From NCBI GenBank assembly GCA_046329055.1, contig JAXLVK010000023.1:2219-66218 (forward strand): DNA of 64,000 nt. Direction: 5' to 3'. A program made the position numbers and the translations under genes. This DNA comes from Bacteroidia bacterium. Its GTDB lineage: Bacteria; Bacteroidota; Bacteroidia; J057; JADKCL01. Positions within the stretch are counted from its first letter, which is position 1. Each line of letters starts with the position of its first letter. Shown in pieces: positions 1-64,000 of this stretch. The notes below the pieces were generated by a model that was given only the letters and a program-made list of their open reading frames with translations, had not been told where the DNA came from and did no database searches.

Positions 1-312
1 GACCCAGTCGCCGTCCACGTACATGTCGATGCCTTGGCTGTCGAAGTCGAATTGGGTGCTCGCATTCTTTTGGTGAACCATGTCCAGGTGCCCTTGCAGG
101 ACCACGGGCTGCCGATTCTCCATCCCGAGGGTGGCCGGCTTGCGGATGATCACATTGCCGACTTCATCGACAATCGTCTCCAGTCCCAGGGATTCGCCGA
201 ATGCCTTCATGAAGGCCGTCACACGCTCCTCCTTCTTGGAAGGCCGGGGTACCGCGTTGAGGTCGGCAAAATAGTTCCAAACAGCTAAGGGTTCTAGCGA
301 GCGAATTTCCAT
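1..312 (-). CDS. pepD: Xaa-His (aminoacyl-histidine) dipeptidase PepD, N-terminal 104 codons; gene continues past the left edge
   Basis: Not in the ORF track because there is no stop in the window. Own translation from ATG 312..310 gives MEIRSLEPLAVWNYFADLNAVPRPSKKEERVTAFMKAFGESLGLETIVDEVGNVIIRKPATLGMENRQPVVLQGHLDMVHQKN... This follows the PepD (M20C) N-terminal pattern GN.hIRKPAT.GME....V.LQ.HLDMV.QKN. Confidence 0.8.
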   Translation of the reverse strand, partial: MEIRSLEPLAVWNYFADLNAVPRPSKKEERVTAFMKAFGESLGLETIVDEVGNVIIRKPATLGMENRQPVVLQGHLDMVHQKNASTQFDFDSQGIDMYVDGDWV

Positions 313-433
313 AAATACAGTCCACCAATTTCCGGCGGTGAATATAGACCAAATTCGTGGAAGCGCGAAATCAGTTGAAAGGGGACAGGTGACGGTGGAT
401 AGCTGACGCCTTCTGCTGTGCGTGGGGTTCGGC

Positions 434-2350
434 TCAGTGACCGTTGGTTTTGAGGAAGGTATCCACTTGTGCTCTTTTCTCAGAATTGTGCGTGCTGGGC
501 ACTCGGTTGAGGGCCTGGCGGGCCTCAGGGAGGTGTCCGGCATGTGCTTGCATCACGGCGAGGTTCAGCCAGCCTTCCCAGTCGGTGGGAAAAGTCTTGA
601 GCAGGTCGGTTTCTTCTGCAACGGCCTCCGGATACCTACCAGCCAAGTCGAGGAGGCTCGCATGTCCGCTTCGCAGACCGTATTGATAGGGCGCCATGCG
701 GAGGCCATTTTCGAAGGAGCTCAGGGCTCTGTCGATTTGCCCCAGTTCCTGATGGGCCATCCCCTCATACCATTCCAAGGGCATGGCCGATGCAGGATCC
801 AGCTTCGCCGCCCAATTGCCGGCCTTTTTGGCTTTGGCGATGACTTCCTGGGATCGATGTTTCGTTCGCAAGTCACGCAGTTCGAGGATGGAACGGTCCG
901 CACTCAGGCGGTACCCAAAAGTGATCGCCACAACGCACCAGACGGATGCCAGAACAAAGCCTTTTCCCTTCGGCAGCCAAGAAGGTCCTGACTTGCCAGC
1001 TGTTGCCTGCTCCAATGAAACAGCGAACATCCAAAAGAGCATCATGCACTGGAACGGACGCTCCAGCGGGAAGCTGAACCCTGCGTCGATGCCAAATCCC
1101 AGCCATCCCATGAGCAAGCAGAGTCCCAGGATGGGATCGCCGCCCTGGATGCGCCCTGCAGCCATACGAACCGCTCCGACTACGCCCCATGCCCCCATGC
1201 CCAGCATCAACAGCAATCCGAGCACCCCCAATTCGCTGAGCGTCCCGAGGTACTCATTGTGTGGCTGCACGGCGACGCTGAGTCCATAACCGCCCTTGGC
1301 GTCATAGCCCACAAGGCCCGTCTTCTGGATATTCAGCTTCCAGTTGCCCGCTCCGAATCCGTGAATCGGATTTTCCGCGACCAGATCGAGGGTCCGGTGC
1401 CAAGAAATGAACCGAAAGTCAATGCTGCTCGTCTTGGGCGTGACCTCGTGGCCATGCTCCCAGATGTAGTGGAAATTGTAGGTGCCTTCTTTTTGCCCGA
1501 AAACGTAGCGGGTGCCCCAAAATGCCGTGACCAATGCCAATGCCCAAATGCCCAAGGCGATCCATCGCTTCGTTCCATTTGCCTGCTTCCAAATGATCAC
1601 AGGAGCAATGACCGAAGCCGCAAGCAGGACGGGAACCAAGGAGGACCGCGCACCAGAGATCAAAATGCCAGCGACACACAATGCCACAGAAAGCCCGGCA
1701 CCGATTCTCCAGCTCCATTTTTCTAGCCGCAACAGCCCATAAACCGCCCACGGCAGCCCAAAAAGCAGCGCATCCGCGTAGAAATTGGGGTTTTTCATGG
1801 TGCCTTCCGGTATGCCCGGAGTTGCCACAAGGGAAAATGGATCGATGCCACGGGATTGCAGGATTCCGAGCAGGGCTTGCAAGCCGGATGATACGATCAG
1901 GGTCTTGGTGGCGAGGTGCAGCAGGCCAGGGTTGTCCGCAAGGGCCTGCCTCGCGAGGGCAAGAAAGGTCAGGCAAAATGCGAATTGAGCGCAGAGCATC
2001 CACGCTTCCGATGCATTCAAGGCCCAAGCCATCGAGGCCATTCCCCAAGCCAATGCAGGCAAGGCCAACCACCAAAATCGATGGATCGGCTGCGGCGTCA
2101 CGGGCCTTTGGCGGAGGCTCTGAAAGATCATGGGCAGCATTCCCAAGGCCATCACCATCCACTGCGGATACCGCACAGGATCCAGCAATTCCCCCCAATA
2201 CGCAAATGGCATGACCCCGAGAATGGTCACAGCGAAGATCGTCGCAGGCATGGAGATGGAGTTGGGCCGCATCAGGCGACAATTTAGTCGGTTATGGGGA
2301 AATGCCCAGATGTAGGACCCCAGAATCCTGAACCTGCCGCCCTTGTTCAT
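434..2350 (-). CDS. O-antigen ligase (Wzy_C)-like polytopic membrane protein with C-terminal TPR-like domain
   Basis: Track ORF 434..2989, but its first 213 codons are antisense to the 2378..3808 gene. First plausible ATG is at 2350 (alternative 2272). Many hydrophobic helices, a Wzy_C-like loop (VQPHNEYLGTLSELGVLGLLLML), and a soluble helical-repeat tail (EWYEGMAHQELGQIDRALSSFENGLRMAPYQY...). Confidence 0.7.
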   Translation of the reverse strand: MNKGGRFRILGSYIWAFPHNRLNCRLMRPNSISMPATIFAVTILGVMPFAYWGELLDPVRYPQWMVMALGMLPMIFQSLRQRPVTPQPIHRFWWLALPALAWGMASMAWALNASEAWMLCAQFAFCLTFLALARQALADNPGLLHLATKTLIVSSGLQALLGILQSRGIDPFSLVATPGIPEGTMKNPNFYADALLFGLPWAVYGLLRLEKWSWRIGAGLSVALCVAGILISGARSSLVPVLLAASVIAPVIIWKQANGTKRWIALGIWALALVTAFWGTRYVFGQKEGTYNFHYIWEHGHEVTPKTSSIDFRFISWHRTLDLVAENPIHGFGAGNWKLNIQKTGLVGYDAKGGYGLSVAVQPHNEYLGTLSELGVLGLLLMLGMGAWGVVGAVRMAAGRIQGGDPILGLCLLMGWLGFGIDAGFSFPLERPFQCMMLFWMFAVSLEQATAGKSGPSWLPKGKGFVLASVWCVVAITFGYRLSADRSILELRDLRTKHRSQEVIAKAKKAGNWAAKLDPASAMPLEWYEGMAHQELGQIDRALSSFENGLRMAPYQYGLRSGHASLLDLAGRYPEAVAEETDLLKTFPTDWEGWLNLAVMQAHAGHLPEARQALNRVPSTHNSEKRAQVDTFLKTNGH

Positions 2351-2377
2351 CACGGCGGAAATCCTTAGTTTTTTCGG

Positions 2378-3808
2378 ATGAAAGAACGGCTTCTCCTCTT
2401 CCTTGCGGGATGTGGTATTTTTTCCGGGCTGCGGGGGGCGGCACCATTGCCGCTGGACAGCTTGCTTGCGGCTTACCGTACACAGGTCAATGACACCGCG
2501 AGTGTCTCCACCATGGTGCGCATTGGCAGGGCATATTTCTATTCCCAACCCGATTCCAGCAAGTTCTATTATGACCATGCCCTGCAAATGGCGGAGAAAT
2601 GGCAGTATGAATTCGGTTCGGCCTACGCCCTTTTGAACCTTGGCGACTACTACCAATCGCGGGGAAAATACCCGGAGAGTTTGCGGCATTACCTGCGCAG
2701 CCTGTCCATGTTGGAGGCACAGGGGCGGGAGTCCATGGTCGCTAGTTGTCACAACAATATCAGTCTGGTCTATATGGCGATCGGCGCGATGGACGATGCG
2801 ATGGAGCATAGCAAGCTGGCATTGAACTATTACCGGAAAGTGAACCGGATGGAAAATGTCATGAACATCCTGAACAATATGGGCCTGATCCATTTCGGGA
2901 GGGATGAGTTCAAGGAGGCGGAGGCTGCCTACAGGGAATCGTTGGAATTGCGGGAAAAGGCCGGGTCCTACAAGGGTTCTGTGCTCCACAACCTGGGTGA
3001 ATTGATGGCCGAATGCGGGTACAATGACAGTGCGATGTCCTATTTCCAGCTCTCACTCGCGGAGAAAGTCGCGGCCAACCGGGTCACTAACATGCCCACG
3101 ACCTATATCCAAATCGGGTTGCAGCATCGGCTCGCAGGAGACAATGCCAAGGCGATGGGGGCATTCATGACGGGATATGAGATCGCCAAGGAAAGCAACC
3201 TAGAGGCCGACCGGGCGGAGCTGTGCAAGGCGATCGGGGACCTGATGGCGAGCGAAGGAAGGTGGCAGGAGGCCTACCAATTTGAGCATGAGGGACGGAT
3301 GCTCCACGACACGATTTTCAATCCGGATCTGGTCAATGACATGGCACGGTCGGAAGTGGACTATTCCTTGCAGAAAACCGAGGTGGAGCGGAAGGAATTG
3401 CAATTGCGGAAGGAACTGGCGGAGACAGGTCTGCGGAATAGCCGCTGGTTGAGTGGCTTGGCATTGGTCGCACTGGCGGTCGTGAGCGGGCTGCTCATCT
3501 GGATTTACCGACTGAACCTGAAGCGCGGGCAGATCAATCGCGACCTGAACGCCCTCAATGCCGACTTGGAGGAGCGCGTGCAGCAACGGACGGCCTCCCT
3601 GCAGGCGAAGACCGAGGTGCTGGAGCGGCATGCATTTGACCTGTCGCACAGGGTGCGGGGGCCTGTGGCCAGCATATTGGGACTGGCTGCCTTGATCGAT
3701 ACCGAAAACCCTGCCAACCCAAGCAATGCCAAGTACCTCGATGGCATCAAGGCCAAGACCGTGAGCCTGGACCAGGTCCTACACGAGATCAATGCCGGAC
3801 TGGAGTAG
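2378..3808 (+). CDS. TPR-repeat membrane protein ending in a HisKA-type dimerisation/phosphoacceptor domain, with no ATPase domain
   Basis: ATG at 2378. N-terminal signal/anchor, several TPR-like units (AYALLNLGDYYQSRGKYPESLRHYLRSL...), a coiled coil, and one TM (WLSGLALVALAVVSGLLIWIY). An H-box follows (LSHRVRGPVASILGLAALI), and the ORF stops about 55 aa after it. Confidence 0.7.
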   Translation: MKERLLLFLAGCGIFSGLRGAAPLPLDSLLAAYRTQVNDTASVSTMVRIGRAYFYSQPDSSKFYYDHALQMAEKWQYEFGSAYALLNLGDYYQSRGKYPESLRHYLRSLSMLEAQGRESMVASCHNNISLVYMAIGAMDDAMEHSKLALNYYRKVNRMENVMNILNNMGLIHFGRDEFKEAEAAYRESLELREKAGSYKGSVLHNLGELMAECGYNDSAMSYFQLSLAEKVAANRVTNMPTTYIQIGLQHRLAGDNAKAMGAFMTGYEIAKESNLEADRAELCKAIGDLMASEGRWQEAYQFEHEGRMLHDTIFNPDLVNDMARSEVDYSLQKTEVERKELQLRKELAETGLRNSRWLSGLALVALAVVSGLLIWIYRLNLKRGQINRDLNALNADLEERVQQRTASLQAKTEVLERHAFDLSHRVRGPVASILGLAALIDTENPANPSNAKYLDGIKAKTVSLDQVLHEINAGLE

Positions 3809-3907
3809 CCCCGATTACGCGGACGAGAGGATTTCGTAAGCCTCCTCTAATTGTCGCGGAGCGAATTCCGCCCTAAATTGGTACGGAATCAAAAATTTGC
3901 TCCCCGC

Positions 3908-5122
3908 ATGAGGAGGTTTCGTCGCCACCTGTTTCTGCTCCTGCTCCTTCCTGGCACCTGGCTGCCTGCCCAGAACCTCGTGCCCAATCCGAGCTTCGAG
4001 GACACCCTTTCGCTGGGCTGCGACCCCTTCATCAACGGCGAATTTGGCCAACGGGTGCAGAATTGGTACGCGCCGTCCTCTGGCACCCCGGACCATTACA
4101 CCACGCTGAATCCGCAGTCCTGCTGGAATCACCAACCCAATTCCACCTACCCCGGCCCCATTTGCCTGAAGGGTCCCCAAATGCCGCGCACCGGGGATGG
4201 CATGGCGGGCATGTTCCTCTACACCATCGCGACCTTTGAGGACAGGGAATATGTCCAGGTGCACCTCAGCAGCCCCTTGGAGGTCTGTCAGCGGTACGCG
4301 GTCGAGTTTTATGTCTCCTTGGCGGAGTTCACCGAATTCGGCACCAACCGCCTGGGGGCGCACCTGAGTGTGGGGCCCGTTATCATCGGGACGAGTACCG
4401 TGATCACAGCGACTCCGCAGGTAAATGCCCAGGGATTGATCTCCGACACGCAAAATTGGGTGCGCATCGCCGATACCATCACCGCCGATCAGCCTTACGA
4501 TTATCTCACCTTCGGAAATTTCTTTTCGGATGCCGTGACGCAGTTGGTGGCGAACCCGACCTCATCCGGCCTGCCGGGTTGTTATGGGGCCTATTATTAT
4601 CTGGACGACGTTTCTGTGGAGCGCATCTGCCCCCAAGTGGCGATTTCGGGAGCCACGACGCTCTGCTTGGGCGACTCCACGCCGCTCTCGCTCTCGGGTG
4701 TGACATGCTATGACAGCCTGCGTTGGAGCACAGGAGAGACCGCAACGAGCATCACCGTCAAGGACGGCGGCAACTACTTCGTGACCGTGTGGAGCGACTC
4801 CTGCGTCTCGACCGATTCCCTGCACTTGGAGGTGACCGACTGCCCTCCGATGCTCGAAATGGGCAACGTCTTTTCCCCCAATGGCGATGGCCTCAACGAC
4901 CTTTTCCTGCCTGTGACCGCCCAAGCATTGCTGAATGCCGAGTTGTTGATCTATGACCGCTGGGGCAGGCAACTCTGGTCCACGAGGGACATGGGCCAAG
5001 GTTGGGATGGCAAAATCAGCGGCAAGGATTGCCCGGAGGGGGTGTACTACTACACGGTGAGGTACCAAGGCAAGGACCTGAAGCTGGCGCAATCCTCAGG
5101 TGCCCTCACCCTGCTGCGGTAG
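3908..5122 (+). CDS. Secreted protein with T9SS type-B (gliding-motility-associated, CHU_C-like) C-terminal sorting domain
   Basis: Start moved to ATG 3908, giving signal peptide MRRFRRHLFLLLLLPGTWLPAQN. The C-terminus GNVFSPNGDGLNDLFLPV...LLIYDRWGRQLWST...GWDGKISGKDCPEGVYYYTVRY...GALTLLR matches the type-B CTD pattern. Confidence 0.75.
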   Translation: MRRFRRHLFLLLLLPGTWLPAQNLVPNPSFEDTLSLGCDPFINGEFGQRVQNWYAPSSGTPDHYTTLNPQSCWNHQPNSTYPGPICLKGPQMPRTGDGMAGMFLYTIATFEDREYVQVHLSSPLEVCQRYAVEFYVSLAEFTEFGTNRLGAHLSVGPVIIGTSTVITATPQVNAQGLISDTQNWVRIADTITADQPYDYLTFGNFFSDAVTQLVANPTSSGLPGCYGAYYYLDDVSVERICPQVAISGATTLCLGDSTPLSLSGVTCYDSLRWSTGETATSITVKDGGNYFVTVWSDSCVSTDSLHLEVTDCPPMLEMGNVFSPNGDGLNDLFLPVTAQALLNAELLIYDRWGRQLWSTRDMGQGWDGKISGKDCPEGVYYYTVRYQGKDLKLAQSSGALTLLR

Positions 5123-5130
5123 GCGGAGCA

Positions 5131-5829
5131 TCAATCAAAATCTCCCCGGAGCAAGGCGAAGAACCGATCAATCGGAGCCGCAGGGCCTTCCCAACGGCCA
5201 CGTTGCGCCAATTCACCGACACGCTCCAATTCGTCAGCCCCGGGCTTGTGGATGTCCATCGGAACCTTTAGGATGCGGGGATCCTCCCGGTCAAATGGTG
5301 GCGTGACCTTGCTTTCGTACCAGAGCGAAAGCATGTTGATGGGGCAACTCACAAGGATGCGGACTGCCTGTTCGGCGACTTCCCATTCGCGGAGCTTCTC
5401 ATTGATGTCCTCGAAAAATGCAATGCTGTTGGCCAATCGGATGCGGGAGCCGGCCTTGGACTTGCCCCGGGTTTGGAGGTAGCCGACTTGCGCCTTGCCA
5501 TTGCCGCGGACCATGTATTTCTTGATGACCTTGTGCAGGGCGAGTTCGCCGTCCTCAAAATACCCAATCGCGCTGTGTCCAGCTTGGATCAGGATGAGCA
5601 GGAAGGGGGCGGAAACCACTGGCACCTGAACGAGGTACTTCTCCAAGTCGATGTCGGCATCTGGCGGTGGATAGCTGATTGGCATTCGGAAATGCCAAGC
5701 CTGCCCATCGATCTCCCCCGAGAGTTTGTTCTTTTCCCGGTCCCAATCATAGCGGAATCCCGGCTGTGCCAGGAGGTGCGTGAGGAGCTGGTAGGATTTG
5801 TCGTAATGGATGTCACGGCGCGTTTCCAT
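5131..5829 (-). CDS. Vms1/ANKZF1-like release-factor (VLRF1) domain protein, putative peptidyl-tRNA hydrolase/endonuclease
   Basis: 232 aa. FLLILIQAGHSAIGYFEDGELALHKVIKKYMVRGNGKAQVGYLQTRGKSKAGSRIRLANSIAFFEDINEKLREW lines up from memory with the ANKZF1 core (..GGHFAGAVF...HKTFHRYxVRAKRGTAQ...AGANLRRYNE...). That includes the Gln loop (GKAQ). Confidence 0.65.
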   Translation of the reverse strand: METRRDIHYDKSYQLLTHLLAQPGFRYDWDREKNKLSGEIDGQAWHFRMPISYPPPDADIDLEKYLVQVPVVSAPFLLILIQAGHSAIGYFEDGELALHKVIKKYMVRGNGKAQVGYLQTRGKSKAGSRIRLANSIAFFEDINEKLREWEVAEQAVRILVSCPINMLSLWYESKVTPPFDREDPRILKVPMDIHKPGADELERVGELAQRGRWEGPAAPIDRFFALLRGDFD

Positions 5830-5833
5830 GGGG

Positions 5834-5841
5834 CAAATCTA
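5834..5841 (-). promoter_or_regulatory. Candidate Bacteroidota -7 promoter box (TAGATTTG) for the VLRF1 gene; implies a near-leaderless mRNA
   Basis: The minus strand reads TAGATTTG-CCCC-ATG, matching TAnnTTTG only 4 nt before the start codon at 5829. Confidence 0.3.
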
Positions 5842-5927
5842 ATGCGAAACCCACTTTCCGGGCGTATGCCGTATCCAATGGCGCGATTTTCAGGCTCATT
5901 GGTATGACAGGCCATGCCGGGTCGCCT

Positions 5928-5935
5928 TATTTTTG
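5928..5935 (+). promoter_or_regulatory. Candidate Bacteroidota -7 promoter box (TATTTTTG) for the RNA ligase gene
   Basis: TAnnTTTG match 20 nt upstream of ATG 5955. It lies inside the longer track ORF (5904 start), which argues for the 5955 start. Confidence 0.35.
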
Positions 5936-5954
5936 CGGCAGAAATTTTCCAGAG

Positions 5955-6983
5955 ATGAACCCCTTTCAAGGTTATGAAAAGATGCCGGACAGCCTCACCA
6001 AGCTGGGACTTTCCCCGCAAGACATGCGGCTGCTGGAGCGGGTGGAATGGGTGGTGACGGAGAAGGTCCATGGCGCGAATTTCTCCTTTGTATTTGACGG
6101 AGAGCGGCTTGGGTACGCCAAGCGCAAGGAGATGCTGGCCTGGACCGACGATTTTTTCGCCTTCCAATTGGTTGCGGAACGGCTGGACGCAGCGATGATG
6201 CGGCTCTTTGACCGGATCCGGGAGTTGCATCCCTATGATCAGGCTGTGGTTTATGGGGAGCTTTATGGCGGGCACTATCCGCATCCCGAAGTTCCTGCCG
6301 ATGAGCGGGTCCAGCCCATCCAAACGGGGATTTGGTACTCGCCGACGGTGGAATTCGCTGCATTTGACATCGCGGTGGAGCGGCAGGGCGAGCGGACCTA
6401 CCTGGATTTCGTGGAGGTCATGCGACTATGCGAGGCGTCCGGTGTGCCCTGCGTGAAGCCCCTGCACATCGGGAAGCTGAACGATTGTCTCTTTTTCAAT
6501 ACCCGGTTCGATTCCAAGGTCCCCGGCTCATTGGGCCTGCCGGAGCTCAAGCCAAACTTGGTGGAAGGGATCGTGGTGAAGCCCGCGACGAACCTGATGA
6601 TCCCCGGCCCCAAGACCGACATCCGCCCCATTTTCAAGATCAAGAACAAGGAATTCGCTGAGGAGCAGTTCCATGAGGCGCAGAATTGGAGCTATCAGCA
6701 CGAAGGCGCTCCGGCCTCTGAGCGGCTGATGTTCCTGGTGCCGGAGGTGGGCAGGTATGTGAATGCGAACCGCTTGCAGAGCGTGATTTCGAAGATTGGC
6801 GGCTTGAGTGGGGGAGGGGAGGAGCGGAAAATGCAGGTGCAACAAGCGCTAGCAGCGGATGCCTTGGAGACGTTTTGGGAGGAGAACGTCGGGCTGCGGG
6901 AGGACCTGTCGGATGCGGATTTGCGGTGGCTGACCGAGCGGGTGGAGGCGCTTGCTGGGCAGTGTATGTCCGTCATGCCGTAG
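5955..6983 (+). CDS. ATP-dependent RNA ligase, Rnl2 / RNA-editing-ligase-like nucleotidyltransferase
   Basis: Covalent nucleotidyltransferase motifs occur in order: I VVTEKVHGANF (Lys nucleophile), III VVYGELYGG, IV VEGIVVKP, V PIFKIKNKEF. The track start is 5904; ATG 5955 is preferred because of the promoter box. Confidence 0.8.
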   Translation: MNPFQGYEKMPDSLTKLGLSPQDMRLLERVEWVVTEKVHGANFSFVFDGERLGYAKRKEMLAWTDDFFAFQLVAERLDAAMMRLFDRIRELHPYDQAVVYGELYGGHYPHPEVPADERVQPIQTGIWYSPTVEFAAFDIAVERQGERTYLDFVEVMRLCEASGVPCVKPLHIGKLNDCLFFNTRFDSKVPGSLGLPELKPNLVEGIVVKPATNLMIPGPKTDIRPIFKIKNKEFAEEQFHEAQNWSYQHEGAPASERLMFLVPEVGRYVNANRLQSVISKIGGLSGGGEERKMQVQQALAADALETFWEENVGLREDLSDADLRWLTERVEALAGQCMSVMP

Positions 6984-7014
6984 AGAAAGGTCGAGAGCTT
7001 TCCCTCAGGAATGC

Positions 7015-7449
7015 TCACAGGAAATATGTGAAATCGTTGAATGTCTCGTCGGAGCGGATTCCGCCTGTGGCTGAAAAGAGGGCTTGGCCCTCAACATTGT
7101 CCGTCCCCGTTCCCAGCCAAAGCTCTGTGACGCCGTCCGCCTTCAATGCCTGACGAAGGTGGTCCATGAGGCCCCGGCCTGCTCCTAGGCGTCGGTACTC
7201 CTCCTCCACGCCGATGTCGTAGAGGTAGGCCATGTAGGCTGGCTCATAAAGGGATGGGAATCGGTAAGCCAATGCATATCCGATGGGTTTCGCATCCCAC
7301 AAAGCTGCAAAAAGGTAGGTGCGGTCATCGGCAAGCATCTTGTCCAGGTGTCCCCAGTCCGCGCGCTCCACGACATCGTCAATCAGCTGAGTGACAATGG
7401 TGTTCAGGACCTCACGGTCATCGGGAGAGACTCGAATGATCTGTAACAT
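7015..7449 (-). CDS. GNAT family N-acetyltransferase
   Basis: Start moved to ATG 7449 (MLQIIRVSPDD...). Acetyl-CoA motif A-like segment is present: VEEEYRRLGAGRGLMDHLRQALKADG. Confidence 0.75.
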   Translation of the reverse strand: MLQIIRVSPDDREVLNTIVTQLIDDVVERADWGHLDKMLADDRTYLFAALWDAKPIGYALAYRFPSLYEPAYMAYLYDIGVEEEYRRLGAGRGLMDHLRQALKADGVTELWLGTGTDNVEGQALFSATGGIRSDETFNDFTYFL

Positions 7450-7503
7450 AGTTGCAATAGGATGTCTATGGAGACTCGCAGGTGGTGCCAGAGACGCGGA
7501 TGC

Positions 7504-7567
7504 CAATTCATCCGTAGGGACAGGTCGTGCCATGGGGACAATTCCCGCCGTAGGGACAGATCGTCCC
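7504..7567. repeat. Tandem direct repeat, 2 copies of about 28 bp with about 36-bp period, in the parC/GNAT intergenic region
   Basis: Copy 1 (7504-7531) reads CAATTC-AT-CCGTAGGGACAG-G-TCGT-GCC. Copy 2 (7539-7567) reads CAATTC-CCG-CCGTAGGGACAG-A-TCGT-CCC. Confidence 0.6.
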
Positions 7568-7594
7568 GATTCATCTGGAACCCGACGGCGGGAA

Positions 7595-10297
7595 TCAAAA
7601 CAAGGACATCTGGTCGTCGCCCTTGCCTTTTGGCTTCTTCTTGGACTTGGATTCTTCCTCCTCGTTCAGGCCTTCGTCGGCGTCGCGTGCATCGATGATC
7701 TCAAATGGGATGTCTCCGGAGCCTTCCTCCTCACCACCGGATTCACCATCCTCGCCGCCACCCTGCGCGGACTCGGAAGATGACTTGGCCTCCGGCTCAC
7801 GGAAGCTGAGCAGTTCGATCTTCTTGATTTTGTCGTCGGTGAGCTTGTTGCCCACGGCCTTCCAACCCTTCACGTCGATGAACTCTTCCAGGTTCAGCAC
7901 CAGGTCCTCCAAGGTCTTCTTGGTGAACTTGATCTCGACAATTGGCGCTTCCTTGGTCGTGGCGAAGAGCAGCTTGGCGCCCTCCGCGTCCGCGATGAAC
8001 ACGAACTTCTGGTCGATTGTGCTGGTCTCGATGCGGAAACGCTTCACGAAGACCCTTCCGGATTCCCCGTCCTGATGCACGGCCGTGACCACGGTCTCCG
8101 CGTCGAGTTTGCACATTTCCAGGATCTTGCCCCGGCCTTCCCAGCGGTTGGTCACGTCAAATGTCCGCAGCTCATAGTAACCCTCGGCGTAGAGCACCAG
8201 GATGCGATCGGCCCCCTTGAAGTTGCCGACGTAGGTGCCTTGGCCGTCGGTATTGAGGCGCTTGACGATGTCGTCGTAGTGGATGTTAATGCCGCCCAGG
8301 GTGGACACGCCCTTGCTCTTGAACTCGACCTTGTTGACTGGGAACTTGGAAACGAGGTAGCCCCCAGCGGCGCGGCCCTTGATGGAGTCGGCACCGAAAT
8401 CGTAGTCAAACTGCGATTTCACCAACTTGTTGTCGGTTTTGAGCTTGACGGAGACGGTCTCGCCCTCGCCGTTGGGCATCACCGAGAAGTAGTGGACCTT
8501 GCCGGGCTGCTCGCTCTTGGTGAGGAAGTACTCCTTGTCACGGGTGATCGCGTTGACATGGAAGCGCTTCGCGTATGTGCGGCTGTCCTTCTTGTCGGTA
8601 TAGATCATGTGGTAGGTCGTGCGCTCGTCGCTTTTCTTCCAAACCCCGACATGGATCATGCCTTTGCCCACAAATGCCTTGTCCGTGACCTTGATCACCT
8701 TCATCGCCCCGTTTTTCAGGAAGACAATGATGTCATCGAGGTCGGAGCAGTCGCTGATGAACTGCGCGGACTTGAGCGAAGTGCCCACACCCACAAAGCC
8801 CTCCTCGAAGTCGGCATAGAGCTTCTTGTTCGCAATGACGACTTGAGTGGCATTGATTTGGTCGAAGGTGCGGATTTCGGTGCGGCGCTCGCGGCCCTTG
8901 CCATACTTGTCCAGCAGGTGCTCGAAGTAGGCGATCGCGAAGTCCACGAGGTGGGCGAGGTCGTATTTGACCTGCTCCAAATCCTCCTCCAGCTTCTTGA
9001 TGGCCTCGTCGGCCTTGAAGCTGTCGTATTTGGAGATGCGCTTGATGCGGATTTCAGTCAGCTTCTCGATGTCATCGCGGGTCACCTCGCGGAACAAGAG
9101 GTGCTTGAACGGATCCAATCCCCGGTCAATCGCCGCGATCACGCCTTCCCAGGTCTCTTCTTCCTCGATGTCGCGGTAAATGCGGTTCTCGATGAAGATC
9201 TTTTCGAGGGATGACATGTGCCATTTGTCCTCCAGTTCGCCCTTCTTGATCTCGAGCTCCAGCCGCAGCAACTCCTTGGTATGGTCGGTGCTCATCTTGA
9301 GCAACTCGCGCACGTCCGTGAAGAGGGGCTTCTCATTCTCGATGATGCAGCAGTTGGGGGAGATGGGCGACTCGCATGCTGTGAAGGCATAGAGGGCATC
9401 GATCGTGAGGTTGGTGCGCGCGTCCGGTGGCAGGTGGATGAGGATGTTCACGTTCTTGGCCGTGATGTCCTCTACCTTGCGGATCTTGAGCTTGCCCTTT
9501 TCGTGGGCCTTGACGATGCTGTCGATGAGGGAGACGGTCGTCTGCCCGTAGGGGATCTCGGTGATGGCGAGGGTTTTCTTGTCGATCTCCTCGATTTTGG
9601 CGCGAACCCGCACCTTGCCACCGCGCTTGCCGTGGTTGTAGCCCTCGACGTCGATCATGCCACCCGTCGGGAAGTCGGGGTAGAGCTTGAAGGGACGGCC
9701 CTTGAGGTAGGCGATGCTTGCCTCCACGAGTTCACGGAAGTTGTGCGGCAGGATCTTGGTGCTCAAGCCCACTGCGATGCCCTCGACCCCGTGCGCGAGC
9801 ACAAGCGGGAACTTCATCGGCAGGGTGATGGGCTCGTTTTTGCGGCCGTCGTAACTGAGCTGCCAGTTTGTGGTCTTGGGGTTGAATGCGACCTCCAAGG
9901 CGAACTTGGTGAGGCGTGCCTCGATGTAACGGGGGGCCGCTGCGGAGTCACCCGTGTAGATATTGCCCCAGTTTCCCTGGGTCTCGACCATGAGGTCCTT
10001 TTGCCCCATGTTCACCAGCGCATCCCCGATGGCTTGGTCGCCGTGAGGGTGGTACTGCATGGTATAGCCAATGATATTGGCGACCTTGTGGAAACGCCCA
10101 TCGTCCAGCTCGTACATGCTGTGCAGGATGCGGCGCTGCACCGGCTTGAGTCCGTCCTCCAAATAGGGGACGGCACGGTCCAGAATCACATAACTGGCAT
10201 AATCAAGGAACCAATTCTGATACAATCCGGAGACGGGCAGCACCTCCTCCATGTCCCCGTCCATTGGTTCCAGGTCGTTGTGTTCAATGTCGCTCAT
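7595..10297 (-). CDS. parC: DNA topoisomerase IV subunit A (Bacteroidota-type ParC) with acidic/lysine-rich C-terminal tail
   Basis: YQNWFLDYASYVILDRAVPYLEDGLKPVQRRILHSM...VANIIGYTMQYHPHGDQAIGDALVNMGQ...AAPRYIEARLTKFA. The track start 10303 is GTG; the first ATG is at 10297. Confidence 0.9.
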   Translation of the reverse strand: MSDIEHNDLEPMDGDMEEVLPVSGLYQNWFLDYASYVILDRAVPYLEDGLKPVQRRILHSMYELDDGRFHKVANIIGYTMQYHPHGDQAIGDALVNMGQKDLMVETQGNWGNIYTGDSAAAPRYIEARLTKFALEVAFNPKTTNWQLSYDGRKNEPITLPMKFPLVLAHGVEGIAVGLSTKILPHNFRELVEASIAYLKGRPFKLYPDFPTGGMIDVEGYNHGKRGGKVRVRAKIEEIDKKTLAITEIPYGQTTVSLIDSIVKAHEKGKLKIRKVEDITAKNVNILIHLPPDARTNLTIDALYAFTACESPISPNCCIIENEKPLFTDVRELLKMSTDHTKELLRLELEIKKGELEDKWHMSSLEKIFIENRIYRDIEEEETWEGVIAAIDRGLDPFKHLLFREVTRDDIEKLTEIRIKRISKYDSFKADEAIKKLEEDLEQVKYDLAHLVDFAIAYFEHLLDKYGKGRERRTEIRTFDQINATQVVIANKKLYADFEEGFVGVGTSLKSAQFISDCSDLDDIIVFLKNGAMKVIKVTDKAFVGKGMIHVGVWKKSDERTTYHMIYTDKKDSRTYAKRFHVNAITRDKEYFLTKSEQPGKVHYFSVMPNGEGETVSVKLKTDNKLVKSQFDYDFGADSIKGRAAGGYLVSKFPVNKVEFKSKGVSTLGGINIHYDDIVKRLNTDGQGTYVGNFKGADRILVLYAEGYYELRTFDVTNRWEGRGKILEMCKLDAETVVTAVHQDGESGRVFVKRFRIETSTIDQKFVFIADAEGAKLLFATTKEAPIVEIKFTKKTLEDLVLNLEEFIDVKGWKAVGNKLTDDKIKKIELLSFREPEAKSSSESAQGGGEDGESGGEEEGSGDIPFEIIDARDADEGLNEEEESKSKKKPKGKGDDQMSLF

Positions 10298-10320
10298 GTT
10301 CACGCGCGCAAAATGGAGGG

Positions 10321-10328
10321 CAAATCTA
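10321..10328 (-). promoter_or_regulatory. Candidate -7 promoter box (TAGATTTG) upstream of parC
   Basis: The minus strand matches TAnnTTTG 23 nt upstream of ATG 10297. Confidence 0.35.
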
Positions 10329-10427
10329 ACCCTCGCACCCTTGCCAGGAAAGGCAATCTATCAACACTCTACCTGTGAATGATTGGGAAATGAGCAAAAA
10401 TCGGACAAATTTAGGAGTGCCTCCTCC

Positions 10428-11264
10428 TCAATTCCGCCGCGGTAGGCAGACGACCGGCATCCGGCCCTTGGTCACGACCTCCTCGACGATGCTCCCCAGT
10501 GTGAGCTGCCCGAGGTCCGCGAAGTTGTGGTGCTCCAATAAGACGAGGTCGAAGATGCCCACATCAAGCCGCAATTGATCCATCATGGCTCCGTAAGGGT
10601 CTTGGTCCCGGACAATGTCCACTTGGAAGTTCTCAATTCCATGGCCGCGCAGTTGCTCGACGAGGAACTCCGTTGCAGTCCGCACAGCCGTCTCGTCCTC
10701 CTCGGGTGCCATCGCCGTGATGATCAACGCTGACTTCGCAAGGGGATGGTCCAGTGACTCCATAAAGTCCAGCAATCCGCCTACCCCAAACTTCCGGTCC
10801 ATTGGAATCAGGACCTCGCGGATTTCCTGCACCGTGGGCGCGGACTCCACCACGACCAGGGGCACCTCGGCGGCCTTGATCAGGTGCAAGGTGTTCTCGC
10901 CAATGAAGATGTCCTCCAAAATGCGGCCCTCGCGCAGTCCCACGAACAGCGCCTGCGCCTCATGGTCATGCACGGATTCCATCAGTTGACGGGTGACGTC
11001 GCCTTTGCGGAGCTCGAATTCGGCCATGATGCCCCGCTCGCGGATGGGGCTGAGGACGAGGTCCATCGCCGCCTCCAGATCCTCTTCGATCGTATCAAGG
11101 TCCACATTGAGATGCCCCGGATAGTTGAAGGACTTCTCCACCACATGGACAGCCAAAATCCGGCCTTTGTATTCAGTGGCGAACCTTGCGGCCATCTCCA
11201 ATGCGTTGATGGAAGGGGACCAGAAGTCGATCGCGACCAAGAAGAGGTTGTCAGAAGATTGCAT
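10428..11264 (-). CDS. Universal stress protein, tandem UspA domains
   Basis: 278 aa with two Usp-like halves (LVAIDFWSPSINALEMAARFA...ILAVHVVE; ...VPLVVVE... and ...GSIVEEVVTKGRMPVVCLP). Confidence 0.8.
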   Translation of the reverse strand: MQSSDNLFLVAIDFWSPSINALEMAARFATEYKGRILAVHVVEKSFNYPGHLNVDLDTIEEDLEAAMDLVLSPIRERGIMAEFELRKGDVTRQLMESVHDHEAQALFVGLREGRILEDIFIGENTLHLIKAAEVPLVVVESAPTVQEIREVLIPMDRKFGVGGLLDFMESLDHPLAKSALIITAMAPEEDETAVRTATEFLVEQLRGHGIENFQVDIVRDQDPYGAMMDQLRLDVGIFDLVLLEHHNFADLGQLTLGSIVEEVVTKGRMPVVCLPRRN

Positions 11265-11367
11265 TCGCGAAAATGTCCGGCGATTGGGCCAGCCTACTGC
11301 ACAAAGATCGAATTTTCAGCCAATCCTCCGCCATGATGACGAGATTCATGCAGGTCGCGGGAATAAG

Positions 11368-12159
11368 TCATTCCTCCGGCTGAGCGAACCGGGTTGCAAT
11401 CATTTGGGAGAGTTCCCGGTACAGCCGCTCCAGCCGCTCGTCGCGTTCGTGGAGGATGTCGAGATGCTTGTCCATGGTGAGGTCATCCCCCCGCCTCGCC
11501 GGTCCAGTCTGTGCCGCAAATGGGCCATGCCGCAGGGCTTTTTCCATGCATTCCCGGATCAATGGCGCATACACGTCCAGTCCGGAGGTGCCTGCTCCCC
11601 GCACGATGTCCTCCGCGATGAGCCACATGTAATTGGAGAAGTTGCTGGCGAAGACGGCCCCGAGGTGGAGTTGCAGGCGCTGCTGCGAGTCCATGACCTC
11701 CACGCGGCTGCTAAGGTGGTCCGCCAGCGGACGCAGGCGCTCAAGCACGGCATCGGCCCCCTCCAGAAAGATCGGCACGGTGCGGAAATCGGTCGCGAGG
11801 CCCCGAGTGAAGGTCTGCAAGGGGTAAAACACCCCAATATTTTCCCCGAACGGCGCCAATTCGCTCATCGCCACCGAGCCTGCGGTATGCGCGACCACGA
11901 TCCCGTGGCCGAGGTGCGGTGCATACACCCGTGCGATCTCCCCGATGCCATGATCCGTGCTCGCGACGATCACCAGGTCGAGGTCCTTGCGCAAGTTGGA
12001 GGGACCCATGCCCACGGCGATGTTTGGGAAATCCCGTGCGATCCGTCCTGCGGAGTCGAGGTGCCGCGAAAAGACCTGCACGATCTCGAACTCGGAGCCT
12101 TTCAGGGCCGATGCCAAGTTCCAGGCGAGATTGCCTGCGCCGATAAGGGCGATCTTCAT
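11368..12159 (-). CDS. Rossmann-like / DUF2520 domain protein (ProC-like fold)
   Basis: Start moved to ATG 12159 (MKIALIGAGNLAWNLASAL). The C-terminal motif PARRGDDLTMDKHLDIL is typical of DUF2520. The start lies 1 nt after the ccmF stop (12161-12163), so the genes are probably co-transcribed. Confidence 0.7.
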   Translation of the reverse strand: MKIALIGAGNLAWNLASALKGSEFEIVQVFSRHLDSAGRIARDFPNIAVGMGPSNLRKDLDLVIVASTDHGIGEIARVYAPHLGHGIVVAHTAGSVAMSELAPFGENIGVFYPLQTFTRGLATDFRTVPIFLEGADAVLERLRPLADHLSSRVEVMDSQQRLQLHLGAVFASNFSNYMWLIAEDIVRGAGTSGLDVYAPLIRECMEKALRHGPFAAQTGPARRGDDLTMDKHLDILHERDERLERLYRELSQMIATRFAQPEE

Positions 12160-12160
12160 C

Positions 12161-15100
12161 TCAGGACTCTTTGTGTTCGGGGAAAGTGGGGTCCTCCGGG
12201 GCCAGGGCCTTGCCGGTGCGGTTCTCGCGGATGCGCCGCCACATCGCCATCCCAAAGCCAATCGTCAGCACAAATGTGCCCAGCCACAGGAGGTTGATCC
12301 AGGGCTTTTGGATGGCTTGGATCACCACGATGTCATCCGGTGGATTCAGCTGCTCCTGCACTTGGATGTTCACTTTGCCGATTTCCGTGTTCACCCCCGT
12401 GAATGCCACCGAGGTGTAGAGGTCGTCGAGGTAGTGGTCCTTGATGGAGACGCGATTTTCCTTGTCGATGCGGTAGATCGGCGTCGCCTCCACCACCTTG
12501 CCCAGGTCCGTCAGGATGCGGATGTGCGCCTTGGCGATCAACTCGTATTCCGTGCCTTCGATCGGATCGGAAGTGATGCGGTCGAAGACCATCTTGGCGC
12601 GGGCCGTCTGCACGGTGTCGCCCACAGCCATCTGGAAATTGTAAAACTCAAACTTGGGCTCCTCGTCCTCCTTGACCACTGTGGAGACGTGGACATAGAC
12701 GTCGCGGTCGAGGTAAATCTTGCGGGAGGGGTGGGCGAGCAGGCCCATTGAAGGATTGACTTCGGCCTCGGGATAGACCACAAACGCATTGTCTTCCCAG
12801 AGCAGGTCCTTTTGGGTCACTGGGTCGCGGCGGCGAGGCACGAATCGCAGGCCATAGAGCGTGCGGCCATTGATATGCTCAGGCTTGAGGAACTTGAGCT
12901 TGTCGTTCATGAAGGCCTCAACAGCAGGCAGGTTGATGGCACCTGTGGGGGAGGTGAAAACATCCTTGGGCAGGACAAATGCGAAAACATCGCCCGTGGC
13001 GTCGCGGAACTTCAGTTTGAAGCTTGCTTCCTCCTCTTGGATCACGCTCAGGTCGGAAATGGGCGCAATGGCCTCCTTCTTGCCCACGTAGGTGACTTGG
13101 AAATCCTTGATGTTCCGGGCGAGGCCCTTTTGGAGGAGGACATTGTCGTTGCGGGATTCGGCACTGAGGGAGGCGAGCTCGTTGGGATTGGTGTTCAGGG
13201 TGAGCACCTGATCGTAGCCGCTGCTGAAGAAGATGCCCAGGAGCATGAGCGCGAAGCCGATGTGGGCAATGGAGCCACCCGTGACACGCCATCTGCCGCC
13301 GCCCTTGGCAAGCAGGCCGATGAGGATGTCCAAGTTGGCGAGCACCATGAACAGGGCCGAAAACAGCAGGATTTCGTCCGCGAAGATGAAGGTCGCCCAA
13401 GCGATGTACCGCATGGCCGAGGTGATGAAATTCGTCTCCGCATCCGCCTGCTCCTTCCAGACCGCGAGTTGGTCATCGAGGGAGAACTGCCAGTCGGTGC
13501 CGAGGGCGATCGCGAACAAAATCACAATCGCCAAGCCGATGGCGGTGATGTAGGGGCGGAGCAGGGAGTTCCATTTGTCCTTTTTGCGGACCTTGCTCCA
13601 GAACATGAACTGCCCGATCCCCGAAAGGATGGCCAATGCGACAGCGCAGTACACCGTCCAGCGGTAGTAGAAAAAGCCCACATGCGCCGGAGGGGCCCAG
13701 TTTGTCCCGAGGATCTTGTTCAGCACCGGGACCGAGGTGAAGTTGGTGATCACAACCCCAGCCGTCACCAATGCGGAGACACCCAGGAAGATCACAAACT
13801 CGGCGGACTTGAATTGAATGCCTTTGGAACTTTTGGGGAGTTCCTTGGAGCGGGCGGTGAGGATGGCAGTGATGTCAAACACGAACGCGAACAGCAGCAC
13901 CAGCAACTGCCCGCTCAGGCCGAGGTCGGTGAAGGTATGGACGGACGTGTCGCCCAGGATGCCGCTTCGGGTGAGGAAGGTGCTGTAGAGCACCATCAGG
14001 AACACAGACACGACCAGCACCAATGTCAGGCCGAGGAAGGCCTTGTTTTTGCGGTAGGCGATCACGGCATGCAGCGCGGCGACCCCAAAAATCCACGGCA
14101 CGAAGCTGGAATTTTCCACCGGGTCCCAGTTCCAGTAGCCGCCGAAGTTCAGCGTCTCGTAGGCCCAATACCCGCCCATGATGATGCCCACGCCCAGGAT
14201 CGCCACCGAGAAGATCATCCAAGCCGATGCTGGGCGAATCCATTCACTGAATTTGCCCTGCATCACTCCTCCGATCACAAATGCGAAGGGATGGTCGTGG
14301 ACGCAAATCCGAGGAATAGAGTTGGAGGGTGGATCACCATCCAGTAATTCTGCAACAGGGAGTTGAGGCCCTTGCCGTTGACAGGAGCGAAGTCTGGACC
14401 AGAAGCAAAAATCGGGGCATCCGGGAAGGCGTCTTTCAGCGAAATGAACGGCGACGAACCGATTTTCCATACCCCAAAGTCAGCGACGCAGACCACCAGA
14501 GACATGGTAGTGAGCAGGAACAGCGACAGCAACTCCTTGCGATCCCCTGATCGGGCCTCCTTCTGTACGATATGCCGTACCACCAGAATCATCACGGCCA
14601 CGATCGCAAGTATCACCAGCAGGTACATGGCCTTGAAGCCCAGGGCCCCTTCCTTCATCAGGTTGCTGAATCCGTCTGCGGCGAAGCCTGCCTTGCCACT
14701 GAAGGCGACATAGAGCGTGAACATTCCCAATGCCACGCGACCATGGGCAGGATGCCATTGGTGCGGAGGGTGTCCTGCTCACGTTTGTAAATCCGCCAAG
14801 CGAGATAACCCATAGGGGCCAGGACGGCGAGGCTGAAAAGCGCGATCCCTACTGCCGTGGGGATGTAAACCCCCAGGATCATTGAAGCCAAGATCAGGTT
14901 CACGCCAGCGACCACCGAGAGCACGATGTCCCGCCATTTGCCAGCTGTGAAATAGAGGATAGACCCCAAAACCGCATGCCAGAATCCCCAGAGCAGGAAG
15001 CTGCCTTCCTGTCCCTCCCAGAAGCAGGAGAGCATGTATTCGAGCGGGAGTTCGTTGGAGCTATGGCTCCAGACGTAGTGGTAGCGGTAGTCGTGGGTAT

Positions 15101-15296
15101 AGATCAGGAAAAACAGCGTGCCTACCACCCCGAAGATTCCTGCGACATGCAGGAACCATGACGAGGTGCCGATCCAGCGCCAGTATTTTCGGCCCACGGC
15201 GTCCTCCTTGGAGGCCATGTAGAAGGAAATGGCAGCCTGCAATGCCCCTGCAAAGGACAGCGTCGCGAAAATGGTGCCGATGGTGCCGCCGATCAT
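12161..15296 (-). pseudogene. ccmF: Cytochrome c-type biogenesis protein CcmF (heme lyase), unreadable in one frame because of two frameshifts
   Basis: Three overlapping track ORFs (14658..15296, 14275..14736, 12161..14470) together give one CcmF-like protein. Recognisable blocks include CFWEGQEGSFLLWGFW, VIHPPTLFLGFASTTIP|FAFVIGG and GGYWAYETLNFGGYWNWDPVENSSF. Frame changes lie at about 14737-14775 and at the GGG run 14288-14290. Confidence 0.75.
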
Positions 15297-15332
15297 GCCG
15301 GACGACGGTCAATGGAAGGGAATGCCTGCATT

Positions 15333-15746
15333 CTATCTGAGGGAGGCCGTTTCAACCTCCGTTGGCATCTTGTCATTGTATTTGGAGGGGCACTTCATGA
15401 GGATCTTGTCCGCTACAAATGCATTGCCTTCGTATTTGCCTTGCACGGTGATGCGGTCGGCGCTTTTGAAGTTGGCGGGCATGGGGTCGTAGTAGTTCAC
15501 GAGGGAGGTGCCGCCCGTGGTGTCCTGCATGTAGAAAGTGAACAGGTCTTGGCCATTGTCGTACTTGGCACGGTCCTGCATGACCCATTTGCCAGCGATA
15601 TGCACGACCTCGCCGGACTTTTGCGCCTCGGCAAAGGATGCGTACTTGGTCACACTCGCACTGCTGCCCAGGGTAGAGAAGAGGATCACTCCCACCATCG
15701 CGACAGCCGCGATCCCGATAAGCAAGCCGATGTTAATGCTTTTCAT
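15333..15746 (-). CDS. ccmE: Cytochrome c maturation heme chaperone CcmE, CxxxY variant
   Basis: N-terminal TM anchor, an OB-fold-like body (VVHIAGKWV...ITVQGKY), and C-terminal KILMKCPSKYNDKMP where canonical CcmE has K-H-D-E-N-Y. Confidence 0.8.
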   Translation of the reverse strand: MKSINIGLLIGIAAVAMVGVILFSTLGSSASVTKYASFAEAQKSGEVVHIAGKWVMQDRAKYDNGQDLFTFYMQDTTGGTSLVNYYDPMPANFKSADRITVQGKYEGNAFVADKILMKCPSKYNDKMPTEVETASLR

Positions 15747-15791
15747 AACGCTTTATGTTGAGGAAATGGACACTCGGCCACTCCTATAGTA

Positions 15792-16370
15792 TCAACTCTT
15801 GGACCGCTCGCGTTGTTGGTATTCCACCACACGTTTTTCTAGTGCGCGGAGCCTGCGACCAGTCAGCAGCAAATATACGACGATTCCCAGCCATACAATG
15901 ACCATGATAGCGATCACGGTATTGGCTTTCTCCCCTGCAAAGAGCCATTTCCGCACCTGCGGAACGTTGGGGAGCTGGGACTTGAGCAGGAGCCGCCATC
16001 CGCCTGCATCCTTGATGGAGAGCCGGACGAAGTTGCTGCCCTGCGCGATGTCGAAGTTGTCGAAGACGTACTTGGGGTCGGTGACCTGCCCCATGCCGAT
16101 GTCGATGGCAGCGACGCCTGCCGGATCGGTCTGGACTGCGTGGGTCTCGGCGTACTGCGTCTCCCCGTCCATGGTGCCCGTGGTGAGTTCCACTCGGAGT
16201 TCGACCTTTGCGGCTGCCATGGGGCGACCGAGGCTGTCATTGACCTGTGTGGCGAGGTTGGTCGCGGTGGCCGAGAGCGGGAGCAGGATGCCCAAGCCTA
16301 GCAAGAAAGCGAAAGCGCGCAGGCTAGAGGCCAAGGTCTTCCGTCCGGTGTATGTCGATGCTTCAAGCAT
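15792..16370 (-). CDS. CcmD-like membrane protein with an extra N-terminal secreted domain of about 130 aa
   Basis: The C-terminal TM plus basic tail (ANTVIAIMVIVWLGIVVYLLLTGRRLRALEKRV) resembles Bacteroidota CcmD-family proteins, and the gene sits between ccmC and ccmE. The track start 16388 is TTG; the first ATG is 16370, an 8-nt overlap with the ccmC stop. Confidence 0.55.
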   Translation of the reverse strand: MLEASTYTGRKTLASSLRAFAFLLGLGILLPLSATATNLATQVNDSLGRPMAAAKVELRVELTTGTMDGETQYAETHAVQTDPAGVAAIDIGMGQVTDPKYVFDNFDIAQGSNFVRLSIKDAGGWRLLLKSQLPNVPQVRKWLFAGEKANTVIAIMVIVWLGIVVYLLLTGRRLRALEKRVVEYQQRERSKS

Positions 16371-17085
16371 TGTCTTCCAAGGTTTCAATGGCCATGAGGG
16401 ACTTGCGGTAACGGACCCGGATGTCGAGGATCCATATCGCTAGGAGCATGCTGCCCAGGACCGCGATCCAGAAAATGCCCGATTGGGAGGAGCTGAGCCC
16501 CTTGAGGGCGGTGGGATCGGAGCCGGTATTGGGATGCTGCCCGCCCATGGCTTTGGGGATGGCATAGAACAAGGGGTAGATCGCCGCCGCTGCGAAGATG
16601 TTGTACACCCCGGCGATCTTGGCGCGTTGACCGGGATCATCGAAGGAGCGGCGCAGCACCATGTAGCCCGCGTAAATCAGCACGCAGATCATGGCGCTCG
16701 TTTGCTTGGGGTCCCAAGGCCACCAAGCTTGGGGGTCCAGGTCGGACTTGCCGTCGCCCCAAGTCACCCGCGACCAAACGATGCCCGTCGCCAGACCTAG
16801 CAGCCCAAAGAGCAACATAAGCCGGGCGGATTCGTGGGCGAGGATGTCCCATTTCAGGTCTTGCTTCCGCAGGTAGAGGATGCTGTACACCACCGAGGCA
16901 TAACCCATCAACATGCCTGCGAACCATAGCGGAACGTGGTAGAAGAGGTTGCGGGCGGTTTGGCCATTGATCGGGTTCTGGTAGGGCACCTTGGCGCTGA
17001 GTCCGGCGTAGATGGCATACATGATGCAAGCGAGGGCGGTGATTCCCAGCAACATCCTTGCAACCGATTTTGCACTCCAATCCAT
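16363..17085 (-). CDS. ccmC: Heme exporter protein CcmC
   Basis: 240 aa, six TM helices, with the Trp-rich WWD-type motif WGDGKSDLDPQAWWPWDPKQTSAM. Confidence 0.85.
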   Translation of the reverse strand: MDWSAKSVARMLLGITALACIMYAIYAGLSAKVPYQNPINGQTARNLFYHVPLWFAGMLMGYASVVYSILYLRKQDLKWDILAHESARLMLLFGLLGLATGIVWSRVTWGDGKSDLDPQAWWPWDPKQTSAMICVLIYAGYMVLRRSFDDPGQRAKIAGVYNIFAAAAIYPLFYAIPKAMGGQHPNTGSDPTALKGLSSSQSGIFWIAVLGSMLLAIWILDIRVRYRKSLMAIETLEDNA

Positions 17086-17088
17086 CGA

Positions 17089-17754
17089 TCAATCCCTCCA
17101 AATAAACGGGAACAAAATAACAGACACGCTGGCGATTATCACAACAAAGGTGGCCGAAAAGATGATTTCACTCATGCTTTCGCCGATGGGCAGGCCCTGG
17201 ATCGCCTTGCTAGATGCATTGATGCCCACGAGCATCTCTGGCACGAGCACTGGGAAGCTCAGGACAGCAAGGAGGGTCGCTTGGTTCTGCGCCTTGGACG
17301 CGATGGCCGAGACCAGGGTGAGGTTGGCAGCGAAAGCCAGGCAGCCAATGGTCACGATGAGGCCATACTGCAATGGATCGACGATTTTGCCCGAGCCGCT
17401 CAGGAGCAGGAAGAAGACCATCGTCAACATGCCGATGCCGCCCAGCAGGATGCAGTTGTAAAGGATTTTGGCGACGATGATGGCCCGCGCCCCGACCAGG
17501 TTGTAGAGGTAGAGCAATTGCCCGGGGCGCTCACCGATGAAGCTCTTGGCAACGGCATTCACCGAGACGAAGAGCAAGATCACCCAAAAGATGACGTTCC
17601 AGGCTTGCGGGGGCAGGTTGCGTTGCAGACCGATGCTCACCACGAAAACCATGCTCAAGGCATAGAGCAACATGCCGTTGAGGGCGTATTTCTGCTTCCA
17701 TTCCAGCAGCGCCTCCTTCTTGATCAAGGCAATGGTTTCCCTTACAAAACTCAT
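17089..17754 (-). CDS. ccmB: Heme exporter protein CcmB
   Basis: Start moved to ATG 17754 (MSFVRETIALIKKEALLEWKQKYAL...). A polytopic protein of about 221 aa directly upstream of ccmC. Confidence 0.75.
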   Translation of the reverse strand: MSFVRETIALIKKEALLEWKQKYALNGMLLYALSMVFVVSIGLQRNLPPQAWNVIFWVILLFVSVNAVAKSFIGERPGQLLYLYNLVGARAIIVAKILYNCILLGGIGMLTMVFFLLLSGSGKIVDPLQYGLIVTIGCLAFAANLTLVSAIASKAQNQATLLAVLSFPVLVPEMLVGINASSKAIQGLPIGESMSEIIFSATFVVIIASVSVILFPFIWRD

Positions 17755-18114
17755 CGGGACAGTAGGGGGCCAATCGGCACCGGGCGCAAAGGTAGCCCAG
17801 CCCATGGCGATTGAAAAATCAATTTTCCTTTCGGGGGCCAATTCGATGTCTTGAGCCATGGAATATGACCGATGATGCAGGGGCGGCTCACTCGCATGGC
17901 CGCAGGTTCTATTTTGGCAATGGCTTTCGAGGGAGTCCAATCCCCAAAGTCGAAAAGAACCTTTTAGTTTTAAACCCAGCTGATTCGCGTTCCGTGCACC
18001 CTTGCACGGAACGTGGCGTTTTCAGGGGGGCATCCCAAGCAGGTGAATTCGCGGTTCGGATGGTGCGATACTCGGCTGGAATTGTAATTTGAAGGAAAAT
18101 CGAGCCAAGGTCCC

Positions 18115-19278
18115 ATGAAAGTCACCCCTGGAGAAAAGCGCGCATCAGAGCAGGTCGATGAGACCAGGAAGTCCATGAAGCGTCGGATGCGTAGCATGTG
18201 GGTCTGGATGGGGATTTCATTTGCGGGAGCATCCATTTTCCTGGCCCTGTTCCTGGTCTTTCCGCGCTGGACCCATAGCCACAAGCTCATTTCTGTGGAT
18301 TTTATCCATTACCAGGGCAAGCCGCTGCTTGTGAGCTACTGGATGGAGTACAGCACGAGCGAGGACAATGGAGACTGCTTGGAGGGGTTCGTGGTGCGCA
18401 CGGCGGATGGCAAGTCGGGCAAGGAGCTGAACGAGGTTTTCATGCCGCACGAGGCCAATGGGATGCCCTACGGAGGCGAAATGCTGCTGTTGGAGGACGG
18501 CTCGATCTGGGTGAACTGCACCAATGCGGGCAACTTCATGGTCACCATGCCCGCCTTTCTCGCCAAGCTGCAACTTTCGCAGGACGGTTCCCTCGCCTTG
18601 GTGCCCGACGCCGTTCCAGCTGGATTGGGAGTCTCAGGGGCATTCAGCCACGGCCGCATCCCGATGAGCAATCAGTACAACGAACCGATGTGCTATGATA
18701 TCCCATCAGCCAAGGCGACGCCGGGAACATGCCCTTGGGAAGAGGACCGCATTGCACAGGGCGATTTTTTCCTTGCACACAAGGAGGCAGGCTCGACCCG
18801 CTCACGGCTCTGGTACGTCCATTCGCGGACTGCGGTGCCGGACCCCAACATCAGCGTGGGCTTCGTGAACGGTGACAGGCCACTCCCCGGCGTTCACATC
18901 TTCAACGATCTCAAAAGCAATTATTACAAGATCACGGAGGAGCGGCTCGCTTATTATCAGACCATGGGCGATTCTGGCGAATTCAAGTTCACCGCAGTCG
19001 GCGAAGACGACTACCTCGTGAACGCGCTTCTGAGCTACCATGACAGCGCTTGCGCGATCCTGCAGCTGCCTGGCAAGGATCCCTCCGAGCCGAGGTATGC
19101 CTGCTATTTTCCGGATGGACACAAGGGCTGGGAGGTGACATTGGACACGGATGACAAACTTTATCTGGCATTTGTCCCGCATTGGTTGGACGATCAAGTG
19201 GTGCTCGTCGCGAAGGAGTCCATGGCGGTGGGGATTGATCCATCCAGTAGCAAGGTGCTCTGGGAATGGCGGCCCTGA
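18115..19278 (+). CDS. Hypothetical membrane-anchored protein
   Basis: A 387-aa ORF with one N-terminal TM (WVWMGISFAGASIFLALFLVF) and a large soluble domain. I recognise no family signature. Codon usage is consistent with neighbouring genes. Confidence 0.55.
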   Translation: MKVTPGEKRASEQVDETRKSMKRRMRSMWVWMGISFAGASIFLALFLVFPRWTHSHKLISVDFIHYQGKPLLVSYWMEYSTSEDNGDCLEGFVVRTADGKSGKELNEVFMPHEANGMPYGGEMLLLEDGSIWVNCTNAGNFMVTMPAFLAKLQLSQDGSLALVPDAVPAGLGVSGAFSHGRIPMSNQYNEPMCYDIPSAKATPGTCPWEEDRIAQGDFFLAHKEAGSTRSRLWYVHSRTAVPDPNISVGFVNGDRPLPGVHIFNDLKSNYYKITEERLAYYQTMGDSGEFKFTAVGEDDYLVNALLSYHDSACAILQLPGKDPSEPRYACYFPDGHKGWEVTLDTDDKLYLAFVPHWLDDQVVLVAKESMAVGIDPSSSKVLWEWRP

Positions 19279-19283
19279 AATGA

Positions 19284-19312
19284 AAGCGGGAATGCTTGTG
19301 GCACTCCCGCTT
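19284..19312. terminator. Hairpin between convergent genes (putative bidirectional terminator)
   Basis: AAGCGGGAATGC-ttgtg-GCACTCCCGCTT is a 12-bp stem with one mismatch. On the minus strand it is followed by TTTCATTTC. Confidence 0.4.
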
Positions 19313-19335
19313 CAGAATACGATCCAAATACCTGA

Positions 19336-21700
19336 TTATTTCATGACTTGCACCTTGGCATTGCGGGTCTGGGAGCTGGTTTGCACCCGGACAATGTACA
19401 TGCCGTTGGCGAGGTTGGAGATGTCGAAGTCCATCGTGTTGGCACCGCTGATGAGGTTGACGGGGCGGTTCACGAGCATGCGACCGTTGAGGTCCATGAT
19501 CATGACATTGGCTGCACCCTCAGCATTGGTGAGGTAGTTCACGAAGAGGTTCTGCGCGACGGGGTTGGGGTACACCTCCATGCGATCCTCGGTGACCGTG
19601 ATCGGGTCCTTTGCCACAGCGGGGGCGGTACCGCCGCTCATGCGGACAAAGTTGCTGGCCGACGTGGCGGCATTCAGGGTGTAGCAAATCGTGCTGCTAT
19701 TCGCGCCATTGTATCCAATCACCTTGACCGTGTAGGTCGCTCCTGCGGTAGCCGTGTTGTAGATGATGGATTCAGCGGTCGTGCCACCGTTTTCAGATGA
19801 ACCCAGCAGCGTCGCGCCAGTGCTGTTGTAGAGGTACACATCGTAGTCGCCAGGCAGGTTGGTCAAGGTGATTTTCACCTTGGGCGCCGTGCTCGTGGTG
19901 GTGAACTTGAACCAATCGATGTCCGTCGCTGTGCCGATCTTGGCGATGATGTTGGTATTGGTGGCGATGGTCTTCGCGGTGCTGACGGTCTCATTGGTCT
20001 CGTAGGAATCCGTGCAACCACTGGCGCTGGTGGTGAAATTGGTGCCAGCGATGTAGGAGCTGCTTCCGCTGCTGCAGACGGCTTGCACTTGCCAGTTGTA
20101 GGTGGTGGAGGCTGCAAGCCCGCTCAATGCCTTGCTGTTGGTGGTGCTGGTGGTGCTGGTCCACGTGGTGGTGCCATTGACGCGGTATTGGACATTGTAG
20201 CTGGTGGCGCCTGTGACGGCGGTCCAGCTCAGGGTCGCACCGGAGGAGGTGATGCTGCCTGCTGCGAGGCCGCTGGGGTTGCCGCAGGTCGTTCCACTGG
20301 ACAGGGTCACGCCGTAGTCTTCCACCTCGCCATAGCTGAATGCCTCACATTCGGTCGGTGCGGCATTGTATTTCATGCTGATGCGCATGCGGGTCGTGGT
20401 AGCTGTCGCGGTGGTGGGCACGGTGAAACTGCCAGTGCGGGCGGTTGTGGAGGTGGCTCCGGCGTCATAGACAAGTTCGCCAGCGTCGATGAAATCTTTG
20501 TCGTTGTTCAGGTCGATCCAGATTTTCCAGTATTCGGGGTAGGCTGTCGAGGTGAAGCCCGGTGTGAGGGTAAAGCTGGTGGCAACGCCTTTGTGAGGTT
20601 GTCATTACTGGCAGCAGGAAGCTGCCGTAGCCACTGTTGTTGCCGGAGTTGTTGGTGTAGGAGCCGACGACCACGGAAGCAATCCACTCATCGGCGGTGG
20701 ACCCGCCCGAGCTGGAGCAATAGGTCGGGGTGGTGCTGCCTGAGCATCCGGTGGAGGTCTGCAAGCCGGAGCGGCTACCCGTCATGGTGGCGACAATGCG
20801 CGCCTTTTGCCCGACGGTGAACATGTTCATGGCAGCATCATCGGTGTAGTCCATGTAGTTCATGTACATGATGCCAGGGCTGGTGCTGGTGCAGCCGTCG
20901 GTGACCACGCCAGTGGGGGCACCATATTTCATTTCGCACTGGTTGGGGGTGTCGCTCACTGCGTCGCTGCCTGCGCATTCGGAACTGGTGGTGCAAGTGC
21001 CGTTGCCGTCCGCGTCGTCACCCCAGATGTGGTAGAGGTTCAGCCAGTGGCCTACTTCGTGAGTGGCGGTGCGGCCCTTGTTGTAGGGGGCGGTAGCGGT
21101 TCCTGTTGCCAGGCGGTGTAGCTGATCACGACGCCGTCAGACGGTAGCGCTTTTCGGGAATTGGGCGTAGCCGAGCAGACCTCCACCCATATTGCAAACC
21201 CAGAGATTGAGGCACGGCAGTGTTCCATGCATCCTTGCCGCCATTGGCGGTCCGCTTCACATTGTCATTGGAGGTGAATGATGTAGTGGTGGTGCTGGTG
21301 CGTACGTTCAAAGGTGGCTGCGCCATTGGGTTTGTGGTGGCAAAGGCAGGAAGTTGATTTCAGCTCCGTGGCGATGGAGGCCCGCGCCGTGGGGTGATTC
21401 CTGTCCGGCACCAGCGGGCGGAAGTCGCTTTGCCTGGAGACCATCTGCCTGACCAGCGTCCTGAGATGTTCTGCGTGGAGTTGTTGTGCTGCACTACGCA
21501 CCACTACCGGATGCGTACTGACATCGCGGTCGGCATCGTTGTAGCGTATCCGTGAAGTTTCAAACCATTGATGCGTGCGCGACGGAAGAGATTAGTCCAT
21601 GGCTTGAGCCGCGCCTGATTCTTCCATGCAGCACACTCTGCCAGTATCTGTTACCGAGGCCAAGCCACATCCGAGCATGCATAAGGCAAATTTTCTTCAT
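19336..21700 (-). pseudogene. M43 (pappalysin/cytophagalysin-type) zinc metallopeptidase with GEVED, FN3, PPC and T9SS type-A C-terminal domains; N-terminal 1.1 kb broken by many frameshifts
   Basis: ATG at 21700. The signal peptide MKKFALCMLGCGLASV appears only if one base of the 21691-21694 run is dropped. Catalytic blocks lie in alternating frames: PVVV/HVVQHNNSTQNIS, LNLWVCNMGGGLLGYAQFP, DGVVISYTAW, GTATAPYNKGRTATHEVGHWLNLYHIWGDD, MNYMDYTDD..MFTVGQ. The intact tail (19336..20421) carries YGEVEDYGV, an FN3 (LSWTAVTGATSYNVQY), PPC, and the CTD VYPNPVAQNLFV...GMYIVRVQ. Confidence 0.75.
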
Positions 21701-21869
21701 AATGTTCTTACCTACAGATTGTTGAACCTAAAACTGATTGACTAAAGCGCAGTGAATTTATTCTCTTGAGCAAATCATAACATACGGACTCAAAGATGCG
21801 AAAGAAATGCCTGGAGATATGAATACCGGATGGTAATGTTGTTTGACTGCTGACAATCAGGCAATAGAG

Positions 21870-22626
21870 TCAATAGGAGAAGCTTCCATTACAGAAAAAT
21901 CGGGGTGATACACCACGCCCACGCGGCAGCATGCTGATGAAAGAAATTGATTCGCGTCGCATCACGATTTCCGCGAAGAAGAATCGCCTTGAGCTGTGAA
22001 TCGGATCATTGGGGATCGACCCTGAATTTGTTGGGTTAACCTTCTGGAATAGCTCCCACTCCGGCAGGTGCTTTGCCACCATTCGGTGAAAACCCGATCG
22101 ATTTCGCAGGTTTTGGGCCTTTGCAGTTGCCGGAATAAATCAGGACGTACCGCGCCACGGAAAAGGTTCATGTAGTTGCTGAAGACCTCATCTTCATCAG
22201 GTAGAGGACATCCAAGGACATGCTCATCCCGGCGTGAAGAATCGATGGTTGTCCTGAAAGGCCCGCGAGTCATAAACAAAGAAACTCTTGGTCTCGTCGT
22301 TTACGTAAAGAGCTCACGCATGTTGGATGATTGTCGGCGACACATCCATTTTGCGAAGTTTGGATAGACACCCGTTGTAGCTGGTTGCCATCAATACATC
22401 CAATTCCATCACAGATTGATTCCCTGCTCAGCGACAAAGGCGTTAATCATCAGCTTTGTGCTCAGCCATATTGTTGCAGGAGTCAACGAGCAGCCATAAT
22501 TAGCATACCGCGATTCCCAATATTCTGCGGATCCCGGAAACTTTTTGGCCGAAGACAGCCTTTCTTGATCTTGACGCTGCTGCAGCCAAGAACCGGAATC
22601 TTGTTCACAAAATTGCCTACTGACAT
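21870..22626 (-). pseudogene. Class I SAM-dependent methyltransferase remnant, shattered by frameshifts
   Basis: No long ORF here. On the minus strand, family-like blocks occur in alternating frames and in the expected order: EYWESRYAN, MAEHKAD, INAFVAEQGIN, GCIDGNQL, MDVSPTIIQHA, DETKSFFVYD, SLDVLY, PDEDEVFSNYMNLF, YVLIYSGN, RVFTEW, LPEWELFQKVNPTN. The boundaries are approximate. Confidence 0.5.
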
Positions 22627-22668
22627 ACACGGTATCGGTAAATGTACTTGAGACATCCAAGCAACTGC

Positions 22669-23536
22669 TCAGTGTCTGAAATGCAAAAATCCGAATCCTC
22701 TTTCCGGGTTTTGCCCGCACGATAAAGCCGCGCGTAAGCTCGGTATCCCGGCTCTTCGGAGACAGATCACGAACAATTTGCTGTCTTCGCTGGTGAGCAG
22801 GCTCGATGTAATCCGTGAGCGAGCGCGGAAATCGTCCGCCAGCGGCTTTCCGGCGATGCAGGCTGCCCGAGAGAGGTATGATATCACCATGGGTTGCCGC
22901 ATAGCGGAACTGGCGGCTCCAGCTGGGATACGGAGCTCCTCAATCGTGACGTCCGGGGTCACCATGTGCATCGGGGAGCCGTGACCCTTGTAGGTCTTGA
23001 CCACGATCCCATCCCGCTCAGTCAACGGGAAATCCGTGGTGGGGTAGTCGTCATAACTCGCGGGATTGCCCAGCGTGATCGCCAGGTTGGGGTCCATCCA
23101 GACCAGCTTGAGAATCCCTGATCTTCTCCGAATGCGAGACACCGTTGCCAGCCCGGATGATTTGTGCATCACCCGCTCGCAGGGTCCGCCATTCGCGCAG
23201 TTTGGTATCGTAATGTTCAATCTCGCCGTGCAGCACGAAGCTCATGATCTCAAAGCCCTTGTGGGGATGCAGTCCGATCGTGCTTTCCTCTCCGGGAGTC
23301 CAGGCATGCGCCCAGTAAAAGAGGTTGGAATATGCACGGCCCCTGCCGCCATCACCGGGAAACCCGATCGGTTTGTTTTCCAGGATCGCTCCGTGGTTGA
23401 ATTCCCCGTAGCCTTGCTGCGCCTTGGGAATGATGTCCAAATGCATGTGAATGCTTCCTTTCTGTGCAGGATAACCTTGGCGTATGCCAGATAATCGAAT
23501 AAACCGGCGAGGAAGGGCCTTGCTCAAAGGACCCAC
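22669..23536 (-). pseudogene. Pirin-family bicupin, frameshifted
   Basis: The N-terminal cupin lies in ORF 23051..23536 (GLHPHKGFEIMSFVLHGEIEHYD...IIRAGNGVSHSEKI). It continues in another frame in ORF 22669..23220 (LKLVWMDPNLAITLGNPASYDDYP...). The frame changes at about 23112-23122, with at least one more downstream. A likely ATG is at 23446. Confidence 0.6.
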
Positions 23537-23543
23537 ATCCTCT

Positions 23544-24107
23544 TCACCATCGTCCCAGTCCTCCGCCGCGCGGCACTGCTACCTTGATCACCGCCTTCGG
23601 CAAGCCCCGCACCACAGCACGTGCGCCCTCGTCGCCGCGCAATCGACTCAGCATCGTGAAATAACGGGCTGGGAAAACCATCGGCGCGCCTGCGTGGCCG
23701 TCGTAATGGGCGGCGATCACCTTGTCGGGGTGCGCATCAGCAGCCTCCACGAGCCGGTAGTAATGCTCCACCTCCACATAGGGCTGGTCCACCAACGCAA
23801 TCATCGCATGACTCACGGTCGGAAACATCGATTCCAGGAACTCAATGCCGCAATGGATCGAACTCGCCATCCCCGTCTGCCAATTCAAGTTCTGGATCAG
23901 GCTCAGGTCGTGGTACATTTCCAAATGCGGTGCGATTTCAGCAGCATTTGCCCCGAGCACCACCACCGTCGGGAAGCAACGACAAGCAAGCAACCGCTCC
24001 GTCACGATTTGGATCAATTTCTTTCCCTGAAAATCCAGCAATTGCTTTGGGTGACCCATCCGGCTGCTGCTCCCTGCTGCGAGCAATATGATGCCGACAT
24101 CCGTCAT
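23544..24107 (-). CDS. mocA: Molybdenum cofactor cytidylyltransferase-like nucleotidyltransferase (MocA family)
   Basis: GIILLAAGSSSRMGHPKQLL is an NTP_transf_3 P-loop-like motif. There is a 4-nt ATGA overlap with the xdhC stop. Confidence 0.75.
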   Translation of the reverse strand: MTDVGIILLAAGSSSRMGHPKQLLDFQGKKLIQIVTERLLACRCFPTVVVLGANAAEIAPHLEMYHDLSLIQNLNWQTGMASSIHCGIEFLESMFPTVSHAMIALVDQPYVEVEHYYRLVEAADAHPDKVIAAHYDGHAGAPMVFPARYFTMLSRLRGDEGARAVVRGLPKAVIKVAVPRGGGLGRW

Positions 24108-25201
24108 GCCAGCATGGGCTTGCGGTCATGGATGAAGCCCTCGCGGTCCCGCAGAAATCCCGCATTGCGGCGTGACATTACCGCCTGCACCTCTGCCACC
24201 ACCGCCAGCGCAATCTCCATCGGTGTTTGTGCCCCGATGTCCAGTCCCACCGGCCCATGCAACGCAGGATGTTCCATCAATCCGCCTCCAAACTCCCCAT
24301 CCATGCGTTCCAGACGTTTGCGCGGACCCAGCAACCCGATATAGGGCAAGTTCAGCTCACGCAAACCATTCAATATCGCGGCGTCGTAGCCATAATTGTG
24401 CGACATGACCACGGCGGCAGTGAAATCGTCGGGAGCCAATGCAGCCACTGCCTCCTCGCGCTTCAGATGTTGGACGGACTCCGCTTCCGGAAATCGGATC
24501 GGCAATATCTTGGCCGCGCATTCATCCGTGACCGTGACCCGCCATCCCAATCCGGCCGCAAGCTGCACCATGGGACGAGCATCCTCGCCGCCCCCAAACA
24601 CCAACAGCCGGGTAGCCGGCACGATTCGCTCCACCGCGAAGAGGCATGCTTTCCCTCCAAAAACCACCCGCTGTAAGCCCTCCTCCGCCACAAAATTCGC
24701 GGCAACTCCGTCCGCCCACTCAGCGCGGTCATTGCCCGGGGCGCTCAACACAAACATCCTCCCGATCTCCTCCGCAATCCCTTCCAACATCGTGGCGCCC
24801 CATTTTGTTACCGTCCCTTCATAGCCTCGTTGCAATTCCTGCAGCCTGGGCATCACATGGTCGGCACTCAGCGATTCGATCCAGACCTTCACCACGCCAT
24901 TGCATCCCAGGCTCGCCCCGATGATCCGGGCATTCTCGTCGGTCTTGGTATCGTAGGTGATCAGTTGAGGCTTCCCATCCAGCATCACCTGTCGAGCGAT
25001 GCGCAGCGCATTCCCCTCCAAGCAACCGCCCGAGATGGACCCGATCCAATTCCCATTGTGCAGAATGAGCATCCGCGCGCCTGCGCCCCGGTAGGCAGAG
25101 CCCTCCACATCCACCACAGTGGCGAGGGCCATGGATCGCGCATCCTCAGCACCTGCCAGTGCATTCATGATGTTACGCAATTCGAGACGAGAGCCGGACA
25201 T
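24104..25201 (-). CDS. xdhC: XdhC/CoxI family molybdoenzyme maturation factor
   Basis: The N-terminal XdhC domain (ALATVVDVEGSAYRGAGARMLI) is followed by a Rossmann-like C-terminal half (RLLVFGGGEDARPMVQLA). Confidence 0.8.
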   Translation of the reverse strand: MSGSRLELRNIMNALAGAEDARSMALATVVDVEGSAYRGAGARMLILHNGNWIGSISGGCLEGNALRIARQVMLDGKPQLITYDTKTDENARIIGASLGCNGVVKVWIESLSADHVMPRLQELQRGYEGTVTKWGATMLEGIAEEIGRMFVLSAPGNDRAEWADGVAANFVAEEGLQRVVFGGKACLFAVERIVPATRLLVFGGGEDARPMVQLAAGLGWRVTVTDECAAKILPIRFPEAESVQHLKREEAVAALAPDDFTAAVVMSHNYGYDAAILNGLRELNLPYIGLLGPRKRLERMDGEFGGGLMEHPALHGPVGLDIGAQTPMEIALAVVAEVQAVMSRRNAGFLRDREGFIHDRKPMLA

Positions 25202-25270
25202 CCTTATTCCAATTGAGTCGTGACAATGAGAAATTGGAAGATAGGAACATTTTGAGAATTCAGCTCCCGA

Positions 25271-26224
25271 TCAATCGCTTTCCAATGAGGAGAAAGTGTT
25301 TTCAATCGCGATTTCAACCGCCTTGGCAACCATGTCCACCTTGTATTTCGTGCCGGGGAGCGGGTTGGCGCCTAATGTCGCAAGTCGTCCTGCCTCCTGG
25401 TACACGCCGCGTCTTGGGTTGCGGTCTTGGAGGTAAGCCTCCACGTCCTTGAGCCGGAGCGGGACATTCGCCACGCCGCCGATCACCACACGAGGATCAT
25501 GGATGCGGGAGGCGTCCTTGCTGTTGCCGATGACAAGCACCTCCACCAGCGGCCATTCTGCCCTGGCCCGGCTGATGGTGCGGTGGTAGGCATGAACTTC
25601 GTTTTGGATGGGCGCTGGGAGCAAAATGCCCGTCAAGATGGCGCCCTGCGGCAGGAGATGGTCATATTGCGCGGCCTTGCCATCGCCGAAAAGCTGTGTG
25701 ATCTTCATGTTTTCTTTTCCGTGGATGGTGATTTGGGCGTCGTAGGCCATCAATGCCATGCCGAGCGTGCTTGGATGTGGCCAAACGCAAGGTCCGAGGT
25801 CGAAGCAGACGCCATATTGGTGGTTGCCTTCGCGGGCAGGGCAGGAATCGCCGCCATTTTTGAAGCAGGTGAATTCCTCGTGCCTGAAGTACCAGCACCG
25901 GCTACGTTGCAGGAGGCTGCCTCCCATGCTTGCTGCCCTGCGGATTTGGGGATTGGCCAGTGAGCCAGCGGTTTTTGCCAGTCCGGGATAATTCGTGCGG
26001 ATGATGGGGTCGGTGGCAACGCGGTGGATGCTCACCCAGGCTCCGATGAGGCAGGTGCCGTCGGAATTCAAGCGGATATCATCCAGCCCAGGAATGCGTG
26101 CCATGTCCACAATATCTCCACCGCTGACATGGTGCCTGTGGCGGTCCATCACGTCAGTGCCGCCCACGCGGTATTCGCCCTTGGCGGATGCTGCGGCTTC
26201 CAATGTCTTGACAATGCTGCTCAT
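25271..26224 (-). CDS. Xanthine dehydrogenase family FAD-binding subunit (CoxM/XdhB-like)
   Basis: 317 aa, with YRVGGTDVMD (the GGT[DN]L FAD motif region). It is positioned after the Mo subunit. Confidence 0.8.
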   Translation of the reverse strand: MSSIVKTLEAAASAKGEYRVGGTDVMDRHRHHVSGGDIVDMARIPGLDDIRLNSDGTCLIGAWVSIHRVATDPIIRTNYPGLAKTAGSLANPQIRRAASMGGSLLQRSRCWYFRHEEFTCFKNGGDSCPAREGNHQYGVCFDLGPCVWPHPSTLGMALMAYDAQITIHGKENMKITQLFGDGKAAQYDHLLPQGAILTGILLPAPIQNEVHAYHRTISRARAEWPLVEVLVIGNSKDASRIHDPRVVIGGVANVPLRLKDVEAYLQDRNPRRGVYQEAGRLATLGANPLPGTKYKVDMVAKAVEIAIENTFSSLESD

Positions 26225-26233
26225 CTGCGCCTC

Positions 26234-28918
26234 CTAGTCTTTTTGAACCAATGATTGCATTCCCGCCAAGATGCGTTCCGGTGTCACCGGAGCGGTAAGG
26301 GGGCGGTATCCCGTGGCATTGAAGATGGCATTGGCGACGGCCCCTGCAACGGGAACTGTGCAAAGCTCTGCGAGCCCCACTCCCTTTTGCTTGACCATGT
26401 CGAATCCTTCTTCGATGAAATCGATCTGAATGGGTGGAATGTCTCCGATGCCCGGAATCCGGTAATCCTCCAACCCGCGCGAAAGGACACGTCCCGAGGT
26501 TTTGCAAAGCGCCCTGTCCTCGTACAGCACGTGTCCGATGCCTTGGACTGCGCCGCCTTGGCATTGGTTGATGGCGATTTGTGGGACATGTACCTTGCCC
26601 ACACGCATGGCTCCACGGACTTCGGTGACTTTCACCTTACCCGTGTCCTCCACTTCCACCTCCACGATGTACACCCCGTATCCTCGGTTCTGCCCGACTT
26701 CCATCCCTTGGTCGAGCGGCATCAGGCCCATCGGGTTGAAGCCGTCGTTGTGGCCACGGGTCACGCGCTCCTGAAGCAGGGTGATTTGCTGAATCGCCTC
26801 CTGCCATGGCATCTTGCCACCTGCGTGTGCAATTCCTCCTGCCTCGGCCTTGGCATCTGAAAGGCTCTTCTTCCGGGCAACTTCCTTGACGATGCTGTCC
26901 CGCAGTTTTTCCGCAGCCTCAAAAGCCGCAGGGTAGATCGTTGCTGTGGTGCGGCTACCTCCGGATGTCGGGCCGATGGGGAAGTTGCTGAAGCCGACCT
27001 CGACCTTGACGCTGATCGGGGATATGCCAAACACATTTGCCACAGCCTGCGCCAAGACGGTACGTGAGCCTTGGCCCATGTCCTGCACGGCATTTCGGAC
27101 CACAAATCCTGCTGGGCTAGCCTCGACCTCCACGATGGCGGATGGCATATAGAGGTGCATCCATCCGCCAAATGCCACTCCCACTCCTTTTCTGAATCCT
27201 TTCGGAGTCTCAGCATTGAGCCGCCTTTTCCACAGGTCCTGCTTCTCCACCCAATCGAAGAGCTGCAAATAACCCTCGTGCTTCTCCCATTTGCGGCGGA
27301 ATGCGATTGGCTCGATTTTCAATTGGTGGGCCAACTGATCGATCGATTGCTCCAATGCAAACAATGCCCCTGGCCCTCCAGGTCCGCGAAAGGCAGCTCC
27401 GGGTTGGAAATTTGTGAGGACATCGTAGTCCGTCAGGTCCTTGGAAATGCCCGTATAGCCAATGCCGGAGATGTCCGCCGTGTTCGAGCCGATTGCGTAG
27501 CCTGAATTGCCATAGGCCGACATGGTGTAGGCGGGGTTGCTGCCATCCGCGTCGGCGGTGATTGCAACTTCGATCTCCGAGCTTGGGCGGTAGCCAGTCT
27601 CGGTGAATTCTTCGGAACGCGAATAGATCACGGCCACGGGCGCAGCAGCTGCCTTGGACAGATCGATGGCGGTGCGGATTGCAGTGTAGAACGTCAGCTT
27701 GGACCCGAATGCCCCTCCGACATTTTCCGCCACCACCAACACATCCTCCAATTTCAATTTGTAATGCTCCGCGATGTCCTCCGCTAGGAAAAACACCGAT
27801 TGTGTCGAAGCATACACCGTCAGCTTGCCGCCTTCCTTCCAATCCGCGACGGCACAATGCGGCTCCAGGCAGGTATGGAATTGGGTGGGAGTTTTGAAGG
27901 TCGCGCCGAAGTAGTTGGCGGCCTTCTTGTCGGCTTTTTCGGTGAGGCGCTTGGCCTTGCCGCTGCCAGAGGACGTGATGCTGATGGAAGTCCTGCGGAC
28001 GTTTCGGTCCCAGGAGCCAGGGAAGGGCGGCGCCTCTGATGCAAGCGGGATGGCTTTGTTGTCTCCGGGATGCAGGAGGACGCCACTGGGGTTCATGCTT
28101 TCGCGGACGTCCAGGACGAATGGCAGGGGCTCGTATTCGGCGATGATGGATTGAAGCGCTGCGTGGGCTTGCTCCTCGGTCTCAGCGGCGACTGCTGCAA
28201 GGGGTTCGCCTTCGTAGTGAATGATGTCGTCCTCCTTGATGCGAATGACGGCCTTCACGCCCGGCTTGGACTTGGCGGCCTCGATGTCGAGGCGCTTGAG
28301 CTTGCCGTGTGGGATGCTGGAGCGGAAAATCGCGCCTGTGAGCTGCCCGGGGAGTTGGATGTCGGTGGTGTACTTGGCAGCGCCTGTGACCTTGGAGGGG
28401 CCGTCATTGCGGATGTAGCTCGGTTGCTCGGGGCCGTCGAACTTTCCTTCGCAGGCGTCTTGGACAGCGGTGTAGATATTGGGGTAGGCCCCGCAGCGGC
28501 AGTAGTGTCCAGCTAGGGCAGCGGCGACGTCATCGCGTGTCGGGCGGGTTCCCTGGTGCTTGGCTTTCCAGTCATTGTAGAAGGCGACCGATTCTGTGAT
28601 GAAGCCCGGAGTGCAGAATCCGCATTGAAGGGCGTCATTGGCGAGGAAGGCCTTTTGCACGGGGTGCCAATCCTGGCGGTTGATGCCTTCGATGGTCTGC
28701 ACGCTTCTGCCGTCGAGGTGGGTGGCGGGCAGGATGCAGGAGCACCGCGGCTGACCGTCAAGGAGGACAGTGCAAGCGCCACAAGCGCCGGATCCGCAGA
28801 CGAGCTTTGTTCCAGTCAGGTGGGCTTGCTCGCGGATGACTTCGACGGCGCAGGTTTCGACCTCGACCTGAAACTGCCGGGATTCGCCATTGATGAGGGT
28901 TTTGATGGTCTCAGCCAT
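26234..28918 (-). CDS. Xanthine dehydrogenase/aldehyde oxidase family protein: N-terminal [2Fe-2S] domains fused to the molybdopterin-binding subunit
   Basis: Start moved to ATG 28918 (MAETIKTLINGE...). Two 2Fe-2S motifs are present (CGSGACGACTVLLDG and CGFCTPGFI), followed by the Mo-binding domain (NVGGAFGSKLTF...). No signal peptide is seen. Confidence 0.85.
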   Translation of the reverse strand: MAETIKTLINGESRQFQVEVETCAVEVIREQAHLTGTKLVCGSGACGACTVLLDGQPRCSCILPATHLDGRSVQTIEGINRQDWHPVQKAFLANDALQCGFCTPGFITESVAFYNDWKAKHQGTRPTRDDVAAALAGHYCRCGAYPNIYTAVQDACEGKFDGPEQPSYIRNDGPSKVTGAAKYTTDIQLPGQLTGAIFRSSIPHGKLKRLDIEAAKSKPGVKAVIRIKEDDIIHYEGEPLAAVAAETEEQAHAALQSIIAEYEPLPFVLDVRESMNPSGVLLHPGDNKAIPLASEAPPFPGSWDRNVRRTSISITSSGSGKAKRLTEKADKKAANYFGATFKTPTQFHTCLEPHCAVADWKEGGKLTVYASTQSVFFLAEDIAEHYKLKLEDVLVVAENVGGAFGSKLTFYTAIRTAIDLSKAAAAPVAVIYSRSEEFTETGYRPSSEIEVAITADADGSNPAYTMSAYGNSGYAIGSNTADISGIGYTGISKDLTDYDVLTNFQPGAAFRGPGGPGALFALEQSIDQLAHQLKIEPIAFRRKWEKHEGYLQLFDWVEKQDLWKRRLNAETPKGFRKGVGVAFGGWMHLYMPSAIVEVEASPAGFVVRNAVQDMGQGSRTVLAQAVANVFGISPISVKVEVGFSNFPIGPTSGGSRTTATIYPAAFEAAEKLRDSIVKEVARKKSLSDAKAEAGGIAHAGGKMPWQEAIQQITLLQERVTRGHNDGFNPMGLMPLDQGMEVGQNRGYGVYIVEVEVEDTGKVKVTEVRGAMRVGKVHVPQIAINQCQGGAVQGIGHVLYEDRALCKTSGRVLSRGLEDYRIPGIGDIPPIQIDFIEEGFDMVKQKGVGLAELCTVPVAGAVANAIFNATGYRPLTAPVTPERILAGMQSLVQKD

Positions 28919-28919
28919 G

Positions 28920-29459
28920 TCAGTGCAGGGTGATGATGTCGCAGAAAAGGGTGTCGGGGAGATTGGAGGGCAGGTCGAGCGGTCGGCCGTAGCGGAGCTG
29001 TGCGCCATGCAAGCCGTAGCTGAGTGAGGTGTCGCTGCTGTGCTTGGCCAGGATTTTTTCGTTGGGGAAATGGGCGACCAGCCAGTGTTCGCGTGCGTTT
29101 TGCATCTCCGGAGCGGGTTCTAGGGCGGGAGTCAGGTCACGTTGGATGGCGGCCTTGCTGAAATCCCGGAGCAGGACCATTCGCCAACCTTGGGGCGTGC
29201 AGATGCGCATCCCGAGCAGGTCAGTATCGAGGAGTCCCACTGGAGCGAAGCCCTCCTTGTGCCCATGCACCTCGCAGGGGCCGATGCAGGCGTCCGCGTA
29301 GGTAGCGCCGTTGGCGCGGGCGTGTGCGACCGCGAAAGCGACAGCCTCCTCGGCGTTCCATTGGTCAGTCCATGCAGCGGACAGGATGCCCGGCAGGAGG
29401 AAGGCCGAACCCATCCCCAGACCTGTCATTTTGAAGAATTCCCTTCGATTCATTCCCAT
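28920..29459 (-). CDS. Small Tat-signal protein of unknown function, first structural gene of the molybdoenzyme operon
   Basis: MGMNRREFFKMTGLGMGSAFLLPGILSAAW is a twin-arginine signal. The protein is 179 aa. Its stop lies 1 nt from the start of the next gene. Confidence 0.6.
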   Translation of the reverse strand: MGMNRREFFKMTGLGMGSAFLLPGILSAAWTDQWNAEEAVAFAVAHARANGATYADACIGPCEVHGHKEGFAPVGLLDTDLLGMRICTPQGWRMVLLRDFSKAAIQRDLTPALEPAPEMQNAREHWLVAHFPNEKILAKHSSDTSLSYGLHGAQLRYGRPLDLPSNLPDTLFCDIITLH

Positions 29460-29469
29460 AGCGTATTCT

Positions 29470-29493
29470 ATTTTCGAACAGTCATTCGATTAA
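29470..29493. promoter_or_regulatory. Imperfect TetR-type operator half-palindrome between tetR and the molybdoenzyme genes
   Basis: ATTTTCGAA-cagtca-TTCGATTAA has the same 6-nt spacer and the same TTCGATTAA arm as the perfect palindrome at 30082-30113. Confidence 0.45.
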
Positions 29494-29495
29494 GT

Positions 29496-30068
29496 TCATG
29501 CCTTGATCGCATCCCAGAGCATGGCAAAGCATTCCTCCACGTGCGCGTCCGAGAGCGGAAGTTCCCCGCTGCTGAAGAGCGTTGTCATGCGATCGGTCAT
29601 CCCGCCAAGTGTTGCCAAAATGAGCTCAGGGGCCACATCTTTGAGCAATAGTTGCTCCTGTCCCATCCGGATGAGCTGCATGGGGATGGCCATTTCCAGG
29701 GATTTTGACTCAGCAACTGTCTTTTGGAAATAGCTCGATGCCTTCACCCGTTCGTAGAAGAGCGTTGCTTGGTGATGCCGGATGCGATGATGCAGGTAAG
29801 CGATCCAGAAATGCTTGAGGTTCACCTTGTAAGGTCGGTCGGGGCGAAACTCCTGCACGACCACCGTCACCATCGATTTGAGCACCTCCCGGAAGAGGGA
29901 TTGGATCAGGTGATCCTTGTCCTCGAAGTAGGTGTAGAGTGTTGACGGTGAAACGCCTACGCGTCGGGCGATGTCGGCCATCTTGAGTGCATTCACGCCC
30001 TCCTCGGCAACCACGGCAAAGGTCGCCTGCTTGATGGCCTCACGCTTTTCAAGATCCTTGAGCCGCAT
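29496..30068 (-). CDS. TetR/AcrR family transcriptional regulator
   Basis: The N-terminal HTH is ATFAVVAEEGVNALKMADIARRVGVSPSTLYTYFEDKDHL. 190 aa. Confidence 0.85.
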   Translation of the reverse strand: MRLKDLEKREAIKQATFAVVAEEGVNALKMADIARRVGVSPSTLYTYFEDKDHLIQSLFREVLKSMVTVVVQEFRPDRPYKVNLKHFWIAYLHHRIRHHQATLFYERVKASSYFQKTVAESKSLEMAIPMQLIRMGQEQLLLKDVAPELILATLGGMTDRMTTLFSSGELPLSDAHVEECFAMLWDAIKA

Positions 30069-30081
30069 GCCTCAAATTTAG

Positions 30082-30113
30082 GGATTTAATCGAATGGTTG
30101 TTCGATTAAATCC
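30082..30113. promoter_or_regulatory. Perfect 13-bp inverted repeat (TetR operator candidate), adjacent to a -7 box upstream of tetR
   Basis: GGATTTAATCGAA-tggttg-TTCGATTAAATCC lies 14-45 nt upstream of the tetR ATG (30068). The minus-strand TAAATTTG (30080..30073) matches TAnnTTTG. Confidence 0.6.
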
Positions 30114-30380
30114 TGGAACGAGAATTTTTAGGAACTCAAAGTGGCATTTTGGGCATGCACTAGGAGGGTTAATATTTTGATTTTCAGATATTAATCTCGT
30201 TGAAGTGGCCTCCGGAGACGTAACTCCAGCGAGAATCTAGTTTTGTCGATTTGTCTCGAAGAGGGAAATTCGTTTTGTCAATGTCAATCAACCTTTTGTT
30301 CTAAAGAGTAATTTCTTCGATATGCCCAGCTTGATTCGCCCTCCGTACGCTCTTGTCTGAAAACCACAATTCCACTTCTG

Positions 30381-30416
30381 GAACAGAAAAGAAAAAGTCG
30401 GCACTTGCCGACTTTT
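30381..30416 (-). terminator. Rho-independent terminator downstream of tRNA-Arg
   Basis: The minus strand reads AAAAGTCGG-caagtg-CCGACTTTT followed by TCTTTTCTG. Confidence 0.7.
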
Positions 30417-30420
30417 GTAG

Positions 30421-30492
30421 TAGCCCCGCCAAGAATTGAACTTGGATCTGGTGTTTAGGAAACACCTGTTCTATCCATTGAACTACAGGGCC
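30421..30492 (-). tRNA. tRNA-Arg (anticodon CCU)
   Basis: Minus strand: GGCCCTGTAGTTCAATGGATAGAACAGGTGTTTCCTAAACACCAGATCCAAGTTCAATTCTTGGCGGGGCTA. It folds as a cloverleaf with a 7-bp acceptor stem, D arm GTTC/GAAC, anticodon stem GGTGT/ACACC with loop TTCCTAA, and T arm CCAAG/CTTGG with TTCAATT. CCA is not encoded. Confidence 0.9.
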
Positions 30493-30627
30493 AGATAGAT
30501 ACAGAGCGCAAAAATGCAGAGTTTTTCCCGGTGATGCAATGCGGTTGAGGCGGGAATTTGCGCAAATGAGGGCAAGATTGGGCACCTTGGGCTTCGTCCA
30601 TCCCGGTTCGGCAATAATCTGCCGACC

Positions 30628-31584
30628 CTAATCCTTCGATTCTGCCTCCGCTTCCAGACTGTCCTCCGCCACGATGTACAGCGGCCGTTGCCGGACATTC
30701 GCCCCAATCCGGGCGAGGTATTCGCCGATGATCCCAATGCCGATGAGCTGAATGCCGCCGATGAATAGAAAACTCACCATCTGCGATGCCCATCCAGTCT
30801 GATAACCTGCTGAAAAGAAGTAGCTCAGCACAGCATAAATGATCAGCAGGAAGGCAATGCCAGAAACTGCAAATCCGGCCATGGTGATGAAACGCAGCGG
30901 TGCCTCCGAGAATGCCGTGATCCCGTCGAGCGCGAAGCGGATCATTTTGGCATAGGTATAGCTCGTCTTGCCGCTGTGCCGCGAGTCGCGGTCGTACTCC
31001 ACAAACGTTTGCCGGAAACCCGCCCAAGCGATCTGCCCGCGGAGGAACTTGTTTTGCTCGGGCATCTGCTTCAACACGTTCACGACCTTGCGGTCCATGA
31101 TGCGGAAGTCCCCCGTATCCAGCGGGATGTCGATCTTGGTCAGGCGGCGCAGGATGCGGTAAAACATCTTGGCGGTCCACTTCTTGAGGAATCCCTCGCC
31201 CTTGCGTTGCCGTCGCTTGGCATAGACGACCTCGAATCCCTCCCTGTGCCTGCGGTACAAGTCGGCGATGAGCTCAGGCGGGTCCTGCAGGTCAGCATCG
31301 ATGATGACCACAGCCTTTCCCGTGCAATGGTCAAGCCCAGCAGTGACGGCGATCTGATGTCCAAAATTCCGACTCAGGTCGATGTAGCGCACATGCGTAT
31401 CCGCCGCGGCCAAGTCCCGCAGCATCACCAGCGACCGATCTTGGCTACCGTCGTTCACGAAGAGCATCTCATAATTCACCGCCATCCCAGACAATACAGC
31501 CGTGAGCCGCTCGTGCAGCATGGAGAGGTTGCCCTCCTCGTTGTGGACGGGAACGATGACCGAGATATCAGGCGGTTGGGCCAT
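30628..31584 (-). CDS. GT2 polyprenyl-phosphate glycosyltransferase (GtrB/ArnC/DPM1-like)
   Basis: ISVIVPVHNEEGNL, the DxD motif IIDADLQDPPE, and two C-terminal TM helices. Confidence 0.85.
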   Translation of the reverse strand: MAQPPDISVIVPVHNEEGNLSMLHERLTAVLSGMAVNYEMLFVNDGSQDRSLVMLRDLAAADTHVRYIDLSRNFGHQIAVTAGLDHCTGKAVVIIDADLQDPPELIADLYRRHREGFEVVYAKRRQRKGEGFLKKWTAKMFYRILRRLTKIDIPLDTGDFRIMDRKVVNVLKQMPEQNKFLRGQIAWAGFRQTFVEYDRDSRHSGKTSYTYAKMIRFALDGITAFSEAPLRFITMAGFAVSGIAFLLIIYAVLSYFFSAGYQTGWASQMVSFLFIGGIQLIGIGIIGEYLARIGANVRQRPLYIVAEDSLEAEAESKD

Positions 31585-31612
31585 GGCTCCAAGTTAGGAT
31601 TTTTGCGCTGTA

Positions 31613-34030
31613 TCAGTGCGTGGTGGATGTGGCTGCGCTGTCTGTGGCAGGCGGAGTCACCATCAAGTGCCTGTAGCGGTTGTTTTTCCAGACGGGCTTG
31701 CCGTTTTCAAACCGATAAACGTCCACGCCTTTGGAACGGATGAGGAGGTTGTCGATGGTGACCTTGGGCGGGAGCCGTTTCCAGCGGGTGACGTTGAGCC
31801 GGAAGGTATTTTTGGGGTCGGTCATGACGAATTCCCTTTCCATCAATGCCCAGTCGCCGTTGAAGCAGACGAGGTCCCAAAGCAGGCTGACGTATGCCCA
31901 GGCATGCGTTTCGGTCGCACTCGTTTCCTCAATGCCCAGCTGTGTCGTCGGGAGTTGGTCCTCGCGGATTTTGGCCCAGAGGCTGATCACAATGGTGTCC
32001 TTGGGCTTGCCGTGGAATGAGCCGTCGTAGATCAGGTTGTTGTCCTTGAGGATCACCGTGTTGCCCTTGCCGCCATGGTAGCCTGCGTCGTTGCCATCCT
32101 TTTCCCAGTCCACCCAAGTGAGGTTGCTGTCCTGCCGGGTTGTCTTGAACCCAGATGGAGCCTCCACCAGGCTGTCGGGGACCAATTCTCGTCTAGATGC
32201 AATTAGGAGGGCCGTTTGCGGATGCATTTCCCAGAAAATGACCTCGCCCTGCTGATAGACAGGCTTGCCCATGGGTGGGAGGATGGGCTGCACGAGGGGC
32301 CCATCATGCTTGTTCGACTTGCCAAATCGCATCGCCAGGATACGAGCCTGGCCGAGGTCCTTCATGATCTCGGGTTCTTCATCGGTTCCTGTTACCCATT
32401 GCAACTGCTTCCACGTCTGGTTCAGGGAGGTGCGGCTCATCATCACATTCATCATCGGGATGCCTGTGCGGATCGATGCCTCGAAGGCTTGGGCGCAGTA
32501 GGTGGGCTCATTCGCGATGAGATTTTCTGATCCGGCATGGAAATACGGCAGGACCGTAATGGCATTGAACGCATTCGGATCCACATATTTCATCCATTCA
32601 CTGGGTTGCGATCCGGGAATCAAACCCGGCTTGCCGGGCATCTGCAACTCGGCCATGGACCGCTGAATGTGCTTGTGGATGGGGTAATTCAGCGCAAATC
32701 CCTCGACGAGCGTCCACACCAATGAGATCGTCCCGATGGCAATCCCGACAACCTGCAGTTTCTTGCCCTTCAGCCAAGCCATCAGCCGCCATACGAGGTA
32801 AAAGCCAAACGTCAGGCAGGTGTAATAGAATACCCAAGCGAACCGCCCCAGGCTGCGGAACTGCCGGATCGGCGGAAACCACTCCGTGAGCAGCTCAGGC
32901 TTGATCGCAAAGGGGAACCCGCAGGCGAAAACCCCGACCGCTAGCCCCGCCAGCATCGAAACAACAATCATCCGGTTCTGATCATCTGACGCATCAGGAT
33001 TTTCCACCAATCGAAAGCCCTTCAATCGCCGCGTGACCGCACCATATCCAAGCCTGCCGAGCGTCGTCATCCAGAAAATCGCAAACGTCAGCCCACCCAG
33101 CAGCCCCACGTAAGCCACTCCCTCCCAATCTGGTGGAAGCTCCTTGAAAATCTTTCGGGGGATTTGGTCCAGGGTCTTGAGCGCCAGCGGAGCGAAAATG
33201 GTTTTGTAAGAGGCGACATATTCGTCGATCCCATAGGGATGCTCGGGTCGGTCCGTGACCCGGTCGGTGAGTTTCAGGCTGATCGCGAACAATGCCATGG
33301 GAAGCAGCACCTGCAAGCCATAGTGGAGCAGTTTCTGCAGGTGCGGCATTTTGCGCCAGCCCAGCAAGGCATAAAACCCCCAAAAAGCCGTCATGAACAC
33401 CGCCGAAATCATCACAAAATAGGGATGAAGCCAGCCCAACAGGAAGACCGTCACAGTGATCGGGAGGGAGCGCAGGATGGAGGGTTTCTCAAAGAACCTC
33501 AGAACCAAATGCCAGATCAGCGGCACCACGAATGTGTAGCCTAGGCCATAGTGGTTGTTGATCCGGACGAGTTGCGGAGACAGCATGGCAACCGCCACCG
33601 CCGCCAAGGCGGCCCACCACGGCCCGACTTGCCACCTTCGCAAAATCCTGTAAATCAGCCACCCCGTGAGCAGCAACGTCAGCAACAACGCGCAGTTGAT
33701 GATCCCGACCGTCCAGTCGGCGAGCCCGAGCACCTTGATGGAATTGCTGAGGAGGGGCTGCCCATCCGCGAACACGATATGGTCCCCGTACGGATAGTTC
33801 ATGCCCTCAAACCAGGTGAAGGTGCTGTCGTACTTCGCGTGATACCAAGGCGTGTAATAGTTCTTCAAGCCATCGTGCCCACTGCCCATGAAGGTGCCAT
33901 TCGGGTGGAGCAGCACGTCATGGTAGAAGTACCCGATCCCCAACAGGATAAGGCCAAACAGCAAAACAAGGGGCCAAGGGCGATTACGGGGTGTCACGGG
34001 GCGAATGTACGGCTTTTTCGCGGCGCCCAT
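31613..34030 (-). CDS. Large polytopic membrane protein with C-terminal soluble domain (possible GT-C-type glycosyltransferase)
   Basis: About 805 aa. The N-terminal half holds many TM helices and the last roughly 330 aa are soluble. The track start 34045 is TTG; the first ATG is 34030. I recognise no confident family signature. Confidence 0.55.
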   Translation of the reverse strand: MGAAKKPYIRPVTPRNRPWPLVLLFGLILLGIGYFYHDVLLHPNGTFMGSGHDGLKNYYTPWYHAKYDSTFTWFEGMNYPYGDHIVFADGQPLLSNSIKVLGLADWTVGIINCALLLTLLLTGWLIYRILRRWQVGPWWAALAAVAVAMLSPQLVRINNHYGLGYTFVVPLIWHLVLRFFEKPSILRSLPITVTVFLLGWLHPYFVMISAVFMTAFWGFYALLGWRKMPHLQKLLHYGLQVLLPMALFAISLKLTDRVTDRPEHPYGIDEYVASYKTIFAPLALKTLDQIPRKIFKELPPDWEGVAYVGLLGGLTFAIFWMTTLGRLGYGAVTRRLKGFRLVENPDASDDQNRMIVVSMLAGLAVGVFACGFPFAIKPELLTEWFPPIRQFRSLGRFAWVFYYTCLTFGFYLVWRLMAWLKGKKLQVVGIAIGTISLVWTLVEGFALNYPIHKHIQRSMAELQMPGKPGLIPGSQPSEWMKYVDPNAFNAITVLPYFHAGSENLIANEPTYCAQAFEASIRTGIPMMNVMMSRTSLNQTWKQLQWVTGTDEEPEIMKDLGQARILAMRFGKSNKHDGPLVQPILPPMGKPVYQQGEVIFWEMHPQTALLIASRRELVPDSLVEAPSGFKTTRQDSNLTWVDWEKDGNDAGYHGGKGNTVILKDNNLIYDGSFHGKPKDTIVISLWAKIREDQLPTTQLGIEETSATETHAWAYVSLLWDLVCFNGDWALMEREFVMTDPKNTFRLNVTRWKRLPPKVTIDNLLIRSKGVDVYRFENGKPVWKNNRYRHLMVTPPATDSAATSTTH

Positions 34031-34118
34031 GATGGAGAAAGGCAATCACCACATCCTCCAAAAAGCAATCGGTCGCGAAGCAAACGCCCCGCGACCGATC
34101 CATGGAAAACGAGCCTGA

Positions 34119-35471
34119 TCAGGAGAACAGCTTCTTGTTTTCTTCAATGAATTTCGTGGAATAAACCCCGCTGCGGAAGACTTCGGACTGCATCAACTTC
34201 CTGTGGAAGGGGATGGTGGTCTTGATGCCTTCCACGATGAACTCGTCGAGGGCGCGCTCCATCTTGGCGATCACTTCCCTGCGGGTGCGTGCCGTCACGA
34301 TGAGCTTGCCGATCATGGAGTCGTAGTAGGGTGGGATCACATAACCTGCGTAGGCATGGGAGTCCACACGGACACCATGGCCACCGGGCTTGTGGAACAC
34401 CGTGATCTTGCCGGGGCTCGGGCGGAAATCGTTGTCCGGATCCTCGGCGTTGATGCGGACCTCCATGGAGTGGATCTCGCCAGGGAAGTAGTGACGACCG
34501 GAAACCGGCTCGCCTGCTGCCACCTTGATCTGCTCCTTGATGAGGTCGTAGCTGAAGACTTCCTCGGTCACTGGGTGCTCGACCTGGATCCGGGTGTTCA
34601 TCTCCATGAAGTAGAACTTGCCAGTCTTGTCCACGATGAACTCGACGGTTCCGGCGCTGTCATAGCTCACGGATTGTGCAGCCTTGACAGCGGCTTCGCC
34701 CATCTTCTGGCGGAGCTTTTCGTCCATGAAAGGCGCCGGACTCGGGCATTCCTCCACGAGCTTTTGGTGGCGACGCTGGATGGTGCAGTCGCGCTCGCTC
34801 AGGTGGGAGACATTGCCGTATTGGTCGCCGACAACTTGGATCTCAATATGGCGGGGCTGCTCGATGAATTTCTCCATGTACATGCCATCGTTGCCGAAGG
34901 CAGCACCTGCCTCGCGGCGGGCGTCTTCCCAAGCTTGTTCGAGCTGGGATTCCTCCCACACGATGCGCATGCCCTTGCCACCACCGCCGGCGGTAGCCTT
35001 CAGCAGCACCGGATAGCCGATTTTCGCAGCGATCTTGAGTGCTTGTGGCATGTCCTTGAGGAGTCCGTCCGAGCCGGGAACGACAGGGACACCGGCCTTC
35101 TTCATCGTCGCCTTGGCCATGGACTTGTCACCCATGTTGCGGATGGCGTCTGGGCGCGGGCCGATGAACTTGATGCCGTATTCAGCGCAGACCTCGGCAA
35201 ACTCAGCATTCTCGGAGAGGAAGCCGTAGCCCGGGTGAATGGCGTCCACCCCCGTGATCTCCGCAGCAGCGATGATGTTGGGGATGTTCAGGTAGCTCTC
35301 CTTGCTCGAAGGCGGGCCGATGCAGACGGCCTCATCGGAAAACCTTACATGCAGGCTATCCCTGTCCGCGGTGCTATAGACACCCACGGTCTTGATGCCC
35401 ATCTCCTTGCAGGTGCGCTGAATCCGGAGGGCGATTTCGCCACGATTCGCAATGAGGATTTTCTTAAACAA
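34119..35471 (-). CDS. accC: Acetyl-CoA carboxylase biotin carboxylase subunit
   Basis: [25 protein letters not shown]..., an ATP-grasp protein of 450 aa. A TTG start is forced by the accB stop at 35484. Confidence 0.95.
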
Positions 35472-35483
35472 GGCCTTGTGCGT

Positions 35484-35990
35484 TTAGTCCAGTTCAATCA
35501 AGAAAAGGGCCTGCTCGTACTCGACGGGCTGGGCATTTTCGACAAGGATCTTGACGATCGTGCCATTGACGTCGCTCTCGATTTCGTTGAAGAGCTTCAT
35601 GGCTTCGATGATCCCGAGGATTTTGCCCTTGGTGATATGGTCTCCCACCTTGACGAAGGGCTCCTTGTCGGGGCTCGTAGCGCGGTAGAAGGTGCCAATG
35701 AAGGGAGCCTTGAACTCGTGGAGTTTCTTGCCGGAAGCGGAGCCGGCTTCGGCTTTGGGAGCGCTAGCGGGCGCATCCGCCTTGGGAACCTCCACAGGAG
35801 CAGCCTGAACCACCGGAGCAGCTTGCACCACGGGTTGAACCACGGGCTGTGCCACCGGAACCTGGGCATAAACCACACCCTCAGGCTTGCGCTGCACCCG
35901 CAGACGGAAATCTTTTTGCTCGATCTCCACGTCCGTCAGCGTGCTGCGGTTGATGAACTTCAACAGTTCCTGGATGTCTTTGATATCCAT
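35484..35990 (-). CDS. accB: Acetyl-CoA carboxylase biotin carboxyl carrier protein
   Basis: MDIKDIQELLKFINRS..., an Ala/Pro/Val-rich linker, and the biotinyl-Lys motif IEAMKLFNEIE. The track start 35996 is TTG; the ATG is at 35990. Confidence 0.9.
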   Translation of the reverse strand: MDIKDIQELLKFINRSTLTDVEIEQKDFRLRVQRKPEGVVYAQVPVAQPVVQPVVQAAPVVQAAPVEVPKADAPASAPKAEAGSASGKKLHEFKAPFIGTFYRATSPDKEPFVKVGDHITKGKILGIIEAMKLFNEIESDVNGTIVKILVENAQPVEYEQALFLIELD

Positions 35991-36015
35991 ATTCAAGGAA
36001 TTATTGCAGTGAGAA

Positions 36016-36582
36016 CTAGTCTTTGGCGCGTTCCATGTAGGAACCGTCCTCAGTATTGATTTTGATGCGGTCGCCGATGTTCACGAACAGCGGCACGCGC
36101 ACCTCAGCACCTCCCTCGACCGTTGCGGGCTTCAGGGTGTTGGTGGCGGTGTCACCCTTGATGCCGGGCTCGGTATAGGTCACTTCCATGATCACAGTGG
36201 CAGGCTGCTCGACCGTGAGAATGGATTCGTTTTCCGTGTTGTAAAGGATTTCCACCATGTCCGACTCCTTGAGGAACTGCGGCGCGGGAATCTTGTGAGG
36301 CTCGACAGGGACCTGATCATAGGATTCGGTATCCATCATCACGAAATTCTCTCCCTCCTTGTACAGGAATTGGAAGTTGCGGCGCTCCACGCGAACCACA
36401 TCGATTTTCGCGCCGCTGGGAAATGTGTTTTCCAAAACACGGCCTGTGGTAACGCTTTTCAGCTTGGTGCGGACGAAGGCAGCTCCCTTGCCCGGCTTAA
36501 CGTGAAGGAATTCCACCACGGAATAGATGTCGTGGTTGAACTTGATCGTGAGTCCCTTCCTGATTTCTGACGTATCAGCCAT
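36016..36582 (-). CDS. efp: Elongation factor P
   Basis: 188 aa, with FLHVKPGKGAAFVRTKLKSVTTGRV. Confidence 0.95.
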   Translation of the reverse strand: MADTSEIRKGLTIKFNHDIYSVVEFLHVKPGKGAAFVRTKLKSVTTGRVLENTFPSGAKIDVVRVERRNFQFLYKEGENFVMMDTESYDQVPVEPHKIPAPQFLKESDMVEILYNTENESILTVEQPATVIMEVTYTEPGIKGDTATNTLKPATVEGGAEVRVPLFVNIGDRIKINTEDGSYMERAKD

Positions 36583-36701
36583 ATCTCAATTTAATGTGTC
36601 CTAGTTGAAAGAGGGGCAAATTAAGAAAAATTCCCAAAGGCTATGCAGGCGACATGCCGGATTTCGGTCGGTCAACCCCGCACAATTCCTTGGATTTGGG
36701 A

Positions 36702-37682
36702 TTATTCCGCCGCGTATTGGTGGAATGAGCGGACCAATGCGCCTTGGAATGGAAGGCTGTCCACCAAGCTCAGGTCCTTCAGCCGCCGTAGCACCAAGTC
36801 TGCCCCACGGGAATAGAAAACCGTGCCTTCGAAGAAGTCCGCGTCGAAGCCCGTGATCGTATCGGCGAGGATCGTGCCCGTTTCGTCGATCAGGTTGCCA
36901 TTGAGCAGCGACAGGTCCATGAGGTATTCCGTGCCGAACCTTGCAGCGAAATAGGGCGTTGCCCTCAGGTCGGAATAGTAAACTGGGAACCTGCCACCGA
37001 TGATCACGTCCGCGTTGGGGTCAACATTTGCCCTGTAAATGCGGCTGCTGTCATGGCTCATCAGGACCGGAGCGTTGTAGCGGTTGAGCTGCAAGTAGTC
37101 GATGGCAAGCCCATTGGAGAGCGTCGCGCGCGGAGTCAATGCCGTCTCGTCATAGACCACCACGAGGCTGTCATCTTTTTGCAGGAAAAACTTGTTGCTG
37201 TTGTAAAGGCATACACCCGGCTTGCCTTGGAAGTCCACGACCTGCGTGTCGCCGTTCTTGCGCTTGACAAATGCGACGGAGCCTGCGACCGTGTCTGCGA
37301 TCAGAATCTGCTTGTCACCCACTGCAAAATGATGTGGGGCGATGGGCAGGTCACCGAAACGTTCCTTCACGCTGCCGAATGCCGGACTCACCACCAACAA
37401 TGCCCGTTGGTTGGCGCTCGAGATCCAGACCTGATTGTCCACCATCCAGGCGTCGCTGAGGTCGGCGTCGGACACATCCACCTTGGAATTCCAGGACGAC
37501 TCCATGGTATGGGCGTCCATGTCGTAGCGCTGCAGGCTCAACTCTCCGCTCGGGAGGCGAACCAGAAGGAAGCTGCTGTAAGTGCGGATGGCATACTTGC
37601 TGTCATCGTCCAATCGGCATCCCGTCCAAGCCAAAATCAGGCCCAGGAACAGTATCCAGTGGATGGATTTGCGCAGCGCCAT
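36702..37682 (-). CDS. Hypothetical lipoprotein
   Basis: Lipobox LGLILAWTGC. A 326-aa, beta-rich sequence with no recognised motif. Confidence 0.6.
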   Translation of the reverse strand: MALRKSIHWILFLGLILAWTGCRLDDDSKYAIRTYSSFLLVRLPSGELSLQRYDMDAHTMESSWNSKVDVSDADLSDAWMVDNQVWISSANQRALLVVSPAFGSVKERFGDLPIAPHHFAVGDKQILIADTVAGSVAFVKRKNGDTQVVDFQGKPGVCLYNSNKFFLQKDDSLVVVYDETALTPRATLSNGLAIDYLQLNRYNAPVLMSHDSSRIYRANVDPNADVIIGGRFPVYYSDLRATPYFAARFGTEYLMDLSLLNGNLIDETGTILADTITGFDADFFEGTVFYSRGADLVLRRLKDLSLVDSLPFQGALVRSFHQYAAE

Positions 37683-37706
37683 CTGCGGAGGAGATCCCGG
37701 ACGGGA

Positions 37707-38684
37707 TCAGATGGCCCACTTCAGGTAAACGGCACCCCAGGTGAATCCCCCGCCAACAGCGGCTAGGATCAGGTTGTCACCCTTCTTGAGTTGGTCGCGC
37801 CAGTCCCAGAGGCAGAGCGGGATGGTGCCGCCAGTGGTGTTGCCGTAGCGGTGAATGTTCACCATGACTTTGTCCTCTCCCACGCCCATGCGCTCAGCGC
37901 AAGCATCGATGATGCGCTTGTTGGCTTGGTGAGGTACGAGGTAGGCAATGTCGTCCGCAGTCAAGTTGTTGCGAGCCATGATGTCGGCGCAGACGTCGGC
38001 CATCTTGGTCACAGCGAACTTGAAGACAAACTTGCCTTCTTGATAGACGTAGTGCTCGCGGTTGTTCACCGTCTCGATGCTCGCGGGCTTGCGGCTGCCG
38101 CCTGCGACCATGTGGAGGTGCTTCTTGCCGCTGCCGTCACTGTGCAGGCTGCTGTCGATGATGCCGAGGCCCTCCTCATTGGGTTCGAGGAGCAGGGCGC
38201 CGCAGCCATCGCCGAAGAGCACACAGGTATTGCGGTCGGTGTAGTCGATGATGGAGGACATCTTGTCCGCCCCCACGATGACGACCTTTTGGTGAGTGCC
38301 AGTTTCGATGAACTTGGAGCCGATCACGAGGCTGTACAGCAAGCCGGAGCAAGCAGCCTCCAAGTCAAATCCCCAAGCCTTGGTCGCGCCGATGGCATCG
38401 CAGATGATGTTGGCGGTGGCAGGGAAGACGTGGTCCGGGGTCACTGTGGCGCAGATGAGCATGTCAATCTCGTCTGCCTTGATGCCGCGGCGCTCAAGCA
38501 GTTCATTCACGGCTGCGATGGCCATGTCGGAGGTCGCGCCTTCCTTCATGAGCCTGCGTTCGGAGATGCCGGTCCGCTCCAGGATCCACTCATTGTTGGT
38601 GTCAACCAACTTTTCCAACTCTTCGTTGGTGAGGCGGTACTCCGGGAGGTAGTGGCCCATGGCCGTGATTGCTGCTCTTCTCAT
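37707..38684 (-). CDS. fabH: Beta-ketoacyl-ACP synthase III
   Basis: ITAMGHYLPEYRLTNEELEKLVDTNNEWILERTGI, with the active-site Cys in LEAACSGLLYSL. Confidence 0.95.
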   Translation of the reverse strand: MRRAAITAMGHYLPEYRLTNEELEKLVDTNNEWILERTGISERRLMKEGATSDMAIAAVNELLERRGIKADEIDMLICATVTPDHVFPATANIICDAIGATKAWGFDLEAACSGLLYSLVIGSKFIETGTHQKVVIVGADKMSSIIDYTDRNTCVLFGDGCGALLLEPNEEGLGIIDSSLHSDGSGKKHLHMVAGGSRKPASIETVNNREHYVYQEGKFVFKFAVTKMADVCADIMARNNLTADDIAYLVPHQANKRIIDACAERMGVGEDKVMVNIHRYGNTTGGTIPLCLWDWRDQLKKGDNLILAAVGGGFTWGAVYLKWAI

Positions 38685-38696
38685 AAATCTTCGATA

Positions 38697-39665
38697 TCAG
38701 ACGATGATGGGGCTGTCAGATTGGGATGAGGCAAATGCGGCTTCGATCTTGCCCACAAGCCCGCTTTCTGCTGCGGTCACTGCGCTCAAGATCATGCTTT
38801 CCGTTGCCTTTGCCGTGCTGATCCCATGCCCGATGATGGAGATGCCTTTCACCCCCAAAACAGGAACCCCGCCGTAATTTTCAAAATTGAAAGTCTCGAT
38901 GAAGCTGTCGCCGGGGAACCTCCCCTTGAGCAGCTCATACATGGACTCGCCGAACTTGAGGACGATGTTGCCCGTGAAGCCATCACAGATGAAGGCGTCC
39001 GCATGGCCACGATAGATGTCGCGGCCTTCGACATTGCCCACGAAGCGGTAGCGGTCGGTGGACTTCATCAGGGAGTAGGTGGCCTTGACCACATCCGGGC
39101 CCTTGCCTTCCTCCTCGCCCACATTCAGCAGGCCGATCCGCGGATCTTCCAATTTGTGGACGCTCTCCAAATAGACCTTGGCAAGCAACCCAAACTGAAA
39201 GAGGACCTCCGGCTTGCAGTCCACATTCGCTCCTACATCGCAAAGAAGTGCCTTTTTCCCACCGCCGATCTCGACCATGACCCCGATGGTGGGGCGCATG
39301 ACGCCTTCGATCTTGCCCAAGCCCATCACGGAGGCCACGAGCATGGCGCCCGTGTTGCCCGCGCTCACGAAGCCATCGAGCTGACCTTGCTTGACCATGC
39401 CGATGCCCATGTTGATGGTGGCACGGGGCTTGGAGACGACCGCCTTGGTGGGCGATTCATCCATGCCGATCGCTTGGTCGGTGTGGACAATGGAAAAGGC
39501 CGCGGGGTTGTGACCCCGGGCCTCCAATTCTTTACGAATGATGGCTTCATCACCGATGAGGACAACTGTTGCCCGCTCCCCCAGATGTGCGGCTGCCAGC
39601 AAGGCACCCTCAATGGGAGCGACGGGGGCAAAGTCCCCGCCCATGATGTCCACACCGATACGCAT
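38697..39665 (-). CDS. plsX: Phosphate acyltransferase PlsX
   Basis: MRIGVDIMGGDFAP...GNTGAMLV. Confidence 0.95.
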   Translation of the reverse strand: MRIGVDIMGGDFAPVAPIEGALLAAAHLGERATVVLIGDEAIIRKELEARGHNPAAFSIVHTDQAIGMDESPTKAVVSKPRATINMGIGMVKQGQLDGFVSAGNTGAMLVASVMGLGKIEGVMRPTIGVMVEIGGGKKALLCDVGANVDCKPEVLFQFGLLAKVYLESVHKLEDPRIGLLNVGEEEGKGPDVVKATYSLMKSTDRYRFVGNVEGRDIYRGHADAFICDGFTGNIVLKFGESMYELLKGRFPGDSFIETFNFENYGGVPVLGVKGISIIGHGISTAKATESMILSAVTAAESGLVGKIEAAFASSQSDSPIIV

Positions 39666-39668
39666 CTA

Positions 39669-39854
39669 TTAGATGTCGTCCCGGCCTTCCATGATTTGCC
39701 GGCCGCGGTAGTAGCCGCTTTCCAGGCAGACGCGGTGGTAGAGGGTGGCTTCGCCGCTCACTGCATCGATGTACATCGGCTTGGAGTCCAACTTGTGGTG
39801 GGTACGGCGCTTGTCCCTACGGGTCTTGGAAATTTTTCGCTTAGGGTGTGGCAT
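39669..39854 (-). CDS. rpmF: 50S ribosomal protein L32
   Basis: MPHPKRKISKTRRDKRRTHHKL. Confidence 0.9.
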   Translation of the reverse strand: MPHPKRKISKTRRDKRRTHHKLDSKPMYIDAVSGEATLYHRVCLESGYYRGRQIMEGRDDI

Positions 39855-39875
39855 AATGCTATCCTACTTAAATCA

Positions 39876-40445
39876 TTAATTCTCTTGGTCTTTCAGTCGC
39901 TTGAGAGCATTCCATCGGGGATCCTCGGCGTCCATCTCCTCTTCCTCTTCTTCCTCCACGGGTTCCGGTTCCTTGGGGGAGCCGTCTGGGTTCATTCCCA
40001 GCAGGTTCAGCACTTCCGGCGCACACAGGTGAACAGAAGCATCCGGAACCCTCCGAATCGGGATTTGCAGGACGATGAAGTCGTAGAAGTCTTGAGCGAA
40101 AAAGATGGTCGGCGTCGATTCCTCGATCAGCACCACCTCGTCCGTGTCAAACTCCAGTTCTTCATCGAAGGAGTACACGATGCGGGCACCAAAGTCCAGT
40201 TTGTGGGGATACGGCTCCAAGCAACGATCGCATTCGAGCGTGATCTCTCCCTGAAAATGAATTTTGGCATCCAAGTGGGTGGACGACTTGTCGATCACCA
40301 CTTGTACCTGCACGAGGCCCTCTTGAATGGGCGAATACTCAAAAGCTTCAAAGAACGCCTTATCAACGGTGAACTCCTCCTCATTCAGTCCGTACCGCAG
40401 CTTGGGTACATCGACAGAATACTTCCTTTCAAACACCTTGTCCAC
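39876..40445 (-). CDS. yceD: YceD/DUF177 family protein
   Basis: It occupies the conserved position upstream of rpmF-plsX-fabH. Features are CDRCLEPY..., an acidic tail and DPRWNALKRLK. The start is GTG. Confidence 0.8.
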   Translation of the reverse strand: MDKVFERKYSVDVPKLRYGLNEEEFTVDKAFFEAFEYSPIQEGLVQVQVVIDKSSTHLDAKIHFQGEITLECDRCLEPYPHKLDFGARIVYSFDEELEFDTDEVVLIEESTPTIFFAQDFYDFIVLQIPIRRVPDASVHLCAPEVLNLLGMNPDGSPKEPEPVEEEEEEEMDAEDPRWNALKRLKDQEN

Positions 40446-40536
40446 CGTAGAAATTTTGAGGTTGCAAAGCTAATAAAATCCACAGTGATAGAGAAATAAA
40501 TGTGGAAATGGCCGAGGATTTTTCCGGAAGGTCGGC

Positions 40537-41670
40537 CTATTCGCCGCCATCCTCCTCGCTTTCCACCATCTCTTCTTCCTCCTCTTCTGCTTGGATATCA
40601 GCAGGTATGTGCCTGCGGTCGCGGGCTTTGGGGTTGAACAGCGACCCCTCTTGCAAGTCGAGGTTGTCGCGGCGCTCCCGGTAGATGTCCATTGCTTTGT
40701 ACATCGCATGGACGAAGCTCGCAGGGTCGGCCTCTCCCTTGCCAGCGAGGTTGTAGGCCACGCCATGGTCAGGTGAGGTGCGCACCACGGGCAGGCCCGC
40801 AGTGAAGTTGACACCCTCGAACCCGGCCATGAGCTTGAAGGGGATGAGCCCTTGGTCATGGTACATGGCGAGGATGGCGTCAAATTTCTTGAAGGTGCCC
40901 ATCCCGAAGAATCCGTCAGCGCTGTAGGGGCCCATCGCAAAAATGCGCTCCCGTTGTGCGTCTTCGACGGCCTTCTGGATTTTCTCCTTGTCTTCACGGC
41001 CAAGCAGGCCATTGTCACCCGCGTGCGGATTCAGACCGAGGACGGCGATCTTAGGCTTCTCCACATTGAAGTCCGTCTTGAGGGACATGTTCATGATGCG
41101 GAGTTTCTTCATGATCGTCTCCACCGTGATGGCCTTGGAGACTTTTTCCAGCGGAATGTGGCCTGTGACCACGGCGACGCGGATGCGGTCGTGGATCATG
41201 AACATGAGGCTCGTGTCCAAGCCAAATTGCTGGGCGAGGTATTCCGTATGGCCCGGGAATTGGAATTCCGGGCTTTGGATGGAGCTCTTGTCGATGGGCA
41301 GGGTGACGAGTGCGTCGATTTCCCCAGCCTTGAGGTCGTTCACAGCAGCCCGCAGCGCCTCGAATGCGCCCTTGCCAGCCTCAGCGGATGGTTTCCCCGG
41401 CTCCACGTTCTCGGCATTGGTGATGCACTCGATCACGGAGACCTTCTTGGGTTGGGCCTGATTCGGCTGCTGGATGACGTTGTAAGAGAACTTGTCCACG
41501 CTCAGCAGCTTGCGATAGACATTGAGCACCTTGGAGGAGCCGTACACGATGGGTGTACAGATTTCCTTCAGGCGCGGCTCAGTCAGCCCCTGGATCACCA
41601 GTTCGGGCCCGATGCCGTTGAAATCTCCGATGGAGATGCCTATTCTGAGGACTTTTCTCGGTTTTTGCAT
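40537..41670 (-). CDS. pdxA: 4-hydroxythreonine-4-phosphate dehydrogenase PdxA with an acidic C-terminal extension of about 45 aa
   Basis: IGISIGDFNGIGPELV...LGLNPHAGDNGLLGRED...VRTSPDHGVAY. The tail is ...IQAEEEEEEMVESEEDGGE. Confidence 0.9.
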   Translation of the reverse strand: MQKPRKVLRIGISIGDFNGIGPELVIQGLTEPRLKEICTPIVYGSSKVLNVYRKLLSVDKFSYNVIQQPNQAQPKKVSVIECITNAENVEPGKPSAEAGKGAFEALRAAVNDLKAGEIDALVTLPIDKSSIQSPEFQFPGHTEYLAQQFGLDTSLMFMIHDRIRVAVVTGHIPLEKVSKAITVETIMKKLRIMNMSLKTDFNVEKPKIAVLGLNPHAGDNGLLGREDKEKIQKAVEDAQRERIFAMGPYSADGFFGMGTFKKFDAILAMYHDQGLIPFKLMAGFEGVNFTAGLPVVRTSPDHGVAYNLAGKGEADPASFVHAMYKAMDIYRERRDNLDLQEGSLFNPKARDRRHIPADIQAEEEEEEMVESEEDGGE

Positions 41671-41732
41671 AGAAAGGGTAAAGGTTGCGTGACCTCTGCT
41701 TCAATGGCAGGGCCGGTGCTCCCGAAGGCGGA

Positions 41733-43175
41733 TCAGTAATTGCTCAGGAACTCCGTGAGCAGGCGCACGCCAACTCCAGTTCCGTTTTTGCCACGGTAGC
41801 TGTCTGCGGAGGAGAGGAAGCTAGGCCCGGCAATGTCAATGTGGATCCAGGGATAATCGGTGAACTGCTCGAGGAATTTTCCAGCAGTGATGCAGCCGCC
41901 TGAGCTGCCACCGATGTTTTTCATATCGGCAATGTCGCTCTTGAGCTGATCCTTGTATTCCTCCCAGAGGGGGAGTTCCACGAGGCGCTCATAGACACGC
42001 TGTCCAGCGGCTTGGAGGGCCTGCTTGGTCGTGGCGGGAGCGGTGCCCATGAAGGCGCTGCCGTGATAGCCCACCGCGACGATCTGCGCACCGGTGAGGG
42101 TGGCGAGGTCGATCACGAGTTCAGGCTTGTATTTCTTCGCATAAGCCAATGCATCGGCCAAGATCATGCGGCCTTCGGCATCGGTGTTGAGCACTTCGAC
42201 TGTGGAGCCGTCGTACATCTTGATCACATCGCCAGGGGTGTAGGCGTTTTCGCCGGGACGGTTGTCCGTGGCAGGCACCAAACCGATCACATGCACTGGC
42301 AGTTCGAGGGCGGCAATGGAGCACATGGTGCAAATGGTGGCAGCAGCGCCAGCCATGTCGCTCTTCATGGAGTCCATGCTGTTCGGCGTGGGCTTGAGGC
42401 TCAAACCACCAGTGTCGAACACCACACCCTTGCCAACGATGACCACAGGCCGCTTGTTTTTCGGCTTGGCGGGCTTGTACTCCATGATGGTGAAGGTGGG
42501 CGGGTCGATGCTGCCGTAGTTCACCGCGAGCAAGCCGCCCATCTTCAGGGACTCGATCTTCTTTTTGTCAAAGACCTCGGTGCTGAACCCGTACTCCTTG
42601 CCCAGTTCCACGGCCTTGGCAGCGAGTGCCTTGGCGGTGAGGGTGATCACGGGTTCGTTGACGAGATCGCGTGCAGTGGTGACCGCCTTGGCGATCTTGC
42701 CTGCACGCTCCACCAATGCCGTTCCATTCTTGAGGTCGGAAATCACAGTGGCGGATGCCAGGGTGTTTGCCTCTTTCTTGGACTTGTAGCGAAGGAACTG
42801 GTAGTTGCTCAGGAAGATGGACTCGGCGATGGCCACGATCTGCGCTTCATCGCCCTTGGCGAGGCCAGGGTATGAAATTGCCAGTTTCTTGAAGTTGTGG
42901 TCGTTTGCCAGCGTGGTTGCGTTGTAGCTACCCTTGCGAAGGCCCTCGCAGATGTCGCTCGGGTTTCCGAGTCCTATCAAAGCTAGGCTGATGGATCCAT
43001 CGAAGCGGTAGGTTTGCAGGCCCTTTTCGGCGGCGGCGGCATCCACTTGGAGGTCGCAACCGAGAGAGCCATTCACATATTCCGCAGCCTGGGCCACGTT
43101 GGCATTGGAGACAAAGACCACAAACAGGAGGTCTTTCGCTGCCTTGGGCGCCTTGCCAGCATGCTTGAGTTCCAT
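41733..43175 (-). CDS. pepA: Leucyl aminopeptidase (M17)
   Basis: M17 signature NTDAEGRMILADAL, plus VGKGVVFDTGGLSLKP. Confidence 0.9.
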   Translation of the reverse strand: MELKHAGKAPKAAKDLLFVVFVSNANVAQAAEYVNGSLGCDLQVDAAAAEKGLQTYRFDGSISLALIGLGNPSDICEGLRKGSYNATTLANDHNFKKLAISYPGLAKGDEAQIVAIAESIFLSNYQFLRYKSKKEANTLASATVISDLKNGTALVERAGKIAKAVTTARDLVNEPVITLTAKALAAKAVELGKEYGFSTEVFDKKKIESLKMGGLLAVNYGSIDPPTFTIMEYKPAKPKNKRPVVIVGKGVVFDTGGLSLKPTPNSMDSMKSDMAGAAATICTMCSIAALELPVHVIGLVPATDNRPGENAYTPGDVIKMYDGSTVEVLNTDAEGRMILADALAYAKKYKPELVIDLATLTGAQIVAVGYHGSAFMGTAPATTKQALQAAGQRVYERLVELPLWEEYKDQLKSDIADMKNIGGSSGGCITAGKFLEQFTDYPWIHIDIAGPSFLSSADSYRGKNGTGVGVRLLTEFLSNY

Positions 43176-43223
43176 TCTTAGTTCTCGGAGTTTTAAAAAT
43201 GAGCCGCTAAATTTACGAGGGAA

Positions 43224-43988
43224 ATGCAGAATCTAAAACCGAAGAAGCACCTAGGCCAGCATTTTTTGGCGGACGAGAACATTGCCCGCAAGATCGTTTC
43301 CCTGTTGAATGTGAACGTGGAAGGTCCAGTGGTCGAAATTGGGCCGGGGATGGGCGTGTTGACGAAGTATTTGGTGGAGCGATTTGAGGAAGTATGGGTC
43401 GTGGAGTTTGACCCGGATGCCGTAGCCTACCTTCAGGAGCGGTTTTCTGGCACCGGACTGCGCATCTTCCATTCGGACTTCCTCAAGTGGGATTTCGGGC
43501 AATTGGAGGGGCGCAAGGCGAGGTTCATCGGCAACCTTCCTTATAATGTGTCCTCGCCCATTTTTTTCCGGCTGTTGGAGGAACGTCAGTCCGTGGAGCA
43601 GGGCGTTTTCATGGTGCAAAAGGAGGTCGCGGACAGAATCTGCGCCCCCGCAGGACTCGCTGGCAAGGAAGGAGGCATCCTCACGGTGCTAGTGGACGCA
43701 TTTTACCACCGCAAAAACCAGTTCAAGGTGCCGCCGACTGTGTTTCGTCCGCCGCCGAAGGTCGTGAGCGCAGTGTTCACTTTGGAGGCCAAGGCAGGGG
43801 TGGAGGCAGATTTCGAGCGGCTCCGCAGGGTGGTGAAGGCTGCCTTCGGTCAGCGCCGGAAGACTTTGAGAAATGCCTTGAAGGGGATCGAATTCACTGC
43901 TGAATTGCCCGAAGGGATCCTCGAGCGCCGCGCAGAGACCCTGAGTACAGAGGAGTTTTTGCATTTGGCTGCCTTGATGGAGGGATAA
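43224..43988 (+). CDS. rsmA: 16S rRNA (adenine1518/1519-N6)-dimethyltransferase
   Basis: KKHLGQHFLADENIARKIV...VVEIGPGMGVLT...IGNLPYNVSSPI. Confidence 0.95.
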   Translation: MQNLKPKKHLGQHFLADENIARKIVSLLNVNVEGPVVEIGPGMGVLTKYLVERFEEVWVVEFDPDAVAYLQERFSGTGLRIFHSDFLKWDFGQLEGRKARFIGNLPYNVSSPIFFRLLEERQSVEQGVFMVQKEVADRICAPAGLAGKEGGILTVLVDAFYHRKNQFKVPPTVFRPPPKVVSAVFTLEAKAGVEADFERLRRVVKAAFGQRRKTLRNALKGIEFTAELPEGILERRAETLSTEEFLHLAALMEG

Positions 43989-44155
43989 TTTTTTAGTATT
44001 TGGCTATATTTTTGATAATTAGTATTGCTTTTTTGAAAATTTAGGCGTTGTTTTGAGCCATCGAATAGCAAATCGCCCTGCGACAATACAATTGCGATAC
44101 TTCCAGAGCGAGGAAGGAATTGAGGGGTAGGGGAGGAATGTAATCGAATGCAACG

Positions 44156-45148
44156 ATGTCTGGATTGAATCCGACCTTGGTGAATTCCATCAGGTCAGTC
44201 ATTGAATATGCTAGGACCCACGTGTACCGCATGGCCAATACGGTATTGCTGGAGTCGTATTGGAAAATCGGCCGATTGATCGTGGAGGATGAGCAGGACG
44301 GCGCTCATCGTGCCGGCTATGGGAAATCGACCTTGAAGAATCTGGCAAAGCAGCTCACGGAGGACTATGGGAAGGGTTTTGATGAGAGCAATCTCCGAAA
44401 CATGCGCTCCTTTTTCCTAGCTTTTCCAAAATGTGACGCATTGCGTCACGAATTGAGTTGGACGCATTATCGGCTTCTGAGTCGGATTGAAAATGAAAAC
44501 AAACGGAGCTATTATTTGGACAACAGCATTCATTGTGGCTGGAATAGCAGGGTGCTTCAGCGGCAAATCAACAACATGTCCTATGAGCGATGTGTGTCTT
44601 ACCCCATTCCAGAAAGTCCGATCCTACCTGAGCATCTGATCAAGGATCCATACATCTTCGATTTCCTCGGAGTTCCACCTGATACCAAGACCTCAGAAAG
44701 TGATTTGGAGTCTGCGATCATTGATCAGATCAGGGAATTCTTGCTCGAAATGGGCAAGGGCTTTGCCTTTGTGGGAAGGCAGGTGCGGATTGCATCGGAT
44801 ACTTCGGATTTTTTCATCGACTTGGTCTTCTACAATTATATCCTGAAGTGCTTTGTCATCATCGACCTGAAAATGGGATGTCTGACTCATCAGGACATCG
44901 GGCAGATGGACATGTACGTGCGGATGTACGATGACCTCAAGCGTGGGCCCGGAGACAATCCCACCATGGGCATCCTCTTGTGCGCTGAAAAGGACGAAAC
45001 CATTGTGAAGTACTCTGTCTTGGCAGAGAGCAAGCAAATTTTTGCGAGTCAATACCTGCTCTACCTGCCGCAAGTGGCCGAACTTCAGCGCATCATCGAC
45101 CAAGGGCGGGAGCGGCATGCGAGGAGAACATCGGCGGGTGGTTCCTGA
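44156..45148 (+). CDS. YhcG/DUF1016 family PD-(D/E)xK nuclease domain protein
   Basis: YWKIGRLIVEDEQ...LSWTHYRLL, with the C-terminal nuclease core FAFVGRQVRI...FFIDLVFYNYILKCFVIIDLKMGCLTHQDIGQMDMYV. Confidence 0.8.
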   Translation: MSGLNPTLVNSIRSVIEYARTHVYRMANTVLLESYWKIGRLIVEDEQDGAHRAGYGKSTLKNLAKQLTEDYGKGFDESNLRNMRSFFLAFPKCDALRHELSWTHYRLLSRIENENKRSYYLDNSIHCGWNSRVLQRQINNMSYERCVSYPIPESPILPEHLIKDPYIFDFLGVPPDTKTSESDLESAIIDQIREFLLEMGKGFAFVGRQVRIASDTSDFFIDLVFYNYILKCFVIIDLKMGCLTHQDIGQMDMYVRMYDDLKRGPGDNPTMGILLCAEKDETIVKYSVLAESKQIFASQYLLYLPQVAELQRIIDQGRERHARRTSAGGS

Positions 45149-45188
45149 TGGGGTGTAATTTCTCCTCTGGCTTGGCTTAATTTGCCGC

Positions 45189-46280
45189 ATGGCGAATTCC
45201 AAAGCCCCTCTTATCCTGAATCCTGGCCCGGTCGCGGTGCCTCGGTACGTGATCGAAGCCATCGGGCAGCCGGTGGTTCACCAACGCTCTTCGGCGTTTG
45301 AAGAGATGTTCAACCAGCTCCAGGGCGACCTGCAATACGTCTTTCAGACGGAGCACCTCGTCATGGCCATGCCCGGCTCAGGAACCTTTGGGGTGGAATC
45401 TGCCATCTTCAGCCTCTTCAAACCCGGTGACCAAGTCGCAATTCCTGCCATGGGCAAGTTTTCCCAGCGTTGGGTGGCGTTTGCGATTCAATTGGGGCTG
45501 GATGTCGTGCCGCTCGGGGTCACGTGGGGGCATGCCTTCACATTGAATTATGTGCAGCAAGTCCTGGAGGAGTATCCCAAGCTCAAGGGCTGGGTGCTGA
45601 CCCACGTGGAGACCTCGACGGGTGTGGCAATTGACTTGGAAGAGATCGCCTTTGCCATACGACAGGCCGCACCGAATCAGCTCATCGTGGTCGATGCCAT
45701 CTGCACAGTCGGGATACAGCCGCTTTATATGGATGCCTGGGGCCTGGACGTGGTGGTCGCCGCGAGCCAAAAGGGCTTCCTCAATCCTACAGGGACGGTT
45801 TTTGTGGCAGTGAGCCCCTTGGCTGCCAACGCTTTGATCTATCCAGAGGCTGCGGACTACCGTGACCTCGGACATTATTTCCGGTACCTGATCCAAGGCT
45901 CCTACCCATTCACGCCACCCACGCAACTGTTTTATGGCGTGCAGGCGGCATTGGCACGCATCCGTGAGGAGACCCTGCCCGTGCTCTGGAACCGGACCCA
46001 TGCAATGAGTCGCTATTTCAAGCGCGCAATCCAGGATATGGGTGGCGCGATCTTCGGAGAAGGCAACGCGGACGCACTCACCGTGCTGAGTTTTGGCAGG
46101 CAGAGCCACGACCGCATCCGGGAGGCCCTGGTCATGCGGCATGGCATCGAAACGGCTGATGGTCAAGACCAATTGCAGGACTTGGTCATCCGCGTGGGAC
46201 ACTTCGGGCCAGTGACGTTGGCGGATATGGAGGCCTGCATCCATGCCCTGAAGCAAGAAGTGGAGGTGAAACAATCATGA
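45189..46280 (+). CDS. Class V PLP-dependent aminotransferase (serine-pyruvate/phosphoserine aminotransferase-like)
   Basis: LILNPGPVAVPRYVIEAI...HQRSSAFEEMF is the AGT/SPT-type N-terminus. There is a 4-nt ATGA overlap with the next gene. Confidence 0.75.
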   Translation: MANSKAPLILNPGPVAVPRYVIEAIGQPVVHQRSSAFEEMFNQLQGDLQYVFQTEHLVMAMPGSGTFGVESAIFSLFKPGDQVAIPAMGKFSQRWVAFAIQLGLDVVPLGVTWGHAFTLNYVQQVLEEYPKLKGWVLTHVETSTGVAIDLEEIAFAIRQAAPNQLIVVDAICTVGIQPLYMDAWGLDVVVAASQKGFLNPTGTVFVAVSPLAANALIYPEAADYRDLGHYFRYLIQGSYPFTPPTQLFYGVQAALARIREETLPVLWNRTHAMSRYFKRAIQDMGGAIFGEGNADALTVLSFGRQSHDRIREALVMRHGIETADGQDQLQDLVIRVGHFGPVTLADMEACIHALKQEVEVKQS

Positions 46281-47218
46281 ACATCCTGCTGATCGATGCA
46301 TTCCCAGCTGCGATGGTGGAGAAACTCGCAGCCCTCGGGCATCCGGTGCGGTACGAGCCGGACTGGACCCGGGAGCAGGTCCTCGCCAATGTAAATGAGG
46401 TGGACATCCTGGTGATGAACTCCAAGGTCAATGCCGACCAAGCCCTGTTGGATGCCGGACCGCGGCTCAAAATGGTGTGCAGGGCAGGTGTGGGCATGGA
46501 TCATTTCGACCTCCCGCTGTTGGCTTCCCGTGGAGTCATCGCCTTCAATACCCCCGGGGCAAATGCCATCCCGGTTGCGGAACAGGCCGTGGGCATGCTG
46601 TTGTCGCTCATGCACCGTATCGCCCGTGCCAATGCGCAGGTTCACAATTGGCAATGGTTGCGTGAGGAAAACCGGGGGACTGAACTCTACGGCAAGACCG
46701 TCGGAATCATCGGCCATGGCAATACCGGGACGCGGATGAGCCGTTGCCTGAGTGGATTTGGCTGCCGGACATTGGCTTATGACAAGTACAAGTCGGGATT
46801 CGGGGACGGGATGGTGCAGGAGGCGAGTCTGGAACAAATCTGGGAAGAGGCCGACGTCTTGTCCCTCCACATTCCACTCACGGATGAGACCTTGGGCTGG
46901 GTGAATGCCGATTTCCTCGCCCGGTTCCACAAGCCGATCTGGCTGCTGAATCTTTCCCGTGGGCCCATCTTGCCCCTGGAAGGCTTGATCGCGGCATTGG
47001 AGGACGAAAGTGTCATCGCGGCCGGCTTGGATGTGCTTGAAAATGAGCGCCTCGATAAGCTCACCGCCGATCAACGTGGCAGATTAGAACGCCTGTTTCA
47101 GGATGATAGGGTGATTTTCACTCCGCACATTGGCGGGTGGAGCCACGAGTCCTTGGTGCGGATCAATGACCGAATAGTGGAGGAAATCGCCGCATTTGTG
47201 GGGCAGCGGGTGATCTGA
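46277..47218 (+). CDS. D-isomer-specific 2-hydroxyacid dehydrogenase (phosphoglycerate dehydrogenase-like)
   Basis: NAD-binding site GKTVGIIGHGNTGTRMSRCL, and ...TPHIGGWSHES. Confidence 0.8.
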   Translation: MNILLIDAFPAAMVEKLAALGHPVRYEPDWTREQVLANVNEVDILVMNSKVNADQALLDAGPRLKMVCRAGVGMDHFDLPLLASRGVIAFNTPGANAIPVAEQAVGMLLSLMHRIARANAQVHNWQWLREENRGTELYGKTVGIIGHGNTGTRMSRCLSGFGCRTLAYDKYKSGFGDGMVQEASLEQIWEEADVLSLHIPLTDETLGWVNADFLARFHKPIWLLNLSRGPILPLEGLIAALEDESVIAAGLDVLENERLDKLTADQRGRLERLFQDDRVIFTPHIGGWSHESLVRINDRIVEEIAAFVGQRVI

Positions 47219-47224
47219 GGGCGG

Positions 47225-48682
47225 CTACTTCTTGTTGCCCATGTCCATGAGCCAATTTTCGAGCCGCAACAACTCGCCCGTCGAGGGGTCAAAGGGGATG
47301 TTTTTGTGGAAGGCCTGCAGGTCGGCGAGGTGGCGCTTCGCACCCAGCAACGTCTTCTTCACGTCCAAGCTGTTCTTGTGCCATTCCATGAGGATTTGGA
47401 TCAGCTTCATGGGGCGATAGATTTCGCTGTTTTTCTGGGTGCGCTTGACGAACTGCCTCATGTTCAGGATTTTGGTTTCGAGGACGTCGTAAAGTCCAGC
47501 TTCGAAGAGCACCATGATCTCGTGCAGGCGGAAGGTCAGGTTCCAACCCATCTTGTCTCCCAGCAGCGGCGTGGCATCGTTCATGGTGCGCAGTGCCTCG
47601 CTGATGCGCCCGGTTTTGAAAAGCAGGCAGCTATTGTTGTAGTGCCAGATGGCGGCTCGGAAAGGCGAGGCGCTGAACCGGGGGTGTGAAAGGGCCTGCT
47701 GGATGATTTCTCCGGCCTTGGTCCAGTCTTCAGCGAAAAATGCGATCCGGAATGCAGTACCCAGGACGATGAGCCAGTTCGTTTCCTCTCGGGAGAAGTA
47801 GGTCATCGTTTCCTCGACATAGCTCTGCGCCTCCTTCAGGTCACCCTTGCGCAGGGAAGACTCGGTGAGTTGGAAGTAGGCACTGCCGAGGCGCTGCTTG
47901 GAGCGGACCGCCGGTTCCTTGCGGATGAGTTCGAGTTGCCGCTTGCAGTACTCCTGCGCCTCACCATATTTATATGTGTACTGCAGGAACAGGATCTTCG
48001 ATAGGAGAAAGTAGTAGCGAGCGAGCGGAGACTCCGTCTCGTCGGCAATGACCTCGATCTTGGCGATGTTCTGTTCGATCTCGGCGAGCTGATCGTCCTT
48101 GAGCGATGTCTGCGTGAGGATGTTCGTGATGGCGTAGTGGTGCAGGGCGGCCTCATTGACCTTGTAATTGACCTCATTGAGGCGGAGGAGGTCCTCGGTG
48201 CCCTTTTGGAAGTCCTTGACGGAGAGGTTCACGCTTTGGCTGCGGTGCAGGAGCATCTGCGCCCAGAAGTGCTCATTGTGGAGGCTGAACTTCCGGCCAT
48301 TGGCCACGACCTGTAGGAGGAGGTTCTTGCTCGCCTTGTACGCACCGCGACCGAGGAGGATTTCGCCTTGCAGGAGCCGCTTCTTGCCTTGCAGGGATGC
48401 GTTGACATAGTCGGCATCGTAATCCGTGACGCTTTTGTCATCGAGGATCACGTCTTCGAGAATGCGCTTGAGCCGCGACTTGGTGACACGAAATGTGTTT
48501 TCGGGCGCCTTTCCATAGAGCTTGTCCGAAAAAAACTCCTCGTCCTTGTCCTTGTACCGTGTAACCAATTCGAAGAGCTTCCCCACCTTCTCGTATTCGA
48601 AGGGTGAAGCGTTCAAATGGTTGCGGATTTGCCGGATTTCGTGGTTTTTGAGCTTCTTGAAGATGTCGTAGATCAGGTCCAT
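47225..48682 (-). CDS. Hypothetical all-helical (TPR-like) protein
   Basis: A 485-aa ORF with clean coding statistics and predicted helical repeats. No motif recognised. It is divergent from the outer-membrane operon. Confidence 0.6.
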   Translation of the reverse strand: MDLIYDIFKKLKNHEIRQIRNHLNASPFEYEKVGKLFELVTRYKDKDEEFFSDKLYGKAPENTFRVTKSRLKRILEDVILDDKSVTDYDADYVNASLQGKKRLLQGEILLGRGAYKASKNLLLQVVANGRKFSLHNEHFWAQMLLHRSQSVNLSVKDFQKGTEDLLRLNEVNYKVNEAALHHYAITNILTQTSLKDDQLAEIEQNIAKIEVIADETESPLARYYFLLSKILFLQYTYKYGEAQEYCKRQLELIRKEPAVRSKQRLGSAYFQLTESSLRKGDLKEAQSYVEETMTYFSREETNWLIVLGTAFRIAFFAEDWTKAGEIIQQALSHPRFSASPFRAAIWHYNNSCLLFKTGRISEALRTMNDATPLLGDKMGWNLTFRLHEIMVLFEAGLYDVLETKILNMRQFVKRTQKNSEIYRPMKLIQILMEWHKNSLDVKKTLLGAKRHLADLQAFHKNIPFDPSTGELLRLENWLMDMGNKK

Positions 48683-49004
48683 GGGGCACCTAGCGTAGTT
48701 AACTTGCTATGAAGTTAGGAAAACATTTCGATTCAATTGCGTAACCGATTCCTTCAAAAGTACATGAAAACGGTGCCAAGTCGGCGTAACTTGCTTGTGA
48801 TTAGAGGCGTGGAGTCACGGCTCGAACAGGTTTAGTTTTGGCAATGCTATTGGATTGAAGGAATCTGGGCGTTTCCCTGAAATCTACCTATACGTCATGG
48901 ACTTGAATTTGTTGGGGTAGAGTTTGGAATAATGAAAACCTAGGTTTTATCTTTATCCTCTGTTTTGTCCTTAAAGTGGAATTACAATTAATTCGGATGG
49001 AATT

Positions 49005-52000
49005 ATGATGAAACGAGTCGGAATTTGGCTAGGGCTATGCCTGCTCTTCTGCTCGAGCGTGTTTGCTCAATCCGATGCTGGCAAGATCAAAGGAACCGTT
49101 AAAGACGAGACGGGCGCGCCTGTCGAGTTCGCAACGGTGGTGATCTCTTCCAATGGCATCATCAAGGGTGGAGCGAACACAAATGAGAACGGGGAATTCA
49201 GCATTGCACCTGTGGAGCCGGGACTTTATGAGGTCAAGGCCTCGTTTGCCGGCAACGTGATCGTCGCCAGTGGCATCACGGTGGCTGCGAACAAGACGGT
49301 GGATGTTCCCCTGGCGATCGAGACAGGTGTGGAGTTGAAGGAGGTGACCATCACTGAAACCATCCCGATTGACAACACCACCACCGGCGGTTCGATCAGC
49401 AACGCGGATGTGAAGAACATCGGTCTGCGAAACGTGAACACGCTGGCTGCCATCGTGCCCGGTGTGTATCAGAGCGACGACGGTGACGCCATCAACATGC
49501 GCGGTGGCCGTAGCAGCTCCACGGTGTACTTCGTGGACGGTGTGAAGGTGCGTGGTACCTTGAACCTGCCCCAGAAGTCCATCGGTCAGCTCTCCGTCAT
49601 CACTGGTGGTACTCCTGCTGAATACGGTGACGTGATCGGTGGTATCATCTCCGTGACCACTTCATCCCCGAGCTACGAACTCAGCGGTGGTTTGGAATTG
49701 CTGACTTCGCAGTTCCTCGACCCCTACGGTTACAACCTCGTGGCGGTGAACCTGTCCGGTCCGCTCATCACCAAGTACATCGACTCCATCGATTACAACA
49801 AGCCGATCCTTGGCTTCTTCATCGCCGCTGAAGGCGAATTGATCAAGGATCAGGACCCTGCTCAGGGTGGCGTGTTCAAATTGAAGGACGAATACTACAA
49901 GGACCTCCAAGAGAATCCTCTGACCCTGGACGAAAGCGGCAACTTCTTCCTGAGCCGTGCCAACTTCACCACTCCTGACATGGTGGAGAAGTCCAAGTTC
50001 AAGCTGAACAACAACGGTCAGACCTTCCGTACCAACCTGCGTCTGGATTTCCAACCCTCCGAGAACATCATCGTGAAAGTCGGTGGCGGTTTCGTGGATC
50101 AGTCCAGCGATCAGTGGAGCATTGCAAACTCCTTGTTTGCCAATGAGGCCAATCAGCTGTTCAAAGGCCGTCAATACAGTGGCTGGGCTCGCTTCCAGCA
50201 GACTTTCAAGACGGACGAAAGCAGCCCTGTCCAGAACCTCTTCTACCAATTGCAAGTTGACTTCTCTCGCTATGACCGCGAGTTCATGGATGCCAATCAC
50301 CAGCGCAACCTCTGGGACTACGGCTACGTGGGCAAGTTCAACTATGACCGCCGCGAGGTGTACCGTTACGTGGATCCGATCGACAACGCCGACATCCACA
50401 ACCCCGACATCTCCTCCAACGGCTACTACATGACCGCTGGTTTCTCTCCGATCAACCTCACCTTTGATCCGAGCACTTCCAAGAACCCGGTCCAAGCCAA
50501 CTACAACAACTTCATTTTCGACTATATCGAAAACAACGGTATCGTGAACCCCTTCACCGGGATTCGTGACTACTCCGTGCGGAACCTCGACTTCCTGAGC
50601 TTCTACGGTGGCATGCGCAACGGTGACCCCACTGACCAAATCTACTCTCTGTACTCCGGCCCCGGCTCCAGCCAAGGCGGTTACAGCAAGTACAGCTTTG
50701 ATCAAGGTCGCCTCACTGGCCAAGCTTCCGGCGAAATCAAGGGTCACGCCATCAAGGTCGGTTTCGAGTTCGAGCAACGCGTCGAGCGTTACTGGGGCGT
50801 CGCCAACCGTGCACTCTGGCAGTACATCCGTCAGCTGACCAACCGTCACCTGGCTGGTATCAACCAAAACCCCGCAAGCTGGGAATTGGTCACCGTCAAC
50901 GGTCAGTTCCAAGACACCGTGCATGCACCGAGCTTCTATGAGCCGCTCGATCAAAGCACCTTCGACTTGAACCTCCGTGGCATCTTGGGTCTGCCCTTCG
51001 ATGGAACCGACTTCATCGTCACTGACAACCTCGACCCCGATCTCCTCGATCTGCGCATGTTCAGCGCTAACGAGTTGCTCAATGACGGTAACCAATACGT
51101 GAACTACTACGGTTACAACTTTGCAGGTGAGAAGACCAAGCGCGTCCCCGCAGAAAACTTCTTCACCGACGAGAAGAACCGTCCGATGAACGCTTTCTCC
51201 CCGACCTACATCTCTGGCTTCATCCAGGATAAGTTCGAGTTGGAAGACATCATCTTCAACGTGGGTGTGCGTTTCGACCGCTTCGATGCCAACCAAAAGG
51301 TTCTGAAAGATCCCTACGTCCTCTTCCCCGCTTACTCTGTGGGTGAAGCCAGGGCTCAAGGTTTCGATATCCCGGCCAACATTCCGGACAACTGGGTGCC
51401 TTACATGGATGACGCTCTGCAGCCCACCAATCCTGACGGTGTGCTCGGCTACCGCGATCCCGAAGCTCAAATCTGGTACGACAAGAATGGTGCTCCCACC
51501 AGCTCTGCCAGCCTCCGCTCCGGCGGTGAGGTTCAGCCCTACCTGAAAGATGACAAGGTGAGCATTGAGTCCTTCGAGGACTACACCCCGCAGGTGATCG
51601 TGATGCCCCGCCTCTCCTTCTCCTTCCCGATCTCTGGTGAGGCAGTGTTCTTCGCTCACTATGACGTGTTGGCTCAACGCCCCGGTTCCACCGGTACCTC
51701 CAGCGCATCTGCCCTTGCTGGTCAGATCGCGGACTACTACTACCTCGCCAACAGCTCCACCATCACCGTGGTGAACCCCAACCTTCGTCCTGAGCGCACG
51801 ATCGACTACGAGGTCGGCTTCAAGCAAAAGTTGAATGACTACCTGGCCCTGTCTGTGTCCGCGTTCTACCGCGAGATGCGCGACATGCTCCAGATCACCA
51901 ACTTCTTGGATGCCTATCCGACCACTTACTCGACCTACAGCAACATCGACTTCGGTACTGTCAAAGGCTTTACGTTTGCACTGAATATGATCCGTATGCG

Positions 52001-52742
52001 GAACATCCGCATGTCGGCGAGCTACACCCTGCAGTTTGCAGCAGGTACGGGCTCGAGCTTCACCTCCAGCCGGAACGCTCTGAGCGCAGTCGATGGCTTC
52101 ACCGCCATCCGCGCCCTGCTTCCTCTGGACTTTGACCAACGCCACCGTTTGGCGGGCAACATCGACTATCGCTTCTTCGGCGATGACAACAAGGGCCCCG
52201 GCATCAATCTGGGAGAGAAGACGCTGTATCCGCTTGCAAATGCGGGTGCAAACCTGACCTTCTACCTCGGTTCCGGTACTCCTTACTCGGTGAACGCCCT
52301 CGCCAATTCGGCTGACGTTCAGAGCGGGATCAACCAAAACATCCAGCTCAGCGGTACCCCCAACGGTAGCCGTCTTCCCTGGCAGATGCGTTTCGACCTG
52401 AAGCTGGACAAAGACCTCATGTTGGGTGGAAAGACCAAGCTCGACTCCGAAGGCAAAGAGATGTCTGATGGTAAAGGCAACGTGCTCAAGTCCAAGCAGT
52501 ACGCCCTGAACATCTACATTCAATTCCTGAACCTGCTCAATACCAAGAACGTGCTGAACGTGTACAAGACGTCTGGCTTGCCGCTGGACGATGGCTACCT
52601 CACCACGGGCGTTGGTCAGCAGGCGATCAAAGCCGCCATCGACGGTGATGCATTCAGCTACCTGTACACGCTGCGGATGCAAAATCCCAGCAACTACAGC
52701 CTCCCCCGGAGGATTCGTTTGGGTGTTCAAATTAACTTCTGA
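49005..52742 (+). CDS. Oversized TonB-dependent-receptor-like outer-membrane barrel with N-terminal carboxypeptidase-regulatory-like domain
   Basis: Signal peptide MMKRVGIWLGLCLLFCSSVFAQ; CarboxypepD_reg-like segment GKIKGTVKDETGAPVEFATVVI...GEFSIAPVEPGLYEVKASFAG; plug NMRGGRSSSTVYFVDGVKV...ITGGTPAEYGDVIGGIISVTT. About 1000 aa of beta-rich sequence ends in RIRLGVQINF, with a terminal Phe. Confidence 0.8.
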   Translation: MMKRVGIWLGLCLLFCSSVFAQSDAGKIKGTVKDETGAPVEFATVVISSNGIIKGGANTNENGEFSIAPVEPGLYEVKASFAGNVIVASGITVAANKTVDVPLAIETGVELKEVTITETIPIDNTTTGGSISNADVKNIGLRNVNTLAAIVPGVYQSDDGDAINMRGGRSSSTVYFVDGVKVRGTLNLPQKSIGQLSVITGGTPAEYGDVIGGIISVTTSSPSYELSGGLELLTSQFLDPYGYNLVAVNLSGPLITKYIDSIDYNKPILGFFIAAEGELIKDQDPAQGGVFKLKDEYYKDLQENPLTLDESGNFFLSRANFTTPDMVEKSKFKLNNNGQTFRTNLRLDFQPSENIIVKVGGGFVDQSSDQWSIANSLFANEANQLFKGRQYSGWARFQQTFKTDESSPVQNLFYQLQVDFSRYDREFMDANHQRNLWDYGYVGKFNYDRREVYRYVDPIDNADIHNPDISSNGYYMTAGFSPINLTFDPSTSKNPVQANYNNFIFDYIENNGIVNPFTGIRDYSVRNLDFLSFYGGMRNGDPTDQIYSLYSGPGSSQGGYSKYSFDQGRLTGQASGEIKGHAIKVGFEFEQRVERYWGVANRALWQYIRQLTNRHLAGINQNPASWELVTVNGQFQDTVHAPSFYEPLDQSTFDLNLRGILGLPFDGTDFIVTDNLDPDLLDLRMFSANELLNDGNQYVNYYGYNFAGEKTKRVPAENFFTDEKNRPMNAFSPTYISGFIQDKFELEDIIFNVGVRFDRFDANQKVLKDPYVLFPAYSVGEARAQGFDIPANIPDNWVPYMDDALQPTNPDGVLGYRDPEAQIWYDKNGAPTSSASLRSGGEVQPYLKDDKVSIESFEDYTPQVIVMPRLSFSFPISGEAVFFAHYDVLAQRPGSTGTSSASALAGQIADYYYLANSSTITVVNPNLRPERTIDYEVGFKQKLNDYLALSVSAFYREMRDMLQITNFLDAYPTTYSTYSNIDFGTVKGFTFALNMIRMRNIRMSASYTLQFAAGTGSSFTSSRNALSAVDGFTAIRALLPLDFDQRHRLAGNIDYRFFGDDNKGPGINLGEKTLYPLANAGANLTFYLGSGTPYSVNALANSADVQSGINQNIQLSGTPNGSRLPWQMRFDLKLDKDLMLGGKTKLDSEGKEMSDGKGNVLKSKQYALNIYIQFLNLLNTKNVLNVYKTSGLPLDDGYLTTGVGQQAIKAAIDGDAFSYLYTLRMQNPSNYSLPRRIRLGVQINF

Positions 52743-52753
52743 TCCTGGCGAGA

Positions 52754-55700
52754 ATGAAGATGGAAAAGATGATTACGAAATCGGTATTGAGCCTAGCATG
52801 CCTGATGCTCCTCGGGGCGACAGGGCTGTATGCCAAGGAGAATATTGGCCAGAAGCGGGCCAATGAAAAGGGAATGCGCACCTCTGCCAACTGTGCCCCC
52901 GCTAGTTCTTCTGTGGAATTGGACATTAACAACGTCCGGGCATTGATCCACAACGGCGGTGACTTTTGGTGGGACTTGGTGGGCAACCCCCGCTACGAGG
53001 TTCCGAAACTTCCCAGAGCTCAAGCTGCTTCTGCTCGCCACTCCTCCTTTGCGGGTTCGCTCTGGATCGGAGGTATCGACGAAAGCGGTCAGCTCCGTGT
53101 TGCAGCGCAGACCTACCGTCAAGGTGGTAACGACTTCTGGCCCGGTCCTCTGACTGCCGGCGGCGCGACCATCGACGACGTGACCTGCTCCGCATGGGAC
53201 GATCACTACCTGATCACCAAAGAGGAAATCTCCGCCGCTCGTGCAGCCTACCTCGATGCCGTCACCAATGGCGGTACCTTCAACGTGGACCTCTATCCTG
53301 CGGTGAAGTCTTGGCCTGCATTCGGCGAAGATGCTGACGGCAACCGCCTCTCCATGGCTCCCTTCGTGGACGTGGACGGCGACCCGCTCAACTACACCCC
53401 CTCCGCTGGTGACTATCCCGACATCTCCCCCACAGCAGGCGGCGGCTCCCCCGACCAAGCCATCTGGTGGGTGATCAACGACAAGGGTGACGTCCACACC
53501 GAAACTGGTGGTGAGGCGATCGGCTTGGAAATCCAAATGCTCGCATTTGCATTTGCCACGACCGACCAAGTCAACGACATGACCTTCTACAAGTACAAGG
53601 TCGTGAACAAGAGCACCCTGCGCCTGAACAATACCTACATGGGTCAATGGGTTGACTCCGACGTCGGTAACTACTCTGACGACTACGTTGGTTGCGACGT
53701 CAGCCGTGGTCTTGGCTTCGCTTACAACGGTGACGCCAACGACGAAACTGCTGCAGGCTATGGTGCCAACCCGCCCAGCTTCGGATTGGACTTCTTCCAA
53801 GGCCCCTATGGTGACAGCGGCGACCGCTTGGACATGGGTACCTTCGTGTACTACGAAAACGACTTCTCCCTCCGTGGCAACCCTGAGGTCGCTACCCACT
53901 TCTACGGCTACCTCCGTGGCTACTGGAAAGACGGTTCCCACATGGTGGACAACGGTCAAAACGGCTATCCCGGCACGGCTGCTGGTCCTGAGACCCAGTT
54001 CATGTATCCTGGCGACCCCGGATTCTGTGGTGGTGGTGGCAACGGCGGATGGTCTGAAGTCACCGCTGGCAACCAGCCCTTCGACCGCCGGTTCCTCCAG
54101 TCCGCAGGTCCCTTCACCCTGCAGCCCGGTGCTGTGAACGACATCGTCGTGGGTGCTGTGTGGGCCCGTGGTTACTACAATGACCAGTTGGGTTCCGTCT
54201 GCGAACTCTTCACCGCAGACGACATCGCTCAAAGCCTCTTTGACAACAACTTCAAACTCCTCGACGGCCCGGATGCTCCGGAACTCACCATCGACGAATA
54301 CGATCAAGAGTTGTTGGTCAAGTGGGACTATAGCAACCAAGACGTGTTCAACAACTACCACGAAAGCTACCTCCAAGCTGACCCCGCCCTGAAGGCTCAA
54401 GGTCTTGCTGACTCGCTGTTCGCTTTCGAAGGTTACCTGATCTACCAATTGGTGAATGCATCCGTGTCCGCCAACGACGTCTTCGACACCGACAAGGCCC
54501 GTATCGTGGCTCAGTGCGACCTCAAGAATGGTGTTTCCACCATCGTGAACCGCACCAGCCAAAGCGTCTCTGGCTTGACCCAGCCGATCATTGTGGACGT
54601 TGTCATGGTCCAAGGGGCTGACGAAGGTGTTACCCATAGCGTGCGTGTCACCGAGGACTTGTTTGCCACTGGTGCAGACCGCCGCTTGAAGAACTACACC
54701 ACCTACTACTACGGTTCCTTGGCTTATGCTTACAACGCAGAGCCTTCTGGCGGCCGTCGTTTCGTTCAAGGCAACCGCTTCTTCAAGAACACTGCCGCTG
54801 TTCCTCACAAGATCGACTTCGAAGGTCTCGGTACCGTGGTCAACTCTGACTACGACACCAGCCCCGAAATCACGCAGATTGCAGGTGTTGGCAATGGTGG
54901 TCACTTTGTGGACCTGACCGCAGCATCTATCAATGATATCCTTGCAAATGACTCCGTCGCTAGCCTGACCTACCAGTCTGGTAAAGCTCCGATCACTGTC
55001 AAGGTTGTGAATCCCAAAGAAGTGCATGCAGGCAACTACCGTTTGGAAGTGGTCGGCAAGAGCTACGTCGGGGAGACCTTCACCATCCGGAATGACAGTG
55101 TGGTTCTGATCGACAGCACCTTTGCTGATTGGGAACTATATGAAGGTGGTAACCTGATCTATCAATCCACCTACATCCAAAGAACTCAAACCGGAGTCCT
55201 CGGTACCAGCGTAACCAATCGCCCCGAGCCGGTGAGTGGCATCGAGCGCCTGATTCCTGAGCACGGCATCTCCGTGGCAGTCGGTGACGTGATCGAATCT
55301 GGTGACACCCTCATCGATGGTGTGATCGGCGCAACGATGACCTTCGATGATCCGCTTCAAACTTGGCTCTTCGGAGTGCCCGACCAAGATGGTTTCGACG
55401 CATGGGATTGGATCCTGTCTGGTGACAAGGACACCGACCGTGGCCACAGCGGTAACGCCTACAAAGTGAACAGGGTCTTCGACAAAGAAGAGCACTTCGA
55501 AGCCCTGATCAATGGTATGTGGGGTCCCTTCTGCATGGCCCGTCAGTTTGTGAACGATGACGCAGCAGGTGATGTCCGCCCCGGTGTGGATGTTCGTCCT
55601 ACCAACTCCGGTTTCGGTGTGAGCGCTGCAACCGTCACCAACCTGAGCCAATTGCCTGACGTGGATGTGGTCTTCACCTCCGACGTGAGCAAGTGGTCCA

Positions 55701-56671
55701 AGTGCGTGGTGATCGAGACCAGCCCTGGCAAGGTGCTCGGCAGCGGTGCATGGCCTATGGCTGCTCGTTGGGACTACCCAATCGTGAACGCAGGCGACAC
55801 TGCTCGCGACTTCGGTGCCGACCTCGTGACCCAACAAGGCATGAGCTGGTTCCCTGGCTATGCCATTGACGTGAACACTGGCCGCCGCTTGAACATCTTC
55901 TTCGGCGAAAGCTCCTGGGATCGTGACAACAATGGTTATGACATGTTGTGGAACCCGACCTCCAGCTTCGGTGCAACCGGAACCAACGTCGGTGGACGCC
56001 ACTTCGTGTATGTCACCCGTCAGACCTATGATGAGTGCGCGTACCTCTACAACTTCCTGTCCAATGGCACCTTGCCTACCGCAGGAACTGGTTCGCTCCT
56101 CTTCCTCGATCAAAACGACCCCAACACCGACATGCGCGAGGCTTACAAGCTGGTCGCATGGGTGGGTTGCCCGATGCTCTACCCCGGCTACTCCTTCAAG
56201 GATCCCAAGGAAATCCCCACCAACGCGACCATCAAGTTGCGTGTGAACCAGCCCATCCGTTCGCGGGGAGGCACCACGGATTACCCGATCTTTACTTGGA
56301 GCACCGACGACCTCGCTGCTGAAGCTGGCGTGACCGCAGTGGCTCAGAACTCCCTGCTGAACAATGTCCGTGTCGTGCCGAACCCCTACTACGGCTTCAG
56401 CACTTACGAGCGTTCGCAGTTGCAGACCATCGTTCAGATCACCAACCTGCCCCGCAAGTGTACCATCAAGATCTACAACTTGAGCGGTACCCTGATCAGG
56501 ACCTACATGAAGGATTCCGACAACCCCAGCCAAAACTGGGATTTGAAGAACGCCAGCGGTACGCCTGTGGCTTCGGGTCCGTACATCATCCACGTGGACG
56601 GTGGCGATCTGGGTGAAACCATCGTGAAATTCATGGCTATCATGCCGGAACTGGATTTGAATGCGTTCTAA
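52754..56671 (+). CDS. Large secreted protein of unknown function with a C-terminal beta-sandwich resembling a T9SS/FlgD-Ig-like sorting domain
   Basis: Signal peptide MKMEKMITKSVLSLACLMLLGATGLYA. 1305 aa. The C-terminus is VRVVPNPYYGF...CTIKIYNLSGTLIRTY...WDLKNASGTPVASGPYIIHVDGG...KFMAIMPELDLNAF. The start lies 11 nt after the upstream stop. Confidence 0.7.
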   Translation: MKMEKMITKSVLSLACLMLLGATGLYAKENIGQKRANEKGMRTSANCAPASSSVELDINNVRALIHNGGDFWWDLVGNPRYEVPKLPRAQAASARHSSFAGSLWIGGIDESGQLRVAAQTYRQGGNDFWPGPLTAGGATIDDVTCSAWDDHYLITKEEISAARAAYLDAVTNGGTFNVDLYPAVKSWPAFGEDADGNRLSMAPFVDVDGDPLNYTPSAGDYPDISPTAGGGSPDQAIWWVINDKGDVHTETGGEAIGLEIQMLAFAFATTDQVNDMTFYKYKVVNKSTLRLNNTYMGQWVDSDVGNYSDDYVGCDVSRGLGFAYNGDANDETAAGYGANPPSFGLDFFQGPYGDSGDRLDMGTFVYYENDFSLRGNPEVATHFYGYLRGYWKDGSHMVDNGQNGYPGTAAGPETQFMYPGDPGFCGGGGNGGWSEVTAGNQPFDRRFLQSAGPFTLQPGAVNDIVVGAVWARGYYNDQLGSVCELFTADDIAQSLFDNNFKLLDGPDAPELTIDEYDQELLVKWDYSNQDVFNNYHESYLQADPALKAQGLADSLFAFEGYLIYQLVNASVSANDVFDTDKARIVAQCDLKNGVSTIVNRTSQSVSGLTQPIIVDVVMVQGADEGVTHSVRVTEDLFATGADRRLKNYTTYYYGSLAYAYNAEPSGGRRFVQGNRFFKNTAAVPHKIDFEGLGTVVNSDYDTSPEITQIAGVGNGGHFVDLTAASINDILANDSVASLTYQSGKAPITVKVVNPKEVHAGNYRLEVVGKSYVGETFTIRNDSVVLIDSTFADWELYEGGNLIYQSTYIQRTQTGVLGTSVTNRPEPVSGIERLIPEHGISVAVGDVIESGDTLIDGVIGATMTFDDPLQTWLFGVPDQDGFDAWDWILSGDKDTDRGHSGNAYKVNRVFDKEEHFEALINGMWGPFCMARQFVNDDAAGDVRPGVDVRPTNSGFGVSAATVTNLSQLPDVDVVFTSDVSKWSKCVVIETSPGKVLGSGAWPMAARWDYPIVNAGDTARDFGADLVTQQGMSWFPGYAIDVNTGRRLNIFFGESSWDRDNNGYDMLWNPTSSFGATGTNVGGRHFVYVTRQTYDECAYLYNFLSNGTLPTAGTGSLLFLDQNDPNTDMREAYKLVAWVGCPMLYPGYSFKDPKEIPTNATIKLRVNQPIRSRGGTTDYPIFTWSTDDLAAEAGVTAVAQNSLLNNVRVVPNPYYGFSTYERSQLQTIVQITNLPRKCTIKIYNLSGTLIRTYMKDSDNPSQNWDLKNASGTPVASGPYIIHVDGGDLGETIVKFMAIMPELDLNAF

Positions 56672-56690
56672 CATTCAACGGATAAGAGAG

Positions 56691-57752
56691 ATGAAGAAAA
56701 TTCTAATTCTTGGATTGGCACTCTGCGCCGCTGTGGGACAAACCTTCGCTGGCAATGACCAGCGCGCAGGCCAGGCCGGAGCCACCCAGCTCTTGGTGAA
56801 TACTTGGGGCCGCTCCAGTGGCTACAACGGTATCAACATCGGGAGTGCCTCCGGTATCGAGAGCATTATCACCAACCCTGCTGGCTTGGCAATGACACGC
56901 CGGACGGAACTGGTGTTTGCTCACACCCGTTACCTGGTGGGCTCAGACATCTCCGTGAACAGCTTCGGTATCTCCCAAGCCCTCAAGCGGGCCGGTGTGA
57001 TCGGCATGTATGTCACGGCGTTTGACCTGGGCACCTTCATCCGTACGACCGAGGCCAACCCTGAAGGGGAACTGGGCACATTCCGCCCGACCTTCATGAA
57101 CCTCGGCCTCACCTACGGCAAGAAGTTCACCGACCACATCTCTGTGGGCGCGACCATCAAGCTGGTGACCGAAAGCATCAACAACGCGAATGCAAGTGGC
57201 ATCGCCTTCGACGCAGGTGTGCAATACCGCACCAACCTGGGCAAGGACTCCCTGCACAATGACAAGTTGAAGATCGGTATCACCCTGCGCAACGTGGGTT
57301 CCACCATGCGCTACGGCGGCGACGGTCTCTCCTTCCGTGCCAACCGCGACCCCAACTTCACCTCGCTTTCCAGCCGTCCCACGGCCAAGTTCGAGATGCC
57401 GTCTGTACTCGCGATGGGCTTGAGCTACGACATCTGGATGGGTGAAAATCACCGCATCACTCCCTTGGCTGCCTTCATTTCCAACTCCTTTACCCGTGAC
57501 AACGTGGGTATCGGCCTGGAGTATGGCTTCAAGAAGTACTTCGCAATCCGTTACAGCTTCCTGTACGAGCGCGACATCTTCAGCAACATCAACCGCAGGA
57601 CTGCGTGGACAGGCCATGCGCTTGGAGGTTCTTTCGAGATTCCCTTCAAGGTCGGCAAGGATCGTACCTCCAGCTTCGGTCTCGATTACAGCTACCGTTC
57701 GACGAATCCCTTCAACGGCACGCACGTGATGGGCATTCGGATCGATCTCTAG
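56691..57752 (+). CDS. PorV/PorQ-family-like outer-membrane beta-barrel protein
   Basis: Start moved to ATG 56691 (MKKILILGLALCAAVGQTFA). GQAGATQLLVNTWGRSSGYNGINIGSASGIESIITNPAGLA resembles the PorV/PorQ N-terminal pattern (..A.fL.i..gaRa.alGgA.....d.sa...NPAgLa). Alternating beta-strand pattern throughout. Confidence 0.6.
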   Translation: MKKILILGLALCAAVGQTFAGNDQRAGQAGATQLLVNTWGRSSGYNGINIGSASGIESIITNPAGLAMTRRTELVFAHTRYLVGSDISVNSFGISQALKRAGVIGMYVTAFDLGTFIRTTEANPEGELGTFRPTFMNLGLTYGKKFTDHISVGATIKLVTESINNANASGIAFDAGVQYRTNLGKDSLHNDKLKIGITLRNVGSTMRYGGDGLSFRANRDPNFTSLSSRPTAKFEMPSVLAMGLSYDIWMGENHRITPLAAFISNSFTRDNVGIGLEYGFKKYFAIRYSFLYERDIFSNINRRTAWTGHALGGSFEIPFKVGKDRTSSFGLDYSYRSTNPFNGTHVMGIRIDL

Positions 57753-57774
57753 TCTGGAATTTTCTTAAATTTGC

Positions 57775-57805
57775 ACAGTGGGTTGGCTTATGGTCAACCC
57801 ACTGT
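57775..57805 (+). terminator. Hairpin terminator after the outer-membrane operon
   Basis: ACAGTGGGTTG-(9 nt)-CAACCCACTGT is a perfect 11-bp stem followed by CATTAATTTTG. Confidence 0.6.
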
Positions 57806-57808
57806 CAT

Positions 57809-57816
57809 TAATTTTG
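57809..57816 (+). promoter_or_regulatory. Candidate -7 promoter box (TAATTTTG) for greA
   Basis: TAnnTTTG match 27 nt upstream of ATG 57843. Confidence 0.4.
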
Positions 57817-57842
57817 TGGCTTGAATAGAGAATAATACTGCA

Positions 57843-58319
57843 ATGGCGGATAGTCAATTTTTTACAAAAGAGGGAATCGATAGGCTGCGCGCTGAGCTGA
57901 ACGAATTGAAGACGACAGGGCGTAAGAAGATCGCTGCGGCCATTGCCGAGGCGCGTGAAAAGGGCGACTTGAAGGAGAATGCCGAATACGATGCCGCCAA
58001 GCATGCCCAGGGCCTCCATGAGGCAGAAATCGCAAGGCTTGAGGCCATCGTGGCCAATGCACGCATCATCGATGAGTCGCAGCTCGACACTTCCAAGGCG
58101 CTGATTTTGAGCACTGTGCGGCTGAAGAATCTCAAGGATGGCAAGGAGATGAAGTACAAGCTCGTCTCCCCCAAGGAGGCAGACATGCGTGCGGGCCGGA
58201 TTTCGGTCGAATCCCCTGTCGGTAAGGGTCTGCTGGGTCGCTCGGTGGGCGAAGTAGCCATGGTGGAAGTGCCCGCTGGCAAGATCGAATTTGAGATCCT
58301 CGAAATCACCTACGAATAA
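57843..58319 (+). CDS. greA: Transcription elongation factor GreA
   Basis: FFTKEGIDRLRAELNELKTTGRKKIAAAIAEAREKGDLKENAEYDAAK. Confidence 0.95.
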   Translation: MADSQFFTKEGIDRLRAELNELKTTGRKKIAAAIAEAREKGDLKENAEYDAAKHAQGLHEAEIARLEAIVANARIIDESQLDTSKALILSTVRLKNLKDGKEMKYKLVSPKEADMRAGRISVESPVGKGLLGRSVGEVAMVEVPAGKIEFEILEITYE

Positions 58320-58321
58320 GC

Positions 58322-58723
58322 ATGGCAAGCATCTTCACAAGAATTGTGCAAGGTGAGATACCTGCGCACCGCATCGCCGAGACCGAGCAATTCCTCGCCT
58401 TCTTGGACATCACCCCGCTTCATGAGGGCCATACCCTCGTGATCCCCAAGAAAGAGGTGGACTACATCTTCGACTTGGACGAGGAGACCTATATCGGGCT
58501 TCAACTTTTTGCGAAAGTGGTGGCAGAGGCCGTGAAGAAGGCCATCCCCTGCAAGAAGGTCGGCGTGGCGGTGATTGGCTTGGAAGTGCCGCATTGCCAT
58601 ATCCACCTCGTGCCCATCGACGCGATCGGAGACATCAATTTCTCCGGTGAGAAGCTCAAGCCCAGCCAAGAGGAGCTCGCCGCGACAGCTGCGAAGATCC
58701 GGGCACATGTGCCGGGCAACTAG
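58322..58723 (+). CDS. HIT family (Hint-like) nucleotide hydrolase
   Basis: IFTRIVQGEIPAH... plus the histidine triad VPHCHIHLVP. Confidence 0.9.
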   Translation: MASIFTRIVQGEIPAHRIAETEQFLAFLDITPLHEGHTLVIPKKEVDYIFDLDEETYIGLQLFAKVVAEAVKKAIPCKKVGVAVIGLEVPHCHIHLVPIDAIGDINFSGEKLKPSQEELAATAAKIRAHVPGN

Positions 58724-58787
58724 GAGTCAATTCTCAATTCGGAACAATTGACAATTGGGAGTTTCCTGTCCAGGGGCTTCCTGATGG

Positions 58788-59417
58788 CTACTTACCTTTG
58801 GTGCGGCCGGGATTGTTGGCTACGAAGGATTCCCAGCTGCCGTGCTTGACGGTCTTGGTGCCGCCGGATTTGGTGGAGGCGACTTTGGATTGGAGGCTGT
58901 TGCCCTGGAGGATATGGCAAACGGCCACGGCGATCCCGTCGCTCGCGTCCAAGGGGAAATTCTCAATGTCAAATTTGAAGTTCAGCAGGCGCTCCACCAT
59001 GGCCATGACCTGTTCCTTGGAGGCATTGCCATTGCCCGTGATGGCCATCTTGACCTTTTTGGGGGCGTACTCATTGATCGGGACTTCGCGCTGAAGGGCT
59101 GCAGCAATTGCCACGCCCTGTGCACGTCCCAATTTGAGCATTGATTGCACGTTTTTCCCGTGGAAGGGCGCCTCGATCGCCAACTCGTCGGGGAGGAATT
59201 CCTTGATCAGGCTCGTGGTGCGTTCAAATATCCGCTTGAGCTTGAGGGGATGGTCGGATTCCATTTTGCGCAGGTCGATGATGCCGTAATGCATCAGGGA
59301 CATCTTGCTGCCTTGGCTGCGGAGGATGCCGTAGCCCGTCACACTCGTCCCAGGGTCAATGCCCAGAATGATTCTTTCCGTCGACTCTTTTTCCGCCATC
59401 GGTTTAAAATTAGGCAT
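58788..59417 (-). CDS. ruvC: Crossover junction endodeoxyribonuclease RuvC, with a C-terminal extension
   Basis: RIILGIDPGTSVTGYGIL...AIEAPFHGKNVQSMLKLGRAQG. An alternative ATG is at 59399. Confidence 0.9.
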   Translation of the reverse strand: MPNFKPMAEKESTERIILGIDPGTSVTGYGILRSQGSKMSLMHYGIIDLRKMESDHPLKLKRIFERTTSLIKEFLPDELAIEAPFHGKNVQSMLKLGRAQGVAIAAALQREVPINEYAPKKVKMAITGNGNASKEQVMAMVERLLNFKFDIENFPLDASDGIAVAVCHILQGNSLQSKVASTKSGGTKTVKHGSWESFVANNPGRTKGK

Positions 59418-59472
59418 CCTAGACGTAATTTAGGCCGTTCCGCAAGGAGTTTTATTCAAAAAGTCCATCGAT

Positions 59473-60876
59473 ATGATCCTGAAGTTTTGGGGCGCCGCCC
59501 GCACGGTCACTGGGAGCATGCACCTCCTCCAATTGGAAAACGGCAAGAAGATCCTGCTGGAATGCGGTCTCTATCAAGGGTCAGAAGGCTTCGCCGAGGA
59601 CTTCAACAGGCATTTTCCCTGTGATCCGGAGGACATTGACCTGCTCATTCTCTCCCATGCTCATATCGATCACTGTGGCAACATCCCACAGCTCGTGAAG
59701 CAGGGATTCCGAGGCACGATTTACTGCACCCATGCGACCTATGACCTGGTCGTGATCATGCTGCAAGACAGCGCGAATATCCAGGAGCGGGATGCCATTG
59801 ATGAAAACAAGTGGCGGGCGAAGCGCAGCCTTGAGCCGATCGAGCCGCTGTACAAGGTCGCCGATGTCCTTCCGGCCCTCGACCACTTCGTTACCCTGAG
59901 CTATGAAAACTGGCACAAGGTCGATGATGGGGTCGAAGTGCTCTTCCGTGACGCAGGGCACATGTTGGGAAGCGCCAGCGTAAGCCTCCGCATCCAAGAA
60001 GGGGCGCGGACCATCACCCTTGGCTTTACAGGTGATGTGGGCCGTCCCGGCAGTCCGATTCTCCGCGATCCCTTGCCCATGCCACAGAGCGACTACCTCA
60101 TCAGCGAATCCACTTACGGCGGCTTGCGCCATGAACCGATCGAGGAGGCAGAGGAGCAATTGCTCGCCATCATCCACGAAGCCTGTGTCGAGAAAAAGGG
60201 CAAACTCATCATCCCGGCTTTCAGTGTGGGAAGGACGCAGGTGCTCGTGTATTTCATGGACCGCCTCAAATCGCAAGGCCGTCTCCCCAACATCCCGGTG
60301 TACGTCGATAGCCCACTCGCTGTGAATGCCACGCAGGTCTTCGAGATGCACCCCGAGTGCTTCGATGAGGAGCTCAGCCGCTACATTCAGCGAGACTCGA
60401 ATCCATTTGGCTTCAATGGCCTGCACTATATCCGGGAGGCCGAGGACAGCAAGGAGCTGAACACCAAGGAGGGCCCCTTCATTGTGATTTCCGCATCGGG
60501 GATGATGACCGCGGGCCGCATCTTGCATCACCTCGCCAATGGCGTCAGCGACTCTCGAAACACCATCTTGGTCACAGGATTCTGTGCGGAAGGCACCCTC
60601 GGCGCACGCCTGATCGCTGGCGAATCGCCGATCAAGATCTTTGGTGAGGACCACGAGGTGCATGCCAACATCGTCCGGCTCACGAGCTACAGCGGTCACG
60701 CGGACGAATTGGAACTGTCGAATTTCATCCAAAGTGGATTTGACATCACCAAAACGCAACGGATTTTCCTGGTCCATGGCGAGGGCGACCATGCCGACAA
60801 CTTCCGTGGTTACCTGCTCAGCAAGGGCTACAAGGATGTGATGGTCCCCATTCGCGGAGAAACTGTCTTGATTTGA
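59473..60876 (+). CDS. MBL-fold beta-CASP family hydrolase (RNA-metabolising type)
   Basis: GAARTVTGSMHLL...LILSHAHIDHCGNIP is the HxHxDH motif. The beta-CASP and C-terminal motifs follow (..ESTYGG.., ..LTSYSGHAD..). Confidence 0.85.
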   Translation: MILKFWGAARTVTGSMHLLQLENGKKILLECGLYQGSEGFAEDFNRHFPCDPEDIDLLILSHAHIDHCGNIPQLVKQGFRGTIYCTHATYDLVVIMLQDSANIQERDAIDENKWRAKRSLEPIEPLYKVADVLPALDHFVTLSYENWHKVDDGVEVLFRDAGHMLGSASVSLRIQEGARTITLGFTGDVGRPGSPILRDPLPMPQSDYLISESTYGGLRHEPIEEAEEQLLAIIHEACVEKKGKLIIPAFSVGRTQVLVYFMDRLKSQGRLPNIPVYVDSPLAVNATQVFEMHPECFDEELSRYIQRDSNPFGFNGLHYIREAEDSKELNTKEGPFIVISASGMMTAGRILHHLANGVSDSRNTILVTGFCAEGTLGARLIAGESPIKIFGEDHEVHANIVRLTSYSGHADELELSNFIQSGFDITKTQRIFLVHGEGDHADNFRGYLLSKGYKDVMVPIRGETVLI

Positions 60877-61919
60877 GCAAGCCGCGCCGGAAACCATGGT
60901 TGCAAGCCTTCAAGGTGGCGGTGACGCTGCTGGCTGTGGCGTATGTGGTCTGGAAGGTCAGCGAAAAATGGGACACCATCCTCGATTTGTGGGCTCAGCC
61001 TTGGTCGGGTGTTCAGTGTGCCTGCCTGGTGGTTTCTTGCCTGCTGATGGCTGTGAACTATGGCTTGGAGGCGCAGAAATGGCGGCTGATGGTACGCCCC
61101 TTTTACCCGAATTTGAGGCTTGTTCCCGCGACATTCGCAGTATTTGCAGGGATGGCAGCGGGCGTTTTCACGCCGAACCGTATTGGTGAATATGCGGGGC
61201 GAATCCTCTTCCTGAAGGAAGGGCGACGCGTCGAGGCGATCATGGCGACCTTCGTGGACCGCATCTGCCAATTGCTGGTGACGCTGATCGTGGGCTTGCT
61301 GGCGACTGTGGCCTTGCTGCTGCTCGCGGAGCGGAGATTGGCCATGGACATCCTGGGTGATCCACTGGCGCAGGGCGTTTTTGTCTTCTTGAGCGTGGTC
61401 TTGGGGCTGATCAGTGTCGCTGTATTGGTTTTTCCGAAGCGGGCTGCGGCATTGATCCCGGGTCGCTGGAACAAGGCTGCTTGGGTGCGCAAGGCGCGAT
61501 TTGCCCTGCAAAACCTCGAAATGCGTCGTGTGGGGCAGGTGCTGGGCCTGAGCGGGCTGCGCTATTTTACATTTGCCACCCAATACGTTCTGCTCATGTA
61601 CGCCTTCCAATATGGCGGTAGCATGGTCGATGCCTATTGGATGGTGGCATTGATCTTCCTGGGCAAATCGGTGCTGCCGGTGATGGGGGTGCTGGAATTG
61701 GGGGCACGTGAGGCCGTGGCATTGGTGGTGATGACGGCATTCGGAGCGGCGGAGGGAACGGCGATTGGGAGCACGCTCTTGCTGTACCTCGTGAACATCC
61801 TGCTGCCGACCCTGCTGGGGGTGGCAGCCATGCAGCAACTGGGGCACAACCGCGAAATCCAATGGTTGATCTCGGAAAACGCAAGCCTGCCTATGCCTGG
61901 GTTGCCTTGGACTTGGTGA
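60873..61919 (+). CDS. UPF0104 / lysylphosphatidylglycerol-synthase-TM-like (flippase-like) membrane protein
   Basis: 348 aa and polytopic, with a basic N-terminus (SKPRRKPWLQAFKVAVTLL). The TTG start overlaps the upstream stop (TTGA), so the start is uncertain. Confidence 0.65.
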   Translation: MSKPRRKPWLQAFKVAVTLLAVAYVVWKVSEKWDTILDLWAQPWSGVQCACLVVSCLLMAVNYGLEAQKWRLMVRPFYPNLRLVPATFAVFAGMAAGVFTPNRIGEYAGRILFLKEGRRVEAIMATFVDRICQLLVTLIVGLLATVALLLLAERRLAMDILGDPLAQGVFVFLSVVLGLISVAVLVFPKRAAALIPGRWNKAAWVRKARFALQNLEMRRVGQVLGLSGLRYFTFATQYVLLMYAFQYGGSMVDAYWMVALIFLGKSVLPVMGVLELGAREAVALVVMTAFGAAEGTAIGSTLLLYLVNILLPTLLGVAAMQQLGHNREIQWLISENASLPMPGLPWTW

Positions 61920-62701
61920 ACCTGCTATTGTTCAGAGGTTTTGTGATGTCCCCGGTACATGAATGGGTGATCGATCATATCTGGTTGCTGGTGTGGTTGT
62001 TGCCGCTCCTGCACTCCGTGGTGATGGGCAATTTGTTTGGGCCCATGCTGCAACACCACCCACAACCCAACCGATGGGGGCATGCGCTGGGTCTGCGCAA
62101 GGTGGAGCGTTGGTTGCTGGGTTATGCCGAGCTTTTTCTTATGCCTTGTTTGGATTCATGGTGGGGTTTACCTGACCGGCCATGATGACCTTTGACCGGA
62201 ATGGCGATGGCGGCCTCCTCTACTTGGTGGCGGGCTTGTTGGGTCCTGGAGCCATAGCGCTCGGGCGTCCTCTCCCTCATCTTTTACAATGGCAGGAAAC
62301 ACGAGTTGTGATTCGGGGGGAACGGCGGTCGTTTTCAGATTTGGTGGTTGGACTCATTCACAGGGCGCAGGGGAGCATTGTGGATGAGCATCTTGGTCTC
62401 TTCCTATATCATCTTGATGGAATGCGCACTCTTCGTGGGTCCGCGGATGAATCCAGAGCTGAGTCTGGGCATGAGTCTGGTTCTGGCTTTCGTGAAGCTT
62501 TATCCCCTGCCGATTGCTGGTTCACTTCCTGCATTCGCGAAACTGGCTGGAATTTATCACGATGACACTGAGCCTTGTGGACCTTGGTCAACCAACTGAT
62601 TCATGCGCCTGGAATCTTGCATTATGGGCCGGGCTTTCATTCAATGTGATGGTGATGGCTCCGGGATTTCCAATTGGCGGCAGGCTGCGTAACTTGGGGC
62701 G
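61916..62701 (+). other. Unresolved coding region: short overlapping ORFs in three frames between UPF0104 and GT2
   Basis: Candidates are 61916/61946..62185 (hydrophobic; GTGA overlap with the upstream stop), 62182..62565 (ATGA overlap) and 62312/62348..62599 (TM-like MSILVSSYIILMECALFVG...LSLGMSLVLAFVKLYPLPIAG). A G6 run sits at 62315-62320, where frames 1 and 2 could join. Confidence 0.3.
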
Positions 62702-63898
62702 ATGCTGGTCGGCGGATTCATTTTCACGGCTTTGTTGCTGTTTTATGTGGGCTACTTGGTCCGCTGTGCTTGGCATTGGGGGAGGTTGAGGGCGAATGCT
62801 TCTGCGGATGAGCCGCTGCCCAGGGTTTCCGTGATCATCCCGGCCCGGAACGAGGCGGCGAACATCGAGGCCTGCCTGAATGCCGTGTTTGCGCAGGATT
62901 ATCCGGCGGACGCCTTGGAGGTGATCGTGGTGAATGACCATAGCGAGGACGCGACGGCTGGGATCGCAGTGGCGGTGGCGAGGAATCATCTGGGGGCGGA
63001 TGCGGTTTCATTTGCCCATCCAATTGGTGAAAATGTATCTGGCGGAGGGAGTTCCTCGGTTGGAGGGCGATTCCGGCTCCTGAACCTCGATGCGCAGACC
63101 GGACCGGCCTACAAAAAGGCAGCGGTGGCATTCGGCATTCGCCAAAGCCGCGGGGAGATCATCGTGACCACGGATGCGGATTGCACGATGGGGCCAGGTT
63201 GGTTACGGGCGATGGTTGGCGGATTCAGCGAGGAAACGGGACTGGTTTCAGGGCCGGTGGAATTGGCGAGTTGGGATGGCTTCACGCAAATGCAGGCATT
63301 GGAATTCATGGGCTTGATCGCGGTGGGGGCGGCCTCGATTGCGGCTGGCAGCCCCACGATGTGCAACGGTGCAAACTTGGCGTACCGTCGGCGGGCATAC
63401 GATGAGGTCGGAGGATTCAGCGGCATCGATCATATCGCCTCTGGTGATGATGAGTTGCTGATGCACAAGATCGCAGCGCAGGGACACTGGAAGGTGGCCT
63501 TCATGAAGCGCAAGGTGGCCATCGTTCGTACCCCGGCACAGGGAACCTGGGCAGAATTCAAGGCCCAACGCATCCGCTGGGTGAGCAAAAGCGGCCAATA
63601 CAAACGGCGCGGCATCACGGCGATCTTGGTGCTGTCCTACCTGGCGGTGCTGGGCTTTCCGGTGCTGGCTGTGGCCGGAATTTGGGAGCATCGGTTGTGG
63701 TGGCTGATGCTCGGGCATCTGGCATTGAAGATCGTGGCGGAGGCTGCCGTGCTCGTCCCCGCCGCGAGATTTTTTGATAAATTGCGCCTGCTGCCATGGT
63801 TGCCCGTGGAGCAGGTGGCCCATATCGCCTACGTGCTATGGGTGGGCATCGCTGGGCAACGCAAGTCGTATCAGTGGAAAGGCAGGACAGTAAAATGA
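62702..63898 (+). CDS. Membrane-bound GT2 glycosyltransferase with processive-type Q(R/Q)xRW motif
   Basis: N-terminal TM, VSVIIPARNEAANI, VNDHSED, TTDADC (DxD), FKAQRIRWVSK, and C-terminal TM helices. Confidence 0.85.
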   Translation: MLVGGFIFTALLLFYVGYLVRCAWHWGRLRANASADEPLPRVSVIIPARNEAANIEACLNAVFAQDYPADALEVIVVNDHSEDATAGIAVAVARNHLGADAVSFAHPIGENVSGGGSSSVGGRFRLLNLDAQTGPAYKKAAVAFGIRQSRGEIIVTTDADCTMGPGWLRAMVGGFSEETGLVSGPVELASWDGFTQMQALEFMGLIAVGAASIAAGSPTMCNGANLAYRRRAYDEVGGFSGIDHIASGDDELLMHKIAAQGHWKVAFMKRKVAIVRTPAQGTWAEFKAQRIRWVSKSGQYKRRGITAILVLSYLAVLGFPVLAVAGIWEHRLWWLMLGHLALKIVAEAAVLVPAARFFDKLRLLPWLPVEQVAHIAYVLWVGIAGQRKSYQWKGRTVK

Positions 63899-64000
63899 TC
63901 GAACTCAATTCCATACAGCGCCAAATCCTCCGGTCCCTGCTCTTTCCAGAGCCATTTGACACATTGGTGGAGGAGGTGAGCGCCACGCAGCCTGTGATCG
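63895..64000 (+). CDS. Hypothetical protein, N-terminal fragment (runs off the right edge)
   Basis: ATG 63895 overlaps the GT2 stop (ATGA). Translation: MIELNSIQRQILRSLLFPEPFDTLVEEVSATQPVI... Confidence 0.35.
   Translation, partial: MIELNSIQRQILRSLLFPEPFDTLVEEVSATQPVI

Follow-up and report, generated by a model that had tools for sequence, protein, structure and literature searches.

Genes and features of the locus

The window, by which we mean the whole 64-kb stretch of DNA analysed here, contains a pair of divergently oriented genes: one for a release factor-like protein of the bVLRF1 family and one for an RNA ligase of the Rnl2 family (Table 1). The sequence blocks on which the sequence-only reading had based its assignment of the release factor (QAGHSAIGYF, HKVIKKYMVRGNGKAQ and KAGSRIRLANS) are all found in the minus-strand open reading frame, as are the ligase motifs quoted there (KVHGAN, VVYGELYGG, EGIVVKP, FKIKNK) in the plus-strand one. 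The gap of 125 bp between the genes and their divergent layout with separate promoters, each gene having its own TAnnTTTG box on its own strand, were likewise recovered. The open reading frame of the ligase was given correctly, but its length needs a small correction, the 343 aa stated for the protein including the stop codon (342 aa and stop). An ATG further upstream (5904), which would extend the ligase to 359 aa, was considered as an alternative start and rejected: homologues begin at MNxF..YEKMP, the equivalent of 5955, and the start is therefore placed at this position. An Rfam scan of the whole window returned one tRNA only (30421-30492), and the intergenic region was without a match.

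Table 1. Positions of the genes, promoter boxes and catalytic motifs of the divergent pair within the window
Feature	Position	Strand	Description
bVLRF1 gene	5131..5829	-	232-aa Vms1-like release factor with eRF1-central-domain fold; assigned by ORF, PF18826, profile and model
Rnl2-family RNA ligase gene	5955..6983	+	342 aa; nucleotidyltransferase domain and Rnl2-type C-terminal domain
Divergent intergenic region	5830..5954		125 bp; conserved length, 124-131 bp throughout the linked lineage
GxxQ catalytic-loop equivalent	5488..5499	-	Codons for G111-K112-A113-Q114; reverse complement GGC AAG GCG CAA
-7 promoter box TAGATTTG	5834..5841	-	4 nt upstream of the bVLRF1 ATG (5829)
-7 promoter box TATTTTTG	5928..5935	+	19 nt upstream of the ligase ATG (5955)
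Motif I, TEKVHGAN	6057..6080	+	Adenylylation lysine K37, codon 6063-6065 (AAG)

The release factor

The minus-strand protein matches the Pfam family PF18826 (bVLRF1) over residues 77-205 with E=1.3e-25 and 90.5 bits (cut-off 27). With the actinobacterial acVLRF1 model it reaches no more than 13.8 bits (cut-off 125), and the protein therefore belongs specifically to the bVLRF1 family of Bacteroidota. It is an ordinary member of this family and a new one from an uncultured sludge lineage. The profile built from its homologues matches Vms1 (5WHG) with E=1.3e-9, the blocks HKxxxxYxxRxxxGxxQ and GK..AGS..R..N aligning with their counterparts in the yeast protein. In the same alignment the G111-Q114 loop falls on the GGSQ loop of Vms1, and both G111 and Q114 are invariant in 26/26 homologues; the loop glutamine is thus retained, as had been proposed.

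An AlphaFold model of the protein (pLDDT 89.8, pTM 0.84, with low pLDDT at residues 111-119, the region of the catalytic loop) shows the RNase H-like fold of the eRF1 central domain, with Vms1 as its nearest relative. The top four Foldseek matches in the PDB (6R84, 5WHG, 6R86 and 6R87, E=8e-7 to 7e-6) are all yeast Vms1, followed by eRF1, aRF1 and Balon, so that the VLRF1 identity claimed from the letters is borne out by the family match and by the best fold match. The title of one PDB entry among the fold matches names a Vms1 Q295L mutant, and we take Q295 to be the residue aligned with Q114. Balon and Pelota were returned by the fold search at weaker scores than Vms1, and the release activity of bVLRF-1 is predicted by homology; both points would suit a non-catalytic ribosome-binding factor similar to Dom34/Pelota or Balon. 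Such a role nevertheless appears very improbable, given that the best structural matches are to Vms1, that the glutamine of the GxxQ loop does not vary among the homologues, and that the blocks surrounding this loop, HK..KYM.R and GKSKAGSR.RLAN, align with the catalytic region of Vms1.

As a catalytic factor, and judged by homology, bVLRF1 would act on obstructed large ribosomal subunits: its GxxQ loop with Q114 would enter the peptidyl-transferase centre, and the tRNA in the P site would be parted from the nascent chain, either by hydrolysis of the ester or by removal of the CCA end. No biochemistry for any bVLRF-1 was found in the literature searched. Carriers of the gene which are available in culture (Marivirga, Fulvivirga, Flammeovirga and Rapidithrix) could be used for genetics. 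In Marivirga tractuosa, bVLRF1 was confirmed, and its neighbourhood showed no ligase.

The RNA ligase

The identification of the plus-strand protein as an Rnl2-family ligase holds as well: it matches PF09414 (RNA_ligase) with E=8.4e-25 and, over residues 255-331, PF18043 (T4_Rnl2_C) with E=5.1e-15. TIGR02307 scores 128.2 bits, under its curated cut-off of 197.15, which makes the protein a member at the level of Pfam and no curated equivalog. Among sequences of known structure it matches TbREL1 (1XDN, 2.8e-16) and T4 Rnl2 (2HVQ, 2e-10). Motifs I, III, IIIa, IV and V of the nucleotidyltransferase domain are all intact and align with those of both enzymes, motif I (TEKVHGAN) corresponding to EKVHGTN in TbREL1 and to EKIHGTN in T4 Rnl2; across 18 homologues there is no variation at K37 (TEKVHGAN), E102 (YGELYGG), F137/D138, E204/G205/K209 (EGIVVKP) and K228/K230 (KIKNK). 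By homology, the enzyme would be adenylylated on K37 and would then seal 3'-OH/5'-phosphate nicks in duplex or otherwise structured RNA.

The subfamily is a conserved, chromosomal one, found across Bacteroidota with a mean column identity of 63%, and the gene at the locus is this lineage's own copy of it. Orthologues with 44-48% identity occur in Chryseobacterium, Chitinophaga, Flavobacterium, Aquimarina, Kordia and Sphingobacterium, none of which appeared in the genome scan for bVLRF1. Members of the subfamily are frequently mislabelled as '2'-5' RNA ligase'.

Promoter elements and a predicted leaderless mRNA

Sites of the form TAnnTTTG occur 21 times in the whole window, as compared to 11.6 expected by chance. 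The TTTG core, the position and the spacing of both boxes are kept in 10/10 non-identical related intergenic regions. At the ligase, the box (CAAAAnTA as reverse complement) is invariant across the 10/10 aligned regions; at the release factor, the three closest relatives (L001-L003 in our locus numbering) carry CA in place of TA, and 10 non-identical related loci have the arrangement [T/C]AnnTTTG-N4/5-ATG in common.

In Bacteroidota promoters the -7 element spans -12 to -5 and leaves 4-5 nt before the transcription start (PMC6847099); a box 4 nt before the bVLRF1 ATG fits this geometry. A leaderless mRNA is therefore predicted, in agreement with the earlier proposal, and the promoter layout suggests that the bVLRF1 protein is probably made from it. 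One of the assembled metatranscriptome contigs (2-6x) ends at 5830, which is weak evidence, and another crosses the intergenic region. A conserved TTT[CT]G lies approximately 8 nt upstream of the bVLRF1 -7 box; its spacing is wrong for a -33 element, and this reading of it was dismissed. A preference for leaderless mRNAs among bVLRF1 genes throughout the family is a tentative and somewhat doubtful extension; if it were true, the rescue factor could be made while canonical initiation is compromised.

In the linked clade the -7 box lies right against the start codon, an arrangement that is possibly commoner across the bVLRF1 family than expected.

Occurrence of the gene pair

Prokaryotic VLRF-1 proteins have been described as standalone (Burroughs and Aravind 2019, PMC6514570), and neither the ligase neighbour nor a -7 box abutting the ATG is mentioned in the main text of that paper; in the literature searched, no link of bVLRF1 or Vms1 to a bacterial ligase was found. 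The neighbourhood was surveyed from both sides. The ligase lay 6 kb or less from bVLRF1 in 3/80 genomic loci and was absent in 77/80, the three (L001-L003) being the closest relatives (59-60% identity). Among 80 metagenomic ligase loci, bVLRF1 was near the ligase in one (L093) and absent in 79/80; L093, with an intergenic length of 131 bp, is the sole ligase locus with more than 50% identity to the ligase of the window. The expectation that the ligase is conserved beside VLRF1 homologues was thus not borne out, and no neighbour family was found in more than 11/81 loci around bVLRF1.

The wider gene order CcmF-DUF2520-Usp-ParC-[variable]-ligase<>VLRF1-CHU_C...Wzy_C/TPR-M20 is common to all linked loci. 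Every one of them belongs to a single syntenic lineage, and the adjacency is not conserved across diverse lineages. Two further loci (L084 and L090) have the same wider gene order but lack the ligase, and ParC lies immediately upstream of VLRF1. Since a neighbour-joining tree (without support values) places them within the linked clade, one gain and one loss of the adjacency can be deduced. In Rapidithrix thailandica, the VLRF1 gene lies on contig11 (L058) and the ligase gene on contig23 (L087), so the two are unlinked there.

The gene order also bears on the suggestion that the pair might form part of a mobile or anti-phage island for RNA repair or defence. RNA ligases are common in conflict systems (PMC6514570), and a gene pair of RloB and AAA_21 lies about 6 kb away in three relatives (L091, L092 and L002). 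Several unrelated genes, however, stand between the RloB pair and VLRF1, and the RloB pair lies outside the window. PADLOC returned no match for either protein, and the pair is therefore not a known defence system; nor was bVLRF1 seen in the viral contigs scanned. The pair is surrounded by housekeeping genes (ParC, Usp, CcmF, Wzy_C and M20 peptidase) in conserved order, and this conserved chromosomal arrangement contradicts an origin in a defence island, which we regard as largely refuted and extremely unlikely.

Joint or independent functions

From the adjacency of the two genes, a module for the rescue of damaged tRNA or ribosomes had been proposed. Several genomes do contain the pair, yet the proposal fails by the refutation criterion that came with it, as all of them come from one lineage in which the whole region is syntenic. 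A more restricted variant would be a coupling within this clade, in which the divergent genes might be co-regulated, bVLRF1 clearing the obstructed 50S subunit and the ligase resealing nicked tRNA or rRNA. The pair persists down to about 59% identity of VLRF1 and 60% of the ligase, in at least nine distinct protein variants, with both boxes and a spacing of 124-131 bp maintained while the flanks vary: ParC and the ligase are separated by a GNAT gene, a Por_Secre_tail protein gene or an unknown one, and not every locus has the CHU_C gene. Such stability despite changing flanks would fit some selective pressure for retaining the pair. Coupling would also be in line with the RNA of the translation apparatus being the target of both proteins, with distant relatives of the ligase residing in true RNA-repair cassettes that also contain another ligase and an HD-phosphatase/P-loop kinase, and with prfH-rtcB as a precedent for the pairing of a release factor and a ligase. 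The depth of metatranscriptome contigs is low and similar over the two genes, but these RNA contigs may include DNA.

Against coupling stand the single evolutionary origin of the adjacency and its loss in L084 and L090 though the VLRF1 gene was kept, its absence from nearly all loci on either side of the survey and the unlinked genes of Rapidithrix. The genes moreover do not form an operon, being divergent with separate -7 boxes. Rnl2 requires 3'-OH and 5'-phosphate ends. Cleavage of the Vms1/ANKZF1 type leaves a 2',3'-cyclic phosphate, and the eukaryotic repair that follows cleavage by ANKZF1 proceeds via tRNase Z(S)/ELAC1 and the CCA-adding enzyme rather than via a ligase (10.1101/2021.08.05.455008). 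No kinase, phosphatase or cyclic phosphodiesterase was found near the pair at the locus, and in the absence of such an end-healing enzyme the chemistry of Rnl2 would not match the product of a Vms1-type factor. Taken together, these points make a lineage-specific coupling unlikely.

The evidence for joint action is not good, because the genes adjoin in only one uncultured sludge lineage of Bacteroidota. The likely explanation is that they serve two separate single-gene functions and became neighbours once, in the ancestor of this activated-sludge lineage. We infer this independence of release factor and ligase, as well as both enzymatic activities and leaderless expression, whereas family membership, intact motifs, fold, promoter boxes and the restriction of the adjacency to one lineage are shown directly by the analysis. 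Among prokaryotic proteins, those of the bVLRF-1 family are most closely related to Vms1/ANKZF1, the release factor of eukaryotic RQC. Had there been a conserved partner gene, it would have given the first clue to their function. In the loci surveyed, the bVLRF1 family has no family-wide partner gene, and the ligase is not one. The apparent module of ligase and bVLRF1 is probably an accident of gene order, and follow-up effort on it can be spared.

Comparison with known systems

The ligase shares all nucleotidyltransferase motifs, the lysine of KxHGxN and the Rnl2-type C-terminal domain (PF18043) with T4 Rnl2 and REL1 of Trypanosoma brucei; it differs from T4 Rnl2 in remaining below the equivalog cut-off of TIGR02307 and in belonging to a chromosomal subfamily found Bacteroidota-wide. 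The pair as a whole resembles prfH-rtcB in that a release factor-like protein is combined with an RNA ligase. The release-factor folds, however, are unrelated (bacterial RF-PH in prfH-rtcB, eRF1-like here), RtcB joins 3'-phosphate to 5'-OH ends whereas Rnl2 joins 3'-OH to 5'-phosphate ends, and prfH-rtcB is widely conserved and co-directional, while the pair described here is divergent and restricted to one lineage.

In comparison to yeast Vms1, the fold of the core domain matches, and the N-terminal extension of bVLRF1 also lies within the structural alignment. Sequence identity in the structural alignments is just 14-17%, and the activity and the ribosomal substrate of bVLRF1 are predicted. 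The Rei1 zinc finger, the ankyrin repeats, the VTC domain as well as the VIM motif of Vms1/ANKZF1 (eVLRF-1, the eukaryotic RQC release factor) are all missing from bVLRF1, which therefore has no link to Cdc48. Its closest counterparts are the described members of the bVLRF-1 family (PF18826; PMC6514570), with which it shares the standalone architecture of about 230 aa, a host from the Bacteroidota and the glutamine of the GxxQ loop, and from which it differs in nothing essential.

Identity of the two proteins

The protein of the release-factor gene matches the Pfam family PF18826 ('Bacteroidetes VLRF1 release factor'; E=1.3e-25, 90.5 bits against a gathering score of 27), which was likewise found in all 87 homologues from a database search, and scores far under the threshold of the NCBI model for actinobacterial acVLRF1. 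Twenty-six aligned homologues all share G111 and Q114 of the GxxQ loop, together with H99, K100, Y105, M106, R108 and the block G122-K-S..G-S-R.R-L-A133; the profile built from this alignment matches yeast Vms1 structures (E=1.3e-9) and pairs RkkqGkaQ with RRKQGGSQ. An AlphaFold model based on the homologue alignment (pLDDT 89.8, pTM 0.84) is of low confidence only in the Gln loop (residues 111-119), and its top four fold matches in the PDB are all yeast Vms1 (6R84, 5WHG, 6R86, 6R87), followed by eRF1, aRF1 and Balon. Burroughs and Aravind named the family bVLRF-1 and placed it closest to eukaryotic Vms1/ANKZF1 (PMC6514570).

The ligase matches PF09414 (RNA_ligase, E=8.4e-25) and PF18043 (T4_Rnl2_C, E=5.1e-15), while its 128 bits with TIGR02307 (Rnl2) lie under the equivalog cut-off of 197. 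Closest among solved structures are the Trypanosoma brucei editing ligase REL1 (1XDN, E=2.8e-16) and T4 Rnl2 (2HVQ, E=2e-10), with both of which the motif I lysine lines up, and no nucleotidyltransferase motif residue varies among 18 homologues, whose mean column identity is 63%. This family is broad in Bacteroidota (574 proteins at E<=0.001), with orthologues of 44-48% identity in Chryseobacterium, Chitinophaga, Flavobacterium, Aquimarina, Kordia, Sphingobacterium and others.

Both assignments of the sequence-only reading are therefore borne out, VLRF1 by the family profile, the GxxQ glutamine and the Vms1 profile and fold matches, the Rnl2-family ligase by its Pfam matches and intact motifs; each gene adds a member to a family already known. 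All peptide blocks quoted in that reading occur in the two ORFs. An alternative ligase start, ATG 5904 (359 aa, same stop at 6983), was ruled out because ligase homologues begin at the position equivalent to 5955, and the genes are thus divergent and 125 bp apart, as originally described. In the first part of the window (1-14000), which is fairly G+C-rich, real genes are often faced by long spurious ORFs on the other strand, making ORF length by itself an unreliable guide.

Coordinates of features in the window and in homologous loci (L handles)
Feature	Sequence	Position	Strand	Remark
VLRF1 ORF	window	5131-5829	-	232 aa
VLRF1 -7 box to ATG	window	5830-5841	-	TAGATTTG-CCCC-ATG
Mid-intergenic stretch	window	5862-5870		~CCAnT.A
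Ligase ORF	window	5955-6983	+	342 aa from ATG 5955
GNAT acetyltransferase	window	7015-7533	-	ParC-ligase slot
Spurious ORF	window	8075-9214	+	inside ParC
Spurious ORF	window	9218-10378	+	inside ParC
Spurious ORF	window	12812-14347	+	inside CcmF-like gene
tRNA gene	window	30421-30492	-	sole Rfam match in the 64-kb window, 65.5 bits
RloB + AAA_15/AAA_21 ATPase	L091	14945-16705
RloB + AAA_15/AAA_21 ATPase	L092	8026-9786
RloB + AAA_15/AAA_21 ATPase	L002	10190-12497

Promoter elements and the VLRF1 start codon

TAnnTTTG, the Bacteroidota -7 promoter element, occurs at 21 sites in the window against 11.6 expected, and two of these lie within the 125 bp between the genes, one correctly oriented for each. 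The Flavobacterium johnsoniae element comprises T-12, A-11, T-8, T-7, T-6 and G-5, transcription begins after a spacer of 4-5 nt, and leaders exceed 10 nt in 87% of the transcripts predicted there (PMC6847099); in F. psychrophilum 5.5% of mRNAs are leaderless (PMC9723704). With the spacing of the VLRF1 box, the A of the start codon falls at +1, an arrangement kept throughout the linked clade (the loci with VLRF1 and ligase adjacent), where L001-L003 read CA for TA. In the stretch 5808-6060, one sludge metatranscriptome contig (X9) has its end at 5830, the nucleotide just upstream of the VLRF1 ATG, and another from a different run (X14) crosses the entire intergenic region, both at a depth of 2-6x with DNA carry-over possible. 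Outside the linked clade a -7-like box (at least 5 of 6 positions, ending 3-7 nt before the ATG) stands near the start in 14 of 73 bVLRF1 genes (including L006, L031, L045, L026, L039 and L054) as against 45 of 655 ORFs taken as controls from these loci, an enrichment of about threefold (Fisher p=0.001) which ignores phylogeny and start-codon errors and is therefore a lead rather than a finding. Such sequence patterns hint that the bVLRF1 family may often be leaderless.

Also partly conserved in the linked clade are the mid-intergenic stretch and, some 8 nt upstream of the -7 box of VLRF1, a TTT[CT]G; as a -33 element both were rejected, since the spacing does not fit.

Adjacency within one lineage

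One genome per GTDB species was scanned, giving 80 bVLRF1 loci that were taken with at most 6 kb of sequence either side. Only in three of them (L001-L003) did a tblastn search detect the ligase; these are the three closest relatives (59-60% VLRF1 identity) and are arranged divergently as in the window. Conversely, bVLRF1 stood beside the ligase in one of 80 metagenomic ligase loci, L093 from activated sludge, the sole one more than 50% identical to the window ligase. This neighbourhood survey, named beforehand as the decisive check, thus went against a general pairing. Contig look-ups added the linked loci P0002, P0003, P0010 and P0090; the pair is present in at least nine distinct protein variants, and a few more are suggested. 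Rapidithrix thailandica carries the VLRF1 and ligase genes on separate contigs. When all ORFs of 81 bVLRF1 loci were clustered, no neighbour family occurred in more than 11, in agreement with the published description of prokaryotic VLRF-1 proteins as standalone (PMC6514570).

The linked loci have a common gene order: CcmF, DUF2520, Usp, ParC, a variable slot, ligase, divergent VLRF1, CHU_C (missing from some), a Wzy_C/TPR protein and an M20 peptidase; the window, like its closest relatives L091 and L092, has a TPR/HisKA gene between CHU_C and Wzy_C/TPR. L084 and L090 (56% and 53.5% VLRF1 identity) keep CcmF-DUF2520-Usp-ParC-VLRF1-CHU_C with the ligase absent between ParC and VLRF1, and both are nested within the linked clade in a neighbour-joining tree of VLRF1 proteins, drawn without support values. 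The simplest history of the adjacency is one gain and one later loss. Since every linked locus is from the same lineage and has the same gene order, the association amounts to a single evolutionary event, indistinguishable from inherited gene order. The proposed tRNA/ribosome rescue and repair module is not supported; most probably it reflects a chance gene order peculiar to this lineage.

The ParC-ligase slot holds a GNAT acetyltransferase in the window, a Por_Secre_tail (T9SS) domain protein about 400-530 aa long in L001, L002, L081 and L085, and an unknown 285-aa protein in L091; it looks like a local hotspot of gene gain and loss. In some relatives an RloB/ATPase pair (abortive-infection/OLD-like system) follows the M20 peptidase about 6 kb past VLRF1, the equivalent site lying outside the window. 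PADLOC gave no match for the VLRF1 or ligase protein and no bVLRF1 was found on viral contigs; the region has a chromosomal, housekeeping character. The window sequence occurs in activated-sludge and wastewater metagenomes.

Possible functional coupling and known RNA-repair cassettes

A functional coupling of VLRF1 and ligase specific to this lineage seems unlikely, yet keeps a small share of our belief, since the start codons are 124-131 bp apart in every linked locus, both -7 boxes and little else are kept in an alignment of ten non-identical intergenic regions, and the slots around the pair changed (ParC-ligase slot; CHU_C present or absent) while the pair stayed. The expected end chemistry would speak against such coupling. 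Rnl2-type ligases join 3'-OH and 5'-phosphate ends (PMC3884662), and the product tRNA of ANKZF1 is without its CCA end, bears a 2',3'-cyclic phosphate and is recycled via tRNase Z(S)/ELAC1 and the CCA-adding enzyme (10.1101/2021.08.05.455008; PMC11897441). Joining the cut-off CCA-peptide back on would serve no purpose, and neither a kinase nor a phosphatase or cyclic phosphodiesterase was found around the pair. Textbook RNA-repair cassettes do occur at distant ligase relatives of 34-41% identity (L135, L136, L148, L156, L160, L172). Unlike the window ligase subfamily, which is without a second ligase and HD-phosphatase/P-loop kinase, these combine an Rnl2-like ligase with a second RNA ligase (KMDGAN motif, about 262 aa) and an HD-phosphatase/P-loop kinase fusion, and thereby show the make-up of a real Rnl2 repair module.
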